From Octopus vulgaris (Eukaryota), in NCBI GenBank assembly GCA_951406725.2, contig OX597826.1, forward strand, positions 45,756,001 through 45,820,000: a DNA stretch of 64,000 nt. The letters are read 5' to 3'. The stretch's first letter is position 1. Each line of letters begins with the position of its first letter. Positions 1-64,000 of the stretch are shown in pieces. The translations under genes were made by a program, and so were the position numbers. A model generated the notes under the pieces. The model searched no databases, was not told the origin of the DNA, and saw only the letters and a list, made by a program, of their open reading frames with translations.

Positions 1-100
1 TAACGCTGCGATGGACTGGCGTCCCATCCAGCTGGGGAACACATACGCCATTGAAACCGGGCCCATGAGCCTGACTAGGCTTTAAAAGGGTGCATTTATT
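1..100 (+). mobile_element. 3' part of tRNA-derived SINE (family C)
   Basis: taacgctgcgatggactggcgtccc...gggcccatgagcctgactaggctttaaaagg matches the reverse complement of the 3' end of the copy at 39961-40224. Confidence 0.75.
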
Positions 101-277
101 TTTAATATATCATAAGAGCACCCCTATGACTTAAACAGCAACTAAACCCTACCCCCATTATTTACAATGTGATTGCATTCTTTTGTGTTTGTGCATTCTT
201 TGTATGTTCATTAATTTCTCTGTTGAAGACGTGCTGTGGGATGTTGTTCTAGGAATATTCTAGCGTTGTGATGTTTA

Positions 278-878
278 AGGCGGCGAGCTGGCAGGAACTT
301 TAGCACGCCGGGCAAAATGCTTAGTGGTATATTTCGTCTGCCGCTACGTTCTGAGTTCAAATTCCGCCGAGGTCGACTTTGCCTTTCATCCTTTCGGGGT
401 CGATAAATTAAGTACTAGTTACGCACTGGGGTCGATGTAATCGACTTAATCCTTTTGTCTGTCCTTGTTTGTCCCCTCTGTGTTTAACCCCTTGTGGGTA
501 GTAAAGAAATAGGTATTTCGTCTGCTGCTACGTTCTAAGTTCAAATTCCGCCGAGGTCGACTTTGCCTTTCATCCTTTCGGGGTCGATTAAATAAGTACC
601 AGTTGCGCACTGGGGTCGATGTAATCAACTTAATCCGTTTGTCTGTCCTTGTTTGTCCCCTCTGTGTTTAGCCCCTTGTGGGTAGTAAAGAAATAGGTAT
701 TTCGTCTGCCGTTACGTTCTGAGTTCAAATTCCGCCGAGGTCGACTTTGCTTTCATCCTTTCGGGATCGATAAATTAAGTACCAGTTACGCACTGGGGTC
801 GATGTAATCGACTTAATCCGTTTGTCTGTCTTTGTTTGTCCTCTCTATGCTTAGCCCCTTGTGGATAATAAAGAAATA
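278..878 (+). mobile_element. SINE family A (ggcggcgagctggcagaa... head) with three tandem ~184-bp body units
   Basis: B-box-like gagttcaaattcc and conserved gactttgcctttcatcctttcggggtcgataaattaagtaccag. Units restart at about 326, 512 and 696. Other copies near 6975-7390(-), 10291-10525, 24549-24738, 28440-28630(-), 28663-29063, 30933-31330, 33565-33792, 49495-50075(-), 52186-52416. Confidence 0.85.
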
Positions 879-1339
879 AGTAGACTTATTATCAAAGTGA
901 TTCCAGCCTTGGCCATCTCGTCTTTATGTGTAACTAACGTGTTCTTCATGTTTAAAATAGTAGAGAAATTTTAAGAAATTTAATTTGTATTTTTAGCAGG
1001 TGAAGGATCCACATTGCATTTCTTTCGTTATCTTTATTCTCGTTGAGTATGACGGGGTAGAAAGGGCTCCTTAGCCGTAGTGAAGGCAATCTATCTAGGG
1101 AGATAACCTTACAATAAATCACTCGGTCCGTAGCTTAGAAATACTGGGTTGACGTCCAGCGGGAACAGCTTTGTTTCATGGAGGAGGAAAGATCTTCTTT
1201 AGTACTTGGTTGTACAATGCTTTCCAATGTGTGTAGTAGTGGCGCGCGCACACATTATTAGCCATTTGAAAAGACTATGGAATTTAGTCTCGACCACGGT
1301 CGAACAATGATGATGACGGCCGTTTTTATTAGATTCTCG

Positions 1340-2030
1340 CATTGGTGTTTCTGGTAAGAAAGACAATGAAAAAGTTGGAAGACAATGAGTTTGGTATGTG
1401 TATATCTGCGTATCTAAGTGATTGATGCAGGCTTGGTGAAATTGGGGAAACTATATTTTGAGAATATGAGTATGATGTCACTTGCATATGAAGCTGTTTT
1501 AAGAAGAGACGCGTAAGATTAGGTTAAAAAGACACGATGAGAGAACAGACCATGGCATAACTCCGTTTTAAAGGGTAGAGAAAGACGTTTAAGAGGACGT
1601 TAAAAAGAAACGGTGAGAGGGTGGACCCTTGCGGTACGGCGAGCTGGCAGAAACGTTAGCACGTCGGGCGAAATGCTTAGCGGTATTTCGTCTGCTGTTA
1701 CGTTCTGAGTTCCAATTCCGCCGAGGTCGACTTTGCCTTTCATCCTTTCGGGGTCGATAAATTAAGTATCAGTTATGCACTGGGGTCGATGTAATCGACT
1801 TAATACCTATGTGTGTCCTTGTTTGTCCCCTCTGTGTTTAGCCCCTTGTGGGTAATAAAGAAATAGGTACTCTCTTAGGAAAATAACAAATTTTGGAAGT
1901 AACTTTTACTTTATACATTTTCAGAGAAAGTCAGGTAAATATAGGTTTTAAAAAGGCGGTGGGAGAACATATCCTTGTAGGTCTGCTATGGGGAAATGAT
2001 AATTTTGTCATTGCTATTTTGTATACTACT
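1340..2030 (-). pseudogene. decayed non-LTR retrotransposon reverse transcriptase fragment interrupted by a SINE
   Basis: Removing the SINE (1638-1865) and one copy of the GGTAC duplication restores YFPKRVPQGSTLSPFLFNVLLN (RT PQG motif). Further downstream, ASYASDIILI is a degenerate YADD motif. Confidence 0.65.
1638..1865 (+). mobile_element. SINE family A monomer with 5-bp target duplication GGTAC
   Basis: Same body as 278-878. GGTAC lies at 1633-1637 and 1866-1870. Confidence 0.85.
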
Positions 2031-2639
2031 TAGGCTTGACTACTTCAGAGTGTTCACAAGCCAGCATTTAATGATTTAAGATATTAACTGTATTTTTTTT
2101 TCTTTTCTTTGTTAATTTGGTTGATTGATTGAATGTCTAGTACCTCAAAAACTAATGACGCCGCGAAGTCCAATATTTTTTATTGTTTTTAAATCAGTGA
2201 CTTTTAACTAAATTGTTGAAAATTACTTTCTATAGTTTTTCTTTCAAAATTTTACAAGTTTATGTTCTGGTTTCTGGTATGATGCTGTTGTCGCAGAATA
2301 CGATCAAAGGAATATGTTGTTTATTTGTTCGAGTATGTGTATTGTTCGTGTGTGTGTGAGTGTGTGTGTTTTGTTGTTTTTGCAGACCTATAATTAAAGA
2401 TGTTACTACCAACGACATCTAACCCTATATTTTTCAAATATGATGTTATATTATTCAATATGTTTTCCGGTTGTTTCTTCTGTTTTCTCTTTGATAGGTA
2501 GCGTGTAGCTTAAGGTAGATTTAGCTGCTATTTCTTGTCGGTCGAGTGACCACATGAAACTTTGTTTGTCTTGCACTTATTTTTTTCGACCACTGGTGAT
2601 ATTTAAATTAGAAGTTTAGTGGAACGCACAAAAGAACCA

Positions 2640-4087
<1,448 letters not shown>

Positions 4088-4337
4088 GCGCGCACACATG
4101 CACACAAACACACAGACACACAACCTGAACAATAGGCACACTTTTATGATGGGCAATTTAGAATCCGTCATAGTATTTTAAACACGGCCTTTCATATAAA
4201 CCAGTTCCTACGATTTATGGTAAAACAACGGTAAATATGAAAGAGCATGTATCAAACGATAGATCCCCCCCCCCCTCCTTTATAAGAATGAGTAGTTTGA
4301 TAAATATTTTTTTTGTAGCTGAACTATAATAATAATG

Positions 4338-4376
<39 letters not shown>

Positions 4377-6583
4377 GCAAACGAATAAAGATTTATTTAT
4401 ACAGTGGAAATATATGCGTCTTCACATACTTTTGCCATCCTCGAGACTGCTTCGCATTAGACGTAATTTTCCTATCTTAATAGAACGTCCCTTGTTGGTT
4501 GGCGTTTTCACTCAGAGGGCAAAATTTCATACTGCAAGAAGCCAATGGAATATTTGTTAGTTTAGCAGTACTAACTCCGCTTACTGTATTTTGTTACATA
4601 AATACACAATGCTTCGAATTTTGGGAGAAGGGATGGGTTTACTTATATCAGCTCCGATACTTCGCGAATACTTTATTCTTACAGCCTTTCAGTTGGATGA
4701 AAAACATAGGCAGTCCCTGCAATGAGATATCTTTTTACGACTTTATGGACTAAAATGTTATTTACACAGACGTAAAAACAGCAAGATGGCAGAATCGTTA
4801 GAGCTTCTGAAAAATGGCTTGTATTCTGGTTTCAAATCCCAGCCATGTCGATGTTGTTTCTCATCCGTTAGGATCGATTAATCAAAATATCGGTCAAATA
4901 TTGGGGTCAATGGTGTCGGCCAACCTTCTCAATTTTTTTTTTAAATTTTTTTTTATTTTTACAAAGGTGCAAGCGTGGCGAGTTGGTAAAATCGTTAGGT
5001 CGTTAGAAAAATGCATTCAGCATTTCCTCTAGCTCTGAATTCAAATTCTACTGATGTCAATTTTGCCTTTCATCTCCCTAGACTCCAAAAAATAAAGTAC
5101 CAGTCAAGTACTGATGACTTCAATAGTATCAATTAACCTACTTTCTTCGAAAGTTTCACCCTTCTGCGTTCACCAGAAGCAGTTTTTTTTTTAGAGAAAT
5201 GTAAAGCTGGCTAGCTGACAGAGTCGTGACACCGTTGGAAAAATATCTTGCTATATTTTGTCAGGGTATTTTTATTCTTAATTTCATCCCACCAAGATCA
5301 CTCTTACCGTTCATCTCTCTATGGTGGTGGAGGAGAATAGAGAATTAGTCAAGTACTGTGGTCGATGTAATTCAACTCGCATCCCCACAAACCTGTTGGT
5401 TCTGTGCCTTAACTGAAACCGTTATTTACATAGTTATAGTAAGAATTGAGGTAACAGATGTGAAAGGGCACAAATTATCATTGATCCATTATCTTTGTTA
5501 ATGATATTGATAATTCCATAGAAATCCTCAAAAATCCACCCCCAAAAAATAACACCCCACACAAAACCCTTATAAATAAAATATTTTTATATTCAGCTAT
5601 AAACAACAAAGCAAAACCCACTGCTCCATATTCAACATTAAACCCAGAAACTTATTCTGATTCCCCTTCAGCAAAATCAAACGGAGCCCAAAAAGTGGCT
5701 TTGTCCTCCATCCTGCACCTCGCCCTTGGCACTGTGAAGCTTTATTATGCTACTGGTTTTTAGTCTTAAGTCAGGACTGATCGAACAGACTCTTGATCAA
5801 CGGCATTCCGACAGTGATCATCCCGTCTTTTTCACATGTACGGGGAACACAAAAGTACATTATCAAATATGCATTGTTTAAAAGACACTTGGGTGTAATT
5901 TAAGGGAGATTTAACTGCTACTTCTAGCAGATCAAGCAAGCACGAGGAAATTACAGGGAGGTAGATGGTGTCTTTGCCATAAACATAATGTAGTAAGTGT
6001 GACAGTGACAGGAAATGACCCTCGAACTTCTAACTTTACTGTCCTGTACTTATATTGACTCGACCATCGGCTCCTGCTCTTGTTTGTTTGTTCTTTCTCA
6101 AGCCATGCCTGGCTCATAGGGCCGGTTTCCCGGTTTCCTTGGCGTATAGGTTCCCCACCTGGACGGGACGCCGGTTCGTCACAGGTGAGCTGCAAGATGC
6201 AGGAGGAAAGAGTGAGAGAAAGTTGTTGCGAAAGACTCAGCAGCAGTTCACCATTACCTTCTGCCGGAGCCGCGTGGAGCTTAGGTGTTTCGCTCATAAA
6301 TACACATAGCCCGGTCTAAGATTCGAACTCGCGATCCTTCGACCACGAGTCCGCTGCTCTAACCACTAGGCCATCTGTCTCCACCCTGCTCTTGTAGATG
6401 CATGGAATTCCAGTGTTTAGTGACAGCATTCAGTTATCATGTCTGGGTACGTGTTACACACACACACACGCACACACACACACACACACACATGTTTTCG
6501 CTCGCGCGCGTTCATACTGGTACGAAAGAAACTTATCGCTGGAAGTGGAAATCTAACTATTAACCTCCTGGCACCGTTTTTGC

Positions 6584-6610
6584 CTGAAGAAAGACTGTGT
6601 CCGAAACGTT
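6584..6610 (+). ncRNA. minimal hammerhead-ribozyme-like motif (Penelope-like element type)
   Basis: CTGAAGA-a-AGAC-tgt-GTCC-GAAAC-GTT: CUGANGA and GAAA boxes around a short helix II. Confidence 0.45.
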
Positions 6611-7639
6611 GACTTTTCCACTCCCTATTATTTTTTTTTAGCGATTTTACTGTATGAATGTGTCTGTTTGTTTATGTATGTATGGATGTGTGTGTGACTG
6701 CATGTATGTTTTGTTTGTGTGTATCTATGTGTAGGAGCATGTGTGTGTGAGCGTGCTTCGAGGCAATGCACTTCACCAGAATTTCTCAACTCAGTCCTGC
6801 TTTGCATACCACTTCTTGATCCTTGTTGTGTTATGACCGTTTTACTTGAGTGAGGACAGTTTAAGTCGTTGTGAGAATGGATCGCGTAATATCAATAAAA
6901 TCGCAAAGCCAAATGTTGATATTTCAAAGAAAAGAGAACATTAACTCATTAGACGTTTAACGTACAGCATATTCTTTTCTAGTCTAGGCTCGAAATCCTT
7001 TTTGGAGGGGAGGGGCAGTCGATTAGATCGACCCAGTACTCAACTGGTACTTAATTTATTGACCCCGAAAGGATGAAAGGCAAAGTTGACCTCGGTGGAA
7101 TTTGAACTCAGAACATAAAGACAGACGAAATACCGCTGAGCATGTCGCCTGGCATGTTAACGTTTCTTATTTTTTTATTGTCCACAAGGGGCTAAACATA
7201 AAAGGGACAAACAAGTACAGACAAACGGATTAAGTCGATTATATCGACCCCAGTGCGTAACTGGTACTTAATTTATCGACCCCCGAAATGATGAAAGGCA
7301 AAGTCGACCTCGCGGAATTTGAACTCAGAGCGTAAAGACAGACGAAATACCGTTAAGCATGTCGCCTGGCATGCTAACGTTTCTGCCACAGTTTTTCATA
7401 CGTATAGTGTATTTGAATAATTAATTTATCTGAATCAGTTTTATAAATTAAGCTTATCCCATCACACTTCCTGTACAAGAAATTATATCTACCTAGCGAT
7501 TTAATCATCATTAATTCAACAAGTGCGATTATCTTTGATTTGCTGAAAAGGATTAATAAGAAAGGAACGCATTCAGAATTGTATTCCGCGCTTTCTGTTA
7601 TAATTGAAATCATATTAATCATTGATTTAATACTGTTTT

Positions 7640-8170
7640 CTTTTTCAAATCGTATCTAACTAGAAATTTATCAGAAAGAATGAATCTAGCAAACCAAGAT
7701 ATTCCACCAGGCCCCCACTTCAATAAGAGATGGAGAAAAGAAGAATATGTGCGTAGACAATTGGACAACAACGAGGTTGATTCAAAAGTTCTTTTAACAT
7801 TGATACAAATCGGTTGATAGACGATCATTTTGCTTCACTGGGGATGTGGTGGGGGCTAATAAGGCAGAAACGTGTCCAGAGTTGTCTCCCGTGGTTCCCA
7901 TAATAACGGAGATTATATTTATCAATGATCTGAAGTTTTGTGTGCGCGCGCGCCTGTGTGTGCCTACCTCTTTATCAAAAGAGACGAATTCTCGTCTGAG
8001 CACGGGGTTGCTGAAAAGGCCTAAAGGGACGAAACGCATCTAGCACTCTCGCTAGCTGCTGTAGTGGCGAACTTCAACCTCTCTCACTGGCATTTGTGTT
8101 TTTAACGCGACATTCCATAAACAGTGCTATCTTGGGACACATACTTCTAGTAACTAACCAATCGACTGTG
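7640..8170 (+). mobile_element. possible Penelope-like element 3' remnant with degenerate hammerhead at 8011-8040
   Basis: Weak GIY-YIG-like peptide (LSERMNL...PPGPHFN), then CTGAAAA-GGCC-TAAA-GGGAC-GAAAC-GCATC. Confidence 0.35.
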
Positions 8171-8186
8171 TGTATATTTGAAATAT

Positions 8187-8555
8187 GTGGAGGCGCAATG
8201 GCCCAGTGGTTAGGGCAGCGGACTCGCGGTCATAGGATCGCGGTTTCGATTCCCAGACCGGGCGTTGTGAGTGTTTATTGAGCGAAAACACCTAAAGCTC
8301 CACGAGGCTCCGGCAGGGGATGGTGGTGATCCCTGCTGTACTCTTTCACCACAACTTTCTCTCACTCTTACTTCCTGTTTCTGTTGTACCTGTATTTCAA
8401 AGGGCCGGCCTTGTCACTCTCTGTGTCACGCTGAATATCCCCGAGAACTACGTTAAGGGTACACGTGTCTGTGGAGTGCTCAGCCACTTACACGTTAATT
8501 TCACGAGCAGGCTGTTCCGTTGATCGGATCAACCAGAACCCTCGTCGTCGTAACC
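8187..8555 (+). mobile_element. tRNA-derived SINE family C, full length
   Basis: tRNA-like head gtggaggcgcaatggcccagtggttagggcagcggactcgcggtc...ggtttcgattccc with A and B boxes. Near-identical copy at 55959-56338. Related copies at 6095-6385(-), 15985-16225(-), 21100-21431(-), 21488-21812(-), 29537-29790, 32784-33100, 46432-46748. Confidence 0.85.
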
Positions 8556-9094
8556 ATTTGAAATATGATGCATCGATGGCTATAATCATTATTTCTAATT
8601 AATTGATCATCAAAAGGAATAACTCCAGCAGTCGAAGATAATCCGGTTTTAATTTCCTCTTCCATTAACGCGCCAAACGTTGAGAAAATTAAAATGTTTT
8701 TCGTGAAGAAGCTTGCACCGAAACTCGAACTCACGGCCCATGAGCTGAGGAGCTGATATTCTTACACGCTTGACATTTATTTCTCTATGTAACTGATGAA
8801 ATATCGCCTAACAATATTGCTATTTAAATCGAAAACTGATGTTGGACGACAAATATTTTGTATAACTGCCTCTAAGCCGTGTCACAATTTATAGGGCAAC
8901 GTAAGACATAAAAGAAAATGATTACGTAGCAATAGCTAAATGCATGTATATGTACGCATGTATATATGTACGTGTATGCATATTTATATATGTGTATATA
9001 CTTATATGTACATGTGTGTGTGTACACACACACGTGTGCATGCATGAAACTCAAAGCATAATGCATACATTTTTGAAAGCGCAGGGGATGTGTT

Positions 9095-9140
<46 letters not shown>

Positions 9141-11047
9141 ACTTATATATATATATATATATATAGTGAAATAACACCACCTGAAATATTCCAGAGTTCA
9201 CCTGACAAATAATATCGGGTTCTGAATTCTTCGAAGTAAAGTCTGCTGTTTGTGAAATGAAAATATCAACCATTTTTGCAGATGCCGTCATCGGAGACTG
9301 TAAACGACATTGTTTCAAACCATTCCAGTGAAGAGATACAGTGCTTCCTTCAGGCTTTGGATCTAAATAGCAGTGATCTTGCTTGCTCTTCGTCCTGCTA
9401 TCTTAACAATAACATGATTAAAGAAAATGCAACGAAATGAAATGATATTTAGTAGTTGGAGCGTTATCAAAAGCTAGTTTATTCATTACTTATCAACAAC
9501 AGCCGTCATCGTTCCCATTGCCAGCAGCTTACTTATTATTATTATTATTAGAAGTAGTAGTAGTAGTATAATTATTGGATGTGGTGGTATTCAATATAAT
9601 TGTTGTGATTATCACGAAGCTGTAAATCTAAATTTTAATGCTACACTAATTAACTCCCTTGGTTGTTGAAAGATGTAAGGGAAATAACCCTTACTTGCTA
9701 CATTAGGTATGTCATTGGAGTAACCAATGTGCAGCCGCTCTCGCTGCTTGAAATAGCAGACAAGTCATCCTCAAATCGCATACTACCGGTCATAGAAATG
9801 CAATGATACTTTAGATAATGCAGTCTAGAATACACTGAAGCTAGGAAAAACAAGGAAAGATGGACTTCTATACAGTTCCCATCTATCTTTTATTTTTTAC
9901 CTGCTTCAGTCATTGGACTGTGGCCATGCTAAAGCACACCTTGAAGGGTTGAGTGGAACAAACCAGCCCCAATACTTATTTCTAAAAACGTGGGATTTCT
10001 TCTATCGGTCTCTTTTGCCGAAACACTAACTGTGGAAGGATGTAAACAAACCAGCACCGGCTGTCAAGTGGTGGTATAGGGACAAGCAGAAACACACACA
10101 CACAAAACAGGCTTCTTTCTGTTTCGTTATACCAACTCCACTCACAAGGCTTTGGATCAGCCTGGGGATATAAAAAACACTGAGTTCAGTCCCCATTTTC
10201 TGGGACTTAACCCAGAAACCCTGCTTACTCTAATAGTGTACTCTACTTGACTTACGCACACATCTACTTGACTTATACAAGTCCTGAGTTGAGGCGGCGA
10301 GCTGGCAGAAACGTTAGCATGCCGGGCAAAATGTATGGTCGTATTTCGTCTGCCGTTACGTTCTGAGTTCAAATCCCGCCGAGGTCGACTTTGCCTTTCA
10401 TCCTTTCGGGGTCGATAAATAAAGTACCAGTTTTGCACTGGGGTCGATGTAATCGACTTAATCCCTTTGTCTGTCCTTGTTTGTCCCCTCTATGTTTAGT
10501 CTCCTTGTGGGCAATAAAAGAAATATATACAAGTCCTGGGTTGACTACAGTAAAATAATTTGTCCAAAATACTGATAGTAATAAGATTGAATAGAGATTC
10601 TCATTATTATAAACTTCTTAATCACTTGGCCATACATGCATCCAATATAGAGGATTCCAGAAGGAAAAAAAGAAAGATATTTGTTAGATTTGTATTTTGT
10701 AGTTTTATGCTTCTCTGTTTCTATGGCTGGTGGTTAAAAAGTCCGCTTCACAACCACATAGTTTGGGGTTCAGTTCCACTGCATGGTACCTTGTGTAAGT
10801 GTCTTCTCATATAGCACAGGATTGACCAAAGCCTTGAGAGTTGATATAGTAGATGAATACTACGTGGAAACCTGTCACATATCTATATCTACCTATCTAT
10901 CTATTATATTATATTTATCATTCATTTTATACTATTTTGAAAAAATATATTATATATTATGTTAATTATATATATTATTTGTTATTTATGTATTGGTTTA
11001 TGTCTCTCACTGTTTGAGTTGCATAATAGTGGTTTTATCTCTAATTC

Positions 11048-11049
<2 letters not shown>

Positions 11050-11092
<43 letters not shown>

Positions 11093-11237
11093 GTATATAT
11101 ATAAATATGTATATAGTGTTATACTTGGGAATGCTCATATTTTGCCAACTAAACACATGCACTAAATACTTGGTCTTCAGTTTTATTATTTTTACTTTTC
11201 TTTCTATATTACACATCCTGTGACCTCTTCAGTAATT

Positions 11238-11275
<38 letters not shown>

Positions 11276-11314
11276 TTATATATATATATATATAGATGTG
11301 TGTATATATTTATG

Positions 11315-11399
<85 letters not shown>

Positions 11400-11411
11400 T
11401 CTTTACACGAG

Positions 11412-11476
<65 letters not shown>

Positions 11477-11509
11477 CACACATATATAGTAAATATGTAT
11501 ATACATATT

Positions 11510-11586
<77 letters not shown>

Positions 11587-11697
11587 AAGTATAAAGTAAC
11601 TCATACATATTTATATATACACACACACACACATCACACACACACACACACACACACACACAGCACACACACACACACACATCACACACTTGACACA

Positions 11698-11739
<42 letters not shown>

Positions 11740-11780
11740 TATATATATATATATGGATATATATATATATATATATATAT
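11050..11780. repeat. (TA)n/(CA)n microsatellite block
   Basis: Read directly. Confidence 0.95.
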
Positions 11781-11799
11781 GAAATTATTGAAATTATTG

Positions 11800-12180
11800 T
11801 ATACAGTGCTCAGGTGCACCACAACTTGTCAGAAAGTGCATATAAAGTACATGCAGTAATGTAGAAATGTCTGGAAAGTGAACAATGTATGAGTCAGATA
11901 CATGCTTGTGTGTGTATTGAGGGGAGAAAATCAAGTGTAGTGTTGGCGAATCTCAGGAAGCATGGAAGCCCTGAAGGATGCAGTGCTCCAACAACTAACA
12001 ACTGATGCCGGCAGTTTGTTCCATGCTTCAGCAACTCTCAGCGTGAAAAAATGTTTCCTGAAGTCATGGGAGCTGTGCTGTTTTCTTACTTTGTAAATAT
12101 GTCCACGGGTGTTAGATGGGTGGAGTTTGAAAAGGTGCTCAGAGTTATTGTTTGTATGATGGTTGATAATTTTATGGGTA
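11800..12180 (-). mobile_element. CR1-clade LINE 3' fragment
   Basis: Minus frame HKIINH...LFKLHPSNTRGHIYKVRKQHSSHDFRKHFFTLRVAEAWNKLPASVV, the typical CR1 ORF2 C-terminus (TRGH; FFxxRVxxxWNxLP). Confidence 0.8.
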
Positions 12181-14499
12181 AAACAAAATATGAAGACAGT
12201 TGTATAGACAACAAGCAGGTGTATTAGTTTGATGCTCAGGAAAGTGAGAAAGTCTTTTACGTTTCGAGTCTACACTCTTCAACAGAGAGGAATAAGAGAA
12301 AATAAAGAGAGAGAGAGAGAATAAAATAAACTTGTGAATTTAGAAATCAATCTTGGCGAGAGAGAGATTATTTTAAAACAAGAATGTCAACAAAATTCTT
12401 GATAAAGAATAATAAATTTGTGGTTTACAAAAGTATAAAGTAACTCATCAGATTAATGTAAAATTATTTTTATCAAAACTGAAAATAAAAACAAGCATTA
12501 ATGTGTGTGTGTCTGTCTGTCCCATCACCACTTGACAACTGGTGCTTGTTTGTTTTTGTTCTTTTTTTGTTCCTGTGTCTCAGCAGTTAATTAAAAATGG
12601 AATAATAGAATATGTTGCAAGATTTAGTAAAGAAATAAGTAATGGGGTTGATTTATTTGACTGAAGCCCCTCCAGGTGGTGCCCCACCATTCTTGTACTC
12701 CAATGACTGAAATAAATAAAAGACAAAAAAATAATGTGCAACACCATTTAAGCACTATATTTAATATCTGAAGCAACAAGTGAGACTTTTGTTGATAGCA
12801 GTCTATTCATCATAGGTTATTGTCAATATTTAGTCCCAAGTCAGCCCTGATCAAACATAGCTATGAGGGAAATGGGAACCAGACATGACCATCTGGTCTT
12901 TTATTGGCTCAGTCCAAGTGGTCAAACCTTACCAACTTTACCTTTTGTCTTTAGCAGCATTCTGCCTGGCTTTATGTTCTGAGTTCAAATTTCACATAGG
13001 TGAATAAAATAGGTACCACTCAAGCACCTGAGTTGATTTAATGAGCTGTTAAAATCATTTACACACCTGGCAAAAAGCTGAGATGCATTTTATCTGTCTT
13101 TACATTCTGGGTTCAAATTCTGCCAGAGCTTACTTTGCCTTTCATACTTCAGGGTCAATGAATTAAGTACCAGTTGTGCATTGGGGTCAATGTAATTGAC
13201 TTAACCCCTCACCCAAACTTGCTGGCTCTGCACAAAAAATTTGAAAGCATTATTATAAAGTTGGCGAGCTGTCAGAATTGTCAACGTGGCAAACAAAATG
13301 CCACTAAACTTGGTAGTGTTTTGTTCATCTTTAAATTGTGAATTCAAATTCTGCTGAGGTGAACTTTGCTTTTTATTCTTTCATCCTTTCAAGGTCAATG
13401 AAATAAAGACTTGTCAAGAACTGGAGCCAATGTAACCAATAAGCCCCACTCCCACAAAATTTCAACCCTTGTGCCTATAGTAGAAATCATAATCATCATC
13501 ATCATCATCATTTATGTCTGTGTTCCATGCTAGCATGGATGGGACGGTACCACAAGAGCTGGCTAGGCCGAAGCCTGCACCAGACTTCTGTAACTGTTAT
13601 GGCAGGATTTTTACAGCTGGATGCCCTTTCTAACACCAACCACTCAGCAGAGTGGACTTAATGCTTTTTATGTGGCACAAGCACAGGCAAGGTCAGTTTT
13701 GGCAAGGTTTTTACATCTGGATGCCCTTCTGAACACCAACCAGTTTACAGTGTGGATTGGAAGCTTTTAAGTGGCACCTGCACTGACAGGGTCACCAAGT
13801 ATATGCAAGACAAAATCTTTTAAGAGGGGAAGAGGAATTGGAGGAGGAGATGATGAAAAGATTATAGTGAGACAGATATAGGTGTCTTGTTGAAGAGGAA
13901 GTACAAGGTTACCTGGCCAGAGAGGGAAAGATCAGGAATGAAGACAGAAACACCTGTTTCTGTCTTCATTCCTGTACGAAATACACAGTTGCCCAAACTG
14001 GCTGGATTGTCTATTAAACAGGTATTAATTGGAGCTAGACAACAACTAGAACCACAATCAGTCTCACACGAATGTCTAAAAGATCAAATCTGTGGCCAAA
14101 ACACTTCACTTGTGCTCTGCTAATCCACCCAGATTTAAAGGAAATCATGTAAAAAAACAACCCAAGAAGTAATCAAAGATACTGTTTATTATTAGCTGAT
14201 TTATCAAAATATATTATAGCTATATCACAATTATTTTGCAGCAATTAAACAAAGTGTTATTAATGTTTGTTTTGTTTTTGAAATTTAAATTTCATCTTCA
14301 ATAGTAAGTTTTAATTTAACGGTAATAAAGATTAATTGCATGACGCAATATTGTGAAACCTTGGAAGAAAAGCAAATAGAAAAATAAACAGAAAGTAAAC
14401 AAAGTAACCTGGAAATTAAAGGAAATTATAAAGAAATCTGTGATAAATTACTTATTGAAATGCGAAGGGAAGAGAGAGAGAGAGGGTGGAGTGAGAGAA

Positions 14500-14558
14500 A
14501 GGAAGGACAGGTAGATAGATACAGAGATACAGATGGATGGATAAATAGATAGATAGAG

Positions 14559-14601
<43 letters not shown>

Positions 14602-14666
14602 GATGGAGATACAGATAGATAGACAGATAGATAGATAGATAGACTGACAGATAGATAGATAGACAG

Positions 14667-14697
<31 letters not shown>

Positions 14698-14966
14698 GAT
14701 AGATAGACAGATAAATAAATAGATAGACAGATAGATAAATAGATAGATAGATAGATAGATAATGATGGAAATACGGATAGATAAATAGATAGACAGATAA
14801 TGATGGAGATACGGATAGACAGAGAGAGATAGATAGATAGATAAAGATGGAGATATAGATAGATAGATAGACAGACAGATGGAGATATAGATGGAGAGGT
14901 AGACAGACAGAAAATCAGAGGTAAATTAATAAACAGAGATAGATAAGCAAACAGACAGACATAGAG

Positions 14967-15002
<36 letters not shown>

Positions 15003-15100
15003 TACAAGAGAGAGACACCAAGAGACAAACAGACTGATGTAGAGAGCTAGATTGATTGGTATCATATATATGACAGAGAGAGAGAGAGAGAAAGAAATAG
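14500..15100. repeat. (GATA)n/(GACA)n tetranucleotide microsatellite
   Basis: Read directly. Source of the LSIY pseudo-ORF 14448-15158. Confidence 0.95.
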
Positions 15101-15558
15101 GGGCGGAGTCATAGAGAGAACAGAGGTAGTAAAGAATATACTTTACATGTGCACACATGTTAAAATGTTGAAATAATAAGTTAAAATTTTGTTTACATAA
15201 AGTTGATTTATTGAAATTACACTAATCTGTTGAATTATTATTATAACTTATTTTTGTTTTTTTTATATTCCTACTTTCATCATATTTTTCAAGAATTTTA
15301 TAGCTTTGAGTCATTCAATTTACCTAGAAATAATTGCATATTTTAAAACTTATAAAGAAATGTAAATGTTTCTAACAGGCAAATATATTTAATGATAGTG
15401 GTAGATTGTTTTAAAGCAATTGTGAAATAGATGTTTCAGTGTGTGGATCTAGAATCATCATCATCTTTGTCATTTTAACATTCACTTTTTCACGCTTGCA
15501 TGGGTCGGAAGGAATTTGCTGAGGCAGATTTTTTACTGCTAGGTGTCCTGTCTGTCTC

Positions 15559-15845
15559 CATCATCATCATCATTGTTCGACCGTGGTCGAGACAATGGAA
15601 TTTACCATGCTACGCCAGACTTCACGGTCCATCATGGCATTACGGAGGTCCTGTTGCTGGATGCCTGTATCCCTGGAGATTACATCAGGGTAGGAGAGTG
15701 TGCGCCCTCTGGTATTGCGAGTAGATGTCTTCCAGAGGAGAAGAGTAGAAATTACCTCTTTTTCAGCTCTACAACAATGTCCAGCAAACTGGACTCTCCT
15801 ACCTTTCACAAGAGATGACACAGGAGGTAGTTTTCCATATATTTG
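15559..15845 (-). mobile_element. RTE-clade LINE 3' end with (TGA)n tail
   Basis: IYGKLPPVSSLVKGRRVQFAGHCCRA...RGRTLSYPDVISRDTG...MMDREVWRSMV* followed by tgatgatga. The same terminus (tctcgaccacggtcgaacaatgatgatga) recurs at about 1288-1316 on the + strand. Confidence 0.8.
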
Positions 15846-16624
15846 CATTTTGGTCTCCAACCCTCACCTGTATCCAAGCAAGGTGATGTTTGCCCCACAG
15901 TTAAACATGTTTTCATGAAAGACTGTGATGCACACTCACACACTCACTTACCTGTATGCTAAAGGTTATGGTAAAATTACTTTCTCGAGTTCATGCTGGC
16001 TCATAAGGGCCGGTTTTTCCCAGTTTTCCATGGCACATAAATTCCTCACCAGGATGAGACACCAGTCTGTCACAGAATTACTCATTTTTGCCAGCTGAGT
16101 GGACTGCAGCAGCATGAAATGAAGTTTTGCTCAAGAACACAACGCATCACCCAGTCCAGGAATTGAAACCACAATCTTACGATCAGGAGTCCAACACCCT
16201 AACCACTAAGCCACATGCCTTCACACCTCCCCACTCAATCACCTGCTCACCCACTCACTAACTAATACATTCACACCCTCTCTCTCACCCCATCCCAATA
16301 TATATATAAACAGCGCATGATCTTGCAGGTGGAGCCCACTTAGAATTTTCTTCAGGTTGAGTAACCCATCCTGCTCAAAAGGTCCCTGTATCACTCTTTA
16401 CTCTTTTACTTGTTTCAGTCATTTGACTGCAGTCATGCTGGAGCACCGCCTTTAGTCAAGCAAATCAACCCCCAGGACTTATTTATTCTTTGTAAACCTA
16501 GTACTTATTCTATCGGTCTCTTTTGCTGAACCACTAAGTTACGGGTACGTAAACACACCACCATCGGTTGTCAAGCGATGTTGGGGGGACAAACACAGAC
16601 ACACAAACATACACACACACACAT

Positions 16625-16675
<51 letters not shown>

Positions 16676-17925
16676 TACGCCAGGCTTCCTTCAGTTTCTA
16701 TCTACCAAATCCACTCACAAGGCTTTGGTCGGCCCGAGGCTATAGTAGAAGACACTTGCCCAAGGTGCCACACAGTGGAACTGAAACCGCAAGCTACTTA
16801 CCACACAGCCACTCCTATGCCTATGATTATTATTATCATTATTATTAGTAGTAGTATTATTATTTGTATATGATTGAAAGTGTAAAAGTATTCCAAAAAT
16901 GCCTTGTGGTATTTAGTTGTTTCTCTTTATGTTTCAAGTTCAAATTCTGCCTGGTTTGACTTTCGTTTCTTTTTTCATCTTTCTAGACTTCCAATATCCC
17001 ATTTATTATTCATGTATCATGATTAATTAAATTAACTATACTCTTCCACAAATGTTTACTGTTAGAGAACTCCATAGTTTACTTCTGTAGTGTTTATTTC
17101 TGTTGTGTTAACCTGATGTGAGACGAGACAAATATTCCCCTGGAGAGAACACTTGCCTATCACATGTAGCTCCTGAGGATGGAATTAATTGTGCCAGGTA
17201 CTGTTAACTAATAAATCACTCACCAGATCTACATGAAGGTTAGCGAGCATGGCCCTTCCTTCATGGAGTCATTAAAATTAATAATCCTATGATATTCTGT
17301 TCCAGCAGTTATGCCACATAATTATTCAGTTCATTAGACAGCTTTTCTCTAATTAACCATACACAAATTAAATACTGTTCCTCTGGATGTGTCACATTCA
17401 TTGGTTACATTTCACATTTACATGTCGTCATGGAAACCCCATTTTTTCTTTCTTTTTTTTTTTTGTTAATTATAACAACCTCTTAATTCAAGTATTAATT
17501 AATCAATATAATTAATCTTTAGCAGGCATCTGCAGAGTGTGTGAACCTCTATAATCCTTAGGTTTTTAATTTAGGAAATGTCATTATATATTCTACCTAC
17601 CCTTCACAACAGGTAGCCTAAACATGGTCGTTCAATCTCCTAGAAAGTGCAGCCAAACATATCTTTCGCTTCTATATTTCTGTTGAAATACACTACCTTT
17701 TGTTTAAATTAGTTTTGGAAATAATTACAAATTTAGTAAAGTAATTGTCATCAGACATGGCTGTGTGGTAAGAACCTTGCTTCCCAACCAAATGGTTCCA
17801 AGTTCAGTCCAACTGTGTGGCACCTTCGGCAAGTGTCTTCTTCTGTAGCCTTGGGCCAACCAATCAACCAATGCCTTGTGAGTGAATTTGGAAGATGGAA
17901 ACTGAAAGCCCATTTTATATGTGTG

Positions 17926-17991
<66 letters not shown>

Positions 17992-18899
17992 CATGTGCAT
18001 GTGTGTGTGTGTCTTTTTCTCTCCCTGGCATCGCTTGACAACCAATGTGGGTGTGTTTACATCCTTGTAACTTAGCAGTTTGGCAAAAGATACTGACAGA
18101 ATAAGTACTGGGCTTACAAAGAATAAGTCCTGGGATCAATTTCTTTGACTAAAATACCCTTTAAGGCAGGACTCCAACACAGCTACAGTCAAATTCTTGA
18201 AACCAGTCAAAGAATAAAAAAATATAAAAAGGCACAGGCATGGCTGGGTGATAATGAAACTTGATTGGCAACCACATTGTTTCAGGTTCAATTTAACTGT
18301 ACAGCTACTTGGGGCAAGAGTCTCTGGCTATAGACCAGGATGACCATTGCTTTGTAAGTGACTTTAATAGATGTAAACTGTGTGAAGGCCTGTCACACAC
18401 ACACACACCAAATTTCCTCACAACACATTGGTCAGTTTATGGCTATGGTCGAAGACACTAGCCCTTAGATGATGTGCAGTAAGATTGAACCCAAAGCCAC
18501 AAGGCTGAGAAGTAAACTTCTTATCTACACAGCCATGCCATATATGTATATATGATAAAAGATTCTAATGTAAAACAAATTAGACACCTTTCATGGTTGC
18601 TTATATTGTCTCATTGAAATTTAGCCCCACCCCTATTTTTAGCCTAAAATTTCTTCAAGACAGTCTGAATCCTATTCTCTTATTCATATATACAAAATTT
18701 ATCAAGACTTCACATCAATATATCCTTCTTAATTTGCATAAACCATCATGGCTACAGTTCAAGTACAACCTAAAGCATATATATGCATATTTAACTGTTC
18801 TGTCTAGTGTGCAAGGAGTCCTACGATGGATACCTCTTATGTGTTTAAATGTACACTGTATTTATATATATATATATACATATATATAATGCCATGTTG

Positions 18900-19098
18900 A
18901 ATTGTTAGCTCTTGCACGCATTTTTTTTCTCTCCTTGTTTCTCTCCTTGTTTCTTTTCTGTGTATCTTTCTGTTGAAGAGCATAGGCTCGAAACGTAAAA
19001 GACTTGTTTTATTTCTATTCCTGAGCGCCATACTAATACAATTGTTTGTTTGTACTCCACCTGCCTTCATCTTTTGTTTATTTTCGTAAACCTTCCCG

Positions 19099-19100
<2 letters not shown>
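18900..19100 (+). mobile_element. short TA-associated repeat carrying a hammerhead-like core (ctgttgaagagc...gctcgaaacgt)
   Basis: Homologous to 12180-12360(-) and 19440-19635(-). Shared motifs are ctg(a/t)tgaagag...gaaacgt and ttcctgagc. Confidence 0.55.
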
Positions 19101-19137
<37 letters not shown>

Positions 19138-20259
19138 TGAGGCTACCATTGGTTTCATGCTCAAGAAATCCTCAGCAATTTTCAAGCCTATCACATGGAA
19201 CATTAGCGTTTGTCTCCATTTTGGATTAAAACATGAAAAGTAACATAAAATCACAATAAAAAATGCACAATATTTTGGATATACACAAAAAAAAAGACAG
19301 CGGGGGAAACAACTCTTGCATGAATATTTCTCGGATTTGACTTTTGGAATGAATTTGTATCCACCAATTAGATGCTGAGTACTTATTCCCGTTGTTCGAT
19401 ATTTACATATTATGTGTGTGTGTATATATATATATATAGTTAATCCAAACATGAACAAAGAGAAAACACAACAATGCAAGGACGTGGAATAAGTATAGTG
19501 TTTTTGGACGCTCAGGAAAGGAATGAAAGAAGGAGGATTTAACGTTTCCAGCGGAGCTCTTCATCAGAAATATAGAAAAAATGAAAAAGTCCAAAGAAGG
19601 GAAGACAGAGAAAGAAAATCGCCAACGATACACACATGATCACATATTCCTGGATCAGGCTATTTAGTGCTTGTAATAAATACAATAAAAACAAAACAGA
19701 ATAAAGAATTACAAGAAGCAATTACATTTCTAAAGGAAAACAAATTCTTTCATTTAGGTCTTTCCAAGCAGTTTTCAACAAATATCCTATTTCTTTTACA
19801 AACATTTTATGAGCAGACCCTCACTGCATATCATATATATATATATATGTGGTAAGTAGCTTGCTAACCAACCACATGGTTCCGGGTTCAGTCCCACTGT
19901 GTGGCACCTTGGGCAAGTGTCTTCTACTATAGCCTCAGGCCGACCAATGCCTTGTGAGTGGATTTGGTAGACGGAAACTGAAAGAAGCCTGTCGTATATA
20001 TTTATATATATATGTATGTATGTGTGTGTGTGTTTGTGTGTCTGTGTTTGTCTCCCTAGCATTGCTTGACAACCGATGCTGGTGTGTTTACGTCCCCATC
20101 ACTTAGCGGTTCGGCAAAAGAGACCGATAGAATAAGTACTAGGCTTACAAAGAATAAGTCCCGGGTTCGATTTGCTCGACTAATGGCGGTGCTCCAGCAT
20201 GACCGCAGTCAAATGACTGAAACAAGTAAAAGAGTAAAAAAAAAAAAGTATATATATAT

Positions 20260-20291
<32 letters not shown>

Positions 20292-20525
20292 CGAACCGAT
20301 CGTGACGATGCCGGACCCTCCGGCCCCTGTGCAGGTGGCACGTAAAAAGCACCCAATCCACTCACGGAGTGGTTGGCGTTAGGAAGGGCATCCAGCCGTA
20401 GAAACTCTGCCAGATTCAGACTGGAGCCTGGAGCGGCCCCTGGCTTCCCAGACCCGGTCGAACCGTCCAACCCGTGCTAGCGCGGAAAGCGGACGTTAAA
20501 CGATGATGATGATGATGATGATGAT
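20292..20525 (+). mobile_element. retroposon family D 3' end with (GAT)n tail
   Basis: gtggttggcgttaggaagggcatccagccgtagaaac...aagcggacgttaaacgatgatgat. Related copies at 13495-13800(-), 28095-28452 and 31510-31997. Confidence 0.75.
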
Positions 20526-21431
20526 ATGTCAGAACATAATGCAATGCTACAGGTGAGGTGGCTGTCTTTATTTCTTGTATAGAAATCCCAACAAGTTTTG
20601 ATTATGTTTTAAATTTTAGTTTTTACATTTTTTTTTATAATTTTCATGCATACATGAAACATACCCAGGTTTCAAAACCTATTATTATTGTTGTTGATGT
20701 TTACATTATTGTAGCTAACAAGCAGTTTGTCATAAGTTTACATTATTTTTTTTTTTTCTGTAATATTTAAAGGTGACAAAAACATGAATGGCTGTATGAT
20801 TAAGAATCTCAATGTGTAAAGACATGGTTTAAGGTTCAGTTCTAGTGTGCAGCTCCAGAGTGGCCAATGCTCCATGAATGAACTTAGCAGATAGAAACTG
20901 TGTGGAATCCCATTTTGTGTATATACAAAAAGCACCCAGTTGTAAAGTGGTTGGCATGAGGAATGGGAATCCAACTGTAGAAATCAAGCCAAGTCAAACT
21001 GGAACCTGGTGCAGCTTTCTGGCTTACTGGCTCTGGTCAAACTGTCCTACTCATGCCAACGTGGAAAATGTACTTTAAATGAGGATATATATATAAGCTG
21101 AGACCCCCTTCAGTCATGAATGACCATGGGATTGCCCCTAGAAAGTTACCCTCCCAGGCACAAGTCCAGGCAAAGTTGTTTATGGAAGACCAGCAGTTGC
21201 CATTGCATACTGGCCTTCCCTATCCACGCCACCAGTGTTATCCAAGGGAAAGGCAAAGGCCAATACAGCTTGGCACCTGTGATGTCACAACTCATTTCTA
21301 AAGCTGAGTGAACTGGAGCAACGTGAAATAAAGGGTCTTGCTCAAGAACACAACACATAGCCTGGGATCCGAACTCACAACCTCACGATCGTAAGCTGGA
21401 CACTCTAACCACTGAGCCATGTGCCTTCACA

Positions 21432-21481
<50 letters not shown>

Positions 21482-23391
21482 AAGTAAAGACCCCCTTCGG
21501 CCATGAATGACTATAGGTTTCCACCTAGAAAGTTAGCCTCCAAAGCTCAAATCTGGCCATGGTTGTTTTATGGAAGACCAGCAGTTTCCTATGCATACCA
21601 AACTTCCCTCTCTACTGATGTTATCCAAGAGAAACGCAAAGACCAATACAGCTTGGAACCAGTAACATCGCAACTCATTTCTACAGCTGAATGAACTGGA
21701 GCAATGGGAAATTAAGTGTCTTGCTCAAGAACACAGCATACAGCCCGGTCCAGGAATCAAACCGACTACCTCATGATTGTGAGCCTGACGCTCTAACCAC
21801 TGAACCATGCACTATATATATGCATGTGATTTTGCCCTCCACCAATCAAACATCCATTCCTATAACTTAGTGGATCATCAAGAGACCAATCAGATATAAA
21901 AAATTATTTCTGCAATCAGTATGCTTGTCTAAAACCATTTAAAAATGGTGCTCCAGCATGGGCACAGTCCAAAGATTGAAACAAGTAAAAGATAATAAAA
22001 GAGAGGCATCTATCTATTCAATTCCCTCCCCCCCTACTACTAGCCCTTTGTTTCTAGAACGCGTATAAAATTTTTCCTCACTCAGCGGCTAGTACAATCC
22101 ACTTTGAAAAGTACTGGTTTAGAACTACTGCTATTTGTAATTTGGTGTAGCAAGGTAAAGGAAGTCTCAGTAGTCCACTGATCTCTCACAAACAGATAGA
22201 TGATGTGAGAAAATTATAAAAAACATTTGCTTAGAAGAAAAGCAGAAAAGCAGAAATTTTACTGTTGGCTCATAAATTCATTACTTTCAACAGCTGTTTC
22301 ATTAGGAATAAGTATAATTAATTCTACATTCATATAATTAAGATAAATAATATGAATTTAACTTCAAATACTCCTAATGATTTAGGATAAATATTGATTT
22401 AAATACATTTATTTTAATTATGTTAATTACTGAATGAATTATGTTTATTCCTAATGAAAATAATTCAATTATGAGCTCTCTATAAAAATGATTGCTTTTC
22501 TACCTTTTATTCTGAATATAGATCATTGTTAAGGACAGTTTTAGATAATTATGTTTATAACCGTTAACTTCTTTATTTGAAGTAACTACATTGTTCTGTG
22601 TTGGATTTTGACAACTTTATTAATTGAGATCTTAATTATTGTGGATAGATATTCGTTTCAATGTTTTCTACTTCAGCTCTGTATGTAAACAACATTTATA
22701 CAACTTAACAATCTGATCCAAATTTTCTACTAATGTATATATTGTAAAAGTATCATCTTGAAATAGTAGTTAAGAGGAAAAAAACTACTAAAATAGAATA
22801 TTAAACGACAGTTGAAACTTAGTACAGACTTACTGTAAATTATAAATGAGATATATGTGAAAGCAATCCTTTTGTTACCATTTTCTGTAGGAAAATACAC
22901 TGTCATTGTTTCAATTAATCTTGAAAATAAAGATAAATTTTAAATAATTGGTCCTTGTAATTCAGTCACCTTTACATTATACATGTTAGGCATAGGTGTA
23001 GCTGTGTGGTAAGAAGCTTGCGAGTTCAATTCCACTGTATGGCACCTAGAACGAGGGCCTTCTATTATAGCCTCAAGTTGACAAAAGCTTTGAGAGTGGA
23101 TTCAATAGGCGGAAACTGAAAGAAGCTTCTCATGTGTATGTGTGTACCCCCTCCCCTGCCAATGCTTGAGAACAGGTGTAGGTGTGTTTATGTCCTTGTA
23201 ATTTAGTGGTTCATCAAAAAGGGTCTAATAGAATAAGTACCAGGTTTACAAATAAAAGAAGTACAGGGGGTCAATTCATTTGACTAAAAATTTCTTCAAG
23301 GAGCTGCTCCAGCTTGATCGCACTCACATGACAAACACGTAAAGGATAGAAAAAGCAACATTTTGGACTTACGATACTTTTACATAATAGC

Positions 23392-23439
<48 letters not shown>

Positions 23440-26047
23440 ACAAGCAGGCTGAAACTGCTAAGTGACTCTCAGGCTTCTTGTAAAAGTATAAAAAACATGT
23501 AATTTACAAAAAAGTATTAAGTAATTCTTCTGTTTAATGTTAAATTGTTTTTATTATAATTCCACATTAAAAACAAACTTTGATATATATATGTATGTAT
23601 GTATTAATAAATATATATATATATATATTATATGCCAAATGTGTTTTTTCCAATATCTATTTTCATTTGCAATAGCTGGTTCTTTTGGTCAAACTATTCT
23701 ATCTCCAGCTGCTTCAGATGCAAAGATATCAAAAATTGTCAAAGTGTAGTACAATGGTTTTGCTATGGAATGGTGAAACTAATTTTTTTTTCGTTTTCTG
23801 AAAAAGCAACATTTTGGACTTACGATACTTTTACATAATAGCAACTATATATACATATATACTCATTTTCTTTTGATTTTTTATTTGTTTTAAAAAAATT
23901 TTGTTTTCCTTCTAATTGGTGTGAAACTTATTGATACCAATAGCTGAAAATTATTGCCATTAGAAAGTTAGATTCTTGTTGGGGTGGGAGGTCATCAACA
24001 TCTGTTAGTTTCTTCCTCTCATAACCTCTGATCATCTTTTACACATGAAAATATATATTAAACAACTGGTTATCGTATCTATCTATCTATCTCATCTTGC
24101 TATCGCGGCATAAGCACAATATTCGTCCTTACATATTTAACTGGCAATCAAGCCTTCGAATGTTTCTTTACCTCAGTAAAATTAAGCGGGAACTAAACAA
24201 GTAGCTATTGGAAATTATGTTAAGTATTTTATGTTCTAAAATTATTTTTTTTACTTTCAGACAAATTCAAACAAATTCTGTATCTTGGTAATACAAATGA
24301 GCGAGGAAATTAAAAAAAAACAAGAAGAAAAGAAAAGAAGAAATTGGTAAAGAGTGTTTCGATCAGGTAAAAAAACACCAGTCTGGATACGCACACACCT
24401 GCACACATTTTGATTTATGAACAGACTCAACAGCAAATTCATTTGCACATCTCTTTTACTCAGAATGTGGAAAACTAGAACAACTGCTACAAGTCATTTG
24501 GTTTCACATGGAGTTTGTCAATTCACCACCTATAATAATAATAATAACCGGGCGAAATGTGTACACGTATTTAGTCTGCCGTTATGTTCTGAGTTCAAAT
24601 TCCGCCGAGGTCAACTTTGCCTTTCATCCTTTCGGGGTCGATAAATTAAGTACCAATTACGCACTGGGATCGATGTAATCAACTTAATCCATTTGTCTGT
24701 ACCCTCTGTGTTTAGCCCCTTGTGGGTAGTAAAGAAATATATAATAATAACTTCCAAATTTTGGCACAAAAACAGCAATTCTAAGAGGTTTGCTGGTTAT
24801 CTCAACCCCCCAGTGCTCAACTGGTACTTAATTTTATTGAACTTGAAAGGATGAAAAGTAAGGTCAGACTCAGTGGAATTGGAACTCAGAATGCAAAGAG
24901 CTGGAGGAAATTCCACAAAGCATTTTGCCTCCTGCAGGTACTAATAATTCTACCAAATTATTGCCTTTCTGCTTTTGGCACAAGGTGAACAAATTGCAAG
25001 GCAGTGGGGAAGTAGGCTATATCAGCCCTAGTACTTATTTTATCAACCTCATTTAGATGACAGGTAAGGTTGACCCTAGCAGGATTTGAACTCAGAATGT
25101 GAAGAATGGGGAGAAATACTGCTGAGCATTTTTTTCTGACATGCTAACAATTCTGCCAGCTTCCCACTTAATAATTCTTTCTAGTAAAGGCACAAGGCAT
25201 GAAATTGAAATCTAGTCAGTTACAACTCTAGTGCTTAACAGGTACTTAATTTATTGGCCCCAGAAGGATGTAAGACAAAGTCGACTTTGGCAGGATTTGA
25301 ACTCAGAATATAAAGCTGAAAGAAATGCCATCAAGAGCAGTAATGATTCTGCCAGCTTGCCGCCTTAATAACGATCTCTTCTTCTGTTCCTTTGGCAGAA
25401 AATAACAACCACTTTTCATTACAAAAGGATGCTTTGGCTGAACTAACCAAAAACAGGACAGAGAAGGTGTAATAGAAATTTGTGAGTTTGTGTGAAACAA
25501 CAAGGCTTTAGTGAGAATTTACAAATATTCTTCAGGATCCAAGGAAAAAATAAAATGAAAATAAGACAACCAAAGCAGTATGGCAATTTTATATAAATTT
25601 TTCAATCATATTTTCAAAAAGGTAACTGAAATTATGGCAGCTTAACCCTTTTGTTACCATATTTCTGTTGAAATATGGTGCCTTTGCTTCAATTAATTTT
25701 GAAAATTATGAAGTATTTAATAAAATAAATTTGTCATTATTGACTTTGGTTTTAGAACAAAAATTAACATGGAAATTTTAATGGAAGGTTTTAAATTAGA
25801 TCACTTTAATTCAGAAAGTTTGTATCATAGAAGCAGGAATGGTCTCAGGCAGGATGATATCAAAAGGGTTAAGTTGATCAGCCAGCATCATATTCCTTGT
25901 AAATGATGCTCGATTCCTGTATTTCATTTTATATCTATTTTGGCACATTGACGGTGGGAGTCTGGAGATGTCTTTTTTAAGTACAAATAAAATAAAATAA
26001 AATATTAAGAAATAAAATGACCCACAAAACTATATAATTTAATGTTC

Positions 26048-26078
<31 letters not shown>

Positions 26079-26213
26079 GTAATTCTGTAAACCATCAATT
26101 GTGGAACATACGGATTTATTCTGTAGATTGGTGTGCGTTTGGCGGCGATGGACATCATTGTTCAAGACTTGCGTGTTGAGGAAATATAAAAAAAAAACTA
26201 AAAACTGTACTCA

Positions 26214-26252
<39 letters not shown>

Positions 26253-26283
26253 TATATATAATAGATATATAATTATGAGTATA

Positions 26284-26407
26284 ATTCTATAATTATGAGT
26301 ATAATTATAATTAGGTTCACAAAAATTTGCTTCACCAAATACCACATATGTGGTGAAGCAAATTTTTGCTGAATCCTAATTATAATTATACTTATAATTA
26401 TAGAATT
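26284..26407. repeat. near-perfect inverted repeat (hairpin, ~55-bp arms)
   Basis: aattctataattatgagtataattataattaggttcacaaaaatttgcttcacca ... tggtgaagcaaatttttgctgaatcctaattataattatacttataattatagaatt. Confidence 0.85.
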
Positions 26408-26496
26408 TTTGTATAAGTTTATCAATAATGGTTCTTTTAACATACCGAACTACTTGGTAAAATTATTAATTATTGATTAATTAATTAATTTTACCC

Positions 26497-26546
<50 letters not shown>

Positions 26547-26825
26547 ATGTGTGTATATATGTACAATAGATTGTTCCTCCCTTTCAGTTTTGGAATAAAA
26601 TATTATAATTATTATTTTAGATGGAGAAATATAACTGATCCCTTTCTAACAAAAGTTAAAAAAAATATATTTGTGCATCTCTTCCTATTCTAAAAGGGGA
26701 AGAGAAAATACTCTATAACAGTTACAGAGATGAAATATTACTCTTCTCTGTAATGAGTAAATACTTTGCCCTCCTTCAAACATAGATATACAAATATATA
26801 TATATGTATATATATATATACAGAC

Positions 26826-26858
<33 letters not shown>

Positions 26859-26921
26859 AATGTATGATGTTTGGTGTCTACTTATATAATAAATTCTCAC
26901 ATCGATATAGCTCAATTGTCT

Positions 26922-27333
26922 TTAACCAAAGTTAGGTTTACAGCCACAGAGACCATTCCTTTGCAAAACAGGCATCCACCTGGGAGGACATTTCTTTGAA
27001 GCACAAATATTAGCCGTTTTTGAAGGTTTCGTAATCTTCGGGGTTGTTTTCTTTTCAGTGGTCGTCTCTATTGTCGTTGGCATCGTCGTCGTTTTAAGAC
27101 CTTCGGTGGATAGAATCTCCATCAGGAAGCTTCCTTTATCAAGATCATCGGTTGACTGGCCATTGGTAATAGCAGCATCAGTTTTAGCACGTTCGGTCTG
27201 AGGTTTACCATCACTGTTTATCCTGTTAGAATCAAGCTGGTTGCTCCCTGATTTTGAAATTTCGCTTTGCTTCACAAAACTGGCATTAGCAGATGCAAAG
27301 TTAGTTCCATCATATCCTCGGTAATGTTGGCAT
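26922..27333 (-). CDS. PVF gene terminal exon: Thr-rich stalk and C-terminal Cys module
   Basis: Acceptor caattttctctgcag|A TGC completes the CTC motif from the previous exon. Open frame to TAA, with a TTTMPTTIETTTEKKTT tract and CASKKCPP...CGC. Confidence 0.88.
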
Positions 27334-30300
27334 CTGCAGAGAAAATTGAAAGAAAAAAAAAAAGGATGCGTTATAAAGAATACATCATCAATATTATCTG
27401 CTTTATTTATAAATAGTAATTTAAAAGAAAATATTGAGCTTCAATTTTACTCTTTTACTCGTTTCAGTCATTTGACTGTGGCTATGCTGGAGCACCACTT
27501 TTAGTTGAGCACATCTACCCCAGGACTTATTCTTTGTAAGCCTAGTACTTATTCTAGTGTTCTCTTTTGCAGAACCGCTGAGTTGCGGGGACGTAAACAA
27601 ATCAACAAACACAGACACACAAACACACACACATATATATATACATGTATACGACGGGCTTCCTTCAGTTTCCATCTACCAAATCCACTCACAAGGCTTT
27701 GGTTGGCCTGAGGCTATAGTAGAAGACACTTGCCCAAGGTGCCATGCAGTGGGACTGAACCCGGAACCATGTAGTTCATAAGCAAGCTACATACCACACA
27801 GCCACTCCTACGCCTATTTTGATAACATGTTGAAGAAAAAAACAAATAAACATCAGAATCATTATAAGAGTAGGGAGGTGTGGTTGTGTGGTAAAGGCGT
27901 TTGCTTCCCAACCACTTGATTTCAGGTTCAGCCCCACTGTGTAGCACCTCAGGTAAGTGTTTTCTATCGTCTCAAGCTGACCAATGCCTTGCGAGTGTAT
28001 TTGGTAGATGGAAACTGAAAGAAGCCTGTCATGCACATATATTATATATAATCCTTTCTACTGTAGGCACAAGGCCCAAAATTTGGGGGAGGAGGCACGT
28101 TAAGCACACCATTTAAGCGTGATCGTTACCATGTCGCCTTATCAGCACTTGTGCTGGTGGCACGTGAAACATTCAAGCAAGGTCGTTGCCAGTGCCACTG
28201 GACTGGCTTCTGTGCAGGAGGCACATAAAAAGCACCATTTGGGCATAGCCGTTGCCAGTACCACCAAACTGGCCCTCGTGCCGGTGGCACATAAAAGCAC
28301 CCACTGCACTCTCGGAGTGGTTGGTGTTAGGAAGGGCATCCAGCTGTAGAAACTCTACCAGATCAGATTGGGGTCTGGTTCGCCAGACCTCAGTCAAATC
28401 GTCCAACCCATGCTAGCATAGAAAGCGGACGTTAAATGATAATGATGATGATGAGATTAGTCAATTACATCGATCCCCAGTGTTTCACTGGTACTTAATT
28501 TATCGACCACCCCTAAAGAATGAAAGGCAAAGTCGACCTTGGCGGTATTTGAACTCAGAATGTTGTGATGGGCAAAATACTGCTAAGTATTTGGTCCAGT
28601 AAGCTAGCAATTCTGCCAGCTCACCGCCTTATATGTATTATATATATAATAGTATGTGTGATAAGGTAGTGAGCTAGCAGAAATGTTAGCACGCTGGATG
28701 AAATGCTTAGCGGTATTTCATCTGTCATTATATTCTGAGTTCAAATTCCGCCAAGGTCGACTTTGCCTTTCATCCTTTCGAGTTCGATTAAATAAATACC
28801 AGTTACGCACTGAGGTCGATATAATCGACTTAATCCGTGTGTCTGTCCTTGTTTGTTCTCTCTGTGTTTAGCCCCTTGTGGGTAGTAAAGAAATAGGTAT
28901 TTCATCTGTCTTTATGTTCTGAGTTCAAATTCTGTCAAGGTCGACTTAGCCTTTCATCCTTTAGGGGTCGATAAATTAAGTACCAGTTGTGTACTGGGAT
29001 CGATCTAATCGACTGCCCCCCCTCTCTCCCAAAATTTCAGGCCTTGTGCCTAGAGCAGAAAAGATAATAGTATGTGTGTTAATGTCTCCTTGCCTTAGCG
29101 TTAAATGACAGCTGTAAATGAGCACCACTGTCATACAAGGGATTTTTGTCTCCTATCTTCCGTGAAAATATGTTAGACTACAGGGAATGCTTACTGGGAA
29201 ACAGGTAAGAGTTGGTGGCAGTGAGAGCATCATCTGACATGTAAAACATCTGCCTCAACAAATTTTGTCTAGCCCATGCGAACATGGAAAATGTGGATGT
29301 CCAAAATGATGATTAATGGAATGTAAAGGACAATATGTGAGTTGGTGTCTGTGAAATATTCAAATGGAAAGGGAGCAGAAAGGATTTCTCAAATCTCTTA
29401 GGAAGCTTTGGAGGGAACACTAACCTAATAAAATACTTGTTTATTGACAGGACCTGTTGAAAGCTTAGTGGACTAAGATCATAAAAAATAGCCAGGTGTA
29501 TGAATACATACAATAAAGTGGAAATAGATGAATGAAGGTGGAGGTGCAATGGCCCAGTGATTATGGCAACGTACTCGCGGTCGGAGGATCGGGGTTTCGA
29601 TTTCCAGATCGAGCGTTGTGTGTGTTTATTGAGCGAAAACACCTAAAGTTCCACGAAGCTCTGGTAGTGGGTGGTGGCGACCCCTGTTGTACTCTTTCGC
29701 CACAACTTTCTCTCGGTCTTTCTTGAGTAACGCTGCGATGGACTGGTGTCCCGTCCAGCTGGTGAGGGTGGGGGGACACATACGCCACAGAAAAGGGCGA
29801 GATGAATGAAGAACTTGTTGAAGGAACCGTTATGAGGTTATTCAGTTTGCTAGAAATTGCAGTAAAATCTCTCTCAAACTGCTCCCTGCCATCGCATTAA
29901 AGGCAATACACATTAGATAAGGTAGTTTAGGTACAGTTGGAAGACGGCAACGGGGTGTAATGGTCAAGCTTGGAACACACATTTTCGACCAACTCACTGA
30001 GTACATTAATTTTGCTCGGGTAGAACATACTCGGGGTGAAATAACAAAAACAAATTCAAACAAGCTTTCTATGTTTTGGTTAAAATATTTGAATATTAAA
30101 AACAAAACTGCTTTTCATTTACTTTCTCAAAAATTTGTAAAACCCGTGCTTACACAACAATCTCTATAATAAAAAATTCTCAAAAATTTGCAACACCCGT
30201 CCTTATAAAACAATCTCTATAATAGAAAATTGAGAGTTGCTTCCCTTACTCTGCAAATCATTTTTCTTTTTTTTTAACTTTAAGTTATTGTTTGCGTCAA

Positions 30301-33300
30301 TAATAAAAAATGTTAGTTAATAAATAAAATTAATTAAACTAAATATAAACCCTTGTTCGGTGAAAAAAGGAGGGGAACTATAACTCTTCAGAGGGGGCAT
30401 TTTCTTTTCCTGTCTGGAACAATATATATATTTTTGTTGGTTTATAATAATAATTATTATTATTATCTGTTGCAGTTAAAGTAATAATTTTATTGGCGAA
30501 CCTTCGGTATAGGTACACATGTGACTTTGTTTACATTTCTGAAAATAACAGAAACCCTTTTCTCTCACCCCTAACCCTAACCACCCCATATATAAAAATA
30601 AACACTTTCTTGAAATGTATCCGGTACTTCCGGTACTTACACCGGTACTTATACCGAAGTTACGCCATTTTATTTTAATTTGGGCAGCTCAAAGCCAGCA
30701 ATTTTGAAGGGACGGGACTTAGTATCATCGACTTCAGAACTTGACCGGTACTTTACTTTATCGACTCTGGGAGTTGATAACGAAAAGTTGGTTTCGGCGT
30801 AATTTGAACTCAAAACATAAGGAGTCGGAACATTTCACTGCACTGCCCTAATCACAACTTTGCGATTACAACCAATATTTACTTCTCATTCGATCAATAA
30901 AGTACTTCGTCCACTGAATTACGTCATGTTTTAGGCGGCGAGCTGGCAGAAACGTTAGCTCGTTGGGCGAAATGCTTTGTGGTATTTCGTCCGCCGCTGC
31001 GTTCTGAGTTCAAATTCCGCCCAGGTCAATTTTGCCTTTCATCCTTTCGGGGTCGATAAATTAAGTACCAGTTACGCACTGGGGTCGATATAATCGACTT
31101 ACTCCGTTTGTCTGTTCTTGTTTGTCCTCTCTGTGTTTAGCCCCTTGTGGGTAATAAAGAAATAGGTATTTTGTCTGTCTTTATGTTCTGAGTTCAAATT
31201 CCGCCCAGGTCGACTTTGCCTTTCATCCTTTCGGGGTCGATAAATTAAGTACCAGTTGCGTACTGGAGTCGATCTAATCGACTGGTCCTCTTCCCCCAAA
31301 ATTTCGGGCCTTGTGCCTAGAGCAGAAACGAATTACGTCATATTTTACGTTTATCTTCTTTAATTTTTCACACGTTTTTTATTGCTGCTTGTGTTTTGTT
31401 TTTTTTTGTTTTTTGTCATGAATACGTACCCGCATACCTCGACTTACGTTTTATTTCAGAACATGTAGATGGATGAAATACTGCTAAAATCAAAATCAAA
31501 GTGAAATTCGATGACGGGCACGAGCACCATATGAGCGTGATCGTTGACAGAGCGGCTAACCGGCTTCCGTGCCAGTGGCACATAAAAGGCACCATTCGAG
31601 TGTGATCGTTACCAATGTCGCCTTACTGGCACTTGTGCCCCATGCTAGTAGGATCGTTGCCAGAGCGGCTAACTGGCTTCCGTACCGGTGGCATCTAGGA
31701 GGCACCATTCGAGCGGGATCCTTACCAGCATCGCTTTACTGGCACCTGCGCCGTTGGCATGTGTAAAAAGATTCGAGGTTGTTGCCAGTACTGCCTGACT
31801 GGCCCCCCGTGCCGGTGGCATGTAAAAGCACCCACTACACTCTCGGAGTGGTTGGCATTAGGAAGGGCATCCAGCTGTAGAAACTCTGCTAGATCAAGAC
31901 TGGAGCCTGGTGCAGCCATCTGGTTCGCCAGCCCCCAGTCAAACCGTCCAACCCATGCTAGCATGGAAAGCGGACGTTAAACAATGATGATGATGATGTG
32001 CTAACGATTCTGCCAACACACCACTTTCAATAATAATAGTAGTAATAATAATAATAATAATGAAATTTTACTTACGTGCAAAGAATTTTATTAAAGTACA
32101 GACCATGTCCACAAGCTTTTAATTTTGGACATGTGCAGCGACAAGTCTTCTTGTTCCAGGTCTTAGGATGTGTACATCTGGTATTTAAAGACGGTTTGCA
32201 GCGACAGGAGCAATCTGCAGAACTGTAGATATGTATTTTGTCATCGCAATCATCTTCTGTCACTTTGCAAACTTGTTCACAATCTGTATGTGTTTCAAGA
32301 TCAATACCAACTACTCTGTCCAAAGTCATGCTTGGAGCTCCGTAATAGTCATAATTTAACCGCACAACCTAAAGGATGGAGATTGAAGAAGTTTTAGGAA
32401 ACATGAATGGAGACGGAAAAGCAAACAAAAACCGAAAATAGCTCAGTGACGATAAAACATTACTCTTTTACTCTTCTTTTTACTTGTTTCAGTCATTTGA
32501 CCGCCTTTAGTTGAGCAAAGTGACCTAGTACTTTGCTCGATAGAATAAGTGACCTAGTACTAAGTAATTAGTGAAAGCATGGTGCACGTTACCAAGTCAG
32601 GGAAGTGAGAGTTGCTTATTCTTTTAAGATTTAAGCTGGCTATATCTGGCCCTAATATTCTTCACAATACTCTACGATATCATTCTAAAAATGAAAGAAA
32701 TAATCACATCAAAATTTTGAAGTTACAATATAAGGCATAATTGGTTCAAAACGATGTAAATAAATAAGCATTACATGTGATATGTGAAGGCATATAGCTC
32801 TATAGTTGGAGCATCAGACTCACAATCATGAGGTTGTGAGTTCGATTCCCAGCCCAGGCTGTGTGTTGTGTTCTTGAGCAAGACACTTTATTTCACGTTG
32901 CTCCAGTTCACTCAGCTGTAGAAATTAGTTATGATGTCACTGGTGCCAAGCTGAACTGGCCTTTGCCTTTCCCTTGGTTAACATCAGTGGAGAAGCGAGG
33001 TGGTATGCATGGGCAATTACTGATCTTCCATAAACAACTCTTGCCAGGACTTGTGCCTCAGAGGATAACTTTCTAAGTGCAATCCTCTGGTCATTAATAC
33101 CACCCCAACACTTTTTTTTTTACAAATGACAGAGTAATGTGAATGCTAAAGGATTAATATGGTATCTTCTAGGTGAATGAAATTACAACAGAAGAGAGAG
33201 AGAAGGGAAGAGAACTTACTTGTACTTTTTTAAAAACTTTTCCTTTAGCAGTGGGAACACAGGCAAGTGACTCGTGTTCAGCACAACCTCCACATCTTTT

Positions 33301-36300
33301 TACTCGGGTACATTTTGGCCAATAATACTTGTTGTATTCTGTTGGTTGAGGAATCTCTATTGTAGTCAACCGGGGTGAGCAAAAATCAGCATTGACAATT
33401 TCATTTGCTACAAAAAAAAGACAGAAAAAAATATAAATTTAGAAATAAGTTTACATTGTATTACTGTTATTGTTACTTCGTTGTTGTTTCCCATCGCTAT
33501 GCTGCCAGTAAAAATATTTGTTATTTGTGCATGTACTTTCATAAATTGTTCAAAGTGAAAGTATCTGAGCTGGCAGAAGCGTTAGCACGTCGGGCGAAAT
33601 GCCGAGCGGTATTTCGTCTGCCGTTACGTTGTGAATTCAATTTCCGCCGAGGTCGACTTTGCTTTTCATCCTTTCGGGGTCGATAAATTAAGTACCAGTT
33701 ACGCACTGGGGTCGATGTAATCGACTTAATCCCTTTGTTTGTCCTTGTTTGTCCCCTCTGTGTTTAGCTCCTTGTGGGTAGTAAAGAAATAAGTATCTTT
33801 TTGAAGTTTGTGTTGCATTGTCTATATGTTGATAGACACACAGTCACACAATAAATACTTGACAACCGATGCTGGTGTGTTTACGTCCCCCGTAACTTAG
33901 CGGTTCGGCAGGCAAAAGAGACCGATAGAAATAAGTACTAGGCTTACAAAGAATAAGTCCTGGGGTCGATTTGCTCGAGTAAAGGCGGTGCTCCAGTATG
34001 GCCACAGTCAAATGACTGAAACAAGTAAAAGAGTATTGCCATGACTTGGCAATTTATGCCTGTATCATTTCTGTTACTCTGCAGCGAAGCGCCCGCGACC
34101 CAGGTACATACGGTTAGGTGTAGAGCTGCAAGGCACGCAAGAATCTGATATTGTTCTTGATGTTGCTGTCTCTACATAATCTCAGGTCTACTGAAGCAGG
34201 TGAAGAAAACTGAATTGGCGGAAACTGTCTGGAAGCCTGCTCTGCGGACTTTCTTAGACGTGAGAGGCAAGTTTATCCTTCACCCACTTTAATTATTCAG
34301 CAGTCTAGGACTTTAGCAGAATTCACTCTGTGATAAGAATTGAGGCTACGCAACGAGAAATGACACATAACGATATCTAGTTATCCGCCATCCTTGAACC
34401 AAATCTATAAGCCAAAGATTGTGGATTATTATTAAATATTTTTGTAGCAGTAACACGTGCGTTTTGGTGACCACCTCCACCACCATCGTCATTATCATCA
34501 ATCAAAGAAACATTGAAAACGTGATCAACAAGTTTCCCTTCCGTGTATCTTCTCTGCAGATGTTTGATGATTCAGGCCTTTTTAAAAACTAAACTAAATA
34601 GTATTATACCAATTTCTTTACTACCCACAAGGGGCTAAACACAGAGAGGACAAACAAGGGCAGACAAACGGATTAAGACGATTATATTGACCCCAGTACG
34701 TAACTGGTACTTAATTTATCGATCCCGAAAGGATGAAAAGCAAAGTCGACCTCGGTGGAATTTGAACTTAGAACGTAACGGCAGACAAAATACCTATTTC
34801 TTTACTACCTACAAGGGGCTAAACACAGAGGGGACAAACAAAGACAGACAAACAGATTAAGTCGATTATATTGACCCCAATGCGTAACTGGTACTTATTT
34901 AATCGACCCCGAAAGGATGAGAGGCAAAGTCGACCTCGGCGGAATTTGAACTCACAACGTAGCGGCAGACGAAATACGGCTACGCATTTCGCCCGGCGTG
35001 CTAGCGTTTCTACCAGCTCCCCGCCTTATAAAATGAGGAGCTAACCTCAGGCTGAATCGAACTCACAAATCGAGGCTCGCAGGGCTCCTTGCGAATCAGA
35101 TTGGCCAAACGCTCACCTCTAAACTAAATAGTATTATACCATTAAGAAGGCGGCGAGCTGGCAGAAACGTTAGCACGCCGGGCAAAATGCTTAGCGGTAT
35201 TTCGTCTGCGTTACGTTCTGAGTTCGAATTCCGCCGAGGTCGACTTTGCCTTTCATCCTTTCGGGGTCGATAAATTAAGTACCAGTTACGCACTGGGGTC
35301 GATGTAATCGGCTTAATACCTATGTCTGTCCCCTCTGTGTTTAGCCCCTGTGGGTAATAAAGAAATAAGTATTATACCATTAATCTTTAGTTGTTTGGTT
35401 CTTTTTTAAGCTATCATGGTAGAGGTCATGTGGATACACCGCTTTCAATCAATCATTGCCAATCTGCTGACAACAGTAGAAAACTCAGCTTTGAAGATGC
35501 ATCGACAATTTTTTTGGTCTGCGGTGAAGGCAGCAGCTTTAGCAGTAAATTTATAAACTAAGTACTATGTTATTTACATCACATTCTTTCAGCCAATAAC
35601 ATTTTGTTTCCTACTTAAACCATTATGATTTACACATAGATCTTGGATCAAACTGAGACCACAAAAGTTTACTCAGAAACGTACAATAATTAATCTTAAT
35701 CCTTTTATACGTTTTTCCTTTTATAATAATTCTATTTATACCCAAAGTGGATTAAAAGGATATAAACTGATCCTTGTTCATAACTAATATACCTGTCCTC
35801 GTTAATTACCGATTCATTAATCTCTAATTCAGGGGAAAACAGCACGTTCGATTGTGAATCCTGTTACACTTATCAAGGAATGATTTAGGATAACAAGGGT
35901 CAGATATCGTGCAAAAATTCTGCTCGTTGATATTTTTCAGTTGCTTGTCTTTTTTTATAATTTACCGATGTGTTATAAAATATCTTCCCAAACACGAAAA
36001 AATATCATAAGGTGTGTTTAAAATATTTTTGAAAGTGTTATATAAGTTAGGAGGACAACATTGGGGTCTCGGAGCGAAGCCCTTTGTTTCCTCAGTTGTT
36101 CTAGTATTCATTTATCACTGATCCATGTAACACTTTCTCCTTTTTAGACTAAACACGCATGATAAACGAAGCCAGACGTACCGTAAATCCTCGTGTATAA
36201 TCCGCATTTTTCCCCCAAAATTTAAAGGTCAAAATCCCTAGTGCGTACTATATACGAGGTTAAAAATGAAAATTATTTTCTATGCAATGTCCGAGTCTAT

Positions 36301-39300
36301 TTGCTGTCCGGCAATGTTTATTCAGCCGCATTTTGTGATGTCGGGCGCCAAAATACCTTAAGCTAAACCTGAAAGCAATGAAGTCATAAAAGAATCATCC
36401 ATAACTTGCAATAAGCAACATTTATTAAACGTTATTACTGTTATTTCTTTATTTTCTGTAAACAAAATGCTCAAAAAAGCTATATGTTTGCATTATGTCA
36501 AATATACAATAATAATAAAGGACATTGCCTTTTACAGTTTTGCAAACCAAGAACGTTATATAGACCTCCTTGACTCAAGTTAGAGAAGGGGTGTGTATTA
36601 TACACAAGGTTTAGGTTTTTCAGAAGTACAGCTCCCTAAAAATCCCCTGCGTATTATACTCAAGGGCGGACTATACTCGAGGATTTACGGTACTTCTATT
36701 TTATCGACCTTAGATGGGTCAATAGTAGGAATTGAACTCAGAATATGAAGGTGCGTAAACTAAATATCAATGTTCTAACGACTCCGAAAATTCATCACCA
36801 ATGAAACATTGGAATAATTTCAAGTCTTAGAAATTGTTCTCAAAAATTAAATAAGAATACTTACTACTGGCATATTGGAAATCGCCATCTGAAAAACAGG
36901 GAAAAAGAGAAAAGAAAAGCATGAATATTTAATCAAAATAATTGCACTTGTGAAATTAAAATCTAGTTTTGTAAAAATCTAAAATTGTTCATTAATCATT
37001 ACAGTAATGTGAGAAATAATAATGTAGTGAACTTACTTTTCAAGCTAAACTGTCTGAACAGAGAGATAAATTGATAATGAAGTCTTGCCACAGTCAAGTG
37101 TAAGACAGAGGTTAAACAAATAAATATTTAAATATAGACATCAATACAAAGAAAGCGAAAAGGTTATATCGGATTAATAATAACGATCAAAAATACTCAC
37201 TCAAGTCTCGACTGTTAAGAAAAACAAACTAAGCAGATCGTCATCAGATTAAAAACATTTCGATCTTACTTTGATTGTTGATATGTTACAGAGCTCACTG
37301 TGATATGATACCCAGTAAGCTATCGTAGTGACATAAGGTAAACTCTCAAATACGAAAACAATACATTTATGTTTGCATTGCAAATGTGAAAGTTGTAAAC
37401 ATCACGACTTAAACTGTTATATTGGTAATACAAACCGCGATGTGTTGCAAGACGTAACAGAAATATGCTCCGCAACACAAAAACAAAAAATAATAAAAGG
37501 TTAGTTGAAAACCCATCTATGCTCTACAGAATAACTAAACAAAAGATTAAAGATCGAAGCAATATTCAGGACATAGTTCTAATGAATAAACACGTAACCA
37601 GTATACGCAGGACGCTACTTTGGAAGAATATTCTACACATCAAATACATAGAGAATAGATCCCCCCCGCCAACCCATTATTTTGTTATAGAACCTGCATA
37701 CGATTTTTGAATCAATTCGCGAAACCCTTATTTTAATCCATATTTTAATTAAATGAAGCAAAAACTTTATTAGAAGGGGAATTTATTCACAAAAACAAAA
37801 AAAATTAGTCGCAGAGGAAGATGTCAAGCGTGGTTGTGTAGTTAAAGCGTTCGCTCCGTAACCATGTGGCTTTGGGTTCAGTTCCACTGTGCGGCACCTT
37901 GGGCAAGAGTCTTCTATCATGGCCCCGGACCAACCAAAGACTTATGCGTAAATTTGGTAGACGGCAAATGGGAGAAGCCGTCATGTGTGTGTGTGTGTGT
38001 ATGTGTGACGGAAGCAAGTAAAAGACAGAAGAAAAGATATTAATAGGTTAAAATAATTTCTAAAACACAAATGCATTCACTCAAACACTATACATACATA
38101 CTTACGCATATATAAACATACGTATTTATATACACCCACATTTAAACGTACACATGCATACACACACACACATACAAGGACTCAAATATAAACATACAGT
38201 TTCTGTTATAGAGAGAGAGAGAGAGAGAAGAAAAAACAGGCTGATTATTACAAATAACCTTATTGGGGGCGTACTTAAAACAAATTTAGAAAATACAAGT
38301 ATTTCAGATTCTCAAATTGCAATTAAATACAAACTCCTGATTACTAAAAAATCTCCTTTTAGTAATTACACATTCTTGTATAGTTTCTACTCTCAAGCAC
38401 ACTTTGGCATGGAGTTTCTTTATTGGCATCAGTTTCTTGGAATACTTCTCTTTATGGATTGTATCATGTCATCGATAGTGAGTGGTATTCTTGAAAATAT
38501 ATTATTTTATAGCGTCCAAAACGAAATCCATTAGGATATATTATATTGTGTAACAGAATTTTCATTTTAAAGAATTTTTGTACTTGTTGTTTAATAAATG
38601 CTGTTTCCTATTTGCTTCTGTTTAGAAATCAAATGAAATGACTACTATTTCCTTTAAATTTTGCTTTTGTGACCTGGTCATCAATCTTTTGAAACCGACC
38701 TATTTTCCACTACATTTCGGACAGATTCAGCGCTGAGTTGCTGAAACAAGAATATCGTTATAGCAAATATTCTGCTCAATAGCACAGATCTGCTTGTCAG
38801 TTACTTGACCGTTACCACTTGAAGATGTCCTTTAGCGGCTGACGATATGTGCAACTCTCATCAATGGCAATGGGGTAGGGGAGCATCATAACCATGTGCT
38901 GAGAGTGATTCTTTGGGGTTTGAATAGATATAACAAGAGTAAAGTTTGAATGAAATATTAGCCATTTTTCATACTTTCTAGGAGAAAGCAAATAGAAAAT
39001 AACAGTTGCTACTCAAGGACAAAAATCGAGCTACACAATGAGTTTATAGTTCGGTTAATGTGATAACTATTCAACTGGTCATTATACTTCCTCCACTACC
39101 CACCAATGGAATAATGTTTTTCTTTTTCTTTTTTGTCAAGAAAATTACAAGGCGTTACACATTATAATGGGGGGAGAAGTCCCGTGTTGCTGAAAAAATT
39201 ATTTGTATTATACATGGTTAGGCTCGAAAATGCATGGTACTAAACAAAAATGCTACTTCACAGCATTTTGGGCGAGTATCTTCTATTTTAACGTCGTTGT

Positions 39301-42300
39301 TGACCAATTCTTTCTAAGTGGAACTTGAGAGGCGATATATGTGCAGAGAGAAGCCCATCGTGCGAGCGTATATGATCCTATATGTTTATAAAATGAATAA
39401 ACGAATGAAGAGATTGCTATCACATTTATTATCCGGTTGCGGTCGTTTCAATAACAGATGGGTTAGATAAATCCTTTAACATACTGGAATAAAATATAAA
39501 CAATGATTACGCAATTTCATAAAAGAAGCCTCTTTTCCAAGGCCATGGTGAGATGACAGGATCGGGATCCATTTAATAACGCATGAAATTACATAATCAT
39601 TGTTTATATTGGTTCTAGCATGTTAAATGATTTATCTCTCCCATCTGTTATTGAAACGATAGTTGGGTTATAAATGCAATACCAATATCTTAATTCTTTC
39701 TTTCATTTTATTTTATACTCCTGCCGTTGATATAAATTTCCTATATTTTCAGTTAGTATGGAATACTTTGTTTTACTGGATTGTTTGCTAGGATTTGCAT
39801 GATTGCTGACTGAGACAATAACCTGATTTTCATCCTGCTCCTTTATTTACTGTGTGTGTGTGTGTGTGTGTATTGGGTTGGTCAAAAAGATCGTTCTCTC
39901 TTTTTTTACAGGAAAATAATACAAGATTTAAACATAAAGCGATTTATTCAATCAATGATACAAATAAAATATAAACGCGCCCTTTTTAAAGCCTAGCCAG
40001 GCTCATGGGCCCGGTTTCCCGGTTTCTATGGCGTATGTGTTCCCCAGCTGGACGGGACGCCAGTCCATCGCAGCGTTACTCATTTTTGCCAGCTGAGTGG
40101 ACTGGAGCAACATGAAATGAAGTGTTTTGCTCAAGAACACAACGCGTCGCCCGGTCCAGGAATCGAAACCACAATCTTACGATCATGATGCTGACACTCT
40201 AACCACTAAGCCACGCGCCTCCACCAATCAATGATATAATTACCATTTAGTTTCGGTGTCTTCTGCATTGATGTGGGCAGACCCATTATTCTCTGATAAA
40301 AGAATTCCCTGTCTTTACTGGTGAAGAACTCTTCCAGTGAATTTATACATCCTCTTCAGAGTTGAAGGTCTGTCTATCCAATGAATTTTGAAAAGACCAA
40401 AACTGGTGGAAATCTGAAGGAACAAGGTCGGGCAAATATGGAAGGTGAAGCAAAACATCCCAGCGAATCTGCAGTAACGTCTGTCGCTTATGCCAAAAAA
40501 TGTATATTGTCGTGCCGAAAGACAATACCCATGCCAAGTTCTGGAGGCATCTGGTGAATCGCTGCATTTAATTGGTCCAGCTGCTCAAAGTAAGCATTCG
40601 AACTGATGGTCCTGTTTGCGGGAAGAAGCTCGTAAAACGATAAAATAAAAGCATAGTCTTCTTTGGGCGACGTCCTGCTTTGGAGGTTGTTTGTGGTAGG
40701 TTGCCACATTTCACCCCATCATCATTTGCGCTTAACATCATTATGTCTCCTCGTCTGCTACCTTTCTCTTCAATAACAGATCGTTTTCTTCACGCATCTT
40801 CAACGAATTGCAGATGGACATTCGTTGGGCCATGCCCCGCTCATTCAATTGATGCGGGAACCAAACATTGAGCTTGCTAATGTAACCAAGCTGATGCAGA
40901 CGTTTCCAACATTCGATTTGGATACTATGGGAAACCATACGACCATCCTGGTCGTTTAACAGGGGGTGGTGTCGACTAATTCCTTCACTTTGTCGCTATT
41001 AATCTCATATGACCAGGCAGAGCGTGGTGCTTCTTGAATAGAAGAATTTCCCAACCGAAATCTTAGAAATCTTTTCTGATATGTTCATTCTCTAATCCCG
41101 ACACAGCATTTGTCTTCTTGCAGGTTTCCGTTCCTCTTTGTTTTTAAAATATGAAAATAGCATGTCGTGTCGATAATATTTGTTTTGGTTCTCAATTTTC
41201 AAAGTGAAAGCAAACATACAAAATATAACCTGTCAAGTCGCAAGTTCGCGTCGAGCTACGTTAATGTATCTAACGAATACGCATGAGCAAAGATAAAAAG
41301 CGAACGAACTTGTTGACCAACCATATCTATCTACACACACACACACACACACACGCGCGCGCACACACACGACAAGCTTCTTTCAGTTTCAGTTCAGCAA
41401 ATTCACTCATAAATTTTGATCGACCTGAGGCTATAGTATAAGACACTTGCCCAAACTGTTACGCAATGGTACTGAACCTGGAACCATGTGGTTGGGAACC
41501 AAACTTTTACCATAGGACCTATCCTTTTTTATTATAGGCACAACAAGGCCTGAAGTTTCGGGGAAGAGGACTTGTTGATTACATCGACACCAATGCGGAA
41601 CTGGAACTTATTTCATCGATTCCCAAAAGGATGAAGAGTGATGTCGATCTCGGTGGAATTTGAACTCGAAACGTTAAGACGAACGAAATGCCCAATGCAT
41701 TTTGTCTGGTGTGCTGACAATCCTGGCAGCGCGCCGCTTTAATAATTAAAATAATAATCTATATGAGAAAATATTTATTTTGTAGGCACAATTATTCTAA
41801 TTTAACGAAATAATTGCACAGAATTTCGCTATATAAAAATTCTCTGCTTGTAGCCACTGGTGTGACTGAGTGGTAAGAAATTTCTTCCTACGCACATGGT
41901 TCGGGTTCAGTCCCTCTACGTGGCACCTTGGCAGATGTCTTCTACTATAGCCTCGGGCCGAATAAAGCCTTGTGAGAAGTAGATGGAAACTGAAAGAAGC
42001 TCATCGTGTATATATATATATATATGTGTGCGATTGTGTGTGTATGATGTGTGTGTATGATGGGTGTGTATATTTGTCATGCCTTCCCCACCGCTTGACA
42101 GCCTTCGTTGGCGTGTTTACGTTTCCATAACTTAACGGTTCGGCAAAAGAAAACGATAGAATAAGTACCTGGCTGTACAAAAATAATAAGATAAAATTAA
42201 GTACTGAGGTCAATTCGTTCAGCACCACCTGATAGGATTATCTAAATCCTTTTTTAAGTCAAGTTTTTCTTATGGTTCACTCAAGTAGTGATTTCTTGTT

Positions 42301-44887
42301 GAGTGAGTTTTATCCTGGAATGGGTGGCTTATCTGGTATTCCTTGAAGAAATGTGTCCAGACTCCGTTTAAAGGTGATGGGATCCTTTTCCTCTTTAATC
42401 AGTTTTGGGATAATGTTAAACAGGGCAGGGCTTGTTGAGGAAAAGAAATTATATCACAGTGTACCTATATGTTGTGACCCTGAATTGGGCAGGGGACATA
42501 TGGCCAGTGGTCCAAGCCTTGGATGAACCTTGAAACTAATACTCAGGTCATTTGGGAAATGCTGGCGTTATATTTTCCACTTCGTACAAATGATGTACCG
42601 CTCGCGGCGGTACTGGTGAGAGTAGAGTTACAAGGCTTTAAAGCTGTCCCAGTAATCGAGATCAGTCATGCCTTCAATTTGTTTAGTGAGTGCCCTCTGG
42701 GGTGATTCAATCCTCGAGATGTTTTGTTTTGTATGGGGAGACCACAAGGGGCAGCAGTATTCAAGGTGTGGCCGTACAAAGGAGGAGAAAAGTGGAATGA
42801 TGACACCTTGTTCTCTGGACCGGAAGGTTCTTAAGATCCAGGAGCTCATCCTACGAGCTATATCAAGCTCATTGTTGATGTGGGTACTCCAACTGTTATC
42901 AACAATTTCACCCATGTCTCTGATATTACTAGATGCCGTGAGCGGTTCCCCAGAAGGAAGAGAGTATGGCTATTTTAGTATAGACTTCCTTCCAAAATGC
43001 ATCAGTTCAAATTTTCCCTAGTTCAGTTGCATTTTGTTTTGTCTGCCCATTGACTCACTGCATATAGATTAGCTTGGAGTTAAGTCCGGTCTTCTTCATT
43101 GATAATTTGCTGGAGCTTAGTGTCATCAGCAAATATTTTCACTTTGCAGTGATTTACGACGCTGGAAAGGTCATTTATGTAAATTATAAAGAGGAGCGGG
43201 CCCAAGACAGTCCCCTGAGGGACACCACTGGTGACTTTTGTTGGGATTGAGTGGACTTCATCGAGCACAACTTCTTGTGTTCTATTCGCCAGGAAATACT
43301 TAATCCAGTGTAGAAGTTTTCCACGGATTCCAACATTTGCTAATTTTGAGAGTAAGATATTATGGTCAACCCTGTCGAACGCTTTACTGAAGTCATGATA
43401 TATGACATCAGAGTTTGAACCTGTTCCCAAGGCTTTAAGTATATCTTCAATGTGGTGTAAGAGCTGTCTTAGACAGTCCCTGCCACAGTGAAAGCCATGC
43501 TGATTTGCATTTAGGAGTTTGTGGGTCTCAAGGAAGTCAGCTATCCTTGATCTTACAAACCTTTCAAACACTAATGATGTGGGAGGTGAGCAGATTGGCG
43601 GTAGTTGACTGCGATTGGGCTGTTTCCCAATTTGAAAACCGGGATGAGACGGGCGGTAGTGACTGCGAGGGATCTGTTTCCCAATTTGAAAACCGGGATG
43701 ACAGACTGGGATAGGAGCTGTTTCGGTATATAACCTGAGTCTAAAGAATTTCTCCAGAGGTTGGTCAGAGGGACTGGAAGTTGGTGTTTACATTCCTTCA
43801 GGAGACTAGCTGGGAATCTATCAGGGCCTACAGTAGAATATGTCCGAGATTTTATGTTGGAAATCAACTTCGTTCGCTTCTGTTACGTCAATATCTGTGG
43901 GATCACTAAAGACAGAGCAGTATTGTTTCTGCAGTATTTCTGCCATTTCCATAGCATCGTGTTGAGGAATGCCGTAATCATCAATCAATGGCCCAATGGG
44001 TGAGACTGCGGTTCTATACTTATTTGCATAAGCGTAGAACACTTTTGGGTTCTGTTTGATGTTTTTGATTACCCACTGTTCCTCCGCAGCTCTTAATTTT
44101 CAATGGAGGTTTTCATGTCGGTCTGCAGATGAAGTTTTTCCAACTCCAGCCTTTTCATTGTTGTTGAATGTGGTTGTTGTATGTAGGAGTATTTTAATTG
44201 ATTGGTTTTTTAAATTGACTCTTTTGATGCGCCTGATGAGTGGTTTTTTTTTCTTTTTAGGTAGCCGGTTTCTGTTTGTGTTAGTGGATTTCGTAGGAGC
44301 GTGTTTTGAGCATGTACAGGTGACAATGTTCTCAAAGTGTTGCCATGCGGTCTTAATATGAGTGGAACTGAGAGTGAAAGACCAGTCGATGAAGGACAGA
44401 TTCTTTCTAATTGCTCCCCAGTCCGCTTTGTGGGAATTTATGTTGTCAAATGAGTGCCGTGGAGTAGGACTGGCTGGTTTGGTTTTGATATGCCGGGAAT
44501 TAAAATTGCTGAGTATCATGTCGTGGTCTGAGAGGAGAGTTTTTTTTCAACTGAAATACTGTGAACGGAACTAGAGTGGGTTGTTAATATTAGATCCAAG
44601 ATCATTTTATTCTGTCTTGTTAGTTCAAGCACTAGCTGAGTCAGGAAGAATTTATCCATTAGATTAAAGAGTAATTCGCTGGCAGTATGTTAATGGTACT
44701 TTTATTCTCGAGCCCTTTGGGATGGAATATTATTGTCTGCTACGTTTAAATCAAAGCCAAACTTTGCAAGAGGAATTTGGTAAAAATACTGAGCAGATTC
44801 TTTCTTTCTTTCTTTCTTTCTCTCTTTCTTTGTTTCTCTCTCTTTCTTTCTTTCTTTCTCTCTTTCTTTCTTTTTTCTTTCCTTCTT

Positions 44888-44932
<45 letters not shown>

Positions 44933-46255
44933 CCCTCTCTCTCTCACTTAAGTATCAAGGGATTAATAATCATTATTATGTTAACTTCTTGAGCACGATT
45001 TCTAGTCTTGCAATTTTATCACCGGCAACTATTGGAACTTTATATTCGCTTGTTCGCTGCATCTTTCAGCAAAAATATATAATGTTCCCATTTTTATCAT
45101 TACGGATTCGCACGCAAACAAACAACGACATACAAGCATCGCGACAAATATACTCTTCAGGTTGAACAATATTTGTGAGAGGGACTTGGTAAACATACTG
45201 AACAGATGCTATGTCTCGCGTGTACACACACACACATATATCACACGTAGATACACTTCTGTTTGCACATATTCACAAACACATCTATACATATACGCAT
45301 TCACTGATAAATGCATACACACTCACACGCACACATTTATACACACATACAAAAATGTACAGAGATATAGCTGGGACCTTTTCGGTTTGAACGGCAGTTT
45401 TTCTAGCGGTGTTATATGAAATTGTCACCCATAATTATGACCCTAGTATCGATCTATTGCATTTCAATCTGTTTTAGGGTTAGGATTAGAGTTAGGGTTA
45501 GGGGTGGGGGGAAGGGTATCTTTTTTTCTTCAGAAATCTAAATAAACCCAACCTGTTTCTTAAACGAGGGACATATTCAAACGACACAGAATGTTTTCAC
45601 ATCAATAGACGTCATTGATTGGTTAAAATTGCAGAAATTGAAGAAAAAAAACAACAAATATCTTACAAACTATAGAATTTTCTCTATAATGCCAAGAGAA
45701 AAAGATGTTTCATAAACACATTCTTCCAGTATATGAAGTTTAAAAGTGTTTAGTTACGTGGAAATTATTTTAAAAAACTGCCGTTCAAACCGAAAAGATC
45801 CTATAGCTGAATACACATACACGCAATACTACTATATATACACAGATGCATACAGACGTGTGTGCGCGTTCAGTTCCATGTCTGTGCTTTTGTCAGTCAA
45901 GAAACCATTGTTAATAGTGCCCCATTATTTTCCGTAACATAAGCAGTTCCACACATGAATCAATAAAATAAGTTTCACACTAAAATAAATAAAAAGATCG
46001 ATACGATTAATTAAAATCCCATCCAAGTTCAGTCCGGTGTCTCAAAATGGTGATAACCCTAAGACTGAAACTAGGCTAAGAATCAACGAATATACGTATA
46101 TACAAGCATATTACAGAGAGGTGGTTGACTTTAGTTGTCCGTTGACGTAAACATGAGGAACATAAAGAGTCGAACTTACCGTTTACATGTAAAAACTCCT
46201 GCAAGTCTTTCAGTGATGTCAATTTGTTTACTTTTTGTCGTTCCCTTTCTGGAAT
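26922..46255 (-). CDS. PDGF/VEGF-related growth factor (PVF / VEGF-like), spliced gene, 5'-incomplete model: join(46180-46255, 36865-36888, 33220-33407, 32076-32368, 26922-27333) on the minus strand
   Basis: All four junctions are GT-AG with matching phases (1,1,0,2) and give one open frame: IPERERQKVNKLTSLKDLQEFLHVN-DGDFQYAS-TNEIVNADFCSPRLTTIEIPQPTEYNKYYWPKCTRVKRCGGCAEHESLACVPTAKGKVFKKVQ-VVRLNYD...LETHTDCEQVCK...CSCRC...CRCTC...LCT-CQHYRG...NGLCGCKPNFG*. WPKCTRVKRCGGC...LACVPT matches the PDGF/VEGF signature PxCxxxxRCxGC. Confidence 0.9.
30495..30666. mobile_element. 172-bp MITE with GG..CC termini and 8-bp TSD (Merlin-type)
   Basis: TIRs ggcgaaccttcggtataggtac / gtacttataccgaagttacgcc. TSD ATTTTATT at 30487-30494 and 30667-30674. 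Internal ccctaaccctaacc. Confidence 0.75.
32076..32368 (-). CDS. PVF gene exon, C-terminal half of PDGF/VEGF domain plus CXCXC cysteine-rich repeats
   Basis: Acceptor ccatcctttag|GTT and donor TGCAC|gtaagt. Encodes HTDCEQVC...CSCRC...WNKKTCRCTC...C...FNKILC, resembling the VEGF-C/D silk-like (Balbiani ring 3 type) repeats. Confidence 0.92.
33220..33407 (-). CDS. PVF gene exon, N-terminal half of PDGF/VEGF domain
   Basis: Acceptor ctttttttgtag|CA and donor CAA|gtaagt. Encodes FCSPRLTTIEIP...WPKCTRVKRCGGCAEHESLACVPT. Confidence 0.93.
34612..35118 (-). mobile_element. composite retroposon: extra tRNA-like unit plus SINE A dimer, 23-bp TSD
   Basis: ctaaactaaatagtattatacca at 34589-34611 and 35119-35141 brackets both parts. 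Confidence 0.7.
35146..35367 (+). mobile_element. SINE family A monomer, 16-bp TSD
   Basis: agtattataccattaa lies on both sides. Confidence 0.85.
36181..36690. mobile_element. 510-bp Tc1/mariner-pogo-type MITE with TA TSD
   Basis: TA|CCGTAAATCCTCGTGTATAATCCGC ... GCGGACTATACTCGAGGATTTACGG|TA. Confidence 0.85.
36865..36888 (-). CDS. PVF gene 24-nt microexon ([D]GDFQYAS[T])
   Basis: Long pyrimidine tract ending cctgtttttcag, then ATGGCGATTTCCAATATGCCAGTA|gtaagt. Phase 1-1, keeps the frame into exon 33220-33407. Confidence 0.7.
37037..37053 (-). CDS. candidate 17-nt microexon of the PVF gene
   Basis: tttatctctctgttcag|ACAGTTTAGCTTGAAAA|gtaagt. With the 11-nt and 24-nt exons it reads SRLEQFSLKNGDFQYAST without a stop. 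Confidence 0.4.
37201..37211 (-). CDS. candidate 11-nt microexon of the PVF gene
   Basis: gtttgtttttcttaacag|TCGAGACTTGA|gtgagt. Strong acceptor and donor 11 nt apart. Confidence 0.4.
38600..38985. repeat. unclassified ~380-bp interspersed repeat; inverted second copy at ~57860-58230
   Basis: Shared segments such as gaaaccgacctattttcca...acagattcag...tagcaaatattctgctca match the reverse complement of the 58-kb region. Confidence 0.7.
39385..39718. repeat. foldback inverted repeat, ~135-bp arms
   Basis: tcgtttcaataacagatggg...aatataaacaatgatta...aatttcat versus atgaaatt...taatcattgtttatatt...cccatctgttattgaaacga. Confidence 0.75.
39872..41323 (-). mobile_element. decayed mariner DNA transposon (transposase pseudogene)
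   Basis: TIRs ggttggtcaaaaagatcgttc / gaacgaacttgttgaccaacc. Frameshifted peptides LHQLGYISKLNVWFPHQL (WVPHEL motif), YELLPANRTISSNAYFEQLDQL and WDVLLHLPYLPDLVPSDFH (YSPDLAPSD motif). Confidence 0.88.
39961..40224 (-). mobile_element. tRNA-derived SINE family C nested in the mariner, 12-bp TSD
   Basis: caatcaatgata at 39949-39960 and 40225-40236. tRNA-like head plus a CORE-like gttgtgttcttgagcaaaacactt segment. Confidence 0.85.
42229..44575 (-). mobile_element. 5'-truncated CR1-clade LINE with frameshifted ORF2 (reverse transcriptase)
   Basis: QHGF..GRDCL, DFSKAFDRVDH, VTSGVPQGTVLGPLLFIIYINDL, KIFADDTKL and RPHLEYCCPLWSPH are split across ORFs 44100-44519, 43821-44042, 43571-43867, 43080-43571 and 42628-42915. 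Internal ~54-bp tandem duplication at 43597-43700. Confidence 0.92.
45374..45801. mobile_element. 428-bp MITE with GG..CC termini and 8-bp TSD TATAGCTG (Merlin-type)
   Basis: TIRs ggaccttttcggtttgaacggcagttttt / aaaaactgccgttcaaaccgaaaagatcc. TSD at 45366-45373 and 45802-45809. Internal ttagggttagg. Confidence 0.85.
46180..46255 (-). CDS. PVF gene exon, PDGF-propeptide-like segment (IPERERQKVNKLTSLKDLQEFLHVN)
   Basis: Acceptor ttctattgcag|ATT and donor AACG|gtaagt. The 76-nt exon runs phase 0 to 1. The peptide resembles the vertebrate PDGF-A propeptide (IP...S..DLQ..L). Confidence 0.75.
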
Positions 46256-47367
46256 CTGCAATAGAATACAGATAAAATAAAATAGTAACGCCACAAAATA
46301 CGAATATTCTTGCATGTTTATACGAAAATTCGTTGTCTCTGCTATAGGGGAAAAGAATTCACTGATGTTGCGAATAGCCGCCTGTCTGAATAAAATCCGG
46401 TATATGCAAATGAAGCAGTAGCCTTTTGACTGTGAGGAAACATGCGTGGCTCAATGGTTAAAGCGCCCGGTTCACAATCATGAGGTAGTGAGTTCGATTC
46501 TCGGACCGGGCTCTGCGTTGTGTTCTTGAGCAAGACATTTTATTTCACATCGCTCCAGTTCACTCAGCTGTAGAAATGAGCTGTGACATCCTTCGGCTTT
46601 CCCTTGGATACCATCGGTGGCGTGGAGATGAGAGGTTGGTATGCATGGGTGACTGCTGGTCTTCCATAAACAACCTTGCTCGGACGTGTACCTCGGAGAG
46701 GAACTTTCTATGTACAATCCCACGGTCATTCATGACCGAAGGGGGTCTTTATCATTTTTACACTAATCATTAAGTATGGCTGTTTTAATTTAATACCGCT
46801 TGAATTGTGTATACCACACTTCAGTAACTAATTATTTCCTTTGCTTTCACTTGAGATATAGCACTTCCTAAAAACAGTAATCAGTACAGGTGAGTATCTA
46901 ATTTGTCTTTTTACTCAAACGTGTATGCAACATGACTACTAAAGAAAGAAAACTCCAAAAGAAATAGGCACAGGCATGACTGTGTGATACTACAGCATGA
47001 CTTGCTTCTCAACCACATGGTTCTGGGTTCAGTCCCAATGCGTGGCACCTTGGGCGAGTGTCTTCTACTATAGCCTCGAGCCGACCAAAGCTTTGTGAGG
47101 GAATTTGGTAGCCGAAAACTAAAAGAAGCCCGTCTTATATGTGAGTGTGTGTGTATTTTTGTGTCTGAGTTTGTCCCTCCCCCCACCTCCTCTATCGCTT
47201 GACAACCGATGTTGGTGTGTTTACGTCCCCCGTAACTTAGCGGTTCGGCAAAAGACACCGATAGAATAAGTACTATGCTTACGGAAAATAAGTCCTGGGG
47301 TAGAATTGTTCGACTAAAGGCGGTGCTGCAGCATGGCCACAGTCAAACGACTGAAACAAGTAAAAGA

Positions 47368-47437
<70 letters not shown>

Positions 47438-48205
47438 TGAAAGATTGACCAACATTTTTCGTACAATAAGTGTACATTTTCCAGCTTATGCAGTAAAATT
47501 TTCTTAAATACCGTTTTAAAGAATTCCTCTTAATTCCACATGACCCTCCAGTATAAAATTTCTCTCCAACCCTATGGTTTGTGTGTTTTTACTGATGCAA
47601 AGGAGGAGCTAATTTGTCAGGTTTCCAAAGCTGAATATTTCTGAGAATCCTGTTTATACAGAATGTGCAGGCCTACTGGAATGTGTTTATATTGTGTTTC
47701 ACAAAAGATGTCAGCTGTAAATGGAGGTGCAGAATTGTAATACCAGTCAAAGAGTTTAACGGTTTAGAATTCACAATTGCATTGCTTGGGTTGAAAATCT
47801 CATTTACGTTTGTCTCAACCAATTAAAGATGACGTGTGCGAAGCAGAGAGAAGATAGAACAGCAGTTCTTGCAGTCGCATATCTGCTTATTGTTTGTTAT
47901 TATGCTTTTGCTACAATTCCAGACTGTTGATTGGAGCAAGGCCGATCGATTTCCTATTTTCGTGTTCACAATGATATACCATGTGAAGAAAAAGATGTTT
48001 GCATCTGTCAGTGCGAACTGTGGACCAAAATTTATAGACAGGTGTAGGCAGGGTTATTTGGTTAAGAAGTTCTCTTGGCCACAACGTGGTTTGGGGTTTA
48101 GCTTCCTTGTGCCGTATCATGGGGAAGTATCTACAACTATAGCCCCAGACCGACTAATGCTTAGTGGATGAATTTGATGGACAGGAAACTATGTGGAAGC
48201 CCGCC

Positions 48206-48261
<56 letters not shown>

Positions 48262-48596
48262 TCAAAAGACATAGTAAGTATGTCTACCTGCTTGAAATAA
48301 CAGTCAAAACTCTTATTAAATCGCCAAAAATACACTGATGATAACTACAGAAATCAAATGAAGGCAAAATCAGGTTAAGGCAATCTACTAACATACATTT
48401 AAGTATCTGAACCCACGTGGACCGGTTTCTGCACTGGCAAAATAAGCCTTAGCTTCTTCAGCACGCGTTACAATGATTAGAGATTCCCAACCCATCGTTT
48501 TGAAGTCTGTGCTGCAATTGATTCGTTTTGCGCCGAAATCACAGCAGCCACCAGTGTAAAATAATCTCGATACAATTTACGAGAAAAATAATTCAG

Positions 48597-48691
48597 GAAA
48601 AATTAGTTTGCGAAGGTGTCATTAATTCTATTAATTCTATTATACATTGGATAATAATAGAATTAATGACACCTTCACAAATTAATTTTTC
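48597..48691. repeat. inverted repeat (37-bp arms)
   Basis: gaaaaattagtttgcgaaggtgtcattaattctatta / taatagaattaatgacaccttcacaaattaatttttc. Confidence 0.8.
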
Positions 48692-50675
48692 GTATATATA
48701 TATGTGTGTGTGTGTGTGTTCCCGCGACTACTTGACAACCGATGTTTTTGTTTTCTTTTTTTACGTCCCTATAATTTAGCAGTTTGGCAAGAGAAAGCAA
48801 TAGAATATGTACCAGACTTAAGTATTGGGGTCGATTTGTTCGACTAAACCCTTCAAAGCAGCGCTCCAGCATGGCCGGATTTCAGTATCAGAAACAAGTA
48901 GAAGATGATAGAAAAAAAAAACGAATGTTCTTCTTTGTTCTTTTTTTAAAATTCTTTTATTTGTTTCAGTCATTTAACTGCGGTCATGCTGGAGCACCGC
49001 CTTTAGTCGAACAGATCGACCCCAGGACTTATTCCTTGTAAGCCTAGTACTTATTCTATCGGTCTCTTTTGCCGAACCGCTAAGTTACGGGGACATAAAC
49101 ACACCAGCATCGGTTGTGAAGCGATGTTGGGGGGGGGGGGCAAACACATATACGACAAGCTTCTTTCTGTTTCCGTCTATTAAACCCACTCACAAAGCTT
49201 TGGTCGGCCCGAAGGTGCCACGCAGTGGGACTGAACTCGGAACCAAGCTACTTATCATACAGTCACTCCTGTGCCTCTACACAGAATAGCAAAGACAAAT
49301 GACAGTGCGTAAGAGTATCATTCTACAAAGAGACAGACAGAGCGACAGACAGACAGACAGACAAGCCTCCCTGTAGAGATGTTGTGTCTTGTTGGTCACG
49401 GTTTTCCTAAACCATTTAAATTAGCAACTGATATTAAGAGTCACCACAGAACACGTGGTCGTGTGACAGTAGACAGAAACTGATCAGAACATAATCCTTT
49501 CTACTATAGGCTCAAAACTGGCGTTTTAGGGGAGGGGGATAGTCGATTACATCGTCCCCGAAAGGGTGAAAAGGCAAAGTCGACCTGATCAGAATTTGAA
49601 CTTAGAACGTAAAGACGGACGAAATGCCGGTAAGTATTTGGCGCTCGGTGTGATACCGATTCTTATTTCTTTACTGCACGCAAGGAGCTACACAGAGAGG
49701 GGACAAACAAGGACAAACAAACGGATTAATTCGATTATGTCGACCCTAGTGCGTAACTGGTACTTATTTAATCGACCCCGAAAGGATGAAAGGCAAAGTC
49801 GACCTCGGCGTAATTTGAACTCAGAACGTAGCGGCAGACGAAATACCTATTTCTTTACTACCCACAAGGGGCTAAACACAGAGAGGACAAGCAAGGACAG
49901 ACAAACGGATTAAGTCGATTATATCGAGTCCAGTGTGTAACTGGTACTTATTTAATCGTCCCCGAAAGGATGAAAGGCAAAGTCGACCTCGGCGGAATTT
50001 GAACTCAGAACGTAGCGGTAGACGAATTACAGCTACGAATTTTGCCCGGCGCGCTAACGTTTCTGCCAGCTCATCACCTGAACCGGAACATAGATAATGG
50101 ATGGCTATCAAATGATAAGATGCATCACGTACGAATATGTGGCGGGGATAAAATCACGCACACACACACACATGCTTAGCCATCGCTCAAAACTGAATAA
50201 TTTCGGTGGTATGTACGACGATTTCGCTAATTGTTTTCAGTGTCAGTAAAGTTACGGGCAAATAAAGACACTCTTGAAGCCCTCCCTTGATCACGCAGAA
50301 CATTGTAGAAGGTAAGAGGGCTGCACTAGCAGTCAGTTGTTATTTATTTTCAACAAAGGAAAGAAGAGTTGCTTTTCGTAGTGTCTTGTTATATTTGTTT
50401 TATTGTGAGAAACAACCACATTGAAAACACGTGACCAGCAACGCTATTGTTCTCAAATTGTTATTATAAAAGATATATTATTTTATTTGTCTCAGTCATT
50501 TTGACTGCGGCCATCGAGCAAATCGACCTCAGGACTTATTCTTTACAAGCCTAGTACTTATTCTATCGGTCACTCTTGCTGAACCGCTAAGTGACGGGGA
50601 CGTAAACAAACCACCATCGGTCGTCAAGCGATGTTGGGGGGACAAACACAGACGCACAAACAAACACACACACAC

Positions 50676-50721
<46 letters not shown>

Positions 50722-51344
50722 GACGAGCTTCTTTCAGTTTCCATCTACCAAATCCACTAACAAGGCTTTGGTCGGCCCGAGGGTACAGTAGAAGACACTT
50801 GTCTAAGGTGCCACGCAGTGGGACTGAACCCAGAACCATGTGGTTGGTAAGCAAGCTACTTACCACACAGCCACTCCTGCGCCTATATAGGTAAAAAAAA
50901 ATTGGAGAAGCTTCTTCGTGCTAAACACTTGTGTCTAAGATACCAGAACTGCCTTCTTTTCATGACATACGAACTTATTTTACGAATCTTTTATGTTGCC
51001 AAGGCAGACCACGGCCAATTGCCACGGGCTTATCATTCTTCTCATTACCCAATAAAACTTTCTCAGTACATGTTGTTTTACTAGAAAATGCAATGAAGTA
51101 AATACAAGCATCAAATGAAACGATGTTCAGTTGAGTGTTTTTTAATTAAATAATCTGTTTCGTCAGAATTTTGTCTGTGTTTATAGTGCTTGTACATGCC
51201 CTGCAAAAAGGGGCCATGACGTGAAAGGAACGGAATGAGATAGAGAGCTGGTGAAAAAAAAAAGGGTATGTGGGATATAACAATGGCGTCGAGAGCGATT
51301 AGGAGGAAGAACAGAAAGGGATCAATAGAGAGGAACAGAGAGAA

Positions 51345-51920
51345 AGTGTGTGTATGTGTGTGAGCATGTGTGTGTATGTATGTGAGCGTGTGTGTGTATG
51401 TATGTGTGTGTGTGTGTATGTGAGCGTGTGAGTGTATGTATGTGAGCGTGTGAGTGTGTGTGTATGTGGATGCGCGTGTATGTGAGCGCATGTGTGTGGT
51501 GAACGTGTGTGTGTGTGAGCGTGTGTGTATGTATGTGAGCATGTTTGTGTATGTATGTGAGCATGTGTGTGTATATATGTGAGCATGTGTGTGTATGTAT
51601 GTGAGCGTGTGTGTGTATGTATGTGAGCGTGTGTGTGTATGCGTGTGTGTATATGTGTGTGTGTGTGAGAGAGCGTGCGAACATGTGTGTAAGTGCATGT
51701 GTGTATGTGAGCGCATGTGTGTGTGTACGTGTTAGAGTGAGTACATCTGAGAGCGTGTTAGAGCGTCTTTGTGTGAGTGTGTGTGTCTGTATATGTGTGA
51801 ATATGGGTGTATATGCATGTGTGAGTGTGGATGTATGTGTGTATGAGTGTGGGTAGGTGTGAGTGTGGGAGTGTGTCTATGTATGGGGAGGGGGTGGGGG
51901 TAAATGGGTGTGAGTGTGCG
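51345..51920. repeat. degenerate (GT)n / gtatgtgagc compound minisatellite
   Basis: Read directly. Source of the His/Thr pseudo-ORFs 51111-51716. Confidence 0.9.
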
Positions 51921-52894
51921 AAAGAGAGGTTGAAGAATTGGGGTGGAGGTGATGGGGTTTTTAAACTAAAGCAAAATTGTTATTGATTGGTTATTTTAGA
52001 ATAAATTAATTTGAAAACTAAAGACTGGCGGCAAAAACAAAAACGATAAGTAATGAAATTAGTAAGGTCATTATTATCTTAAAATTGTATCGTGTGTATA
52101 TATGTGTGATACAAAGTATGTGCACGTAATTGAGAAATCAAGAAGTAGAGAACCTATACATGAAGTATATAGGCGCGGTTGTGTGGAGCTGGCCGAGACG
52201 TTAGCGCGCCGGGAGAAATGCTTAACAGTATTTCATCTACCACTGCGTTCTTAGTTCAAATTCCGTCGAGGTCGACTTTGCCTTTCATCCTTTCGGGGTC
52301 GATAAATTAAGTACCAGTTACGCACTGGGTGGGGGGTCGATCTAATCGACTTAATCCCTTTGTCTGTCCTTGTTTGTCCCCTCTATGTTTAGCTCCTTGC
52401 GGGCAATAAAGAAATAAGAAGATTGCTTCCCAAACACAGGTTTCTAGGTTCAGTCCCACTGCAGTGGCACCTTGGGCAAATGTCTTCTACTATAGCCTCG
52501 GACCGACCAAACCTTGTGAGTGGATTTGGTAGATGAAAACTGAAAAGAAAACCGTTGTGTGTGCGTGTGTGTGTGTGTGTGCATTTGTTATTGTGCTCAC
52601 GAGCGTAAGGTCGTGAGGTCAATTCCCGGCGACACCACCTCACGTTGTGTCCTTAAGCAAGTTACTTTATTTCACGTTGATCCAGTCCACTCAGCTGGCA
52701 AAAAATGAGTAGTACCTGTATTTCGAAGGGCCAGCCTTGTCACACTCTGTGTCACGCTGAATCTCCCCGAGAACTACGTTAAGGGTACACGTGTCTGTGG
52801 AGTGGTCAGCCACTTGCACATTAATTTCACGAGCAAGCTGTTCCGTTGATCGCATTAGCTGGGACCCCTCGTCGTCGTAACCAACGGAGTGCTC

Positions 52895-52943
<49 letters not shown>

Positions 52944-53569
52944 TTGTGTGTCTGTGTTTGTCACCCCACCATCGCTTGACAACCGAAGTTGGTGTGTTTA
53001 TATCCCCGTAACTTAGCGGTTCGGCAAAAGAGACCGATAGAACAAGTATTAGGCTTACAAAGAATAAGTCTTGGTGGTCGATTTGTTCGACTAAAGGCGG
53101 TGCTCCAGCATGGCTGCAGTTAAATGATTGAAACCAATAAACGAATATATTCGCTGGACACAGTGTGAGGCGATTGTTGTTATAGTTAGGCCAAACTCAT
53201 CGTAAGGCAAATACCGCCATGTGTGATATCCAGACTATAGTGGAAAATGTGAGCCACTGGATTTGGTTAGTAATGGCTAGAAGAATATTGAGCGAAACCT
53301 GATAACTAGTTGATCTAGCAAGCGGAACCTCATTTCTGTGAGTGGGGTTGGTGCGCAATGATGCCGTCGAGAGGTGGGCCCCGAAACGGCGCGCATTCTC
53401 TTCTGATGATCCCATAAACTTACTAGCATCCAGTATGCAGAATTTTCAACTGGTAACATTTGCATCTGTAAGTTGTTTGCAAAAGAAAATCTACGTGATC
53501 TTAATAACTCTCCACAAATTGCGACAAATGTAAACAAACTATTGTTTGTTTTAGAAGCGCTGAAATGTA

Positions 53570-53834
53570 TTGTGAGATACAAATATGATAATTTATTTTC
53601 AAATGCATAAACGCCGATAGAACAGCAGAGACTGGATAAAATATCCACAGAAAGCGGGAAAATTTGTAAAACTGGTAAAGCACTTGACCGGTAATCAAAG
53701 GGATGTGAGTTCGAATCTCGTGGCTGGTTGTTGACAAGTTTTTTTTTCGCTTTGTATGGATATTTAATCCAATCTCTGCTGTTCTATCAGCGTTTATGCG
53801 TTTGAAAATAAATCTTCTTATTTATATCTCACAA
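53570..53834. mobile_element. foldback element (~100-bp arms) enclosing a tRNA-like core
   Basis: Arms ttgtgagata...tttattttcaaatgcataaacgccgatagaacagcagagactggat / atccaatctctgctgttctatcagcgtttatgcgtttgaaaataaa...tatctcacaa. Loop tggtaaagcacttgaccggtaatcaaagggatgtgagttcgaatctc. Confidence 0.7.
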
Positions 53835-55462
53835 CTCACCACCTATTTAATTATGCCAATGTATGCAGCGATTACAATAAACAAAAATGTCTACGTGACA
53901 GGTCATTTATAATAGGTGTTATCGATATGATAAGATAACAAATTCTTTGTCTGATCAGGTTAAATGAATGTTCATACTATGTACATGAGTTATACCCGTG
54001 AAAAATTTCTTTAAACGTGTGACTTATAAATAATGTTATAAGAGTTCCTTTATATGTAATAACTGAGTTTCGTTGAATATCATCAAATTTAATTTGTGAT
54101 GACCTCAGTGTAGAAGGTTTCTCGATGTTTCTCTCTGTTCGGGGAAATGCATGTTTAGTGTGAAGTATATACGTTGTCTTTGGACGGCATACATCAAATG
54201 TCTGTGTTTGTGCATGTCATCAGAAGATATTTATTCAGCCTTCTGTGGGAAATCCAGCCGAGGTTAAGTAAGTACAAAAAACAATTTTTGACCATAGATC
54301 GAAGGCGCTCAAATACAACCAACCCGTCGTCTCTGAAACTGTGCAGCTTGGGTCATGTTACTCAACTAGTCTTTTCTAAGATGCTAGAACATTATTTTAT
54401 TATTATTTTTTTCTTTTTTGGCAGTGGATTTGTTAATTTAGCTACCACTTCTACCATGTTGAAAGACAACATAAAGGTTGTTTTGTATTATTGTAAGGCT
54501 GGCGAATGGAAATAAAATATTTACTGCATCTATCTGCGCGAGATATCAGTTAACAATGGTTTTGCTTTCTAGACAATCTTGATAAAGAAAACAAACAAGT
54601 GTATAATGACTCACCACATTAAAAGTTCGTTTAGAGCAGGTTTTCTATTTTACATGTTTTCCAAATAAGTTTAAGGACTATGTTGGCTCCAGTGGGTTAT
54701 ATTTAATACATTTTTATTTAGAAAAAAGTAAGGTACAGCTCCCATAACTTTTTCAATACCCCCACTGCTGATAGTAAGAAAGGATGAATATATCATGAAG
54801 CGGGAAACCTGGCCCGAAATCTTGCAATACAATAGATTGTTTTAAGGATAGCCATGAGTCGAGTGTTAGTGCTAAACCGATTAACGGAATAAGTCCTGCG
54901 TCCAAGAATAAATATAGGATTCTTCAAGAGGTGTAGGTTGTCTTTTGGACAGCTGCAATGGCATAGATTGTGATGTGAAGGAATGTAGCATAGTTTAATT
55001 TCTTAGTTCATTTCTTATCAGGTGTCAACTTAACCCCGCCTTACTGATAAGCTAGATGAAAGAATATATATGACGCACATGTGCCAAAAATACTATTTTT
55101 CTTTTGCGTAAATCTGCGTAAAGAGTTCGATAAGCTTGAAATGAATTCATGATTGAACAATAATATAATGACATATAATGATAGCTAAAACGAAGCGACA
55201 CAAGGAAATAACGTCCTATTAAGTTTACTATTGATACATGCTAAATATATATTTTTTTCTCTAGATGCATGTTCGTGTTTCTAGAACGAGCGGCAATATA
55301 ATAAATTTGTGGTAAGCCACCATCAGCAGAAAGTAAAGAAGAAGCTTAATCGGAAAATTACTGCTTATCTACAAAGCCAGTACCGTACAGAAATCGATTC
55401 TGGAAAGTAACAGAAGGCGCCGAAAATATCGTGAGTTTGCTTGTAAAAAAAAAAAAGTAATA

Positions 55463-55624
55463 AGGCGCAGGAGTGGCTGTGTGGTAAGTAGCTTGCTAAC
55501 CAACCACATGGTTCCGGGTTCAGTCCCACTGCGAGCATCTTGGGCAAGTGTCTTCTGCTATAGCCCTGGGCCGACCAATGCCTTGTGAGTGGATTTGGTA
55601 GACGGAAACTGAAAGAAGCCTGTC

Positions 55625-55694
<70 letters not shown>

Positions 55695-55916
55695 ATATAT
55701 ATATATATGTGTGTGTGTGTTTGTGTTTGTCCCCCTAGCATGGCTTGACAACCGATGCTGGTGTGTTTACGTCCCCGTTACTTAGCGGTTCGGCAAAAGG
55801 GACCGATAAAATAAGTACTGGGCTTACAAAGAATAAGTCCCGGGGTCGATTTGCTCGACTAAAGGCGGTGCTCCAGCATGGCCGCAGTCAAAATGACTGA
55901 AACAAGTAAAAGAGTA
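55463..55916 (+). mobile_element. SINE family B with internal (TA)n(TG)n microsatellite
   Basis: Head ggcgcaggagtggctgtgtggtaag...gggttcagtccc and tail gactgaaacaagtaaaagagta. Copies at 16392-16820(-), 17752-18215, 19848-20237, 27446-27812(-), 41860-42228, 46966-47370, 48955-49275(-), 50480-50885(-), 52418-53140, 56897-57325(-), 62687-63097. Confidence 0.85.
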
Positions 55917-58286
55917 ATATGAAAGTAACTTATAGAAAAGAGCATTATAGTAATTTTCGTGAAGGCGCAATAGCCCAGTGGTTAAGGGCAGTGCACTCGC
56001 GGTCATAGGATGGCGGTTTCGATTCCCAGACCGGGTGTTGTGAGTGTTTATTGAACGAAAACACCTAAAGCTCCACGTGGCTCCGGCAGGGTGTGGTGGC
56101 GAACCCTTCTGAATTCTTCCACCACAACTTTCTCTCACTCTTTCTTCCTGTTTCTGTTGTACCTGTATTTCAAAAGGGCCAGCCTTGTCACTCTCTGTGT
56201 CACGCTAAATCTCCCTGAGAACTACGTTAAGCGTACACGTGTCTGTGGAGTGCTCAGTCACTTGCACGTTAATTTCACGAGCAGGCTGTTCCGTTGATCG
56301 GATCACCTGGAACCCTCGTCGTCGTAACCGACGGAGTACCACATACAGTAATTTCCACAGTTGCTGTAAAAAATTTTTTCGCTTACACGATATTTGCTCG
56401 CAGCACAGCAGTGAAGTAATAAAAGAAATAAATATCTCACAAATCTAACGAATAAAGATTTTTCGTGAAAAGTAATTAAGCAAATTGCTCAATAAATATA
56501 AAATGAAACCATATCAGAAAGGGTAATAGCTGAGCCGTGTTTATTTTTCTTCAATCAATTTTTAACAAGCAAAGATCGTAATAGACTTCTCTATATGATA
56601 GGATCATTTCGCTACTGTTCGGTGTTAATGTATATACTTAAACTTTGTATGCAAGTAGTAATTTTCTGTTAAGGTTTCCTCTTTCGCTAGTTGCAAATGA
56701 TAGCCTTACACAAGTCATGTGACTAAAAAGAGTGTTAGAAAGACGAGCTTGTGTTCGGAGAAGATATATTTAATATATGTGCTATGGTAATAATACTAAT
56801 TCATTACAAAGCCACATTTTTAGAGGAAGTGTGTAATACACGAGGATCAAAAACTTCTACTTATAGAATATAAATAATTAAGTCTATCCTAACGTATACT
56901 CTTTTACTTGTTTCAGTCATTTGACTGTGGCCATGCTGGAGCACCGCCTTTGGTCGTCGAGCAAATCGACCCCAGGACTTATTCTTTGTAAGCCTAGTAC
57001 TTATTCTATCGGTCTCTTTTGCCGAACTGCTAAGTTACGGTGACGTAAACACACCAGCATCGGCTGTCAAGTGATGTTGGGGGGATAAACACAGACACAC
57101 AAACATATACACACACATATATATATATATACATATATATATACATATATATACATACATATATACGACGGGCTTCTTTCAGTTTCCGTCTACCAAATCC
57201 ACTCACAAGGCTTTGGTCGGCCCGAGGCTATAGTAGAAGACACTTGTCCAAGGTGCCACGCAGTGGGACCGAGCCCGGAACCATGTGGTTGGTAAACAAG
57301 CTACTTACCACACAGCCACTCCTATGGTTAAAAAAATAAATAATAATAATGGTTTAAAATTTTGGCACAAGGCCAGCAATCTAGGAGGAGGGGATAAGTC
57401 AATTACATCGATCCGCGTACTCAACTGGTACATATTTTACCGACACTCGAAAGGATGAAAGGCAAAACTCCACCTCGGCGGAATTTGAACTCAGGATGTA
57501 AAAAAAACAGGAGAAATGCCGTTAAGCATTTCATTGAACTAAGTTACTTTGTGGAAGTTCCAGTGAAACTAATTTTATATTTTACTCCACTTTCAGTATT
57601 GAGTTCTCTTCTCAGTGGATGTTCCTTTGTTATTCGGAAAATATCTTTAAAATCACCCACAAAATTAACGTGTGCGTGCGAAGGAGTTCCATCTCTCCAA
57701 TTCCTCTCACGAGACATTTCTCACTCCAAGACTGTAATAAAAGACATTTGCTCGCTGTAAAATCGAATACAAAACTACGCTTATAGATTACATTTCTTTA
57801 ATACTTGAAATAACACTGTGTAACACGTTTTTTGTCCTTGGGTAGCAACTGCCTTTTCCTATTTTCTTACCCATAGAAAGTATGAAAAATGGCAAATACT
57901 TCCTTCAGACTTTGCTGTTGTTACACTTATTCAAACCCCAAAGAATCCCTCTCAATGCTTAGTTATGAGGCTCCCCTACTACTACTCATGATCAGAGATG
58001 CACATATTGATAGGTTAAGGTCAAGCAACTAAGCAAGTAAATCTGTGATAATGAGCAGAATATGTGCTATAACAATATTTCTGCCTCAGCAAATCAGCAC
58101 TGAATCTGTCCAAAATGTAATGGAAAATAGGTCAGTTTCAAAACATTGATGTCCCGGTCACAAAAGCAAAGTTTGAAGGGAATTGTAGATATTTCCTTTG
58201 ATGTCTAAATAGAAGCAAATAGGAAATAGAACTTACTGACCAATGATAAATGATTATAAATAAAAGCTTAGAGTAATATATCTTTT

Positions 58287-58677
58287 GGATCTTTTCGGTT
58301 TGAACGGCAATAATAATTTACACGTAACTAAACACTTTTAAACTTCGTAGAATGTGTTTATAAAACATCTTTTTCTCTTGGCTTTATTGAGAAAATTCTA
58401 TAGTTTGTAAGATATTTGTTGTTTTTTCTTCAATTTCTGCAATTTCAACCAATCAATGACGTCTGTTGAGGTGAAAACATTCTGTGCCGTATGAATATGT
58501 CCCTCGTTTAAGAAACAGATTGGGTTTATTTACATTTGTGAAGAAAAAGATACCCTTCCCCCCGCCCCTAACCCTAAAACAGATTGAAATGCAATAGATC
58601 GATACTAGGGTCATAATTATGGGTGACAATTTTATATGACACCGCTAGAAAAACTGCCGTTCAAACCGAAAAGATCC
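58287..58677. mobile_element. second copy of the 45374-45801 MITE, inverted, followed by a copy of that element's flank
   Basis: Same TIRs and reverse-complement body. 58678-58758 is the reverse complement of 45293-45373. Confidence 0.85.
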
Positions 58678-59058
58678 CAGCTATATCTCTGTACATTTTT
58701 GTATGTGTGTATAAATGTGTGCGTGTGAGTGTGTATGCATTTATCAGTGAATACGTATTTTTTTTTTCGTAATAGACAGAAACCAAACCTTGTTAATGAT
58801 AACAAATTTGTATAAGTTAAAAGCTCGTTTCGAATTCTAGTATTTATCGAATTTAGCTCCCGATTAATTTGGTCAGCTTTAATTTGATAAGTATCATTGG
58901 TAACAGCATTTTACAAATATAACAGAGTGGTGGTTCGATGAGGTTTTATGTTCACTGAGCGTGACCTTTGAATTGGGAGGAGAGATACCGATTTTAAAAT
59001 TTATTTTAGTACATAAGAAAACTAGGTTTGTATATGTATGTATGTATATAATATAAAT

Positions 59059-59154
<96 letters not shown>

Positions 59155-62100
59155 CGTGTGTGGGCACAGCACATCACAAAACGTAAACAACAGAAAAATA
59201 CGAGGTACGAGTACATAGAATATGAATATGAACTATTTTTCGAACAATATATATATATATACATACACATATATACACATACACTATTTTTTCTTGTTTC
59301 ACTCATTGGACTGCGGTCACGCTGGTGCACCACCCCTTGAGGCAGAGGTGGTGGGTTCGTGGAACAGATGTGCAACCACCTACCCACCAACCACTGCGTG
59401 ATATTTGTAAACAGTCTGGAATGTATTCTATTGTTCTCTATTGTTGAACCACTAAGTTACAAGCCAACACCTGTTGTCAAGTGGTTGTCGCAGTGTGGAC
59501 GACAGGCTTGTACATTGTTTTCGCCTACCAACTTCATTCGCAAAGCATTGGTCAGCCCGGGGCTGTAAGGTACCGCGCAGTGGGGTTGAAAAGCAAAGCG
59601 TGTGTTTGCAAAGCGAGCTTCTTAGTCACACAACGATGTATGTGCCTATATACGACAGTCAGTCAGTCAGTCTCTCTCCGCTTCATTTTTTGTAAATCAC
59701 TCATTCTCATTTAATTGTATATATTTTAATTGTTTGTTTATTCATACGTTTCGTCTCATTCGATACCTTGACCCCCAATGTTTGTTTTGTCTGTCCTTGT
59801 ATCGTCCCCTCTTTTTCTCAACCTTATGGTGAATAAAGAAATTCTCTCTCTCTCTCCCTCTCTCTCGTAACCTTGTTTCAGTCTTCTTACATAGCTTTGT
59901 TCTTGATCTCAAAATTATTTTTCTTTAGGAATTTATAAACAGGTGATGTATTTATAAAATCATCTCAGCTGTAACGTTTCATTTTTTACCTTCATCATAA
60001 CTTTGGCGTAGATATTTCTAATTTGTTTTTCTCGCTTCATGCACTTAGGTAAATTTTTTTAAAATTCGTTAAATTTACACAGTCATCTTTAGTATCTATA
60101 GGAGATATCTCTAAAGCAATTCTCTTAATTTTGTGATCGATTTTGAGATAAATCTTGGGATTAGTAGCATTGCTGTAGGAACAAGGCATGAAATTTTGTA
60201 GGGAGGGGAGAGGATAGTCGATGACATCACTTCTAGTGCTTGATTGGTACTTATTTCATCGACTCCCCTCTACCAAAGGATAAAAAGCAAAGTCCACCTC
60301 AGCGGAATTTTAACTCAAAACGCAAAAACAGACGAAATGGTAAGCATTTTGCCTGGCATGATAATGATTCTGCCAGCTCGCAGCCTTTAATTTTAGGATT
60401 AATATCGATTTTAAATTGAGTAGGATCGACTTCTTTATTAAACACACTTCTTAATAGGAATCGTTGCTTGTAAATAACGGTTTCAAATTTTGGCACAAGG
60501 CCAGTAGTTTCGGGCAAGTGACTAATTCAATTACATCAACCCCAGTGTTCAAACGGTACATATTTTATCGACCCTGAAAGGATGAAAGGCAAAATCGACC
60601 TCAGCAGACCTTGGACTCAGAACACGAAGACGGGCAAAATGTCGCTCACCATTTTGTCCGGCGTGCTTGCTCGGAAAATAATACGAAAAAGATGGCACAT
60701 GCAGGAATAATTAACTCCTAATGAAATATATGTCGGTGATGGTTTGGTTATTTTCACTAAAATGGAGTGTACTTTTATTTTACTATATTTTATGTGAGTC
60801 ATTGAACTGCGGCAATGCTGGAGCACCGCGTTGCTGGAGTTAATAGGACGTAAACAAACCAATACTAATTGGACGCATACACACAGAGCTTCCACAGCGT
60901 ATCCAAATTTATTTACAAGTCATTGGTCGGCTCGGGGTTATTAACAGAAGACAACTGTCCAAGATGCCAAGCAGTTGCAACCACGTGGTTTCGGGTTCAG
61001 TTCCACTGCACTTTATGGAAGAGTGTCAATGCATTGTGAGCGAATTTGATTGAGGAAACTATGTAGAATCTATTCACGAGTGCGTGCGTGAAACGAACTT
61101 CCTAATCACACAGGAATGTCAGCGTCTTTTTTATTTTTATTTACTATATTTACGGAAAATTTCTTTAAGCTTTCTATGTTTCATACAAATTTTTGACCTC
61201 ATCATTGTTCAGTGACATTATACGCACGCACGTTCACGCCCCGATGCCTTGAACTTTGACACAATGGATAAGGACACAAATATACATTCATCTATTTGTG
61301 TATTTGAAATACCTTGCTTTGTATTGAGTGGTAATGGGAGGAATTGTTCTTTTGAAAGGGGATCAGCTGGCGGTTTTTTTTTTTGTCTTTTTATCTTTTT
61401 ATTTATCTTTTAGTACACCTTTATCAATATTTTCAAATGTTTGTTTATATCATCAATCTACAAAAGAAACAAGCGAACAAAAAATAAATGATAAATAACA
61501 GGAAACGATGATCGGATTTTCGATCTAAATACGCTAAGTGGACTCTTAATATGAGCCGGAAATTCTTTGGTCAGTGAAGAGCTACGTTATTGATTGTCGT
61601 TTGAACTTATTTCATACCGTCTGGTTTGCTACGTTCTTTTAATCTGGCTCAGTGGTATGCATATCGTTTTACTTGCTCCATTCATTTGATTGCGACCGTA
61701 CTGGGAACACAACCTTGAAGGGTTTAGTCGAACAAAACTTCCATAGTACTTACATCTTTTTAAAAAGTTTGGTACGTATTTTATCGTTCTGTTTTGCTAC
61801 GGAGATGTAAACAAACCAGCATCGGCTGTCAAGGGTTGGGCGGACAAATATACACAGTTATTATTATAAAGGGGGCAAAAATAGTTAGCATACTGAACAA
61901 ACTGCTTAGCGGCATTTCTTCCGGTTCTGAGTTCAAATTCTGCCGAGGTTGGCTTTGCCTTTCATCAGGATCGATAAAATAAGTATTGGAGTTGATGTAA
62001 TTCACTAAATCCTTGTCCCAAAAAATTCAAGAAGAAAGGGTTATTTTTATTATTATAGACGGTAAGCTGGCAGAACCGTTAGCACACCAGGTAAAATACT

Positions 62101-62259
62101 TCGTCTGTTTTTATGTTCTGAGTTAAAAGTCCGCTGAGATCGACTTTGCCTTTCATCCTTTCAGGGTCGATAAATCAAGTATCAGTTGAATACTGGGGTC
62201 GAGGTAATCAATTATTCCCTTCCTCGAAATTGCTGGCCTTCTATCAAAATTTGGAATCA

Positions 62260-62440
62260 TTATTACCTTCGCCTTTGCGAAGGCGGAGGTATTATATTCA
62301 CTTGTGTTTGTCTGTCCGTGGACAGGATATCTCAAAAACTGCTGGGTGGATTCGGATGAAACTTTTAGGGATGTTTGGCCTCGTGACAGCCACGAACTGA
62401 TTGGATTTTGGGGTCAATATGGGCAGGGTTTCTGGATTAT
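62260..62440 (+). mobile_element. Helentron-associated (HINE/DINE-1-like) non-autonomous element 5' part; related sequence resumes at ~63375-63545
   Basis: ttattaccttcgcctttgcgaaggcggaggtatt subterminal hairpin, a gtctgtcc motif, and a ggatatctcaaaaactgctgggtggattcggatgaaactt core typical of this class. Confidence 0.55.
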
Positions 62441-62857
62441 TTGTTATATTTACTTTACATGATTACGATCCTACGTTGACTTTCAAGTCTTTCTTAATTA
62501 TCTCCCTTTAGGATGTTTCCAAAGTTTTATCGTCGTTTCTCTATTATTAATTTTACTCGCGTCTCTATTTTAGTGAAAACTGAAGGATAAAAAACTCAAA
62601 CTACATAAACAAACGGCAGTAAAACCGTTCAGAAATTAAATAAATCTAACAGATTTTTATAATATAAATATTATATATTATACATAGGCGCAAGAGTGGC
62701 TGTGTGGTAAGTAGCTTGTTTACCAACCACATTGTTCCGGGTTCAGTCCCACTGCGTGGTACCTTGGGTAAGTGTCTTCTACTATAGCCTCGGGCCGACC
62801 AAAGCCTTGTGAGTGGATTTGGTAGACAGAAACTGAAAGAAGCCCGTCGTATATATG

Positions 62858-62894
<37 letters not shown>

Positions 62895-64000
62895 CTGTGT
62901 TTGTCCCCTAGCATTGCTTGACAACCGATGCTGGTGTGTTTATGTCTCCGTTACTTAGCGGTTCGGCAAAAGAGACCGATAGAATAAGTACCGGGCTTAC
63001 AAAAGAATAAGTCCCGGGGTCGAGTTGCTCGATTAAAGGCGGTGCTCCAGCATGGCCGCAGTCAAATGACTGAAACAAGTAAAAGAGTAAAAGAGTATAT
63101 TAACACTTCACAGTATACTTACATATATACATACATCTATACATCGATATAAAACAACAGGATTACTAAAAGAAGGCCGGAGTTTAAGAGAAGAGAAAAC
63201 CAAAAGGTTTTATGTTATTCATTTAAAAATTCCTGAATAGAACTTATTATTACTACCGTCTTTAAAACTATTTTGAATGGTGAATTTTGTTAACTTTGGC
63301 TTGTAGATAAGGATAAACTATCTATTACTGTTACTAAATTTTCTACAGCCAGCTTCACATTCCATGACTACTATTGGGATCGATCTGGTACCGGACAAAG
63401 ATTCTGGATTATTTTTCTGGTTTATTTTTTAATTAATTTTTGAGAGCGGTCAGGTTCATTTTTAACATTTTCGTTTGTAAGAGCAGTCAAGTTTATTTCA
63501 GATATTCTCATTTTAAAAATCATCTCTGGCTAATCGTTGGGAGGACGCCGCTGTCGCCTCAGGCTGTTGGTAGGTCGTTCTGCTGGAGTTTTTCATAGTG
63601 TTGGGACGTGTGGAGTTTTTGTGCTGAAGTTTCGTGTTGGTGTTCGTTTGAACACTTTTGTGAACTGTTTTCGCTGCTTTGTGGAAGCTTGTTTGTGCTT
63701 TCCCTCCTCTTGTGAGGAGGATTGGCCCAATGGAAGGGAATATTTATGGGAGTGTTTTATTCGGACCTCAGCGGTTCTGAGTTGTCTTCTTCCGAGGGCG
63801 AGTTGTTGCGGACCGTGGGAGGTGTGGACAGGAGGGTGAAGGAGGGCGGAAGGTTCGCAGGTGTGGCGGGGCGCCGGGAGGACGAGGTGGACATGGGAGG
63901 GATTGCTAGCTGTACGAAGGTAATGGGTGGGGACGGTTCTGGTATGGAGTTGTCCCCCTCCGCGTAGGGAGCATTGAGGAACTTGGGACAGAGAGAGCAA

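Follow-up and report, generated by a model that had tools for sequence, protein, structure and literature searches.

The minus strand of the analysed window, a stretch of 64,000 nucleotides of Octopus vulgaris DNA, carries the gene of a real PDGF/VEGF factor (PVF) whose cystine knot is open, and this open-knot PVF is part of a wider molluscan and protostome pattern and no cephalopod invention. The gene codes for a 352-residue PDGF/VEGF factor matching the public O. vulgaris protein P0003: translation of the five exons located in the window yielded residues 23-352 of P0003 with zero differences. The NCBI label of P0003, "vascular endothelial growth factor D", a database name shared with P0002, is taken here to be the automatic annotation of the source, and the trees described below hold no vertebrate rows.

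Exon 1 encodes the signal peptide (residues 1-22) and is located at L006:9723, about 19.7 kb past the window end. The other exons, on the minus strand, are exon 2 (46180..46255; residues 23-47, N-terminal pro-region), the 24-nt micro-exon 3 (36865..36888), exon 4 (33220..33407) with the first part of the PDGF/VEGF domain and Cys I-IV and VI (PF00341, E 1.4e-12, and RNA contigs), exon 5 (32076..32368) with the domain end and Cys VII followed by three CXCXC/BR3P-type repeats (PF03128), and exon 6 (26922..27333) with a Thr/Ser-rich linker of low confidence, a C-terminal four-cysteine module and the stop codon. The PDGF/VEGF domain is interrupted by a phase-0 GT..AG intron of 851 nt (32369..33219, minus strand), and the loose end of an RNA contig at 33407 reads micro-exon 3 joined to exon 2. 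The resulting architecture is of the secreted type, with a hydrophobic N-terminus, the PDGF/VEGF domain, three CXCXC repeats, the Thr/Ser-rich linker and the four-cysteine tail. The PF00341 profile matched residues 65-149 (E 2.5e-14; 53.8 bits for a cut-off of 27) and PF03128, the profile of BR3P/CXCXC repeats C-terminal to the domain, gave 20.7 bits versus a cut-off of 15. The introns are rich in repeats: high-copy interspersed repeats with very high read depth occur for example at window positions 31900-32000, 32440-32530 and 32750-33080, long simple repeats typical of the O. vulgaris genome are present in many introns too, and a LINE-type reverse transcriptase-like fragment, judged by eye from its translation, lies in intron 2 (43080-43787, minus strand).

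The peptide encoded by exon 4 (33407-33220) contains ...PKCTRVKRCGGC-A-EHESLACVP, the exon end reading ...RCGGC-A-EHESLACVP...KKVQ, and that of exon 5 (32368-32076) includes ...HTDCE-Q-VCK. The junction of the two exons (33220-32368, CT..AC on the plus strand) was present in contigs from all four RNA-type runs, which come from four studies, and 0 other letters were detected across exons 4 and 5 in these contigs. "RNA" is here a guessed label of the run type and it is the spliced contigs themselves that demonstrate RNA. In the DNA run X4, 0 other letters were observed over 33129-33383 and no change was listed at 32273-32275. Both non-cysteine codons are real and transcribed. The first-pass annotation had proposed that Ala (GCT) and Gln (CAA) replace knot cysteines, and this replacement is present in the genome, in the RNA contigs of the four studies and in the public protein; as it had also claimed, the changes are multi-nucleotide ones, GCT being 2 bases and CAA 3 bases away from the nearest Cys codon. 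No Cys was found at these codons in the RNA contigs, in run X4 or in two Octopus species.

An assembly error or a decaying pseudogene could in principle account for the two codons, an explanation that we reject and to which practically no probability can be attached. Besides the presence of both codons in RNA contigs from four studies, the reading frame is open through all exons, and over 330 residues the orthologs of two other Octopus species show 2 and 13 differences from the octopus protein, none of them at a cysteine. One contig of run X19, labelled as an insect metagenome, spans both exons when placed on 32070-33420. It shows 16 differences in about 480 bases, a divergence indicating the transcript of a related species; none of the 11 listed differences falls at the Ala98 or Gln150 codons and 7 of the 11 are synonymous, which further disfavours a decaying gene. 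The loss is, as previously suggested, a tolerated one, in an intact gene with an open frame, splicing and both inter-chain cysteines.

In VEGF-A, C26 and C68 form one pair of the knot. Two bonds make up the ring, among them the bond named 3-6, and without this bond there is no knot. In the octopus protein, Ala98 (GCT, 33280..33282, minus strand) stands at the place of Cys V (VEGF-A C61) and Gln150 (CAA, 32273..32275, minus strand) at the place of Cys VIII (VEGF-A C104). The six other cysteines are kept, in agreement with the first reading: Cys I is C65 (33381-33379), Cys II is C88 (33312-33310), Cys III is C94 (33294-33292), Cys IV is C97 (33285-33283), Cys VI is C105 (33261-33259) and Cys VII is C148 (32281-32279), all on the minus strand, with C88 and C97 at the inter-chain positions. 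The eight-cysteine PDGF/VEGF signature is thus present at six of its eight positions, V and VIII being absent, and the core allows only two intrachain pairs, in place of the three of a strict cystine knot, where a ring of two bonds is threaded by the third.

The assignment of the lost residues to C61 and C104 was supported by two alignments. HMMER aligned the RCGGCA of the octopus protein to the RCGGCA of 1MKK, the VEGF-A C61A/C104A variant. In the structural alignment, the aligned ranges end at residues 152/153/154/155 of the model, which correspond to 106/107/108/109 of VEGF-A. This constant offset of 46, taken from the ends of the alignment range only, matches Q150 to C104 and puts C152 at position 106, which lies outside the knot. 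The pairing on which the earlier assignment was based fits the titles that 1MKG (C57A, C102A) and 1MJV (C51A, C60A) bear in the PDB.

Cys152 (TGC, 32267..32269, minus strand), the "VC" cysteine and first of the repeat region, lies two residues past the lost cysteine and might take the place of Cys VIII in a re-paired knot where a knot-like bond survives. This rearrangement is very improbable and was rejected: the would-be partner Cys V is missing, C152 is aligned to VEGF-A 106, and a cysteine equivalent to C152 (the "+2" cysteine) was found in 149 of the 150 homolog rows, including all 114 rows with both knot cysteines, so that it cannot be seen as a replacement for the lost Cys VIII. Moreover, the repeat region has an even number of cysteines, 12 counting C152 and including C217 from exon 6. 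Judged from these alignments and from the model, C152 is assigned to the CXCXC repeats and not to the knot.

The AlphaFold2 model, obtained with a 33-row alignment, displayed a block pLDDT of 90-97 over residues 61-200; as AlphaFold was trained on many knotted VEGFs, these values do not measure how well the open form folds. With this predicted model as query, the top rows of Foldseek and VIA were PDGF/VEGF chains (Z 9-10.6, rmsd about 2-3 A) and the next families reached Z 7.5 or lower. A VEGF fold with an open knot ring is the prediction for the octopus protein. It shares with the PDGF/VEGF family, and with the VEGF-C/D-type invertebrate PVFs, the PF00341 domain, a signal-peptide-like N-terminus, six of the eight cysteines, the CXCXC repeats and the predicted fold, and is unlike the family in its lack of Cys V and VIII and its incomplete knot. 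The resemblance to the engineered VEGF-A C61A/C104A is close in that the same two cysteines are gone and RCGGCA is read in both; the octopus protein is, in contrast, natural, about 28% identical, has Gln at position VIII and carries CXCXC repeats after the domain. The model compared with 1MKK at Z 9.2 and with wild-type VEGF-A at Z about 10, values that are tied within the margin of the tool.

The spread of the cysteine losses was read from the best 150 clusters of the 544 proteins collected by a full HMMER search (E up to 0.001). Cys V and Cys VIII were both absent in 20 clusters, octopus included, Cys VIII alone in 15 and Cys V alone in 0; both were kept in 114 clusters, 4 of which are without the N-terminal part, and the last one, a fragment, has Ser at V. 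Since the query itself is devoid of both cysteines and the reading covered the best 150 of the 544 hits, the proportion of 20/150 overstates the frequency of the double loss and shows its presence. Cys II, III, IV and VI were found in 150/150 of these clusters, and Cys I and VII wherever the row extends. Among the same clusters Cys V is replaced by T, S, A, P, G or V and Cys VIII by 10 residue types.

Twenty clusters were looked up, 19 picked for the absence of Cys VIII and one canonical, and 13 of them had names. Besides octopus, the double loss (residues given as V/VIII) was found in the molluscs Liolophura (chiton; G/I), Saccostrea and Pinctada (oysters; A/P and S/P), Mytilus (mussel; T/Q) and Babylonia (whelk; T/L), and outside molluscs in Watersipora (bryozoan; P/Q), Tachypleus (horseshoe crab; A/F) and Nilaparvata (planthopper; S/V). 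The claim that the loss is specific to cephalopods is contradicted by the five other molluscan proteins, and the six-cysteine pattern in molluscan PVFs, which had been named in advance as the observation that would speak against it, is the one observed here. The expected Ala/Gln pair was recovered in part: O. bimaculoides has A/Q, O. sinensis S/Q, and the sister protein P0005, 43% identical and probably from another cephalopod, S/E. The homolog searches yielded no ortholog under the name of a squid, cuttlefish or nautilus. Word-indexed searches with exon 4 and P0003 returned the Octopus cluster only, which reflects their limit of sensitivity because HMMER finds 544 proteins, and the clusters retrieved from the ESM Atlas were all generic PDGF/CXCXC ones, under 0.9.

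Loss of Cys VIII alone was found in Solemya, Sinanodonta, Patella, Bradybaena and Elysia. Such seven-cysteine PVFs (P0007, P0014, P0039, P0061, P0077 and ten more) retain a Cys V that is apparently unpaired, and in the bivalve and gastropod ones this residue may be a free thiol or form an extra inter-chain bond. In alignment A1, 12 of 14 seven-cysteine rows have an odd cysteine total from Cys I on, and the remaining two have a C-terminus that is truncated or divergent.

The four-cysteine module that follows the Thr-rich linker (window 26925-27030) has no Pfam match. A profile of the module built without the octopus rows gave 32 bits for octopus, the highest score of the test rows, and up to 23 bits in other rows, non-mollusc ones among them, so that the module alone is not diagnostic. 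Molluscan and bryozoan PVFs share it. The octopus gene fits what we define as the molluscan open-knot PVF group by the absence of Cys VIII, the Thr-rich linker and the four-cysteine module.

Trees were built with sites V and VIII masked. In a quick tree of 150 rows, octopus fell inside a 31-row branch (SH-aLRT 86), 30 rows of which are without Cys VIII. In two careful trees of 53 rows, octopus and chiton stood apart from the bivalves and gastropods, and the joint group was not rejected (p-AU 0.43 and 0.37); the placement of octopus with the bivalve/gastropod group is unstable. In the 53-row set, a single origin was rejected for all 20 double-loss rows (p-AU 1.5e-9) as well as for all 35 rows without Cys VIII (8e-6). 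Over the 30 rows of the mollusc branch, 8 state changes were counted for Cys V and 1 for Cys VIII. The lack of any loss of V alone, together with the repeated changes of V, suggests that Cys VIII goes first and that the orphan Cys V follows several times. Read in this way, the pattern includes seven-cysteine intermediates that are long-lived. The loss of Cys VIII in octopus may be an early molluscan inheritance or a parallel loss. P0145, which has all eight cysteines, is nested among gastropod rows without Cys VIII, so either the bond was regained or the losses were repeated around it.

These data bear on the proposal of the first-pass annotation that both cysteines were lost together, in a coordinated innovation of cephalopods bringing a new stability or specificity. 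The three named Octopus species and P0005 are all without both cysteines, and octopus and P0005 are separated from bivalves and gastropods in the two careful trees, an independent loss thus being possible. This proposal is nevertheless improbable, for the six-cysteine core recurs from chiton, oysters, mussel and whelk to bryozoan, horseshoe crab and planthopper, the residue replacing Cys V varies inside Octopus (Ala or Ser), and all fifteen seven-cysteine intermediates are without VIII and none without V only, which points to a loss in two steps. The loss of the bond looks stepwise and recurrent, not coordinated.

The genome was searched with PF00341 and, among the best candidates scored, at least two matches exceeded the cut-off, the open-knot gene and a paralog on C13 at 74.7 Mb; further PVF paralogs are possible. 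A third match (L004), below the cut-off, is apparently a chance match. In the paralog (L003:1439-2337; G000:C13, about 74.736 Mb) the eight cysteines are all present and an intron occupies the place matching the 851-nt intron of the open-knot gene, which upholds the paralog status announced for the latter. Its RC...GCC loop is longer by three inserted residues, the "+2" cysteine is absent, and about 2 kb downstream lies a CXCXC exon. The same genome encodes a VEGFR-type kinase, P0176, whose Ig domain 2 exon is located at L021:1435-1704 (G000:C13, about 64.975 Mb). C13 carries the open-knot gene, the paralog and the receptor, at 45.8, 74.7 and 65.0 Mb respectively.

On the whole of the evidence, the gene is intact and spliced and encodes a PVF devoid of bond 3-6 with a predicted VEGF fold, and we consider it probable that this protein is secreted as a disulfide-linked dimer that activates the octopus VEGFR, the bond having been lost in two steps. 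In the mechanism that we propose, Cys VIII would have disappeared at the outset; Cys V, left without its partner, would have been replaced by a small residue afterwards, on repeated occasions. The beta-hairpins and the dimer would continue to be held together by bonds I-VI and III-VII and by the two inter-chain bonds, with C88 and C97 presumably mediating dimerisation. The CXCXC repeats are directly fused to the final strand and may anchor the chain in place of Cys VIII. Such a ligand without a topological knot would probably tolerate heat less well and signal ordinarily through its receptor, with a likely role in the migration or proliferation of blood cells or vessel cells. For this activation the probable oyster ortholog described below gives indirect support.

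According to a second-hand account in the part of PMC2759523 available, the C61A/C104A and C57A/C102A variants of VEGF-A have wild-type-like structures and keep their thermodynamic stability but lose in folding capacity. In molluscs, the accessible text of PMC12468279 reports that oyster CgVEGF, assayed as an E. coli GST fusion, binds CgVEGFR with a KD of 879 nM, raises newborn hemocytes in a receptor-dependent manner and drives hemocyte migration; the word "cysteine" has 0 occurrences in that text. Among 179 proteins, the best match of the peptides translated from the CgVEGF qPCR primers (Table S1, PMC12468279) was the double-loss Saccostrea P0033 with a score of 55, the next cluster being a Pinctada protein of the same group with 44. 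CgVEGF, the sole molluscan PVF for which functional data were found, is on these grounds probably an ortholog of the open-knot kind, a likeness read from two 6-residue translations of its primers.

The octopus protein could also be a divergent modulator activating the receptor weakly or not at all, for example a decoy, a heterodimer partner or a matrix-tethered factor, with the eight-cysteine paralog as the true VEGFR agonist. That paralog resides on the same chromosome, the long cysteine-rich repeats and the Thr-rich linker could tether the protein, and the oyster affinity, 879 nM in the text available, is weak; against this, the probable oyster ortholog gave VEGFR-dependent effects on hemocytes in vivo, as far as the same source (PMC12468279) reports, and the remaining domain signature is strictly conserved. 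We regard a modulator role as unlikely, if a little less so than the coordinated cephalopod innovation, and retain the open-knot PVF as a probable ordinary ligand. A bolder extension of this reading is doubtful, yet deserves more credit than either of those two alternatives: the main VEGFR ligand of molluscs, also the one that serves the closed circulation of cephalopods, would be knot-less, the order VIII then V would be fixed, the orphan Cys V of Solemya, Sinanodonta, Patella, Bradybaena and Elysia would have a function, be it in an additional bond between the chains or as a thiol sensitive to redox state, and octopus would represent the end state. If true, the octopus protein would be the natural counterpart of VEGF-A C61A/C104A, and bond 3-6 the sole knot bond that a PVF can drop.

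No description of the loss of a knot pair in PVFs was found in the literature searched, subscription papers and supplement figures lying outside its scope. In the available part of PMC10328876, the inter-chain cysteines are the only ones said to be frequently absent from protostome and invertebrate PVFs; compared with the pattern of that survey, as far as it is given there, octopus keeps both inter-chain cysteines and loses a knot pair. A text search of its supplements (Octopus, two octopus accessions, Mytilus, Crassostrea) disclosed no knot-pair loss, which an alignment figure could show. VEGF is mentioned as known in cephalopods, with nothing further stated, in the accessible portion of PMC5430041. 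In another family, according to the part of PMC11087794 available, there are IL-17 types from which a single knot bond has disappeared, in type T1C the 3/6 disulfide. Like the octopus PVF, IL-17 T1C as described there is a natural case of 3/6 loss in a cystine-knot growth factor, unlike it in belonging to another family with another receptor class; we infer the equivalence of the IL-17 3/6 bond with VEGF-A C61-C104 from standard knot numbering.

With engineered VEGF-A and IL-17, precedents for an open knot exist, and the octopus gene is ordinary within its group. The cystine knot is seen as the hallmark of the PDGF/VEGF family, and the six- and seven-cysteine forms show that one knot bond is repeatedly expendable. 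They provide a natural series, across molluscs and other protostomes, for probing how the knot contributes to folding, receptor activation and stability to heat. In cephalopod biology, the octopus VEGFR now has two candidate ligands, of which the open-knot PVF is one.
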